Below are positions 1 to 35,570 of a DNA stretch of 35,570 nt, in pieces. The position numbers were made by a program, and so were the translations under genes. Source of the DNA: a virus (taxonomy: Duplodnaviria > Caudoviricetes); the IMG/VR virus record IMGVR_UViG_3300023261_000005, positions 1 to 35,570 of that record, one strand, 5' to 3'. Under the pieces are notes generated by a model. It searched no databases. It was not told where the DNA came from and worked only from the letters and a program-made list of their open reading frames with translations. The first letter of the stretch is position 1. Each line of letters begins with the position of its first letter.

Positions 1-2
1 CC

Positions 3-170
3 GGCACACGGATCACAGTCTTCCTCACTCGCCGACAGTACGACGCGCTGGCGATGGCCGTCGCGTGCATCGAGAGCGAGTGGGAGCAGGACGGCGAGCC
101 AGCCCCCAACACGCAGGCCGCTCTCGGCCTGGCGTTCGACAAGATCAGGACGGCATGGAGGAGCGCATGA
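3..170 (+). CDS. hypothetical protein, 5'-truncated by window edge (...ITVFLTRRQYDALAMAVACIESEW...TAWRSA)
   Basis: Manual translation: open frame from window start; TGA 168-170 overlaps the next ATG (ATGA coupling). Confidence 0.6.
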   Translation, partial: GTRITVFLTRRQYDALAMAVACIESEWEQDGEPAPNTQAALGLAFDKIRTAWRSA

Positions 171-301
171 AGTCGCTCGAAGAGATCCAGGCGAAGCTCG
201 CCGAGACTCGCGGCTGGGTGGACGAGAACGAGGACACTGGCGCATCCGAGTTCGGCGTCGAGCTCGGATGGTTCCAGGCCCTCGAGTGGGTGCTCGCATG
301 A
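167..301 (+). CDS. small hypothetical phage protein (44 aa, MKSLEEIQAKL...ALEWVLA)
   Basis: GGAGGAG SD upstream; ATGA overlaps at both ends; trimmed from ORF 65..301. Confidence 0.7.
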   Translation: MKSLEEIQAKLAETRGWVDENEDTGASEFGVELGWFQALEWVLA

Positions 302-531
302 GCGACGATCCGGGGGGTGTGGTTCCCCCATTCCTTGACAAGGACTGGCGTGCGATGCGCGCTCACCTCAACCTGGCCGCCGCACACGCGGCGGCCGGGG
401 CCGACGCCTCAACAGTCGAGGATGTCCGGCGAAGCACGAGCGCAGCACAGGTCGCGCTCATGGACGCCGACTTCATTCGTCGTCGCATCGAGCGACAGGA
501 ATCCGTCCACACGAATGGGAGTGGAGCATGA
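298..531 (+). CDS. hypothetical protein (77 aa) ending in repeat-encoded HTNGSGA
   Basis: ATGA coupling at 298-301 and 528-531. Confidence 0.7.
   Translation: MSDDPGGVVPPFLDKDWRAMRAHLNLAAAHAAAGADASTVEDVRRSTSAAQVALMDADFIRRRIERQESVHTNGSGA
508..531 (+). repeat. 24-bp junction repeat copy 1, CACACGAATGGGAGTGGAGCATGA
   Basis: Read directly; contains SD-like GGGAG plus overlapping stop/start ATGA. Confidence 0.95.
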
Positions 532-719
532 GTTACGACGCGCCCCAGCCGATCGCTGAACCGCCGCGCTGTCAGGCGCAGTGTGCCGAGGATGTGAGCG
601 ACTTCCCGTTCCTGACTTACCACGCCTGCATCAAGGGTCAGCACATGCCGCACCACCACTTGTGCAAGTGCGACTACGGGTGGTCCGACGAGAACCACAC
701 GAATGGGAGCCAAGCATGA
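528..719 (+). CDS. small Cys/His-rich (putative Zn-binding) hypothetical protein, 63 aa
   Basis: C..C...HAC....H..HHHLCKC...W pattern; flanked by repeats 1 and 2. Confidence 0.75.
   Translation: MSYDAPQPIAEPPRCQAQCAEDVSDFPFLTYHACIKGQHMPHHHLCKCDYGWSDENHTNGSQA
696..719 (+). repeat. 24-bp junction repeat copy 2, CACACGAATGGGAGCCAAGCATGA
   Basis: 21/24 identical to copy 1. Confidence 0.95.
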
Positions 720-898
720 AGTACATCCTGGATATCACCTGGCATGTCAGCGGGATGCCCCCTCTCGTCGGGCCGTTCGATACGCGGGTCGAGGCCGACG
801 ACTTCGCACGGCTCAACGTGCCGAACGGCTCGTGGGAAGTGCGTCCACTCACCGATCCGTACGGGCGTACCAGGCACACGAATGGGAGTGGAGCATGA
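716..898 (+). CDS. small hypothetical protein (60 aa, MKYILDITWH...VGPFDTRVEADDFA...)
   Basis: Start supplied by repeat 2 and stop by repeat 3; GPFxTxxEAxxFA is a motif common in small phage proteins. Confidence 0.75.
   Translation: MKYILDITWHVSGMPPLVGPFDTRVEADDFARLNVPNGSWEVRPLTDPYGRTRHTNGSGA
875..898 (+). repeat. 24-bp junction repeat copy 3, CACACGAATGGGAGTGGAGCATGA
   Basis: Identical to copy 1. Confidence 0.95.
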
Positions 899-1077
899 GC
901 GTCACGCACACCGTCACAATCCACTGCGACCGCTGCGGCCACTGGGTTCACGCGGAACGTCGCGATGTCACCAAGCTCGGATGGACGCGGTGGAAGGAGG
1001 GGCGATCCTCGATGCACCACTGCCCATCCTGCACGGTCGCCGTCGCGCTAGATCACACGAATGGGAGCGAAGCATGA
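895..1077 (+). CDS. small zinc-ribbon protein (60 aa, CDRC...GW...HHCPSC)
   Basis: Two CxxC pairs; bounded by repeats 3 and 4. Confidence 0.8.
   Translation: MSVTHTVTIHCDRCGHWVHAERRDVTKLGWTRWKEGRSSMHHCPSCTVAVALDHTNGSEA
1054..1077 (+). repeat. 24-bp junction repeat copy 4, CACACGAATGGGAGCGAAGCATGA
   Basis: 23/24 identical to copy 2. Confidence 0.95.
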
Positions 1078-1286
1078 AGATCACGACCATCTGGACTCTG
1101 CCCGCGATGACGCTCGGTGAGCGCCTGCACCGCACCGGCGAATGGGCCGCGATCAAGGTCGCATGGGCACTCCCGCACCGGGTGCTCTACTGGGCCGCCG
1201 TGCGAGCCGCAGTCGCGGTAGAGCCGAACACAGACCCGTCCGGCGTGACGGTCGCGCAGATGATGGAGACCATCGGCCATGACTGA
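1074..1286 (+). CDS. hypothetical protein (70 aa, MKITTIWTLP...VAWALPHRVLYWAAVR...)
   Basis: Start within repeat 4; trimmed from ORF 744..1286. Confidence 0.75.
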   Translation: MKITTIWTLPAMTLGERLHRTGEWAAIKVAWALPHRVLYWAAVRAAVAVEPNTDPSGVTVAQMMETIGHD

Positions 1287-1422
1287 CACCCAACCGAACG
1301 ATCTAGCCGAGCAGGGCCGTCGCCTCGCGTCCAAGCGTGACGACCTGATCGCGGCGGGCGTGGACCCGTCTGATCTGCTGATCCCGCTGCACCCCCAACC
1401 GATTGAACAGGAGCCGACATGA
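1279..1422 (+). CDS. small hypothetical protein (47 aa, MTDTQPNDLAEQGRRL...EQEPT), not in ORF track
   Basis: Manual translation; GGAG SD, 8-bp overlap upstream, ATGA overlap with next gene; fills the gap exactly. Confidence 0.65.
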   Translation: MTDTQPNDLAEQGRRLASKRDDLIAAGVDPSDLLIPLHPQPIEQEPT

Positions 1423-1709
1423 CCCTGACCGGACAGACCTCTGGGGCATCCCGTACTGAGATCATCTCGAAGGCCGAGCAGCTGGCAGCGGCCTACTTCG
1501 GCACCGAGTGTGTCGTCGTGACGCTGAGCGACGAGACGTGCGAGACGACAGAGTTGCAGTACGGCAACGGCCAGGTCGCCGTCGCGCACTCGTTCTTCTC
1601 GGCAACGTTCGAGGCCGACGAGCACCACGACGTGGGGGCGCGCTCGTACGGACCCGCCCGGTGCAGGAACTGCGAGCGTGACAGCTGGCCGCAGAACCCG
1701 CTGCCATGA
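1419..1709 (+). CDS. hypothetical protein (96 aa) with C-terminal HH...CxxC
   Basis: AGGAG SD; ATGA overlaps at both ends. Confidence 0.7.
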   Translation: MTLTGQTSGASRTEIISKAEQLAAAYFGTECVVVTLSDETCETTELQYGNGQVAVAHSFFSATFEADEHHDVGARSYGPARCRNCERDSWPQNPLP

Positions 1710-1939
1710 GCGCGAAGAAGGTTCCGATGTGCGCCGACCTGGTGGCGATGGGCCTGGCTGTCGAGGTCACGGTCAGGACCGGCGCCAAGAGTACGGCGAA
1801 GGTCTATCGGATCAGCGAAGAGGGACGAGCTCTCCTCAACGAAACGATGCGAGCGAACGCCCTCGAAGCGCTCGAGCGCGGAGAGGGCGAGTGGAAGCAG
1901 CCCCCCAGCCGGCGCATCCCTGGCCTCAGCGGGGGATGA
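1706..1939 (+). CDS. hypothetical protein, possible partial winged-helix (77 aa)
   Basis: LVAMGLAVEV...KVYRISEEGRALL resembles the PadR/MarR wing motif (YxLTxxGxxxL). Confidence 0.6.
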   Translation: MSAKKVPMCADLVAMGLAVEVTVRTGAKSTAKVYRISEEGRALLNETMRANALEALERGEGEWKQPPSRRIPGLSGG

Positions 1940-2132
1940 TCCCCAGCCAGACGAGCACGCCGATCTCGAGGCCGAGCATCAGCAACACGGCCCACGGGAA
2001 CCACCCTTTGAACCCCGCCCCACCTCCGTCACCGGAGATGGGGCGGGGTTTTTCGCGTCCCACGCGCTGCACGCGGAACAGCCACGTCACCGACCACTTG
2101 GGTCGGCGATCCGGCTGCTCCTCCTCGGTCAC
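1926..2132 (-). CDS. small membrane protein (single C-terminal TM), candidate holin/lysis accessory
   Basis: GTGA overlap with the endolysin stop; hydrophobic WFPWAVLLMLGLEIGVLVWLGII. Confidence 0.55.
   Translation of the reverse strand: MTEEEQPDRRPKWSVTWLFRVQRVGREKPRPISGDGGGAGFKGWFPWAVLLMLGLEIGVLVWLGIIPR
2011..2053 (+). terminator. rho-independent terminator ending the plus-strand operon
   Basis: AACCCCGCCCCA-C-CTCCG-TCAC-CGGAG-A-TGGGGCGGGGTT hairpin with TTTTT at 2049-2053, ~70 bp after the last plus-strand gene. Confidence 0.85.
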
Positions 2133-3688
2133 ACGTCGAGTATGACGGTGTCGATCTCATCGCCGATCAGCCACGACGACTCGTTGCGCCAGCGGGTCAG
2201 CTGCGCCACCGATACGACGCGACTGTCAGCCGGAACCTCCGGGCACTCCGGGCACTCGCATCCCTCGCACGGGTCGATGATGATCCCGTCCTGCGGGTAG
2301 TCCTCGAAGTCGATGTCATCGCCACAGCTCGTGCTCATGAACTCGCTGTGCCGGTGATAGACGAACGTGTCCACCGCGTAGTACGCCCGGAGCGCATCCA
2401 GCAGCAGGTTCACGCTGTCGATCGTCTCCTGGCGATTCGGCGTGCCGACTACCTGGCCAACCACCGGGTCGACCTCGATGCCAATGAACCAGTTGCCGTC
2501 TGCTCCGGCATGGAAAGCCCGATCAGAGAGTGAGACCATCTGCGTTCGATGCCCCCCGCTGACGACAAAGTGGGCGCTGGTGGAGGCGGCAGGATTCTGG
2601 AACCAGGCGACGGTGCCGCTGTAGGTGTCCTGTCCATCGGTTCCGAAGTCATGAAGTACCACCTCTGTCTGGTCGGTCGGGAACCGCTCGCCATCCTGCC
2701 CTGACTCGTAGTTCTCTGGGGCGCACGGGACCACCTCAGTCACCACCGGGTCGAACGCCTCGAACGTGTACGCCGGGGGCGCCGGCTCCGGCGCCACCTC
2801 CGGCAGATCGTGTGTGCCCTGGTCGGTGAAGCCCCCCGCCCAGAACCAATTGCCGGCGTACGCGCCGCGGAACCAGACATCCTGGCCCTGCACCGCCTCG
2901 CCGTGCGCCCACCCGTTCATGTCGGCGATGGCGCCGCCGTCGAGGGTCTGCACCACCGGCACCGCCGTGGTCGGCTCGCTGCGCCCGTTCGCCGGGTTTA
3001 CGCCCACCTGTCGCTGCGTCGGCCCCACGTCGGGCACCGTCTCGTTGAGGTCAGTGAGGTCGTGCGTGCCGGTGTCAGTGAAGCCGCCGGACCAGAACCA
3101 GTCCCCGCTGAACGCGCCCCGGAACCAGACGCTGTTCCCGCTGACGTTCTCGCCGTAGACCCAGCCGTCCATCGTCGCCACGGTGCCGGGGTTCAGCTGC
3201 TGCGTTGCCGGGTTCGCCGTGCTCGGGTCATCGCGCCCGTTCGCCGGGTTCGGCCCCACCACGCGCTGGTTGCCGCCGACCGGGCCGCCGCCACCACCGC
3301 CGCCACCCACGTAGGCGCCAGCACCCTGCTCCACGCAGTTCCAGTAGTCGTCCGGCTCGCGCCGATTGCCCTGCGGGTACTCGACCTCATTGTGCAGATG
3401 CGGCCCTGTCGAGTTGCCAGTGTTCCCGACGTACGCGACGGTCGTGCCCTCGCTGACGCGGGTACCCTCGCCGGGGCCAGAGTGGTCAGGCAGGTGGAAG
3501 TTGCCGTCGACCTGCCCGTCGTCGTAGATCACGTAGCAGAAGTTGCCGCCGCGATCGTTGCTGCCGCGCGCACTGACGTAGCCTGCCCCCGTCGCCGGGA
3601 CCGGCGTCCAGGACGGGTAGGGAAAATCAACGCCCGTGTGGTTGGCGTATGTGGTCCAGATGTCGAGTGGTCTTTTGTGCTTCGCCAC
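2129..3688 (-). CDS. endolysin: M23 peptidase + two SH3-like cell-wall-binding repeats + Amidase_2-type N-acetylmuramoyl-L-alanine amidase
   Basis: HTGVD and GNSTGPHLH (M23); duplicated QRxVGxNPANGR...GW..GE.V.G..VWFRGA..G.WFW.GGFTD.GTHDL; VVLH...SAHFVV...AFHAG...IGIE...H...TSC (amidase). Confidence 0.92.
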   Translation of the reverse strand: MAKHKRPLDIWTTYANHTGVDFPYPSWTPVPATGAGYVSARGSNDRGGNFCYVIYDDGQVDGNFHLPDHSGPGEGTRVSEGTTVAYVGNTGNSTGPHLHNEVEYPQGNRREPDDYWNCVEQGAGAYVGGGGGGGGPVGGNQRVVGPNPANGRDDPSTANPATQQLNPGTVATMDGWVYGENVSGNSVWFRGAFSGDWFWSGGFTDTGTHDLTDLNETVPDVGPTQRQVGVNPANGRSEPTTAVPVVQTLDGGAIADMNGWAHGEAVQGQDVWFRGAYAGNWFWAGGFTDQGTHDLPEVAPEPAPPAYTFEAFDPVVTEVVPCAPENYESGQDGERFPTDQTEVVLHDFGTDGQDTYSGTVAWFQNPAASTSAHFVVSGGHRTQMVSLSDRAFHAGADGNWFIGIEVDPVVGQVVGTPNRQETIDSVNLLLDALRAYYAVDTFVYHRHSEFMSTSCGDDIDFEDYPQDGIIIDPCEGCECPECPEVPADSRVVSVAQLTRWRNESSWLIGDEIDTVILDV

Positions 3689-3690
3689 GA

Positions 3691-4038
3691 TCAGCCAGCG
3701 TTCCTTCCGGTGCGGCGCCCGCCGGCATGCGCCTCGAGCAGCTGCCGGTCATCGAGCGCGAGCACCGCGAGCGCGCGCGCGGCGAGTCTCCGGCCCGGCC
3801 CGTCGAGCGCATCGTTCAGGATGCCGGTGAGCACCTGCCGGCGCAGAGCATCCACGAGCGCGCGCTCGGGCTGGCCGAAGTGCTCCTGCTGGTGCAGCGC
3901 CGCCGTGTGCTCCACCATTGCCGCGAGGAAGTCGTCCACGTTGGCCGCGTCGATGTTCTCCGGGATGGGGTAGCTCTCCCGGGTTCGTCGCCACGCGCCC
4001 CCGACGCGATGACGAACGACGATGGTCACATCGGGCAT
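3691..4038 (-). CDS. hypothetical protein (115 aa)
   Basis: AGAAGGAGG SD; fills the gap between the minor tail gene and the endolysin. Confidence 0.7.
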   Translation of the reverse strand: MPDVTIVVRHRVGGAWRRTRESYPIPENIDAANVDDFLAAMVEHTAALHQQEHFGQPERALVDALRRQVLTGILNDALDGPGRRLAARALAVLALDDRQLLEAHAGGRRTGRNAG

Positions 4039-4053
4039 ACTGTCCTCCTTCTG

Positions 4054-5427
4054 TCAGGGCACGTACATCATGGAGTCGAAGGCGATCCAGGTGGGCGACG
4101 TCCCGCCTCTGGCCACGATCTCGCCCGGGCCGTCCGACTGATCCCACTGTTCGCCACGGATGTCGACGCGTGCCGGCGCCTCGGCAGACACGGTGCTGAT
4201 GATGACCCGTCGAGCATGGGGGTATACCTCGGGATAGCCCGAGAGGGCCGTGATGGCGGTCTTATCCGTCCCGCTGCTGACCAGCCCACGCATCATCACA
4301 ACCCCGTCGCCGCGCCGCACCCAGCCCATGTCGGGGAACGCCGCGCTGTACCGATGCCAGTTGTTCTTGTAGACGTATGGCGTGGCCCACGCATTGCCCG
4401 TGGCGGCGGCGGGGGTCGTGATCGCGAACCCGTACAGGCTCACCCAGCTGCCCACCGTCCCCGGCGTCGGCGGCTTCCAGTCGATGCCGCCACCCTCTGG
4501 CCGTGAGCCGATCAGCGCAAACCCCTCGTTCGCCGTGGTGCGGAAGTGCTGCTGCATGTGCGCTCGAGATGCGGTCGGGAGGTTGATCATCGGCGTATTC
4601 CCCACCGACTGTGCGGCGGTGATTTGCACCAGCCCCCGGCCCCAGACGAAGCCGTACCGGTCGGTGTACACAGCCGGGTGGCCATGCACGCCATCCCAGG
4701 CGGGCAGGTTCGTGAACCCTGCCGCAAACGAGGTGCCCCCCGTTCCGATGTTTACCCAGTTGCCGGTCGCCTCACTCTCCGCCGCCCAGAACGCGATGCC
4801 ATCGAGTGAGGTGTACCCGCCCGCAGGCACGATGTTGGCCCGGAAGTAGATGTCCCCGTTGGGGGTGATCTGAAGAGGGCGGTGCACGTCGTTCCAAGAG
4901 ACGCTGACGATGACGGTGTACTCGGGGCGGTACTTCGGGGGGAGCGTCGCGATCACCTCATTGGCCACGGTGTCCTGGTCATTGCGGAGGAGGCCGCTGA
5001 GCACGATCAGTCCCGTCGGCAGCCGCGTTGCGCCGATGCGCTCATTCCAGGAGGCGTCCAGCTGGTGCGTGGTGTAGCCGTTGAACTTGCTCGACAGCAC
5101 CAGCGGCACGAACCCGCCCGTCGGGGTTGAGTCAGGCTGGCCGGCGATCTCCCAGGTCGAACCTGTCCACGCCAGCGACACCTGGCGCGACCCGTTCGGG
5201 ACATAGGGCACCCGCCAGCCATACGGCCCCGACAGGGCCGTATCGCTCCCCACCTTCACCTTCGCCGGCCCGCCCATCCGATAGTTCGGGTCGAGCACGC
5301 CGTAGGCGCCTGAACCGACACTCGTACCACTCCCGGCACCCGAAAGCCTGCGCTCGATGAGGTCGAGTCGCACATTCATGTCCCTGAGGACACCCTCGAA
5401 CGTCTTGTCCTGGGGTGGAAATCCCAT
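4054..5427 (-). CDS. minor tail protein / putative receptor-binding protein with three tandem C-terminal beta-sandwich repeats
   Basis: Short N-terminal coiled coil (LRDMNVRLDLIERR); last gene of the tail cluster; repeated G.V...GL(L/V)...LP...(R/Y)P...W.SL.G modules. Confidence 0.8.
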   Translation of the reverse strand: MGFPPQDKTFEGVLRDMNVRLDLIERRLSGAGSGTSVGSGAYGVLDPNYRMGGPAKVKVGSDTALSGPYGWRVPYVPNGSRQVSLAWTGSTWEIAGQPDSTPTGGFVPLVLSSKFNGYTTHQLDASWNERIGATRLPTGLIVLSGLLRNDQDTVANEVIATLPPKYRPEYTVIVSVSWNDVHRPLQITPNGDIYFRANIVPAGGYTSLDGIAFWAAESEATGNWVNIGTGGTSFAAGFTNLPAWDGVHGHPAVYTDRYGFVWGRGLVQITAAQSVGNTPMINLPTASRAHMQQHFRTTANEGFALIGSRPEGGGIDWKPPTPGTVGSWVSLYGFAITTPAAATGNAWATPYVYKNNWHRYSAAFPDMGWVRRGDGVVMMRGLVSSGTDKTAITALSGYPEVYPHARRVIISTVSAEAPARVDIRGEQWDQSDGPGEIVARGGTSPTWIAFDSMMYVP

Positions 5428-6581
5428 CAGGGCTCCTCGATGTCTTCGTCAGGCTTGGTAGCGGGCGTCAGAGTGACCTGGACCGTCTCCCCCACCGGCG
5501 TCTCTGTCACGGTGACCTTGTCGATCTTCTGCAGCTGACTCATCTTCCGTGCGTTCAGCGTGGCAAGCAAGGGCACCTGCACGCCGGGGACCAGGTCATG
5601 GATCGTGAGCGATGCGTTCAGTCGAATCCCGGAGTTGTCCGGCACGCGCACCTCAACAGGGACTGGCATCCTGCCGTTCAGGTTCCGCTTTGCCTGGCTG
5701 TCGAGCTCGCCCTGAGTGGGCTCCTGCGTGCCCTCCTCGTTGTACGGGGTCAGGATCATCGTCCAGGGTCCGTAGTAAGGGCTCGGCGCACTCGCGTGAC
5801 CATACTTCCCGTTGCGGCCAACGACGTAGACCTCAGCCGCCATGTCCGCACCGTATGCAGTGACGATGACCTCGCTGAAGAAGTCCGCCTCGGTGAGCGT
5901 GCGCGTCTTACCCAACGAGCGCGACACATCCCAGACGTGGATTGAGCGCCCAAGCACCGTCCAGTCGATGCCGGCCGTGCGACCGAGCGCCTGGATGTGC
6001 TCACCGACGGTCATCTCGTACGGGATCGTGTATGCCGATGTGCGCGCCTCGTTCGGGAAGTGGTGGAAGCTCAGGTGCGGCTTGATGTTGGCCGGCGGGG
6101 AAAGCACCTCCCACCGGTCCAGTTCGTAGTTCAGGATGTTGCTGATACGAGTGGTGACCTCGGTCGGCTGGGTATAGATCACGATGGGGTTACCCTCGTC
6201 GTCGTAGTCAGCGCGGAATCGGTTGTCCCACTCCTTCGACAGCGGAGTCGCCATCACGTAGGCCATCACGTCGTGTGCATTGATCTCGACGTAGTTGGCG
6301 TGCCAACCGACGCGCCAGACCGGGCCCTCCCAGACGCGATCCTCGCCACGGTAGATGACGATCTCACTGCGCTTCGGCTCGATGGCCGCCAGGATGGCGG
6401 CCTGCTCTGAGCAAGCGTCCCCCTCAATGCGGATGTTTGCTTCACTGACGCTGTCGCGATCGCGCGTCCATCGCACCTCGGAGACATCCAGCAGCTGCGC
6501 CACGCGCATCATGCCGCCCCTGTCGTACACGTAGACAGTGTGACCGGCTACGCATTCGCCTCCGTAAACCCCATGCGTCAT
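5427..6581 (-). CDS. minor tail protein (baseplate hub/Tal-like; ReqiPepy6 Gp37-like family by inference)
   Basis: VYVYDRGG...VRWTR.RD.VSEA...IYRG.DRVWEGPV...DLVPGV motifs typical of actinophage tail hubs; synteny. Confidence 0.82.
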   Translation of the reverse strand: MTHGVYGGECVAGHTVYVYDRGGMMRVAQLLDVSEVRWTRDRDSVSEANIRIEGDACSEQAAILAAIEPKRSEIVIYRGEDRVWEGPVWRVGWHANYVEINAHDVMAYVMATPLSKEWDNRFRADYDDEGNPIVIYTQPTEVTTRISNILNYELDRWEVLSPPANIKPHLSFHHFPNEARTSAYTIPYEMTVGEHIQALGRTAGIDWTVLGRSIHVWDVSRSLGKTRTLTEADFFSEVIVTAYGADMAAEVYVVGRNGKYGHASAPSPYYGPWTMILTPYNEEGTQEPTQGELDSQAKRNLNGRMPVPVEVRVPDNSGIRLNASLTIHDLVPGVQVPLLATLNARKMSQLQKIDKVTVTETPVGETVQVTLTPATKPDEDIEEP

Positions 6582-6596
6582 CAGTAGCGCCCGCTC

Positions 6597-8822
6597 TCAG
6601 TACCGCGTTGTCAGTTGGGTGTACAGGCGCGCGTCGTCCTGCGTGAGCTCGACCGGGATGTCGGCAACGATCACATACGCCTGCCCACAGGTGAGTACCG
6701 GCCAGGTCGCCGGTGTCCCCTTTGAGCCGTACAACAGGTGGTCTGCACTGATCGCTTCCAGCCCCCCGACCTCGGCGTACACGCGCTGGTGCACCCCGTC
6801 GATGGTCATCACCGTGTGCATCGGCACGTACGAGATGATCTGCTCGCTGATCCAGCCGTGGCTGAGATCGACGAGGTCGATCGGCAGTTCGGTCGGATTC
6901 GGGTAGAGCCGGATGCGCACCTGGTTGACGGCCTTCGTGGTGGTCACGATCTCGAAGGTCGGCACGACGTTGAGGTACTCGGAGATCATGCCCGTGGGGA
7001 TCGCTGCGATGGCACGACGCCAGAGTGCCGCGTCTGTCACGCACGCATTCTCGATGACGGGCGGACGCGGCGGTGTCGGCGGGAGGCAGGCGGGATCAAG
7101 GATCGCCCGCGCCCCGATCCGCTGCGACTCGAGCACTTCGAGATTCGCCTGCTCGATCGGCGTCCGCGTGGATGTCGAGGCATTCGGCTTCGCGGGGTCC
7201 GACCACTCGTAGACGTACACCCCATCGGTCAGCATCGACCCGTCGAAGTAGGGGAACTGCTCGTTCAGCGAGATCATCGCCCCGTCAAGCTCGATGGACT
7301 CCCCGCCGAGCCACTTCGACCAGCCAGTTCCGGAGACGTCGATGACGCGCACGACGGCGTGAACCGCGGTGGCGGGGGCAGTCCCGCCACCGACCAGACG
7401 CGCCCATGTCCCGCCCGCCACGACAGTCGCTGCGCCAACCGACCTCGAGATGAGAGTGCCGGCCGTCGTAAGCCAGGTGACCTCCGCGGCGAGCCGCTGT
7501 GACCGGCTCGGCCGGACAGAGATCGACCCGATGTATGGCGAGCCGCCAGAGACGTCCGTCCAGTACGGAGCGAGATCCTGCTGGCCGGCACGGAGCCCTG
7601 CCGTCGTGGCGTCCCTGGACAGCTGCACCCGGGCCGCATAGACCGACCCGAAGATCCCCGCCGTGATGCGGTAGAGAACACCGGCGCCGCCGCTGGTCGT
7701 GAACTCGGCCTCCCAGCCCATCACGCCCTTCGCGGTGGCGATGGATGTCGAGGCGTGCGGAGAGGCCGGCACCGACCAGGAGTAGTCGAGATCGCCACTC
7801 GCCGGGCTCGCCGTGTCACCGTCGAAGTAGTCACCGGGATCGGTGTTCGGCTTCGGCTGCGCCAGCGTGACGGTCGTCGAGATCGGGCTGGTGTACCCAC
7901 CGATACGTGCGGATGCCCGGTACTCGTAGGTCAGCCCCGGAGTGAGGGGGGTGACGGTATACGTCGTGCCAGTGGTCACCGCGGTCCACGGTGTGGTGCC
8001 TTGGAGGCGCCACTCCAAGGTGTAGGAGTCCACGCCCGTGACCCCACCCGGGGGCGACATCGTCGCGACAGATGACGTACCCGACGGCGAGGCCGACACG
8101 GACAGGCCGGGCGGAGTGGCGGGGAGCGTCGTCTGGCTGATCGCTGCCGACCACGGGCCCCAGCCCGCCGACGTGTGCGAGCGCACCCTGACGTAGTACT
8201 TCGTGCTTGGCGTCAGAGAGAAAGGGGGTGCGGCAGTACAGGGCTGGGTGAAGCCCTGCGGACCTTCATCGGTCCAGACGACGTTGGTGAATCCGCTGTC
8301 GGTGGCCCACTGTGCCTGGTCAGAGCGGTCAAGACTGTCATGCGAACTGCGGTCGTAGTACACGCCGAAGCAGGTCGCGGTGACCGAGCCACCGGCGATG
8401 CGGAGGTTGTACGGCGCATACGGCAGGACGACGTAGTCCGTCGCGTTGACGTAGATCAGGTTGACGCCATCGTAGGCGATGCTGTTGAACGAGGTGCCGT
8501 ACACCTCGCCCGCGAGCACGCCGATGTCGATGCCGTTCAGTGACCCGTTTGCACCGTGGTCTATGGTTCGACCGCGCTCCGCGATCATCTTCCACGAGCC
8601 GGACACGCTGACCGCGCCCGTCCAGTTCCCGTCGCTCCCGCCGAGGCGGAAGGTGAAGTAGGCGCTCGGGCCGTACGTGGTGAAGCCGTTCGTCTTCGCC
8701 CACAGTGCGGCGTACACGTCCGACCTGTTATCACCCCGGTCGGTAACGGACCAGCGGACTTCCAGCGAGCCGCCGTACCAGTCATACTTCCGCAGCGGGA
8801 AGGTTCCTGATTGATTCGCCAT
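6597..8822 (-). CDS. minor tail protein: N-terminal beta domain, two FN3 domains, CBM-like domain, Dit-like C-terminal part
   Basis: Start re-called at 8822 after AGGAGGG SD; FN3 signatures LTPSTKYYVRVRS...GWGPWS and LTPGLTYEYRASA; C-terminal DPACLPPTPPRPP...IDG...W..L.CG. Confidence 0.85.
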   Translation of the reverse strand: MANQSGTFPLRKYDWYGGSLEVRWSVTDRGDNRSDVYAALWAKTNGFTTYGPSAYFTFRLGGSDGNWTGAVSVSGSWKMIAERGRTIDHGANGSLNGIDIGVLAGEVYGTSFNSIAYDGVNLIYVNATDYVVLPYAPYNLRIAGGSVTATCFGVYYDRSSHDSLDRSDQAQWATDSGFTNVVWTDEGPQGFTQPCTAAPPFSLTPSTKYYVRVRSHTSAGWGPWSAAISQTTLPATPPGLSVSASPSGTSSVATMSPPGGVTGVDSYTLEWRLQGTTPWTAVTTGTTYTVTPLTPGLTYEYRASARIGGYTSPISTTVTLAQPKPNTDPGDYFDGDTASPASGDLDYSWSVPASPHASTSIATAKGVMGWEAEFTTSGGAGVLYRITAGIFGSVYAARVQLSRDATTAGLRAGQQDLAPYWTDVSGGSPYIGSISVRPSRSQRLAAEVTWLTTAGTLISRSVGAATVVAGGTWARLVGGGTAPATAVHAVVRVIDVSGTGWSKWLGGESIELDGAMISLNEQFPYFDGSMLTDGVYVYEWSDPAKPNASTSTRTPIEQANLEVLESQRIGARAILDPACLPPTPPRPPVIENACVTDAALWRRAIAAIPTGMISEYLNVVPTFEIVTTTKAVNQVRIRLYPNPTELPIDLVDLSHGWISEQIISYVPMHTVMTIDGVHQRVYAEVGGLEAISADHLLYGSKGTPATWPVLTCGQAYVIVADIPVELTQDDARLYTQLTTRY

Positions 8823-8832
8823 GTCATCCCTC

Positions 8833-11800
8833 CTAAGGCGTCGTGATGGCCGCGGCGTCCGCGTACAGCCGGATGAGGGCACCTGAGGACCACGACGTGA
8901 CATTGAGGCGAGCCTCGATGACGGCCTTGACGGTGCCTGCCGTTGGGAGCAGCTTGTCGACCGACTTGGCTCCTCCCGTCGCTGGGCCTGATCCGAAGAA
9001 GACGGAGCCGAGGACTACATCCGAGGCGTTCAACCAGAACACGACGTACTCGATGGTCCCGAGCACCGCGGTGCCGGACTGGATGCTCGCTGTTGCCCAG
9101 AGATTGACCGAGTAGCGCGTAGTCGAGGTGTGGCCCGGCAGAGCCACCGTCTGCTGGGTGCCGAAATAGCCCGCCGTGTTCGTCGTGTTCGCGGTGAACA
9201 GCGCCTTGACCGACTTCGTGCCCACCGAGGCAGGATCGGTGGGTGTCACGCCCTGCGAGATCCCCACCTGCGCCGGCAGGATCTTGGTCCCGTCGGCGAC
9301 GACGACCCAGTTGGTCACGTTCGTCTCCGCTGAGGGGTTCGTCACGAAGTTCGTCGAGGCGACCACGGTCCCCGACTCGAGCTCTGCCGAGGGGTACGGC
9401 ACGAGGTTGAAGGGGACATCCTGAATGACGTCGGTGAACCCCGGGGGCTTGTCCAGGATCATCGTCGTGCCGAACAGCCAGGGGACAGCGGAGACCAGGA
9501 CGAACTCGACCACGTATCCCCAGGCGTCCCCGCGATGGAACTTCTCCACGACCGTCGGCCCGGCAACGCATGTCGTGGTGTGCATGTAGCGGACGACCTT
9601 GTCGACAGCCGCCTGCCACTTCCCCTCGTCCTCTATGGCGATGACGCTGCCTGTCGTCGCGACGGACGTCGAGGCGTCAGCCGTCCCGGTCCACTCGTAC
9701 GTGCCGACGAACGCCCCAGGCACTTCCATCTCGGCCACGGTGGAGTCGGGGAACGCGCCGTCGAAGTAAGGGCCGTCGTACGCCCCGGCCACGACGAGCA
9801 CGCTGTCGTACCAGACGTCCACGCCGGCAACCGTGGAACCGCGGAAGATGAGGCGCTTGGATGCGACCCAGTCAGCCGGGATGGTCACCGTCGTGCTCCA
9901 CTGCTGAGTCCCGCTCAGTGCAGTGGACGCAGGGATGATCACGAGGTTGCGGAGAGCGCCGCTGGCCTCACTGAGGGTCACCGCGCCCGACAAGGTCGTG
10001 GGGGTGTCGACGTGGGTGACCATGTTGACGGTGACACTCTGGCCGGACGCGATGGTCGACAGAGTGAAGTACCGGTAGCGATCGCTGGATGTAGTGTCCG
10101 TCACGATCATGCGCAGGCTCTTGGCACGGTCACTCGACCACTGTGTAGACAGGGTGCCCTGGATGCCGTTCGTCCCGTTCAGTCCCGCCACGAGCGTGAC
10201 CGTCTGTGTGCTCGTGCTCGCGTGCGCCGTGCCCGTCCAGGCGTATGTGGAGTCAGGGCTGTAGAGGTAGGACGGCGAGTTGTTCGCCGTCCCCTCCCAG
10301 GCTGCAGTGAGGACGCCGACAGTGGTCGCCCCGTCGAAGAACTCGCCGGGGACAGTCTTTCCCTCCTCCACGAGGAGCCCTGTCAGTCCGAAGGTTTCTG
10401 ATCCTGAGCCTGCCGTCGTGCGTCGCAGGCCGATGAATACGTTGGCCGTGGTGGCGGTGAAGGTAAGCGTCATCAGGCGCCACGTCCCGTCGCCGATGAC
10501 GATGGCTGTCGCCAGCGCCGGGTCCATGCCCGTGGAGTCTCCGGCTCGGAGCTCCCACGACCCGCCGCCTGCCTGCGTCACCCGCACCCACACCGAGACG
10601 GCATAGGTGAAGCCCGGTGTGACTCGGTTGGTCAGGTCTGCGTACAGGCGCCGGGTGGTCGGCACGGCCGATTGGGTCTGCTGGTACGCCCACGAGAATC
10701 CGGGCAGATCCGTCACCGCGACACGCGATCCAGTGCCGCCCGAGACTGCCCACCCGGTGGACGCTGTCGCCAGCTGCGGGTTCGGGGCGACATTCCGCCG
10801 CTCCTTCGCCACGGTCGCGCCGTCGAAGTACGGGCCAGTGTAGGTGCCGTCCACGATGAGCACCTGGTCGATGTCGATGATGTCGCCCACCGCGTGCGAG
10901 CTCCCCGCGCCTGGGATCAGAAGTCCCGTCGCCCCTGACGATGTGGACGTCGTCAGGACGGTAGTGCGGAAGGGGGTCCATACGCCGACCGGCGCCGTGA
11001 AGGGCGTGCCGTTCGTATTGCCGATGCGCGGCGTGAAGATCTGCGTGCGCGTCATTGGGCGCACTACGCCCATCATCGTGTACGTGGCCCCGTTCGTCAC
11101 CGACGCCGAAGTCACGGGGAACCCGATGGCTGTGGGCGATCCCGCCGTGAGCACGAACCGCAGAGACCTCGTGCCGGAATGGGGCGCCGAGAGGGTGCTG
11201 TACCGCAGCGCCTGCGTCCCTGGCGGAGCGGTGACGTTTGCCGGTTCCGCGCCATTCTGCGAGCTCGCGCTCGCGTGTGCCGTGCCCTGCCACAGGTGGT
11301 AGTAGTCTCCCTGGACTCCTGTCGAGCCGTCGAAATAGGTGCCGAGGGTGAGGGACTCTTCGATCAGCACGCTGTCGACGTACGTCTGGAACGCGGGGTC
11401 GGTGGCAGAGCCTGCGCACCCGATGCCGATGAGCGCGCCGGTCGCGTTGGAGGGGATGGTGAATGTCGTGGAGATGCGCTGCCACCCGACCGTGTTCGTG
11501 CCCTGTGTGCCGAAGACGGGGACCAGGGTCGAGCCGTCGATCGAGTACCAGCAGAGGATGCGATTCTGCCGCGAGGTCGCCGCGTTGCTCGGCGATGCCA
11601 GCGCGATCGGCATGTTGACCCATGCGCTGATGGTGTACGTCTTGCCGGCGAGGATGCCAGTCGGGAAGACGGTCGCGCTGCCGGAGGAAAGGCGGAGATC
11701 GCCGGTCGTGCTCGAGGCAGCCGCCGTGGTGACCAGCACCGACGCCGTCCCGTCGTGCTTGTCGACAGTGCTCCGCGCTATTGTCGCGCTGCCCCCCGAC

Positions 11801-12522
11801 CACCCGGCGGTGTCCACCTCGAAGCCAGGGTTGATTGCGAGGTTGTAGCGCAGTGGCACGGGGAATGCCGTGGTCGTCTCGAACGCCGGGTTCGGCGCGA
11901 TGTTCGTTCGCATCGCGAACGCCGTGCCCGTGGCTGCCTCGAACGAGGGGTTCGTGACGAGGTTCGTCAGCGGGGTGTTCCAGAAGACCTCCGGCGAGGT
12001 GAACTCTCTGCGCAGCGGAGGGCACGAGGTGAAGAACATGGCATTGGCGCTCCCCGTGCAGCTGCCCTCATGCGAGTGCAGCTGGGTGCAGCGCAGCGGG
12101 CGCAGAGCGGCGTCCAGCCAGGAGAAGCCCGCCTCGAGAGCGTCCTCTCCGCGGGCGGAGAGCACCGCCTCCACGCGCACCCGGCGCGTGGTGTTGCGCA
12201 CGCGGCCGACGACGCCGCCGGGAGTGATCGCCTCCTGTGCCTTCCCCTCCCGCGTTGAACCGGGGAGGTTCTCCATCTTGAGCCCGTGGACTCCGAGGAA
12301 GCGTGCCGTCGTCTCGTCCCGGGGGTCATACCAGGGGGCGTCCTCGATGTTCTCGATGTCGTATGGGCGACCCTCGTTGTCGATCTGCTGGATGCCCTCG
12401 CACGCCGGATGGTTCAGCCAGCTGACCGAGCAATCCCCTGACTGCATGTACCCCACGGCGCGGGAGTCGTTGATGATCTCTGTCTCGCCGAACTGCAAGA
12501 AGCCCTCGTAAACGGGACTCAC
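8833..12522 (-). CDS. large minor tail protein (evolved Dit-like) with multiple CBM4/9-like domains
   Basis: First gene after tape measure; YEGFLQFGETEIIN and APWYDP...FLG core motifs; repeated NxxxNPxFE openers and YFDG...WxGTAxAS closers. Confidence 0.85.
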   Translation of the reverse strand: MSPVYEGFLQFGETEIINDSRAVGYMQSGDCSVSWLNHPACEGIQQIDNEGRPYDIENIEDAPWYDPRDETTARFLGVHGLKMENLPGSTREGKAQEAITPGGVVGRVRNTTRRVRVEAVLSARGEDALEAGFSWLDAALRPLRCTQLHSHEGSCTGSANAMFFTSCPPLRREFTSPEVFWNTPLTNLVTNPSFEAATGTAFAMRTNIAPNPAFETTTAFPVPLRYNLAINPGFEVDTAGWSGGSATIARSTVDKHDGTASVLVTTAAASSTTGDLRLSSGSATVFPTGILAGKTYTISAWVNMPIALASPSNAATSRQNRILCWYSIDGSTLVPVFGTQGTNTVGWQRISTTFTIPSNATGALIGIGCAGSATDPAFQTYVDSVLIEESLTLGTYFDGSTGVQGDYYHLWQGTAHASASSQNGAEPANVTAPPGTQALRYSTLSAPHSGTRSLRFVLTAGSPTAIGFPVTSASVTNGATYTMMGVVRPMTRTQIFTPRIGNTNGTPFTAPVGVWTPFRTTVLTTSTSSGATGLLIPGAGSSHAVGDIIDIDQVLIVDGTYTGPYFDGATVAKERRNVAPNPQLATASTGWAVSGGTGSRVAVTDLPGFSWAYQQTQSAVPTTRRLYADLTNRVTPGFTYAVSVWVRVTQAGGGSWELRAGDSTGMDPALATAIVIGDGTWRLMTLTFTATTANVFIGLRRTTAGSGSETFGLTGLLVEEGKTVPGEFFDGATTVGVLTAAWEGTANNSPSYLYSPDSTYAWTGTAHASTSTQTVTLVAGLNGTNGIQGTLSTQWSSDRAKSLRMIVTDTTSSDRYRYFTLSTIASGQSVTVNMVTHVDTPTTLSGAVTLSEASGALRNLVIIPASTALSGTQQWSTTVTIPADWVASKRLIFRGSTVAGVDVWYDSVLVVAGAYDGPYFDGAFPDSTVAEMEVPGAFVGTYEWTGTADASTSVATTGSVIAIEDEGKWQAAVDKVVRYMHTTTCVAGPTVVEKFHRGDAWGYVVEFVLVSAVPWLFGTTMILDKPPGFTDVIQDVPFNLVPYPSAELESGTVVASTNFVTNPSAETNVTNWVVVADGTKILPAQVGISQGVTPTDPASVGTKSVKALFTANTTNTAGYFGTQQTVALPGHTSTTRYSVNLWATASIQSGTAVLGTIEYVVFWLNASDVVLGSVFFGSGPATGGAKSVDKLLPTAGTVKAVIEARLNVTSWSSGALIRLYADAAAITTP

Positions 12523-12528
12523 CTCCCC

Positions 12529-15500
12529 TTATGCGCCGATGCGCTCCGCTATACGGTTCACGACGTTGGTCGCAGTGGTCTCTGGTGCCATGCTGCCCTG
12601 CACGACGATAGCCCCCTGGGCGATGTTGACGACCTTCGACGGGCCGCCGGCAGGCGCCCCGTCGGACTGCCTCTGCACCATCCCCTGGGCGATGGCACTG
12701 AGGCCGCGGACAGCAGGGTCAACCTGGCTGAGCGGACGGCGCAGTGGGACGATCGCCTCGGGCCCCGCCTCTCCCACCAGGAATCGACGAGGACCGAGGA
12801 CCAGCGCGCCAGAGGCGGCTGCCCCGCCGCCGCCCCCGCCGCCGCCGGGAGCCCTGCCCCCCTGGCTGAACAAGTCCTGAAGGCGCGCGATGGCTGTGCC
12901 GATCGGGCCGAAGATCCGGTCGATCACTCCAAGGATCGTGTTGATCGTCCTGACGACGGTCGCGAGCAGGCCGACCCAGAAGGCGTTCCAGTCGCCGGTG
13001 ACACCGCTGTACCAACTCGAGATGGTGAGGGCCGCGTTCACCAGCCCTGCGAGGATGGTCGCCTGAATGTCCTTGAAGGTCCCCACAGGATCCTTCTTCA
13101 GGTCCTCGAAGAAGGAGTTCCACTCCCCGATGGTGCGACCGAACCACTCCATGAACCCTGCGAAGATCTCCGCCTGCCAGGTGCTGATCGTCGACGTGAT
13201 CGTGCCCCATGCATCGTCCGAGACGGGACGGAGCCCTGCCCAGAAGTTCCCCCATTCGACGCCCATGTCACCGAGCCACGTCCCGAACTCCGTGGTCACT
13301 CCCGATGCCCACGCGCCGATCGACTCAGCGATCGCGAACCAGAGCTCCGGGTTGTTCAACTCGGCCCAGAGGAGGCTCCAATTGGCACCAAGGTCCGCCC
13401 AGCCCGTGGAGACCTGCGCCCAGATCCCCTCGAAGATCATCGGCAGGTTCAGGATGAACGATCCGGGGTCCATAGTCGCCGACTCAAGCATCGACAGCGC
13501 GTTCTCGAGCGGGTTGTCACTGGTCCGCCACTCGTCGGGGACGAGCGAGGCGAACCAGGTGACCAGTTCCGCCTGAAACAGACCAGGGGGGCCAGAGACG
13601 AGGGCGGCGGTGAGCTTGAGGCCCGTGTCGTTGAAGGTGGCCTCGAAGTCGGTGAACAGGGAGTAGATATACCCGATGCCAGCACCGATGGCGGAACCCC
13701 ACCAGCCGAACATGCGCCCCCAGGCGGCACCCGTGAGGGTGTTCTCGGCGACGTTGCTCTCCACGTCGAGCGAGTCCCAGAACTCGTCGGGGATGAAGGA
13801 CACTGCGGTGATCGCGGCGACCGTGGCGATCCCCCCACCGATCCTCTTCAACTTCCCGGTGTCGAACTTCTTGACCTTCTCGCCACCCACGCCGACGGAA
13901 GACGAGAACAGCAGGAAGTCAGCGGCGAGCGTGCCCAGCTTGACCACCTTGATGGCCAGGAGTCCCCCCGCGATCAGGAGCAGTGCGTCCGCGATCTCCT
14001 TCGGGTGCTCTTCCATGAAGTCGGCGAGTCCCTGCACGAATGGGGCGAGCGCCTCGGCGATGTCCTCGATGATGGGCGCGAGCCGGTCGATCCCGGCCTC
14101 GAAGATGTCGTTGAACGCTCCGGCGAGATCCTCCATCGGCTCCTTCAGGGGCTTCAGTGCCTCGCCGAACTCGAACACCGCGGTGGCGATCAGGCCGAAG
14201 GGGTCAAGCTCTCCGATGATGTTGGTCAGGTCCGCGAGGGGGCCTTCGACGATGTCGCCGAGAGTGTCCAGCATGCTCGTGGTGCGGTCGATCGCTTCCT
14301 GAGTGACGACCTGGTCGAAGAACTCTCCGATCTTCGGCAGCTGCTCGATGAGCGTGTCGAAGATGTCCTCTCCACCGGAGAAGAACGTATCCAGCGATTC
14401 GGCACCCTCGACCGACTTCATCCAGTCATCCCAGGCGGTGAAGGCGTCCCCGAGGGTCTCCACCATGCGGTCGCCAGATTCCTTACCCTCCCCGAAGAAT
14501 GTCCCCAGGGCCTCGCCGATGTCCCCGATCGCGTCCAGCCAGATCTCGAACGAGTCGACCATTCCGTCGATGGTGTCCTGCAGTTCGCCCGAGTCGAACT
14601 TCTTCTGGATGTCCTTCTCCCAGGCTTCACCGACGTCGGAGAGCTTCTCGCTGAGCTTCTTCAATGACGGGGATGCCGCCGCGAAGATGTTCAGCAGCCC
14701 ACCAGTCAGCGATGCCGCAGCCCCGCCGATGTTTGCGATCGAGTCCGGGATGTCGGTCTCCATCGCGGTCTGGAAGTTCTTGTACGCCGGGGACTTCAGG
14801 ACCTTCGTGAACGCCTTGGTGACCTTGCCGAGCGCTGCTCCTGCACGCTCGCCCATCTTGTCGTTACGCCACAGATCCGCGAGTGTCTCTGTGAACTCGG
14901 CAAGCGCGGGCCCCCAGGCCCGAGCGAATGCCCGAGAGTCACCCTCGGCAGCCTTCGCGAGATTGTCCATCCCGGTTTGCGCGGCAGGGAACTCATCCTT
15001 CATCAGCTTCGCTGCCGACACGGCGTGGAGGATCGTCCACCCGAGTCCCAGAATGGCTGGTCCTGCGACAGCAGCGAGGCCACCGATCGCCGCCCCCGCT
15101 GATCCGATCAGCCCTGACAGCGCGGCACTCGCCCCGGACAGCACTACAGATAGCGGCTCGAGGGCCCCGGCAACCAGGCCGACGATCGCCCCAGTAGACA
15201 GGCCACCCTTGCCGCCCAGGAACGACTTCATGCCGGAGAAGAAGGGCTTGGAGCGCCTGTCGGCGTCCTCGCTGGCCTTTCCGACCTTCTTGATGGACTC
15301 CGCAGTCTTGTCGGATTCCACGCTCGTGTCAGCAAGGGCGGGCATGAGTCGACTGCGGAGGTTGTCTGCGAAGAGATCAGTGGTCTTATTGAGGGACTCC
15401 ATCTCCTCTTTTGTGATGACCAGCTTGTTGCTCAGTCGACCCTTGCTGTCGAGAATGTTCTCCTCGTTCAGTGCGCTGATCGAGGTCTTGAGGTGCAGGA

Positions 15501-15852
15501 CGGCGGCATCAACACTGCCGAACCGATCCACCAGATCGTCGAAGCCGTGCTGATCGAACAGCGCGTTGGCGATGTCGATCCGCTTCTCGCGGACACGCTT
15601 CAGTGCGACGTCAGCGAAGTCGTCCGCGAGCTTACGGCCGCCAAGCTTGCCCGCCTTGGAGAGATCGTCCGCCGTCTTCTGTGCGAACTTCGACAGGTGA
15701 GGCCCGGCGGCGGCGGAGAACTCCTTGCCGAAATCGTCACCAGCTTCGTCACCCGACGCGCCGATCTGCTTCGCCAGCCGCCTCGCCTGCCGGGGGAGAC
15801 GGCTGCCATCGAGCCCGACGAGGAACTCTACCCGACCAATCACATCGGCCAC
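12529..15852 (-). CDS. tape measure protein (1107 aa)
   Basis: Long Ala/Gly-rich helical protein with periodic W/F repeats, hydrophobic stretches and C-terminal GPxxxLVGEAGPEAIVPL; follows the chaperone. Confidence 0.95.
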   Translation of the reverse strand: MADVIGRVEFLVGLDGSRLPRQARRLAKQIGASGDEAGDDFGKEFSAAAGPHLSKFAQKTADDLSKAGKLGGRKLADDFADVALKRVREKRIDIANALFDQHGFDDLVDRFGSVDAAVLHLKTSISALNEENILDSKGRLSNKLVITKEEMESLNKTTDLFADNLRSRLMPALADTSVESDKTAESIKKVGKASEDADRRSKPFFSGMKSFLGGKGGLSTGAIVGLVAGALEPLSVVLSGASAALSGLIGSAGAAIGGLAAVAGPAILGLGWTILHAVSAAKLMKDEFPAAQTGMDNLAKAAEGDSRAFARAWGPALAEFTETLADLWRNDKMGERAGAALGKVTKAFTKVLKSPAYKNFQTAMETDIPDSIANIGGAAASLTGGLLNIFAAASPSLKKLSEKLSDVGEAWEKDIQKKFDSGELQDTIDGMVDSFEIWLDAIGDIGEALGTFFGEGKESGDRMVETLGDAFTAWDDWMKSVEGAESLDTFFSGGEDIFDTLIEQLPKIGEFFDQVVTQEAIDRTTSMLDTLGDIVEGPLADLTNIIGELDPFGLIATAVFEFGEALKPLKEPMEDLAGAFNDIFEAGIDRLAPIIEDIAEALAPFVQGLADFMEEHPKEIADALLLIAGGLLAIKVVKLGTLAADFLLFSSSVGVGGEKVKKFDTGKLKRIGGGIATVAAITAVSFIPDEFWDSLDVESNVAENTLTGAAWGRMFGWWGSAIGAGIGYIYSLFTDFEATFNDTGLKLTAALVSGPPGLFQAELVTWFASLVPDEWRTSDNPLENALSMLESATMDPGSFILNLPMIFEGIWAQVSTGWADLGANWSLLWAELNNPELWFAIAESIGAWASGVTTEFGTWLGDMGVEWGNFWAGLRPVSDDAWGTITSTISTWQAEIFAGFMEWFGRTIGEWNSFFEDLKKDPVGTFKDIQATILAGLVNAALTISSWYSGVTGDWNAFWVGLLATVVRTINTILGVIDRIFGPIGTAIARLQDLFSQGGRAPGGGGGGGGAAASGALVLGPRRFLVGEAGPEAIVPLRRPLSQVDPAVRGLSAIAQGMVQRQSDGAPAGGPSKVVNIAQGAIVVQGSMAPETTATNVVNRIAERIGA

Positions 15853-15891
15853 GGGTACACCTCCACTGATACCCCTGCCATCAGGCTCCCT

Positions 15892-16179
15892 CTAGGTCAA
15901 AGTGCCTTGGGCCCGCCTGAACAGTGACATCTCTTCGTCGACCTGGGCCTGGCTCACTCTACCGCCACCCCCCGGACCCCTGATAGGAGCATTGAGATCG
16001 CTGATCCACTGCTCGCGCGCATCGTCCGCGATGCGATCGAGACACCAGACGTAGACGTAGTTCAGGAAGCGGCTCGGGCTGAGCTTGAGGGAATCGACCC
16101 CTGCCCCCGTGAGCGCCCCGTCGATTTCTGCCCACCGCTGGCCTGTGATGGCAAGTAGTCGGTAGGCCGCTTGGTAGGG
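15892..16179 (-). CDS. tail assembly chaperone frameshift extension (-1 frame), not in ORF track
   Basis: PYQAAYRLLAITGQRWAEIDGALTGAGVDSLKLSPSRFLNYVYVWC...GTLT*; no ATG/GTG/TTG start for the N-terminal part; fills the gap to the tape measure gene. Confidence 0.72.
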   Translation of the reverse strand, partial: PYQAAYRLLAITGQRWAEIDGALTGAGVDSLKLSPSRFLNYVYVWCLDRIADDAREQWISDLNAPIRGPGGGGRVSQAQVDEEMSLFRRAQGTLT

Positions 16180-16511
16180 CGGTCGGCGGACGACTTCTCG
16201 ATGATCCAGTCCACGATCCCCTCCTCATTGTCGTCGTCACCACCCGCGAGAAGGTCGAAGGAGACGACCCCTTTGGCGACGAGCTCTCGCAGACGCTGAT
16301 ACCCGTCCCCCTGCAGGACACCTCGGAGGAAGCGGAAGACTGCCCCAACAGCCTGCACGCCTTCGCTCTCATCCATTGCCGCGACGACCAGAGCCATCTG
16401 CCCGACGGATGCCTTGTTGGCGACAAACTCCTGGCCGGCGAGGGCGAACTCAAGGACTTGAGCCTCTTCCCCCTCGACTTCAGCCGTGGCCGCAGCCGCG
16501 AACTCTTTCAT
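16062..16511 (-). CDS. tail assembly chaperone (gpG-like)
   Basis: Position before tape measure, SD GGAGAGG, EF.LAGQEF motif, Ser/Gly-rich tail after RPT. Confidence 0.85.
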   Translation of the reverse strand: MKEFAAAATAEVEGEEAQVLEFALAGQEFVANKASVGQMALVVAAMDESEGVQAVGAVFRFLRGVLQGDGYQRLRELVAKGVVSFDLLAGGDDDNEEGIVDWIIEKSSADRPTKRPTDYLPSQASGGQKSTGRSRGQGSIPSSSARAAS

Positions 16512-16549
16512 GGATCCCTCTCCGTGCGGACGCCCGCCCGCTCGTGCAG

Positions 16550-16578
16550 AGAGTATCCCACTATCAACGAAGCGTCGA
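16550..16578 (-). promoter_or_regulatory. putative sigma70-like promoter TCGACG-N17-TACTCT upstream of the chaperone
   Basis: Lies in an intergenic gap; same -35 hexamer and spacing as the site upstream of portal. Confidence 0.4.
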
Positions 16579-16583
16579 CTGGG

Positions 16584-17057
16584 TCAGAACTTATTGACGG
16601 CCTTGTAGACGGCGCGTTGCAGCCAATGTGGCCTTACGTCGTAGTGCGGCCCGACCGAACGTGGATAGATGAAGCCCTGGCTACTGCCCGAGGTGGAACC
16701 CTTGCCGCTGCGCAAGCCGCCGTTGACATGGATACGTGGCACCTGCAGACCGTTGCGCGGACCACCCGAGGCGAATGCGGGGCCACGACGCCAAGCGTAC
16801 CGAGCGTACGATGCGGTGTTCTCGAGGACGACCTGACCAAGGTACTTGCCGGCGCGGAGGTAGCCACGGTGCCTATTCTGCTCACGCAGGTGCTCGGACT
16901 TCCAGGGTCGAGGATCAGGCAGCAGCTTGTTAGGAGTTTCCTCCTTGGCAATCGCCACGACCTTCCTCGCGAACCTCTCGCTAAACCTCGCTACGTTCTT
17001 GCTTTTAGCGAAGAGCTCGGCAAGTCGCGTCTCATAGACAGTTGCGACGTGCGCCAT
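16584..17057 (-). CDS. neck/tail completion protein (HK97 gp10-like by inference)
   Basis: Start re-called at 17057 (TAATG overlap); basic; AKEETP...NTASYARY...RPHWLQRA pattern. Confidence 0.6.
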   Translation of the reverse strand: MAHVATVYETRLAELFAKSKNVARFSERFARKVVAIAKEETPNKLLPDPRPWKSEHLREQNRHRGYLRAGKYLGQVVLENTASYARYAWRRGPAFASGGPRNGLQVPRIHVNGGLRSGKGSTSGSSQGFIYPRSVGPHYDVRPHWLQRAVYKAVNKF

Positions 17058-17563
17058 TAGAGCTCCACGGTGATCGTCCAGATGGCAGCAAGACAGCCGC
17101 CACCAGCGGGGATCGGAGTGTACTCGCCGAGAACGTAGCCTGTCTCCCTGTCCGCGCCGAAGCAGCAGGCAAGCGTCCGCCACATGGCGTCCATCGAGGC
17201 CATCTGGCGGAAGGTGGCGTTGTACTGCTGCTGAACGCTCGGCGGCGTGCCGTCGTCACTGGGAGTTGGTGCGCACTGAGCGTGCCCGATCTCAATCACT
17301 GCGGCACGGCCAGTGCCGCAGCGAGCGTTCTCCGCGGCGGTCGGAAAGTCAACTGTCGCAAAGACAGAGACCACGCGGACCCAGCCCTGACCGCCACACC
17401 CCTCGGTATCACAGTCGCCGCCACAGAAGTCCAGGGGGACTTCACCGCCGGGCATGAGTCCGCAGAAGCACATGGCGAATCCTGCCGCCTCGAGTTCCGA
17501 GCAGAGACAGGCGGAGAGCTCGGTGATCACAGGGAGCAATGCCCCCTCCTCGCGCATGTGCAT
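17057..17563 (-). CDS. tail terminator / head-tail connector protein (Cys-rich, cluster B-like)
   Basis: TGATG overlap start; C...GQGWVR...EIG..QC.P...P..GGC...W motifs; synteny. Confidence 0.7.
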   Translation of the reverse strand: MHMREEGALLPVITELSACLCSELEAAGFAMCFCGLMPGGEVPLDFCGGDCDTEGCGGQGWVRVVSVFATVDFPTAAENARCGTGRAAVIEIGHAQCAPTPSDDGTPPSVQQQYNATFRQMASMDAMWRTLACCFGADRETGYVLGEYTPIPAGGGCLAAIWTITVEL

Positions 17564-18480
17564 CAGCGGCTCCACGTCGTCTGTCGAGGACGGCGAATCG
17601 TCTGCGGTGACGAGATGGTCGGGGCCATCTTCAGCCCGTACGGGTTGTACCGAGCGATGAGTGCGTCCACCTCGGGAATCCCGGTCGTCCCCTCAGAGAA
17701 TAGGTTCTGCTCGATCTGATAGCTGACGCCCTGCCGCGAGACATTCCGAACCCCGCGCGGCAACCTGCAGGTCTTGTCGCTGGTGCACGCCTTGAACCAC
17801 TCGACGGCAAGCAGGCCAGCGATCCAGAGTAGGACCACATCTGGGGCTGCGCCGCGGTAGTACGTCACGCTGAACGCATCGACGCCGTGAGCATCCTGAG
17901 CCATGTCCTGGCACGTCGGCCAGCACTCACCGTCGGTGCGCACCAGCCGCGTGCCGTTGTCGACACGGTACGCCGTGGGATCCAGCAGTGCGCCGTTCAG
18001 CCAGACCTCGAGGATGTCACCGACCGGGCCAGGGAGAATGGCTTCGCACAACGTGCCGCACGAGCAGTCCGTGGAGCAGCCGCAGCTGTTGACCCACTGA
18101 CCTTGGACTCCGACATGCGGATTGAAACCGGCCCGGCCGGTTTGGACCCCAGCATAGTGACCGCTGAACCCGGCCGGAGCAGCAAGATACACGCCACCCC
18201 CGGTGCACCCCGCCTTGCAGGGGCGCACGGTGATCGGACAGGTGCCGACCTGGTCGGCGGTGAGTGCGGCGAGGGTCATCCAGGCGAGCGCCTCGGAACG
18301 CTCCATCACTGCGAGCACCTCGGGCTTCTCGCGCATGTCGTCCAGCTGGTCGAGGGTGTACGCGCATCCCCAGTCGGCCCCAGGTGGGTAGCAGACGGCA
18401 GATGGCGACCGCGATGTGCTTGTGGCAACCGGGTCGAAGGCTGTGGAGAACGCCGTGGAGAACTCATCAACAGGAGTCAT
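17563..18480 (-). CDS. head-to-tail adaptor (Cys-rich)
   Basis: CPITVRPC, CGC...CSC, YRVDNG.RLVR.DG.CWP.CQD, CRLP.GV..VSRQGVS, TGIPEVD...YNP motifs; start re-called at 18480 (ATGA). Confidence 0.85.
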   Translation of the reverse strand: MTPVDEFSTAFSTAFDPVATSTSRSPSAVCYPPGADWGCAYTLDQLDDMREKPEVLAVMERSEALAWMTLAALTADQVGTCPITVRPCKAGCTGGGVYLAAPAGFSGHYAGVQTGRAGFNPHVGVQGQWVNSCGCSTDCSCGTLCEAILPGPVGDILEVWLNGALLDPTAYRVDNGTRLVRTDGECWPTCQDMAQDAHGVDAFSVTYYRGAAPDVVLLWIAGLLAVEWFKACTSDKTCRLPRGVRNVSRQGVSYQIEQNLFSEGTTGIPEVDALIARYNPYGLKMAPTISSPQTIRRPRQTTWSR

Positions 18481-18929
18481 AGCAGCCTCACAAGGACGGT
18501 GACGGTGACCTTCTCGTTGTTGGCCGGGGCGGGGCCGACCCATGAATCGACGGTGACGGGGATCGACCGGTACGAACCGTTGTCCACCGACGGTGCGGTG
18601 ATCGTGGTGCGGAGGATGCCGCCCTGCGCTCCCGACAGCCAGACCTGGCCGCCGTCCGATGCGTCGAACAGGTTGAAGACGAGCGTGTAGCCGTCCGACG
18701 TCGTCTCGTTGATGTCAATCTCGGTGACACTGTCGTCCCAGGCGAGATTGCTGGTGATGACCTTGCCGGTGCTCGGCGAGCCGCCGGTCGTCGACCAGGC
18801 GTACGAGAATGTCTGGGCGTAGGTGTTCGCCGCATGGAAGAGTTCGGTGACGATGACGCGCAGGTCCGCTGCGTCGATCGCCCCCACCGAGTTGTCGGGG
18901 AGCAAGGCGAGCATCTCTTCGAGTGTCAT
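18477..18929 (-). CDS. hypothetical structural protein (LPDNxxGAIxAADLR N-terminus)
   Basis: ORF track; coupled to neighbours; beta-rich C-terminal domain. Confidence 0.7.
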   Translation of the reverse strand: MTLEEMLALLPDNSVGAIDAADLRVIVTELFHAANTYAQTFSYAWSTTGGSPSTGKVITSNLAWDDSVTEIDINETTSDGYTLVFNLFDASDGGQVWLSGAQGGILRTTITAPSVDNGSYRSIPVTVDSWVGPAPANNEKVTVTVLVRLL

Positions 18930-18932
18930 GTC

Positions 18933-19226
18933 CTACCCCAGGTCCGTGATGATGCGGAGGTTCTCGTAGTGATCGGTGGGTGCGGTGATGCGCTCGCCGT
19001 TGCGGGTGATCTCGAGCTCTACGCGATAGTCCGCGACCGGCAGGAGCCCGGTCGTGATGTGCTCGACGATCCCCGCCGGGGCGTCGATCACGGTGTGCTC
19101 GAGTTCGACCACCGGGGCATTCGGCCGCCGCGCGAGCAGTCGCGTGGTGGCGTCGGTGAGATCCAGACTCGCCTGCCACGTCGTGCGCACGTTGTCGTGC
19201 TGCTTCACTGTCACCACACGCCTCAT
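18933..19226 (-). CDS. small structural protein, BppU N-terminal-like domain
   Basis: DLTDAT.RL...IDAPAGIV...Y.VELEIT..G..IT.PT pattern. Confidence 0.6.
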   Translation of the reverse strand: MRRVVTVKQHDNVRTTWQASLDLTDATTRLLARRPNAPVVELEHTVIDAPAGIVEHITTGLLPVADYRVELEITRNGERITAPTDHYENLRIITDLG

Positions 19227-20503
19227 GGTAGAGCCTCCAAGTCGAGAATCTCAGTGCTCCCGACCAGGTGCAGTACGGGCGCGTTGCCGGTCAGTTGCAG
19301 CACCGGCGCATCGGGGTACAGGAACAGCGGCGGGTCCGGGAATCCGCCGGCACCAGGGCGGACGCGGATGGTGATCTCGCCGTACACGGCGGAGACGATC
19401 GCAACCACGCCCTGCACCGCGAGCCTGGTCGTGATCGCCCCCGCGAGCGCGGAGACAATCGGCACTGTGCCCGACACCATGCGCACCGCGGTGATGTTGC
19501 CCGAGGCTCGACTGACGATGGTGACGGCGCCGGCCATTGTTGTCTGCCGAATGATGTCGCCCTCGACAGCGCTGTGAATGGCCACGACGCCCGCGACAGC
19601 GAGGCGACCACTCACAGCACCGGCCACCGACGAGACGATCCCAACGGCGCCCGCCATGCCGACGACCGTGGAGAGGGTACCGGTCGCCCCGCTCGTCACG
19701 GCGGAGACGCCCGCCATGCTGACCGGCCCGGTCGAGATGGTGATGTCCCCTACTACAGCGCTGGTCAGGGCGACGGTCCCGGACAGTAGCTGAGGCGGGG
19801 GTGCCACCGAGGTGAGAACGCCCGACGCCGCAGAGGCAATCGCGACCGTGCCGCTGAACGGGAACACGCCACGGTTTGGCACTGCCAGGGTCCAGCCAAT
19901 CGCGTTCGCGATGTTCGGATCGGCGCCAGGATTGATGTTCGTGCCGGCAGGCTTTTGCGGTGATTGCGTCGACCAAATCGCACGTTGCAGGGGGTCAAGC
20001 ACGCCCACCTGGGTGACGTAGTTAGACCACGGTCCAGGAGTTGTTGGGGTGGTCGGAGCGCCGCCTACCGTCGTTGGGTCGGGGCCAACTCCGTACGCCA
20101 GGGCGGCGTATTCGGTATAGGGCGTGACGGTCAGCGCCGGGTAGACACCGTTCGCTGTCGCTGGGCTGTATCTCAGCGCTCCGGGGAGCGAGGTGAGCGA
20201 GTGACCTCGGAACGCATACGCAATGTACTGCGCCCATGCGGAGGCGGAGGTGGTTACCGTCACCGTCTCGGCACTACTCGTGGCGATGCGCCCAATCCCC
20301 ATCGCTCCCATAGGCGCCGCAGCTGACACGCCCACCTGGAGCCGTGTCCATCCTGCGGGGGCTACCAGAGTCTCCGCCACGCCTATCGAGAAGATGACGT
20401 AGAGGAAGTCCCCGGCCTCGTGTGCGGGCAGGGTGACCGGCGTGCTAGTGACTGCCGATGCACTGGCGCCGCTCGTTCTCCCGACAATCGTGGGGAATGC
20501 CAC
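19223..20503 (-). CDS. putative fibre protein: N-terminal globular domain + eight ~20-aa repeats
   Basis: TLPAHEAGDFLY...PAGWT N-terminal domain; repeats xGxVAIxSAxxGxI. Confidence 0.7.
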   Translation of the reverse strand: MAFPTIVGRTSGASASAVTSTPVTLPAHEAGDFLYVIFSIGVAETLVAPAGWTRLQVGVSAAAPMGAMGIGRIATSSAETVTVTTSASAWAQYIAYAFRGHSLTSLPGALRYSPATANGVYPALTVTPYTEYAALAYGVGPDPTTVGGAPTTPTTPGPWSNYVTQVGVLDPLQRAIWSTQSPQKPAGTNINPGADPNIANAIGWTLAVPNRGVFPFSGTVAIASAASGVLTSVAPPPQLLSGTVALTSAVVGDITISTGPVSMAGVSAVTSGATGTLSTVVGMAGAVGIVSSVAGAVSGRLAVAGVVAIHSAVEGDIIRQTTMAGAVTIVSRASGNITAVRMVSGTVPIVSALAGAITTRLAVQGVVAIVSAVYGEITIRVRPGAGGFPDPPLFLYPDAPVLQLTGNAPVLHLVGSTEILDLEALP

Positions 20504-20535
20504 TGGCTGTCACCCCCTTCGGGAGAACCTCGCGA

Positions 20536-20910
20536 TCAGTCGAGTGTGATCTGCAGCGCTCCGGCCGCCCACTGCGCCGAGTCGCTGACCGCGAGCGTGC
20601 GGGAAGTGATGAGGGCGGTCCAGTCCGTCTTCTGCGTGCCCGCCGTCGCGGCCGAGAAGACCGCGAAGTGCGTCACGGTCACGGGCCCCGTGGCCGGTGC
20701 GGTGGTCAGGACCGCGTTGTTCGCCTTGACCGACGGGGTGGCGGCCGTCGCAGCCGCCCACCCCGTCGCTCCTACGGCCGTGCGCGCGAGCGAGGCCGTC
20801 TCTGATGTGCCGTTCGCGGAGTACGCGATGTGGTCGGTCGCCCCCGTCGTCGGGAACAGGATGGCGCTGTCGAGCACCTGCTGCTGTAACGCCGGGGTCA
20901 GACCTGCCAT
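20536..20910 (-). CDS. small phage fibre-associated structural protein (124 aa)
   Basis: NNA.L...A...TVTHFAVF.AATAG...L..SRTL...D...W.AGAL.ITLD motif widespread in phage fibre modules. Confidence 0.7.
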   Translation of the reverse strand: MAGLTPALQQQVLDSAILFPTTGATDHIAYSANGTSETASLARTAVGATGWAAATAATPSVKANNAVLTTAPATGPVTVTHFAVFSAATAGTQKTDWTALITSRTLAVSDSAQWAAGALQITLD

Positions 20911-20931
20911 GATGCGCTCCTAGTTCTCGGG

Positions 20932-22191
20932 TCAGACCGGGTTGACCGTCGCGGACACCCACTTGTTGTTCTGGGTGGCCTTCACGGTGTAGGCGCCTGC
21001 CGACGGGTAGACGTGCGTGGTCGTGCCAGGCGCGGCCACGTAGTCCCAGGTGCCGTCCCCGAAGTCGTACCAGACCGGGCCGGTCGCCGCAGGCGTGACC
21101 GTCAGCGCGACCGAGAGCCCCGTCACGACGCCGGCAACGGCGGTGAGCGACGGCAGACCCGGGTCGAGCAGGGGACGCGCACCACAGGCGGATGCCGGCG
21201 GCTCGAGGTCGACGATGATCGTGCGGAGGGCCGCCGTGGACGAGATCGACGTGGACATCACGCTCGACGCCGGGACGACGCCAGGCGTGATCGTGCTGAT
21301 CGTGATCGTCGGCGTGGCGCCGCCCGTGAAGGTGCCCGTTGCCGTCATGGCCACGACGTCCTTGCCGGCGAGCGTGCCGCCGAACGTGAACGTGTACGGA
21401 GTGCCGGGGCCGGGGCCACCGCTGACCGTGACATCGCCGGGAGCCAGGTTGTTCAGCGCCTCGAGCGCGGTCTGGACCGCACCCGCCGTCGCGTTGTACG
21501 CGATGGCCGACGTGGTCGACCCCGAGTAGGTCAGCGTGAACGTGCCACCGGTGGGGACACCGGTGATCGTCGCGCGCTGGACCTCGTTGACGCCTGTGGG
21601 CGACAGCATGACGGGGTACGGACCCTTGCCCCAGGCGTTGCCTTCCTTGGTGTTCGCGCCGGTCAGCGTGAACGTGACGGCGCCGTTCTCCACGGTGAAG
21701 TCACCGAGGATGCCGCCGTGCAGGTAGGGCAGGAGCAGGTAGCCGTACGCGCCCTGTGCGCCCGCGGTGGAGCAGGCATCGCCGGTGGGCGACCCTGCCC
21801 AGAGCTCGAGCGCGAAGTTCGAGTTCTCGAGCGAGATGTTGGGGTCCACGTCGAAGCCGATGACGGTCGTTCCGTCACCGCCGAGCACGACGGGCTGGCC
21901 GGTGACCAGCGCGAAGAGTTCGGGGTCGACCTCACAGAACGAGATCTCCACGCCGTAGCCGGTGAGCGACGTGACCGACGGCTCGAACACGCAGATGTCG
22001 CCTGCGGCGTTCGTGACGCTGATCTCGTCCGAGTCCGTGGTGTTCGCGGTGAATGCGACACTGATGAACCCCTTGGAGACGACCTGCGAGTCGTCTCCGT
22101 AGACGGGGCGCCCACAGCCGTCAAGCTGCGTCACACGGATGCGACGGCCCTTGACCAGCGACAGGCACCGGGTAGTGTGCGTTGCCATCAT
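20932..22191 (-). CDS. major tail protein with an inserted Ig-like domain and a C-terminal PKD domain
   Basis: GRRIRVT.LD.CG.P...GF.SV...NAAG..C...FCEVDP core; NEVQ...PTGGTFTL...AIAYNA...VQTALEAL insert; WYDFGDG...HVY...G.YTV (PKD). Confidence 0.9.
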   Translation of the reverse strand: MMATHTTRCLSLVKGRRIRVTQLDGCGRPVYGDDSQVVSKGFISVAFTANTTDSDEISVTNAAGDICVFEPSVTSLTGYGVEISFCEVDPELFALVTGQPVVLGGDGTTVIGFDVDPNISLENSNFALELWAGSPTGDACSTAGAQGAYGYLLLPYLHGGILGDFTVENGAVTFTLTGANTKEGNAWGKGPYPVMLSPTGVNEVQRATITGVPTGGTFTLTYSGSTTSAIAYNATAGAVQTALEALNNLAPGDVTVSGGPGPGTPYTFTFGGTLAGKDVVAMTATGTFTGGATPTITISTITPGVVPASSVMSTSISSTAALRTIIVDLEPPASACGARPLLDPGLPSLTAVAGVVTGLSVALTVTPAATGPVWYDFGDGTWDYVAAPGTTTHVYPSAGAYTVKATQNNKWVSATVNPV

Positions 22192-22523
22192 TCCTCCTTG
22201 GTGTCTGCCGTGCTGATTGCAGCGAGCATGTCGGCCTTCTTTGTGGCGCCTCCGAGATCGACCCCGTGGGCCTCAGCCCAGGCTTCGATGTCGGCGTTCT
22301 TCCAATCGGAAGTCGGTGCATCGTCGGCTTCGGCGTCCGCCTCTGCCTCCGCGATCTCGCCGTGGAACGCCTTGAGCACGGCGTCTGGCACGAGGTAGCC
22401 CTCTTTCACAGCCTCGACGAGCGACGTACTGACGCCTGCCGCCTCGGCGGCGGCGAGCGCGGCGCGCGCGTTCTCGCTGCTGCGGCCGGCGATGATGCCG
22501 TAGCCCTCTGGGATGTCAGTCAT
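22188..22523 (-). CDS. hypothetical virion protein with C-terminal HeH/LEM-like motif
   Basis: WKNADIEAWAEAHGVDLGGATKKADMLAAI; coupled to neighbours. Confidence 0.7.
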   Translation of the reverse strand: MTDIPEGYGIIAGRSSENARAALAAAEAAGVSTSLVEAVKEGYLVPDAVLKAFHGEIAEAEADAEADDAPTSDWKNADIEAWAEAHGVDLGGATKKADMLAAISTADTKEE

Positions 22524-23977
22524 CAGTCCTCCTCAGCGATTGCGGCGAGGATCAGTGCGAGGATCTCGGCCTTGTGTGCGCCGGACGGGATAGCGATCGG
22601 CGGCTCGTGGTCGGCGGCGAACTGCCGGAGCTCACCGACGGTCCAGCCGTCGTCGACGAGGGTGTGGAGAATGACCTCCACGACGTTCGAGTCCTCGAAC
22701 CCCGGGGACGAGGACCAGATCTTGACGCGGTCGCCCGACACCAGCCCGGTCGTGTCGATCGCGACACCCCAGGACGAGGGGCCGTTCTGCGACGCCACTT
22801 GGAGGATCGCCGGGCCGCCGTTGATCGAGTGGTACTGGGACAGCTCCGAGATCAGTCCATAGGTGGGATTGGTGCTCGGGTAGATCGGCTGGCCGACCAC
22901 CTCGCCGCTGTAGTCCAGGATCAGTCCGAGGGCCACCTCGACGGTGTGCTCGTTGCTGTAGAGCTCACTCCCGATTGGCCCCGAGACAGCGCGGTAAGTG
23001 CGCGTCTCATCGCGGGAGACGTCGATGTGGAACTTGGTCGCCGTGATCTTCTGTGCCGAGAACCTGGGGAGGAAGTCCGCATCCGTGGGCGTCTTCCACT
23101 GGTAGTCCACGTAGTCCTGCGACTCCTTGGTGACCAGCGTGAGGTACTGAGGCTGCCCGTCCTGAGGATCGACGAAGACCGGGCCGGTCAGTGTGCCGAG
23201 CGGGCCGCTGACCACACCGCCGCCGCCGCCGCCATCGGTGACCGTCACGTCGTAGTGCAGCGCGAAGTTGCAGTCCACGGCGATGCCGTAGGCACGCTCC
23301 GCGAGCGCGAGTTCCTGGTTGACCGTGGGGTCGTACGCCGTCGACGTGGTGAGGCCGCTGGCGTAGACCGTGATCCAGCCGAACACGATCAGCGCCGTGT
23401 CGGAGGCCGCCGCGGACGCGATGATCGGCGTTCCGTTGACGGTCCAGAGGTTGCCCTCCTCGTCGCCGAAGATCGCCTTGGCCGCGCGCGCCTGCGCCGC
23501 CACGAAGCGGGACACCATGATGACCGGACGGCCGACGTACAGCGTGTCCGCCGCCTCGTCAGCCTGGCCGAATGCGGCGACCCAGGATGTCTGGGCAGGA
23601 CCGGTGCCGCCGGCACTCATCCCGTACTCCCAGAGCACCTCTTCAACGCCCCGGGCCTCGCCAGCCTCAAGCTGTGCGCGAGCGCGCTCGGCGTAGTCGG
23701 TGTCGTTGCCGAGGTAGCACTGCACCCCGGCATAGAGCGCGAAGACAGGGCCGTCGCCAACCGCGATGCCGCTGAATGTCTTGTTGCCGGTGACCGGGAT
23801 CGCTGCGTAGCAGAGCCCCGGGGCAGCCTTGGGGAAGTCGCAGTCGTCAGCGACCCACTGCAAGTTCGTCGCGACTGCCAGACGCTCGGCTGAGACGAAG
23901 TCGCCGATGACGGACTTGATTCCTCCGCGTCGGTCCTTGCGAACGGGAGTCGGAACGGTCGTAGTCGGGTTCGACAT
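22523..23977 (-). CDS. major capsid pentamer protein with long C-terminal extension
   Basis: Directly after the hexamer gene; F.LYAGV.C...A...L..GE...VE..LW...L.T.NGTP...N....LAER.Y...DC core; start re-called at ATG 23977 on SD spacing. Confidence 0.75.
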   Translation of the reverse strand: MSNPTTTVPTPVRKDRRGGIKSVIGDFVSAERLAVATNLQWVADDCDFPKAAPGLCYAAIPVTGNKTFSGIAVGDGPVFALYAGVQCYLGNDTDYAERARAQLEAGEARGVEEVLWEYGMSAGGTGPAQTSWVAAFGQADEAADTLYVGRPVIMVSRFVAAQARAAKAIFGDEEGNLWTVNGTPIIASAAASDTALIVFGWITVYASGLTTSTAYDPTVNQELALAERAYGIAVDCNFALHYDVTVTDGGGGGGVVSGPLGTLTGPVFVDPQDGQPQYLTLVTKESQDYVDYQWKTPTDADFLPRFSAQKITATKFHIDVSRDETRTYRAVSGPIGSELYSNEHTVEVALGLILDYSGEVVGQPIYPSTNPTYGLISELSQYHSINGGPAILQVASQNGPSSWGVAIDTTGLVSGDRVKIWSSSPGFEDSNVVEVILHTLVDDGWTVGELRQFAADHEPPIAIPSGAHKAEILALILAAIAEED

Positions 23978-24002
23978 CTTGCCCACCTCCTCTCAGGAGT
24001 GG

Positions 24003-24042
24003 ATTCCGGGGGTCACGCCGGGCGAGCCGTGACCCCCGGAAT
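24003..24042. terminator. perfect 15-bp hairpin between hexamer and pentamer genes (attenuator or mRNA stabiliser)
   Basis: ATTCCGGGGGTCACG / CGTGACCCCCGGAAT, 10-nt loop, no U-tract. Confidence 0.6.
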
Positions 24043-24045
24043 TAC

Positions 24046-25701
24046 TCACGGGATGATGCAGGAGAGCTCGTTGGCCCCCGTGATGCCCTTGAGGCACGAG
24101 ATGTCGATCGACACCTTGCGGCCAGAGCCGCAACGGTTGATCAGCACGCCCGCCTCCTCGAAGAACACTGCGGTGTACATGTTGACCGCGAGGCCCGCGG
24201 AGTCGTACACAGTGTCGAGGTTGATCACGTCGTTGTTGCCCCAGACGTACGTGCCGGCGGGGTAGACGAGAGCCTCGATCGTGGTCGGCCATGCGGTGCC
24301 CGTGGTGGCCAGCGGCTGGTAGCCGTTGATCCACTGCGGGGCCAGGTGGCGGGCCGTGAACGCCTGCTGGATCTGCGCGTCCGTGTAGGCGAGCAGAGCC
24401 TGGCCGGAGCGGCGGGCGAGGTCGGCGCGGAAGATCTCCTTGGCCCAGATCGGGAGCACCACTTCGATCGTCTCGGTCGGCGAGAGGAACTGCTCCTGAC
24501 GGATGACCGCCGCCTGCAGCGAGAGAGCGTCGAGGATGTCGGCCGAGACGCCACCGAGTTCCACGAAGTTCGTCGCGGCACCGATCGCCGTCGAGACCCG
24601 CTGCAGCTGGATCGCCGACATCTTGTACTGCCAGCCGATGGTCGACAGGCTCAAGAACCGGCGAATGAGTTCGGGCCAGCCCGCCGGGGAGGCGGTCAGG
24701 ATCGGCGCCTTGAAGCAGTAGCCGAAGGCGTCGAGGCGGTGGTCCTCGAACGGGGGGCACTCGAACTCGAAGCAGACCTTGGGGGTGCCGGCCTCAGCCT
24801 GCGCCTCCGTCTGGACGAATCCGAAGTTCGGGTCGGCGAGCAGGTCGCCCAGCTGCGGACCCTTCGAGAAGTTCAGGCCACCGTGGGTGATCGTGATCTC
24901 CGGGAGGGAGAACAGCCCCTCGGCCGTCTCGTTCTCGCAGAAGTCGTAGACCGTGTCGGACGGGGCGCACCAGGCACCGGACGCCATGAGCGTCTGCAGC
25001 CGCTGGCCCTTGGCCGCCTGCTCGACGATCGCCAGCTGCTCGGACGAGGACATCTTGCCGCTGACCGTGAAGTCGCTCTCGGGGCGGTTGATCTTGGCGA
25101 CGCCGTAGCGCTCCATCTTGGCCGCATCGCTGCGTCCGACGAACATGCGCGAGCGCGCCATGAATGCCTTGACCAGGTCATCCATGCCTTCGAGCTTGGC
25201 GCCGGCCGAGAAGTCGGGGACGTTCGCCGAGGCGATCAGCGTGCCACCCGTCTTGCGGACAGGAAGGTCGGGCGGGGGCGTCTTGCTCGCCGCACGGCGG
25301 ACGACAGGACGCTTGGCGGATGCGGTCACGAGCTCCTTCTCCTCCGCGACCTCGTCCGCGACCTCGGGCTCCTCGTCGGGCTCGTCGCCCTCCTCGTCCC
25401 CCGCATCCTCGTCGTCGTCGCCATCGGGGTCTTCGGCGGAGGTCGAGCCCTCCGCCACCTTGCTGCGGGCCGCAGCGAGTCGGTTGGCGCGGTCAGTGGC
25501 CGCGGCCTCGAGCGCGTTGCGTGCCTCGACGATCGTGTCGAGATTGCCGTTCAGCGCTTCGAGCTCGTCGATCTGCGCGTCCGTGATCTCGTCATCGGCG
25601 ATGCCGGCGAGCTCCTGGGATTCGGCGTGACCTTCAAGGTAGAGCTTGTCGAGTTCAGCGATCGAGAGGCCCTCAAGGCTCTCGGGCATTGAGAAACGCA
25701 T
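24046..25701 (-). CDS. major capsid (hexamer) protein with N-terminal coiled-coil/acidic scaffold region
   Basis: ASGAWCAPSDTVYDFC, LPEITI.HGG, KVC....CP.F...RLD, WPEL, INLD.VYDS..L..N.Y..F.EE motifs; start re-called at 25701 after GGAGG. Confidence 0.9.
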   Translation of the reverse strand: MRFSMPESLEGLSIAELDKLYLEGHAESQELAGIADDEITDAQIDELEALNGNLDTIVEARNALEAAATDRANRLAAARSKVAEGSTSAEDPDGDDDEDAGDEEGDEPDEEPEVADEVAEEKELVTASAKRPVVRRAASKTPPPDLPVRKTGGTLIASANVPDFSAGAKLEGMDDLVKAFMARSRMFVGRSDAAKMERYGVAKINRPESDFTVSGKMSSSEQLAIVEQAAKGQRLQTLMASGAWCAPSDTVYDFCENETAEGLFSLPEITITHGGLNFSKGPQLGDLLADPNFGFVQTEAQAEAGTPKVCFEFECPPFEDHRLDAFGYCFKAPILTASPAGWPELIRRFLSLSTIGWQYKMSAIQLQRVSTAIGAATNFVELGGVSADILDALSLQAAVIRQEQFLSPTETIEVVLPIWAKEIFRADLARRSGQALLAYTDAQIQQAFTARHLAPQWINGYQPLATTGTAWPTTIEALVYPAGTYVWGNNDVINLDTVYDSAGLAVNMYTAVFFEEAGVLINRCGSGRKVSIDISCLKGITGANELSCIIP

Positions 25702-25728
25702 GGGATTCCTCCGGGCGGTAGGGGTCGG

Positions 25729-25843
25729 CGTAGGCGACCCGGTTTCAGAAACGGGTTCACCTCGCACCTACGGCACAGAGGGGTGTTGCTCTGGCACGAG
25801 AATAGGCCCGCTGCGCGGCCGAGCGCAAGCGGACCTATCCTCG
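25729..25843 (-). promoter_or_regulatory. structured 5' leader of the capsid gene (three hairpins)
   Basis: Stems at 25797-25843, 25773-25795 and 25729-25772; two mismatches in the long stem become G-U pairs only on the minus (sense) strand. Confidence 0.45.
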
Positions 25844-25856
25844 GGATCCTGAATGA

Positions 25857-26009
25857 TCAGGCGGCTCGATAGCTTCCATGCAGTCGTCGGGCCGCCGCAG
25901 CAGCCTCAACTTCCGTCTTGTAGGTCTTCTTCGTGCCGTCCTGCGCGGTGACGGTGTAGCTCTTGGGCGCGCTGGTCGCGCCCTTGTTTCCCTGGCAGCT
26001 GCAGGCGAT
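25857..26009 (-). CDS. small head-region protein (50 aa, xACSCQGNK...YTVTAQDGTKKTYKTEVEAAAAARRLHGSYRAA) with ATC at the start position
   Basis: Strong SD AGAAGGAGGG 7 nt upstream of ATC; resembles the MACxC small proteins found between protease and capsid in actinophages; absent from ORF track. Confidence 0.75.
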   Translation of the reverse strand: MACSCQGNKGATSAPKSYTVTAQDGTKKTYKTEVEAAAAARRLHGSYRAA

Positions 26010-26012
26010 GAG

Positions 26013-28667
26013 TCAGCCCTCCTTCTGGACTTGCGCCCGTGCCGCCGCCAGGCGACGCTGACGCACCTTCGCTCGCGCCGGTTCGGCGCGAGCAGCGATC
26101 TTCTCCCGGTGACGGTACTCGTCCACCGCTGTGCGGACGAGGCCAGCGACGAACTCCGGGTCCATCCCTATGTTCACCGCGAACGTCTCCACCGGCTCCG
26201 GCTTGAGTGCTCCGGCGCCGATCATCACCGTCTGCCGACCGGCGGATGCCGCCAGCTGACGCACCGGGAGGCCCGGGGTGTTCACGACGGGGACGCCGAT
26301 GAGTTCGAGGTTGCCGCGCACTTCACGCCAGTCACCCGAGACTGCACCGATCGCACGCATCTTGGTGATGTCCTCGTCGGTCACGTCCGGCGGGATGATG
26401 CCGGAGAACCAGACGCCGTAAGCGTTCTCGCCGACGTTCACGAATGCGCGGACAGCATCCGGCTTGTCGTAGAACGCCGACGCTGCGGCCATGCTCATGC
26501 GCTCCGAGGCATGTCCGCCCCAGCTGAGGCAACCGACGAACTGCTCGCCCTCGGTGGTGTCGATCACGCCCTTCTTGAAGTAGCCGTAGTCGGTCGTCGA
26601 CGTCGGCACCTCCTGGCAGAACCCCGTGATCCCGACGTGGCAGACGCCCCACTCGCTGACGTAGCCGTGGATGCGGCGCGTCTCGCGGTCGATCTTCATC
26701 GGGTAGGCGCGGTCGAGTGTCGGCTCGGAGAAGTATTCGGCCGGATAGACCTTGTGCTCCGGCTGGACCAGTCGCGCGACCGGTGCGCCGGCAGCCGCGA
26801 TGACGGATGCGCTAATCTTGCCGCGGTGCTGTGCCGGCCAGAAGCCGAGTGCCTCCTTATGGAGGTTGGCACAGGCGCCCGCCAGCCAGTCAGGGTTGGC
26901 AATGTACTTCGCCAGCTGCGTCCTGCAGCGATTGAAGTCTCCTGGCTGCCCCCACCGGATCTTCGAGGCACCAGCACCCTTGGTCCAGTAGTTGCGGAGC
27001 CGCTGGGTGGGCACCGGATGGGTGATCCACCCGGGAGCGTCCCTGGTGCCGGGGGCGAATGCCTCGCCCTTGGCCGATGCCCGGAACAGGCCGGGGATCT
27101 CGGCCAGGAACTCGGCCTGCTCCTCGGCAGTCAGGTCACCGGGCCACGGCTTGAGCGACCAGTCCTCGGGGAGCTCGATGTCCGGGCAGTCGAGCGCGGC
27201 GGCACGCTTACGGATGTGCGCCTTGGTCGCCTCGGGATCGCTGGCCCGACCGATGGCCTGGATCGCGTTGGCGAGATCCTCGCAGTTCTCGATGGGGTAG
27301 CTGCCGTCCGGCATGGCGTTACCCTGCTCGGCCTGCTTCTCGCGCTCCTCAGGTGGGAACTCGCGGTACTCGCCGGTCGCGCATCCGCACGCCTGCAGCG
27401 CCGCGGCCTGCGCAGCAAGCTGCTCCTCGCTGAGATCCTCCTGGAACTCATGACCGAGCGCGGTGTACGCCTCCTGGAACGCGGGGATGGGAACGATCGT
27501 CGCACCTGCGACGCGCATCTTCGAGAACACCGTCTCGCCCGGGTTCATCATGTCGAGGATGGCGTCCATGACATCGTCGCCCTCGCCGGTGGGCTCCTCG
27601 GGAATCTCGATCTCGGCGTCGTCCCCGTCGATCGAGATGCCACGGATGGTTCCGTCGACCAGACCGTCGATGACCTCCTGCGCGAACGGCTTGGTCAGTA
27701 CGACCGCACCACGGAACCGCCAAGAGTCGGTGGCCTCATCGCGCCACGCCTCGTCGATCCGGCCGACCGTGACGACATCGCTGGTCTGCCCGCCGTGCGT
27801 GCCGACCGTCTCGTAGCGGAGCGGGAGCGGCAGCGGTCGGGTGGACAGTGCACCGAGCGCGAACTTGCGACCGTCGCCCGTGCTCACGCCTTCCGGTGCG
27901 AGCACGCCGTGGACGGGAATCTCGGTGATGAGCTCCTCGCCGTCCTCCGGCTCGTCGATGTCCGGCAGTTCGGCCTCGTCGGCGGGCTCGACGGCGATGT
28001 CCGTCTCGTCCACGACGGCGGCTGCCCTCACAATGTCGTAGCCCTCGACAACGTCAGGATTGTCGTCGATCTCGTCGTCAGGACCGATCGCATACGTCGT
28101 GCTGCTCATGGCTTCTCCATCCCTGCCTGCCGGCTGTGCCAAGCACCGGCATTGGATCCAAATCTCGGGGTCTCCGACCGGTTCCCCGGGGTGGCGCAGC
28201 TTCTCACCGCTCACACTGAATGTCCCACCAATGGGAACGATCTGTCCATCGGTGGCGACGTGAATCTCACGCACCGAATCGTCGTGCATGGTCACCCAGC
28301 GCTTGAAACGGACCCCCCGAGAGAAAGCGCCGGCCACTGTTGCCGAGTTGACCGCGTATCCGCTCAGCCAGTACGTGATCCGGTTAACCTGGGCCTCTTC
28401 GACATCCATTCCGGGGTCGGATGTCTTCGCCAGGCTCGCCCGGAGGCTCTTGCGGAAGCGTGCGAGCGCTACCCCGCGATTTCCGTCGTCGGATTCCTCG
28501 TCGAACACCTGCAGCCACAACTGGGAGGCCGCCATGACGAGATCCTCGTCCCAGTCGGGGTCCCCAGCGAGCAAACGGTGCAGCGCGTCATCGACATAGG
28601 GCTCGAGAGCCTCATCGGCGCTCTCGAGGAGTGATTTCCGAGCGGCAGCGAAGGAAATCGGGTCCAT
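26013..28667 (-). CDS. MuF-like minor head protein / capsid maturation protease fusion (884 aa)
   Basis: KRWVTMHD..VR..H...DGQ.VP....F...LRHPG.P......IQCRC (MuF); GVLAPEG..TGDGR.F...LPL...H...VGRID (protease); additional PDGSYPI, YW..G.G..KIRWG.PGDF.RC and SGDWR domains. Confidence 0.88.
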   Translation of the reverse strand: MDPISFAAARKSLLESADEALEPYVDDALHRLLAGDPDWDEDLVMAASQLWLQVFDEESDDGNRGVALARFRKSLRASLAKTSDPGMDVEEAQVNRITYWLSGYAVNSATVAGAFSRGVRFKRWVTMHDDSVREIHVATDGQIVPIGGTFSVSGEKLRHPGEPVGDPEIWIQCRCLAQPAGRDGEAMSSTTYAIGPDDEIDDNPDVVEGYDIVRAAAVVDETDIAVEPADEAELPDIDEPEDGEELITEIPVHGVLAPEGVSTGDGRKFALGALSTRPLPLPLRYETVGTHGGQTSDVVTVGRIDEAWRDEATDSWRFRGAVVLTKPFAQEVIDGLVDGTIRGISIDGDDAEIEIPEEPTGEGDDVMDAILDMMNPGETVFSKMRVAGATIVPIPAFQEAYTALGHEFQEDLSEEQLAAQAAALQACGCATGEYREFPPEEREKQAEQGNAMPDGSYPIENCEDLANAIQAIGRASDPEATKAHIRKRAAALDCPDIELPEDWSLKPWPGDLTAEEQAEFLAEIPGLFRASAKGEAFAPGTRDAPGWITHPVPTQRLRNYWTKGAGASKIRWGQPGDFNRCRTQLAKYIANPDWLAGACANLHKEALGFWPAQHRGKISASVIAAAGAPVARLVQPEHKVYPAEYFSEPTLDRAYPMKIDRETRRIHGYVSEWGVCHVGITGFCQEVPTSTTDYGYFKKGVIDTTEGEQFVGCLSWGGHASERMSMAAASAFYDKPDAVRAFVNVGENAYGVWFSGIIPPDVTDEDITKMRAIGAVSGDWREVRGNLELIGVPVVNTPGLPVRQLAASAGRQTVMIGAGALKPEPVETFAVNIGMDPEFVAGLVRTAVDEYRHREKIAARAEPARAKVRQRRLAAARAQVQKEG

Positions 28668-30493
28668 CAGATGCTCGCGGGGTGCTCAAGTCGCATCAGG
28701 GCGAGGTGTTCGCGCAGAAGTTCGCGATCCGGGGGCTTCCGGAGGGTCATGATGGTCCGGGTGTAGCTGTCCAGGGTCCGAACGAGCGTGTCAGTGTCGC
28801 TCGGCAGCCCGAAATCGTCCACACAGGTCCATGCGTCCTCGAGAACGGCCGCGATCTCCGCTTCGGAGAGCGCGGGGAGGCGCATGTAGAGCTTCGCCGC
28901 GGTCGTCTTAGCCGGAATGTGCCCGTTGACCCGGTTCTTCAGTCGGTTGCCGGCCCTTTCGAGCGCCCGGAAGACCAGAATCTCGCTACCCGCAACCAGT
29001 TCCTCCGGGACTTCGCCGTCGGAGGGGGGTCCAGTAACCGGGTGCAGGCGTTTGGTCGGCGTCGGCCTCTGCTCATGAGTCTCCTCGGCGGGCTCGGCAG
29101 GCGCGGTGACGGGCACGCCGAGGAGAGTGAGACCCTGGGCGACAAGCTCAGGGGTGGTCTGGCCTTCAGCGAGCTTCACGGTGAGCCATTCGGTGCGCTC
29201 GACGTCGCCCATGACGTCGGTCTCGTCGAATCCGTTCTCCCGGACCACGGCTTCCTTACTCAGGACGCCACGGTCGTAGAGCTCCATCGCCTCTTTCGAC
29301 CGGTTCGGCCGCAGACGCAGGTCCGCGGTGTCCGCAGCGATCGAGAAGCCCTTCACTTCCTCCGGGTCCATCTCGAGTGACTCGAGCACGGGGCGCAGAT
29401 AGCCGACGGTCAGGCTGGAAGTGATGACTTTGAGCAGGGGCTCCGAGTGTGACTTGATCGCCGCTTCGTCGATCGCCCACTGGCCCCAGTGGTTGACGTC
29501 AGCAGTGCCGGAGAGGATCTCGGGCGGCATGTCCATGCCGAGGCCGAGGCGACGGATCGCCTCCTGGCGTAGCTCGATGGCGTGCTGGTCGAGGTCGGTC
29601 CAGAACTTGAGGAACTGCACCTTGTCGATGTATTCGCCATCGACCTGAGTGACGATCGGCACCTTCGCGCTCGCGTCGCTCGGGTCGTCGATCGCGATGG
29701 ACGCGATCTCCACGAGAAGGTCGGCGAATGCCTGCGCGGGGTTCGCGACCTGCGAGGCAACCGGCGCAACGTCCGGGTCTTCGGCGTTCATCTTGCGCGA
29801 CGGCAGCGTCGGGAACGAGAACTGGCTGGGGAGGATGAGCAGGCCCGCTGAGGTCAGTCGGGATTCCAGCTGCGCGGCGACGTGCATCGTGAGCCGCTCG
29901 ATCTCGGAGAGGATCGGCAGCACTGCCCGCGAGGGGCTCGTGGAGACCTTCGGCTTGCGCGGATGCGGACGCCAGATCCGGATCACCATCGAGTCGGCGG
30001 TGTCGGCCTCGATCTTGTCGCTGCCGGTGCCGATCGAGAAGGTGGTGCCGCCCTTGCGCGTGATCTCCGTCGCGGCGATCACGAACCAGTCGTCTTCCCC
30101 GTCAGCATCCAGACCGACGATGAACGCTTCGCCTGCGACGGTGAACTGGATGCCCAGCATTCGGAGCATCTCGGCTTGGCCTTCTGGCCCTCCGAACAAT
30201 GCCGCCATCGCCTCGATGACACGCTCGTCTTTACTCGGCTCGCCATCCGGCCCGGTGACATAGAGCGTGGCCTTGCTGAGCAGGTTGCCTACCCAATCGA
30301 CGCCGTAGCGATACTCGCCGATGGAGTCGTAGAAGTCCCACGCGGCGTTCTGCCACTCTTCCCCCGCGGAGCGTCCACCCTTGCCGCTCCAATTGCGGTT
30401 GGCTTTGCCGATCGTGAAGTTCCTTGCGGCAGCGACGAACCCTGTCGCGGGGACTGCAAGGACTTCAGATCGAAACGGCGTCCCCCGTGGCAT
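28667..30493 (-). CDS. portal protein
   Basis: WQ..AW.FYD.IGE.RY...W, IRIWRPHP...SP.RA, SRL..AG.L, LR.EAIRRL..G.D.PPE.L.G....NHW..W motifs; synteny. Confidence 0.93.
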   Translation of the reverse strand: MPRGTPFRSEVLAVPATGFVAAARNFTIGKANRNWSGKGGRSAGEEWQNAAWDFYDSIGEYRYGVDWVGNLLSKATLYVTGPDGEPSKDERVIEAMAALFGGPEGQAEMLRMLGIQFTVAGEAFIVGLDADGEDDWFVIAATEITRKGGTTFSIGTGSDKIEADTADSMVIRIWRPHPRKPKVSTSPSRAVLPILSEIERLTMHVAAQLESRLTSAGLLILPSQFSFPTLPSRKMNAEDPDVAPVASQVANPAQAFADLLVEIASIAIDDPSDASAKVPIVTQVDGEYIDKVQFLKFWTDLDQHAIELRQEAIRRLGLGMDMPPEILSGTADVNHWGQWAIDEAAIKSHSEPLLKVITSSLTVGYLRPVLESLEMDPEEVKGFSIAADTADLRLRPNRSKEAMELYDRGVLSKEAVVRENGFDETDVMGDVERTEWLTVKLAEGQTTPELVAQGLTLLGVPVTAPAEPAEETHEQRPTPTKRLHPVTGPPSDGEVPEELVAGSEILVFRALERAGNRLKNRVNGHIPAKTTAAKLYMRLPALSEAEIAAVLEDAWTCVDDFGLPSDTDTLVRTLDSYTRTIMTLRKPPDRELLREHLALMRLEHPASI

Positions 30494-30508
30494 TGGGCCC
30501 CCTCGGCG

Positions 30509-30545
30509 CTCAGGTGGGCGTGCGCTCTCGGCGCACGCCTCTGAG
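30509..30545. other. stem-loop in the portal 5' leader
   Basis: CTCAG..GGCGTGCGC-TCTCG-GCGCACGCC..CTGAG inverted repeat; no U-tract. Confidence 0.5.
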
Positions 30546-30566
30546 GCTGGATCTTAGCGCGCGGCG

Positions 30567-30595
30567 AGCCTATTCGCCTGGGGCGACATCGTCGA
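30567..30595 (-). promoter_or_regulatory. putative promoter TCGACG-N17-TAGGCT upstream of portal
   Basis: Intergenic; TANNNT -10; a second -10-like TAAGAT at 30551-30556. Confidence 0.45.
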
Positions 30596-30609
30596 ACGTG
30601 ATCGCGAGG

Positions 30610-30966
30610 CTACTCCGAGTCCCTGCCCTCGTCGAAGTACACGTACTGGCTGGTCCAGTAGCTCAGCGTGAGCCAGCCCCAGAACAGCCACCATGCAAGC
30701 GCGGCCCACCACAGGATCATGCCGAGCATGAACCAGCCGAGGCAGATCAGTGTGATCCACGGTCCCATGCACCAAGGGCAGTGCACCAACTTGGCCCACG
30801 GGCCATCCTTTGTGACGCCGTCCCACCAGATCCGGATCGCGATGGCCGGCGGGTAGTCGTCGTGCGTGATGACCCGCGTCAGGCGTGCGCTCCCGACGAC
30901 GCCGACGATGACCGCCAGGATCGCCGCCCACCAGGCGATCTCGTAGTCCGATCCGATCTCGATCAT
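30610..30966 (-). CDS. membrane protein, DUF1360-like
   Basis: TM segments with RLTR.I..D and L..CPWC...W signature; ATGA-coupled start at 30966. Confidence 0.8.
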   Translation of the reverse strand: MIEIGSDYEIAWWAAILAVIVGVVGSARLTRVITHDDYPPAIAIRIWWDGVTKDGPWAKLVHCPWCMGPWITLICLGWFMLGMILWWAALAWWLFWGWLTLSYWTSQYVYFDEGRDSE

Positions 30967-31220
30967 TTCTTCGACCTCTCTCCGGTGTAGGTGAACACCC
31001 AGCACCCGGAGTATGCCCGGCGCTGCGTCTTCACATAGGCATACTCATGCGACTGCAGCGTCGCGAACTCGAAGAGTTCAGGACGCTCGTATGTGGCGAT
31101 GAACTCAGGCGCACTCATCGGTGCTTGGTGGACCACCCAGATGTGGGTGTGTTCGGGGACTGTCGCTCGAGAACCGTCGGCAGGACCGCCGACAAGCTCG
31201 ATCTCCATCGTCTCGGTCAT
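30963..31220 (-). CDS. hypothetical protein (LVGGPADG motif)
   Basis: ATGA overlaps at both ends; GGPxDG is a common small phage protein motif. Confidence 0.75.
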   Translation of the reverse strand: MTETMEIELVGGPADGSRATVPEHTHIWVVHQAPMSAPEFIATYERPELFEFATLQSHEYAYVKTQRRAYSGCWVFTYTGERSKK

Positions 31221-32593
31221 CGCCGGAGCCACTTCTTCGGGTTCGGCCCACCGACCTTGCCGCGAGGGATGCCGGTGCTCGTCGACCCGCCACCTCTCAG
31301 CAGAAGCTCGGTGAGTACCCAGACCAGTGCATCCACGCGGTTCGGCGATGGATCATTCGAGTCCGGCACCCAGGTGGTCATTTCATCCTCGAGATCACCG
31401 AGTCCTGGGAAGTGCTTCACCAGGTGCTGCTCGTACTTGTTCACGATCGGTTCGGCGCGGACCTTCTTGCCGCGCGTCGCGGTGACCTCGATGATGCGGC
31501 CGGTGAAGCCGGCCGCCTTCAGGTTCGACTTCACCATGTCGCCGCCGTAGTTGCGCTCGACGGTGATGGCGTCAGCGCTGTACTTCTCGTAGAGCGCGAT
31601 CGCTCGTCGCGCCCACCCCTCCGGCGTGTACGTGTCGGTGGCGTCCTCGATCGCGTAGCCGACACCCGCCGCGATGCCGCCGACGACGATGCCAGTGTCG
31701 TCCGAGGTGCGCTTCACCGATCCGGCCGGGTCGATGCCGACCACGATCCGGTCCATGTCCTCGATCGGGATGGTGGCGTATTCGAGCATCGACATCGCCC
31801 ACAGTGCGCCCTCAACGTCTTCGAGGATCTCGCCGTGAAGCTCCTGCCGGCCGAGCCGGGTGCCCTCGTAGCGGGAGAGGATCACCTGCGCGGTGGACGG
31901 CGCGAGGTTCTTCAGGTTCGCGTAGGTGGACACGCGCGCGAGGCGCGTGGATGACTCGGCGATCCGCGCCTTCATCCACTTCGTGGGCAGCGGCGTCGTG
32001 GTGAGCAGGATGTGCGGGCGCCGCCCCTTCCGGAGCCCGAGCAGCGCCATGTCCCAGACCTCCTGGATCTTCGGGAAGTGCGCGGGCTCGTCGAACCAGA
32101 TGAAGCCATGCTGAGGACCGCGCAGCCGGTCGGGCTCCTCGGCGCTGAACACGCGCGCGATCGCTCCGTTCGGCAGGGTGATGCGGCGCTTCGTCGGCTC
32201 GTACCGGACCTTCTCGCCGTAGCGCTCGAAGACGCGGATGATGCCGGAGTCGGGGTCTTCGATCATGACGTCGCGGACGGCTGTCGCGGTCTGTCCGATC
32301 AGGGTGATCTGCGGGATCTGCTTGCTGGCCTGCCGGGTGTACTCCGAGCCAGTGCGGGTCTTGCCGGATCCTCGGCCACCCATTTCGATCCAGGTGAACC
32401 AGTCGGTTCCCGGCGGCGGCCACTGGTCGGCGCGTGCGTGCTGCCAGGGGAAGCCCTCATGCGGATCCCCGTCGCACACGCGCCCGCGCGTGCAGTAGAA
32501 CGCCTCGAGGTGCATCGCCTCGCGCGCCTTGTACCGCTTCAGCACTTCCGCGCGCGCCGCAGGCGCGAGCGAGGACAGGTCAGGGATGCTCAT
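31217..32593 (-). CDS. terL: terminase large subunit
   Basis: Walker A GGRGSGKT, LRGPQ, Walker B FIWFDE, TTTP, nuclease VVGIDPA...DDTG...VE.N.GG...SPNRVDA. Confidence 0.96.
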   Translation of the reverse strand: MSIPDLSSLAPAARAEVLKRYKAREAMHLEAFYCTRGRVCDGDPHEGFPWQHARADQWPPPGTDWFTWIEMGGRGSGKTRTGSEYTRQASKQIPQITLIGQTATAVRDVMIEDPDSGIIRVFERYGEKVRYEPTKRRITLPNGAIARVFSAEEPDRLRGPQHGFIWFDEPAHFPKIQEVWDMALLGLRKGRRPHILLTTTPLPTKWMKARIAESSTRLARVSTYANLKNLAPSTAQVILSRYEGTRLGRQELHGEILEDVEGALWAMSMLEYATIPIEDMDRIVVGIDPAGSVKRTSDDTGIVVGGIAAGVGYAIEDATDTYTPEGWARRAIALYEKYSADAITVERNYGGDMVKSNLKAAGFTGRIIEVTATRGKKVRAEPIVNKYEQHLVKHFPGLGDLEDEMTTWVPDSNDPSPNRVDALVWVLTELLLRGGGSTSTGIPRGKVGGPNPKKWLRR

Positions 32594-32934
32594 GACTCGT
32601 ACTCCGAGAGCTCTTCGATGATCCAGGGGCCGAACCCGGCTCCGGCCAGATACTGGCGCTGACGGAACAGCCCGGTCTGGTCGAAGTGCGTGACGAACGG
32701 CTCGTCGGCCATCACGTAGGACCAGGGCAGCATCAGGTCGTGCGCGGCGAACGCGACGACCGCGCGACGTGCGTATGACTGCATCGCCAGGTCACGGTAC
32801 TTCGCCGCAGCGAACAGCAGCTTGCGCTGGGGCGGCGTGGTGTAGATCGTGACCTGGTCGTAGCGCGAGTTCGACGCGGCGGCCTTGCGGCGGACCTCGC
32901 TGTCGAGGATGTCCCAGTCGGGCAGGTCAGCCAT
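32590..32934 (-). CDS. hypothetical protein, possible ribbon-helix-helix DNA-binding domain
   Basis: Start re-called at 32934; VTIYTT...RKLLFAAA...LAMQSYARRAV strand-helix-helix pattern. Confidence 0.6.
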   Translation of the reverse strand: MADLPDWDILDSEVRRKAAASNSRYDQVTIYTTPPQRKLLFAAAKYRDLAMQSYARRAVVAFAAHDLMLPWSYVMADEPFVTHFDQTGLFRQRQYLAGAGFGPWIIEELSEYES

Positions 32935-33592
32935 CGCTGGCCTCATCCTGGATGACGTCCAGGATGAGGACGTCTTCAGCCTCTGCCACACTGCGTCCTG
33001 CCGCGATTTCCAACTGGCGGACGATCTGGTCGAGCTCTTCAGACTCGGGGGAGAGCAGCCGCAGCTGCGCCGCGGCCTGTGCGCCGGAGATGCGAGCGAG
33101 CACCTCGACGTCCTGGCGGAGTTCCTTGTGCCAGGCGAGCCGGTTCTCGTTGGCGTACCGGTTCCCGTCGGCGTCCTCGAAGTAGTCGGCGCCCGCAAAC
33201 TCGATCGAGCGGCGGAGAGAATCCTCCATCGTGCCGATCAGCGTCTGACGCATCACCTCGACGGTCTCCGGCTTGCCTTCGACGCTGGCGATGAAGCCCG
33301 CGACCGCCCCGCGAGCGTGCTCGGCGCTCGGGTATTCGAGAAGCTCAGCGATCTCCTGGTAGGGGACTGAGCGCTTCCGCATCACGTACGCGGCGTATGC
33401 GCGCTTGGACGGGTTGGTCGCGTTCCGGCGCAGCGTCTCCATGTCGACCTGGCCCTGCGGGAGTGTCGGAATTCCGACACGGACGACGGGCTTCTTCTCT
33501 GCCGGCGGCTCGTTCTTCGCCCTGGTCGGCGGCTTCTTGCCGGGACGGAAGACGATCACGTTGGACGGCGGAGTGCTCTCGTCGTCGCTCAC
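32927..33592 (-). CDS. HTH DNA-binding protein, probable terminase small subunit
   Basis: AY.MRKRSVPYQEIAELLEYPSAEHARGAV HTH followed by a helical region; two genes upstream of terL. Confidence 0.6.
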   Translation of the reverse strand: MSDDESTPPSNVIVFRPGKKPPTRAKNEPPAEKKPVVRVGIPTLPQGQVDMETLRRNATNPSKRAYAAYVMRKRSVPYQEIAELLEYPSAEHARGAVAGFIASVEGKPETVEVMRQTLIGTMEDSLRRSIEFAGADYFEDADGNRYANENRLAWHKELRQDVEVLARISGAQAAAQLRLLSPESEELDQIVRQLEIAAGRSVAEAEDVLILDVIQDEASDG

Positions 33593-33753
33593 TTCAGTCC
33601 CCGCTCGTCGAGATCCTTCTGGATCAGGCTGCGGATGTAGTCACTGCGGGTCCGCCCGTTGCGAGCGATGTTGACCTGCTCGACCTCATGCGGAGCGAGG
33701 CGGAAGACGACTTGAGCGTCTCTCGCCACCCCGATCCGCGGCTCGTACGGCAT
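33589..33753 (-). CDS. ribbon-helix-helix DNA-binding protein (54 aa), not in ORF track
   Basis: MPYEPRIGVARDAQVVFRLAPHEVEQVNIARNGRTRSDYIRSLIQKDLDERGLK; GTGA overlap with next gene. Confidence 0.8.
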   Translation of the reverse strand: MPYEPRIGVARDAQVVFRLAPHEVEQVNIARNGRTRSDYIRSLIQKDLDERGLK

Positions 33754-33759
33754 GGCGGA

Positions 33760-33772
33760 AGCGTAACACGCT
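33760..33772 (-). promoter_or_regulatory. extended -10 promoter (TGT-TACGCT) for a leaderless RHH mRNA, overlapped by palindrome AGCGT-GTT-ACGCT
   Basis: -10 lies 6 nt before ATG 33753; no SD present. Confidence 0.55.
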
Positions 33773-33962
33773 ACCTTCTCTGGTGCTCCGCACTGGTGGC
33801 AACACGACGACGGGCGTCGCTGCAGGCGAGCGCCGCATGCTCAGTGTGATGCCGATGCCGGCAGGACAGTCCATCCGGGTTCTTCGGCGTGGTGAACCAG
33901 CCCATCCAGCGCACCGGGTCATCGTCGACCTGCTGTGCCCAGATGAACTCGGTGTCACCCAT
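33771..33962 (-). CDS. small hypothetical protein with CxHxH..xxAAxxC motif
   Basis: TGATG-coupled start at 33962; CRHRHHTEHAALAC. Confidence 0.65.
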   Translation of the reverse strand: MGDTEFIWAQQVDDDPVRWMGWFTTPKNPDGLSCRHRHHTEHAALACSDARRRVATSAEHQRR

Positions 33963-34696
33963 CAGTAATCCCACCGCCCGGTCGACTCGGTCGCCGCGAA
34001 GGACGCGCGATCGACGCCGTCGCGAAAGCCGTTCAGCCAACTGCGACGGAGGCGCTGCTCGATCGGCTCCTCGGCAAACGTCACGTACTCCTCCGGCTTG
34101 ACGGTGACCTTCCGGGTCAGGAACCTCGAGAACGCCTCCCGCTCCTCCGGCGGCACCTTCTCCCAGAACTCGTCTGAGATCCCCGGGTGCTCGGAGGCCG
34201 GCTCGTCCGCCGGGACGGGCTCGTACTCCGGGGCGCGCTCGCGGAACAGGATGCCCGCGTTCTGCAGGGCGGTGATGATGTCGCTCCGAGCGTTCACCCC
34301 ATTGACCCCCGCCTCAAACAGCGCTTGGTCCACCTTGCGCATCGTGTCCTCACTGTGCCGGGTGATGTCGACGATGCCTGTGTCGATCTCGTGCTCGTTG
34401 CCGAAGTGCTGCTCCGGGTCCAGGTCCGGCGCCGGCTCGTCGGGGTTCAGGATCTGCACCTCCGCGCCGGGCGCCGCGATGGAGTAGCCGAGCTCTGTCA
34501 GGCGGTCCACGGCGCGGGTCAGCCATTCGTCGTCGTCCTCGTGCCCATGAGGGCGCGGGCAGTCCGGGTCGTCGCAGAGCGCCTCGTCGGCCAGCGCTTC
34601 CTGCTTAGCCGCCTCGGCGTCGGCCGCCATGCGGACGTGGAGCGGGATGCGGTCGCGCCAGTAGTCGTCTTTCTCGTCCATCTGCTCAGTCGTCAT
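33962..34696 (-). CDS. acidic hypothetical protein (244 aa)
   Basis: ATGA-coupled start at 34696; contains CDDPDCPRPH. Confidence 0.7.
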   Translation of the reverse strand: MTTEQMDEKDDYWRDRIPLHVRMAADAEAAKQEALADEALCDDPDCPRPHGHEDDDEWLTRAVDRLTELGYSIAAPGAEVQILNPDEPAPDLDPEQHFGNEHEIDTGIVDITRHSEDTMRKVDQALFEAGVNGVNARSDIITALQNAGILFRERAPEYEPVPADEPASEHPGISDEFWEKVPPEEREAFSRFLTRKVTVKPEEYVTFAEEPIEQRLRRSWLNGFRDGVDRASFAATESTGRWDY

Positions 34697-34809
34697 GACG
34701 TTTCCCATCTCGTGTCGATGGTGCTGCAGCGCACCTCGTTGTCGTTCTCGTCCAGGGTCCAGCCGATGCAGTTGCGCGGCTTGCCCTGTGCGCACTCGGG
34801 GCACTTCAT
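34693..34809 (-). CDS. small Cys4 zinc-binding protein (38 aa, MKCPECAQGKPRNCIGW...VRC...), not in ORF track
   Basis: Manual translation; ATGA overlaps at both ends. Confidence 0.7.
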   Translation of the reverse strand: MKCPECAQGKPRNCIGWTLDENDNEVRCSTIDTRWETS

Positions 34810-35093
34810 GCTTCGATCCCCTCTACGTGATTGCGGATCATGCGCTCGTCTTTGACGAACGGGTCCGGGCCAGCCCAGACGGTGATCTTGTCGGCGATGC
34901 CGGATGCCTCGACCTCGTAGCCCTCGATCGTCGGCGGCGGCATGAAGTAGATCAGCGCGTGCCGGATGTCCGGCTCGTTTATCACCGGGCTCATGAGCAG
35001 CTGCAGGTTCGGCACATGCACCGCCATCGTGGTGCCGTTCTGCCGCATGAGGATCACGGCCTCGGTCTTCAACTCGGTCTTGAGGTTGCTCAT
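34806..35093 (-). CDS. hypothetical protein (95 aa)
   Basis: ATGA overlaps at both ends. Confidence 0.7.
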   Translation of the reverse strand: MSNLKTELKTEAVILMRQNGTTMAVHVPNLQLLMSPVINEPDIRHALIYFMPPPTIEGYEVEASGIADKITVWAGPDPFVKDERMIRNHVEGIEA

Positions 35094-35341
35094 GCCGACT
35101 GCCGCCTCGCGCGAAGCTCGGCGATGCGCGCCTGTCGTGAGGCGCGCGCCTCGTCCTCCGGCTGCACCGGCGCCGGGACGCCAGCGATGCCGGCCTCCTT
35201 CGCGTTCAGGCGCGCGACGGCGCGAGCAGAGTCACCGACGTCATTGAAGCCGATCGGATGTTCGCGGATCAGTGTGCCGTGCTCGTCGACCAGCCCGACG
35301 TAGTAGACGCCGAAGCGGACGTAGTTCGTCCAGGTGTTCAT
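35090..35341 (-). CDS. hypothetical protein (83 aa, MNTWTNYVRFG...)
   Basis: GGAG SD, ATGA overlap; trimmed from ORF 35090..35560. Confidence 0.7.
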   Translation of the reverse strand: MNTWTNYVRFGVYYVGLVDEHGTLIREHPIGFNDVGDSARAVARLNAKEAGIAGVPAPVQPEDEARASRQARIAELRARRQSA

Positions 35342-35502
35342 CGTTCTCCATCCGGCGCCGGGATGCGGCGCAGTAGTTGGGCGTAGACATCGCGCTCGAC
35401 GGGCGTGAGCACGACGGTGCGGTGCAGTTCGTTGAGCGCCTCGCGGATCAGCTTGCGCTCGAGCGGGGTGAGCACGACGGTGATGCCTTGGGCGTTGGGC
35501 AT
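35338..35502 (-). CDS. small hypothetical protein (54 aa) with internal TVVLTPxER duplication
   Basis: Manual translation; TGATG and ATGA coupling. Confidence 0.65.
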   Translation of the reverse strand: MPNAQGITVVLTPLERKLIREALNELHRTVVLTPVERDVYAQLLRRIPAPDGER

Positions 35503-35570
35503 CAGGGAGCCGCCAATCCGTCGAACGAGTGCCGGCAGGCATGCAGGCCGTCATGCCCATGCCCCCGGAT
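35502..35570 (-). CDS. 3' end of a hypothetical protein truncated by the window (...GHGHDGLHACRHSFDGLAAP)
   Basis: Open frame to the window edge; TGA overlaps the next ATG. Confidence 0.45.
   Translation of the reverse strand: MRGHGHDGLHACRHSFDGLAAP

Follow-up and report, generated by a model that had tools for sequence, protein, structure and literature searches.

As judged from sequence comparisons, small genes are gained, lost and swapped at a shared coding junction among otherwise unrelated soil phages. The junction lies in a window of 35,570 nucleotides, the whole stretch of DNA analysed here (IMG/VR record IMGVR_UViG_3300023261_000005, 57% complete by the tool's estimate), which is probably from an uncultured phage of the Microbacterium type. 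As the initial annotation had described, a 24-bp sequence, referred to here as motif A, occurs in four exact copies (Table 1) with spacings of 188, 179 and 179 bp. None of 100 shuffled controls had any match to it at up to three mismatches, and the window has no fifth copy at up to five mismatches. Each copy forms the end of one gene together with the Shine-Dalgarno sequence and ATG of the next, again as described: in the frame of the upstream gene it reads H-T-N-G-S-x-A-stop, it contains GGGAG, and its stop shares the sequence ATGA with the start that follows. The three enclosed genes had been called unrelated to each other, and they show no likeness beyond chance (119, 20 and 159 of 200 shuffles score at least as high as the real pairs). 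Tandem duplication, in which the units would align along their length, was rejected on this ground. Invariant AAT and GCA codons had been taken as signs of constraint on the DNA. This stands for AAT, which makes up 15% of Asn codons (247 counted in 13 long window genes), and falls for GCA, which is forced by the ATGA overlap and so gives no evidence of constraint.

Table 1. Features of the junction array and its surroundings in the window (L058 is another locus carrying the motif)
Feature	Position	Strand	Remarks
77-aa anchor gene	298..531	+	first junction is its tail
Junction A, copy 1	508..531	+	holds 14-bp core (508-521), SD and overlapping stop and start; 2.0-kb difference from L058 lies here
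Cassette gene 1, 63 aa	528..719	+	Cys/His-rich, no family; start 99% identical in L058, with another upstream gene there
Junction A, copy 2	696..719	+	exact 24-mer
Cassette gene 2, 60 aa	716..898	+	weak match to phrog_10621
Junction A, copy 3	875..898	+	exact 24-mer
Cassette gene 3, 60 aa	895..1077	+	two CxxC motifs, likely zinc-binding
Junction A, copy 4	1054..1077	+	exact 24-mer
70-aa gene after last junction copy	1074..1286	+	own C-terminus; 41% identical to Gordonia phage TinyDot gp49
47-aa gene	1279..1422	+	one module between two copies of motif B
Motif B copy	1291..1304	+	reads QPNDL; just after start codon
Motif B copy	1396..1422	+	reads QPIEQ; runs into GGAG and ATGA overlap
Inverted repeat, likely terminator	2011..2050		closes small-gene arm before convergent endolysin
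Endolysin	2129-3688	minus	convergent with small-gene arm

The array forms the end of a convergent arm of small genes ahead of the likely terminator, and the structural genes, from terminase to endolysin, are on the minus strand. The deposited capsids closest to that of the window are from Microbacterium phages, at no more than 40% identity, and the array cargo of relatives has 75-89% DNA identity with Microbacterium phage genes; together these likenesses point to a Microbacterium-like host. The matches of cassette gene 2 are to Gordonia phages only and all weak. Two complete relatives were available for comparison, a close one (G002; capsid 88%, terminase 91%) and a distant one (G001; capsid 39%). 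Two further genes of the window, both on the minus strand, may be mentioned here. An ORF of 68 aa (1926-2132) behind the endolysin has a hydrophobic C-terminus, is conserved in G002 and overlaps the terminator-like repeat; it likely encodes a lysis membrane protein. An 884-aa protein (26013-28667), the C-terminal part of which matches head maturation protease profiles, is likely a minor capsid-protease fusion as described for cluster EG.

In metagenome contigs the exact 24-mer gave 18 rows, of which one is the record of the window itself and two are repeats; the remaining 15 are other contigs, many with longer arrays and variant cores, and cassette content and order differ between loci. Scans of viral sequences for motif A yielded nine further loci, kept after their context was viewed, for a total of 25 loci, which at up to two mismatches have 79 forward copies versus one reverse copy. 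The 65 non-redundant A copies comprise 14 core types; 63 read in frame into a stop within 27 nt, and a start codon lies 17-26 nt from the core in 63, both counts being partly favoured by the choice of the nine viral loci. Units running from one A copy to the next number 57, in 48 families, and the arrays have different anchors, such as an exonuclease (L058), an SSB-like gene (L046) and gene 298-531. The 14-bp core occurs in phages that have almost no proteins in common with the window phage: carriers G003 and G005-G009 have only 0-4 called proteins that also occur in the window's group. Integrase matches in G003, G006 and G009 and a repressor in G008 indicate that temperate phages are also carriers; in G003 (L067-L068) there are three tyrosine-integrase matches in one 37-kb phage record. 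Three records that are at least 90% complete have two, two and one matches to motif A, and two more records have four and one.

Searches of deposited sequences gave little. The full 24-mer had no blastn match in 50,697 deposited phage records and a 22-aa tail query found no full junction in deposited phages, both being short queries that miss degenerate copies. Word-index protein searches returned nothing beyond the query itself or the L058 orthologue, and there were no RNA holders of the sequence among the matches listed. A looser pattern gave 32 rows in viral contigs, of which 31 were dropped as lone hits in AT-rich DNA that lack the stop/start geometry. Also dropped, for want of this geometry or for low GC, were L035, L039, L041, L073, L078, L082, L083, L085, L088, L090-L092, L102, L103, L105 and L107; duplicates left out of the counts were L040, L072, L077, L080, L081, L084, L086, L089, L104, L106 and L108. 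A scan of GTDB gave two single matches in non-actinobacterial genomes, which we treated as probable chance. On a 4-kb MAG contig, a lone near-perfect junction precedes a 261-aa cellular-looking gene (L070 1455, minus strand, oriented); it is either chance or a stray capture.

The initial annotation had proposed an array in which genes are shuffled at the repeat, and relatives do differ in content and order with breakpoints there. Between L058 and the window, where 323-521 match at 95% and 507-642 at 99%, gene order is not invariant: L058 has 2.0 kb of extra cassettes between the two matching parts, and gene 298-531 is followed there by another cassette than in the window. The two flanks overlap over the core, the left match reaching to the core end and the right one beginning at the core start. 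Placed on L058, contigs of sequencing run X1, from which the window may derive, and of X2, a run from another study, both show a joint of 136 to 2141, which is the window's form. X1 also covers the long form, so that the repeat-to-repeat difference is present, at the level of contigs, within one run. All six of the loose ends of X1 contigs on L058, among those listed, are at edges of motif A or B, and one X1 contig departs from the window at 710, just past the core of copy 2. Losses between the window's own four copies were not found among the matches listed for X1, and a third run (X3) matched only with short fragments from other organisms. The motif forms clusters and is not scattered before unlinked genes, complete relatives having one or two copies.

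Comparison of loci gave 15 pair rows, eight with a common upstream gene and different downstream genes and seven with the reverse; two of the 15 rows repeat a case by way of near-duplicate loci. Internal ends of homology (n=38) fall in motif windows in both partners in 27 cases (eight of them B/B), in one partner in four and in neither in seven, the windows, of A or its sister B, covering 12% of array bases; for motif A the count of 27 is inflated, since gene ends are preferred breakpoints in any case and an alignment runs on through a motif that both partners have. Core alleles go together with the upstream gene in only part of the pairs, and across the 15 pair rows the allele patterns of core and spacer fit no single crossover point, a result that point mutation could mimic. 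Exchange without the motif occurs as well. Gene 167-301 is absent from L058 and from an X1 contig; this indel has no motif, lies between GCATGA overlaps and joins 158 to 323, at a depth of 24 as against about 3 for the gene. In G002, moreover, gene order here is not that of the window.

Our results indicate that motif A is kept as DNA and not as peptide, since rare codons are fixed while residues change. The first four codons have undergone 35 non-synonymous versus four synonymous changes, counted over copies that share descent and are not independent. Among 70 hits defined by the peptide only, which were not dereplicated and each locus of which was first found through one DNA match, CAC, xCG and AGY are each present in 70/70 and AAT/GAT in 64/70. 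The tail appears to be acquired on joining. The L058 exonuclease ends in it, whereas its orthologues in G002 and G001 lack it. The annotation had suggested looking for cargo homologues without the HTNGSxA tail, and these exist: HTNGS is in none of the 11 short homologues of gene 895-1077 inspected (of 13 hits), and the G002 orthologue of gene 298-531 also lacks the tail. Further cargo homologues without the motif are DelaGarza gp3, Hubbs gp111 and TinyDot gp49, the last with no motif ahead of the gene. Hubbs gp111 stands alone, and in L044 it is fused in frame to the orthologue of gene 298-531. Microbacterium phage PhillyPhilly gp81 has 25 codons in common with an L058 cassette, and its end (L110 1633-1672) resembles the junction so that only one of 300 shuffles scores as high. 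This end may be a decayed B+A junction in a cultured phage cluster, which, if true, would give an experimental system.

Word counts revealed a second one-way motif, motif B (CC-VAACCGA-NN-G), which is read as QPSEP, QPSDP or QPTVQ and the two window copies of which the initial annotation had missed. In 47 copies defined by peptide, Gln is encoded by CAA in 26/32 (background 6%), CCG is found in 44/47 and Ser is AGY in 22/22. Motif B lies 18 nt before motif A in 11 of the 65 A copies. The two motifs align in frame, an alignment preferred to an offset one that we dropped, and A/B hybrids (QPDGS) occur. Within reading frames motif B separates modules of 14-45 aa, many Cys/His-rich, of which 16 segments were listed. 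One and the same module can have different partners (L042/L045, L044/L058, L044/L047, L052/L056/L058), and L044 and L045, which are 99.5% alike, differ by a B-to-B block. Motif B likely splices pieces of genes into new, predicted chimeric proteins.

Our favoured reading, at a probability of about 0.65, is that the junction is a self-spreading coding linker across which small genes are exchanged by homologous recombination through the phages' own annealing proteins. An identity of 14-25 bp would let annealases of the RecT, Sak or Sak4 type join two junctions; RecET recombination on 5-13 bp is put at about 1e-8, as cited in PMC2327257. Replication slippage would be an alternative route for losses. 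Each crossover at a junction would keep both genes in frame and coupled, so that the products would survive, and a gene with a junction at each end would become portable among co-infecting phages and carry the junction to new places. The junction sequence could thereby spread without a dedicated enzyme. New genes would first be captured rarely, by illegitimate recombination, and would be retained only where the frame is preserved. We infer recombination between repeats from its end products. Whatever the mechanism, mosaic breakpoints cluster at the ends of genes. Against the annealase model are the shuffling without a motif (gene 167-301, the G002 order and the seven of 38 ends) and the strong fixing of some positions together with a near-palindrome, which homology alone leaves unexplained.

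Homologous exchange is favoured by the presence of different annealases, with no common dedicated enzyme among the proteins scanned and allele patterns that do not follow one cut point. No recombinase had been visible in the initial annotation, and none of PF00589, PF00239 and PF00078 has a match in the window's own record (57% complete) or in G001 or G002 (100%), so that both complete relatives also lack a tyrosine or serine recombinase. The search for a co-occurring annealase gave RecT with an exonuclease, SSB and RusA in G002, a Rad52-family protein in G001, RecT and RecE in G003 and Sak4 in L055; G006-G008 have an exonuclease VIII match and no named annealase among the proteins scanned. 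No annealase was seen in the window's own record (57% complete), and those of the relatives lie in the half of the genome that is missing from it. Annealases thus differ among carriers, and the proteins scanned (69 and 61 longer proteins) include no common dedicated enzyme. A phrog_826 HNH-type gene, a candidate nickase, is just upstream of the unlike annealases of G002 (L059 18888-19472, RecT) and G001 (L063 15003-15548, Rad52 family). G001, which has no integrase match, also has a DprA-family gene (PF02481; L064 9355-10266).

It is also conceivable, though doubtful, that A and B form a two-site plug standard common to soil actinophage lineages, in which a protein reads CA-NN-CG-NN-TG, motif A swaps genes and motif B splices Cys/His modules of 20-45 aa in frame. 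If true, the arrays would build new proteins in a manner like exon shuffling, without introns or integrase. In an unlikely rival reading, a phage or host nuclease or recombinase cuts or binds this near-palindrome of A and B, and the junction would be a true hot spot or capture site. The pattern CANNCGNNTG fits 57 of the 65 A and 12 of the 47 B copies, numbers that rise to 60 and 28 if position 9 may also be C. Between 1 and 2130 the window has five near-palindrome sites, each of them an A or B copy, against 15 in the other 33 kb, and the two variable core positions are symmetric around the central CG. The near-palindrome was noticed after the fact, however, in copies that share descent (14 core types). 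The phrog_826 gene before unlike annealases in both G001 and G002 would suit such a protein, as would arrays that begin at new places without an earlier copy (the exonuclease, L058 versus G002). Yet neither G001 nor G002 matches the three enzyme profiles above, the most widely shared called proteins in the nine carrier records are the tape measure (five records) and SSB (four), and the crossover intervals have no one common point.

Start-associated sequences (SAS) of cluster K mycobacteriophages and of Microbacterium EF phages, which have a proposed role in translation initiation (PMC3203893, PMC7302621), suggest another reading: the repeat would be a translation or regulator element that only marks gene ends, where illegitimate recombination is kept. 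According to the available parts of these papers, SAS are likewise short one-way motifs over the ribosome site, a few bases before the ATG of non-structural actinophage genes. The narrow spacing to the start codon and the bias for one strand agree with this reading, motif-free indels adjoin the array, and folding of the start regions is slightly weaker than in G002 (-9.2 versus -10.5 kcal/mol, p=0.065). SAS have another sequence, however, and 10-19 copies spread over the right arm in the text available (PMC3203893, PMC7302621), with 11-19 per genome given in PMC3203893, whereas complete relatives of the window manage with one or two copies, and the window's own are tandem, coding and at indel breakpoints. 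Such an element predicts neither indel flanks that overlap the core nor B copies inside frames with no start behind them, and we regard it as quite unlikely to be the whole explanation. The translation and exchange roles can both hold, as a good start region would help a junction to persist.

That selection on the proteins maintains the tail HTNGSxA as a peptide signal, be it for degradation, for packaging or for binding a partner, is very improbable. Nearly all copies are in frame close to a stop, a cultured homologue that lacks the DNA motif has H-Q-G-S at its end, and one of the 11 homologues of gene 895-1077 ends R-P-D-G-S-Y-W-R; the excess of non-synonymous changes and the codons fixed in peptide-defined copies of both A (CAC) and B (CAA, AGY) argue against it. 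An assembly artefact, an amplification tag or plain tandem duplication is hardly credible: although all multi-copy arrays are from short-read metagenomes, in which paths across shared cassettes can be chimeric, and the full 24-mer is absent by blastn from the deposited phages, a separate assembly has one contig that agrees fully with the window over 674-2157, thus spanning copies 3 and 4, and a second that spans copy 1, the window's form of the joint recurs in the second study (X2), frame, strand and start geometry hold, and the branching itself is real, whatever doubt attaches to complete paths.

Integron cassette arrays consist of single unrelated genes with one repeat per gene and variable order and content. 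The array studied here is alike in these respects, and differs in having no integrase match in the window's record, G001 or G002, no attC-like hairpin and a repeat inside coding sequence; the allele patterns of the 15 pair rows do not fit a fixed crossover point, though point mutation could mimic this. All six stretches examined for an attC-type hairpin fold, as RNA, no better than shuffles (z 0.01 to 1.80) and have no structure in common. The integron parallel drawn in the initial annotation is therefore conceptual only. Retroelement arrays (DGR, retron) differ as well, the reverse transcriptase profile PF00078 being matched in none of the three genomes searched. Of the other analogues named there, SAS fit in position and not in copy spread, and boundary or linker sequences fit in having a short conserved sequence at the gene boundaries of otherwise unlike modules; the lambdoid boundary papers are cited in PMC3029335.

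The PeSLs of T4-type phages are promoter and stem-loop terminator elements, for which mini-circles have been shown (PMC2839356, PMC4122927). In the text available they too are short repeats in variable regions that serve as exchange points for small orphan genes (PMC2839356), with no dedicated recombinase identified in the parts seen, and indels and replacements bounded by the repeat are found here also. The window repeat differs from PeSLs as so described: it is coding, has neither promoter match nor hairpin, lies within one coupled transcript, occurs in different phage lineages and is accompanied by a sister motif located within genes. A sigma-70-like scan found no promoter-like site in 1-2300 (other promoter types were outside its scope), the repeat has no stem-loop terminator, and Rfam gave no hits in 1-2200. 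The 3' ends of mycobacteriophage Island3 genes 67 and 68 have 60 bp in common, and the block between them is missing from Brujita, a difference ascribed in the accessible text to general recombination enzymes (PMC3029335). The geometry is the same as that of the window versus L058; as presented there, Island3 is a single case, whereas here one junction of 14-25 bp recurs in 57 units of 48 kinds in unrelated phages.

The junction is thus best read as a variant of boundary-sequence or PeSL shuffling and not as an integron. A literature search, with subscription papers and supplementary figures outside its scope, gave no description of the motif or of in-frame module shuffling at such a repeat. 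The linker is defined, at 14-25 bp, occurs in lytic as well as temperate lineages and differs within a single sample, and its sister motif lies at the joints of chimeric genes; these properties make the linker model testable. The junction is also a sequence tag for a pool of exchangeable accessory genes (48 kinds at 25 loci), which is worth screening for counter-defence functions. Among the array genes are L047 489-974 and L052 869-1057 (oriented), one of them joined behind motif B, the ends of which look like a piece of what we take to be an M23 peptidase domain.
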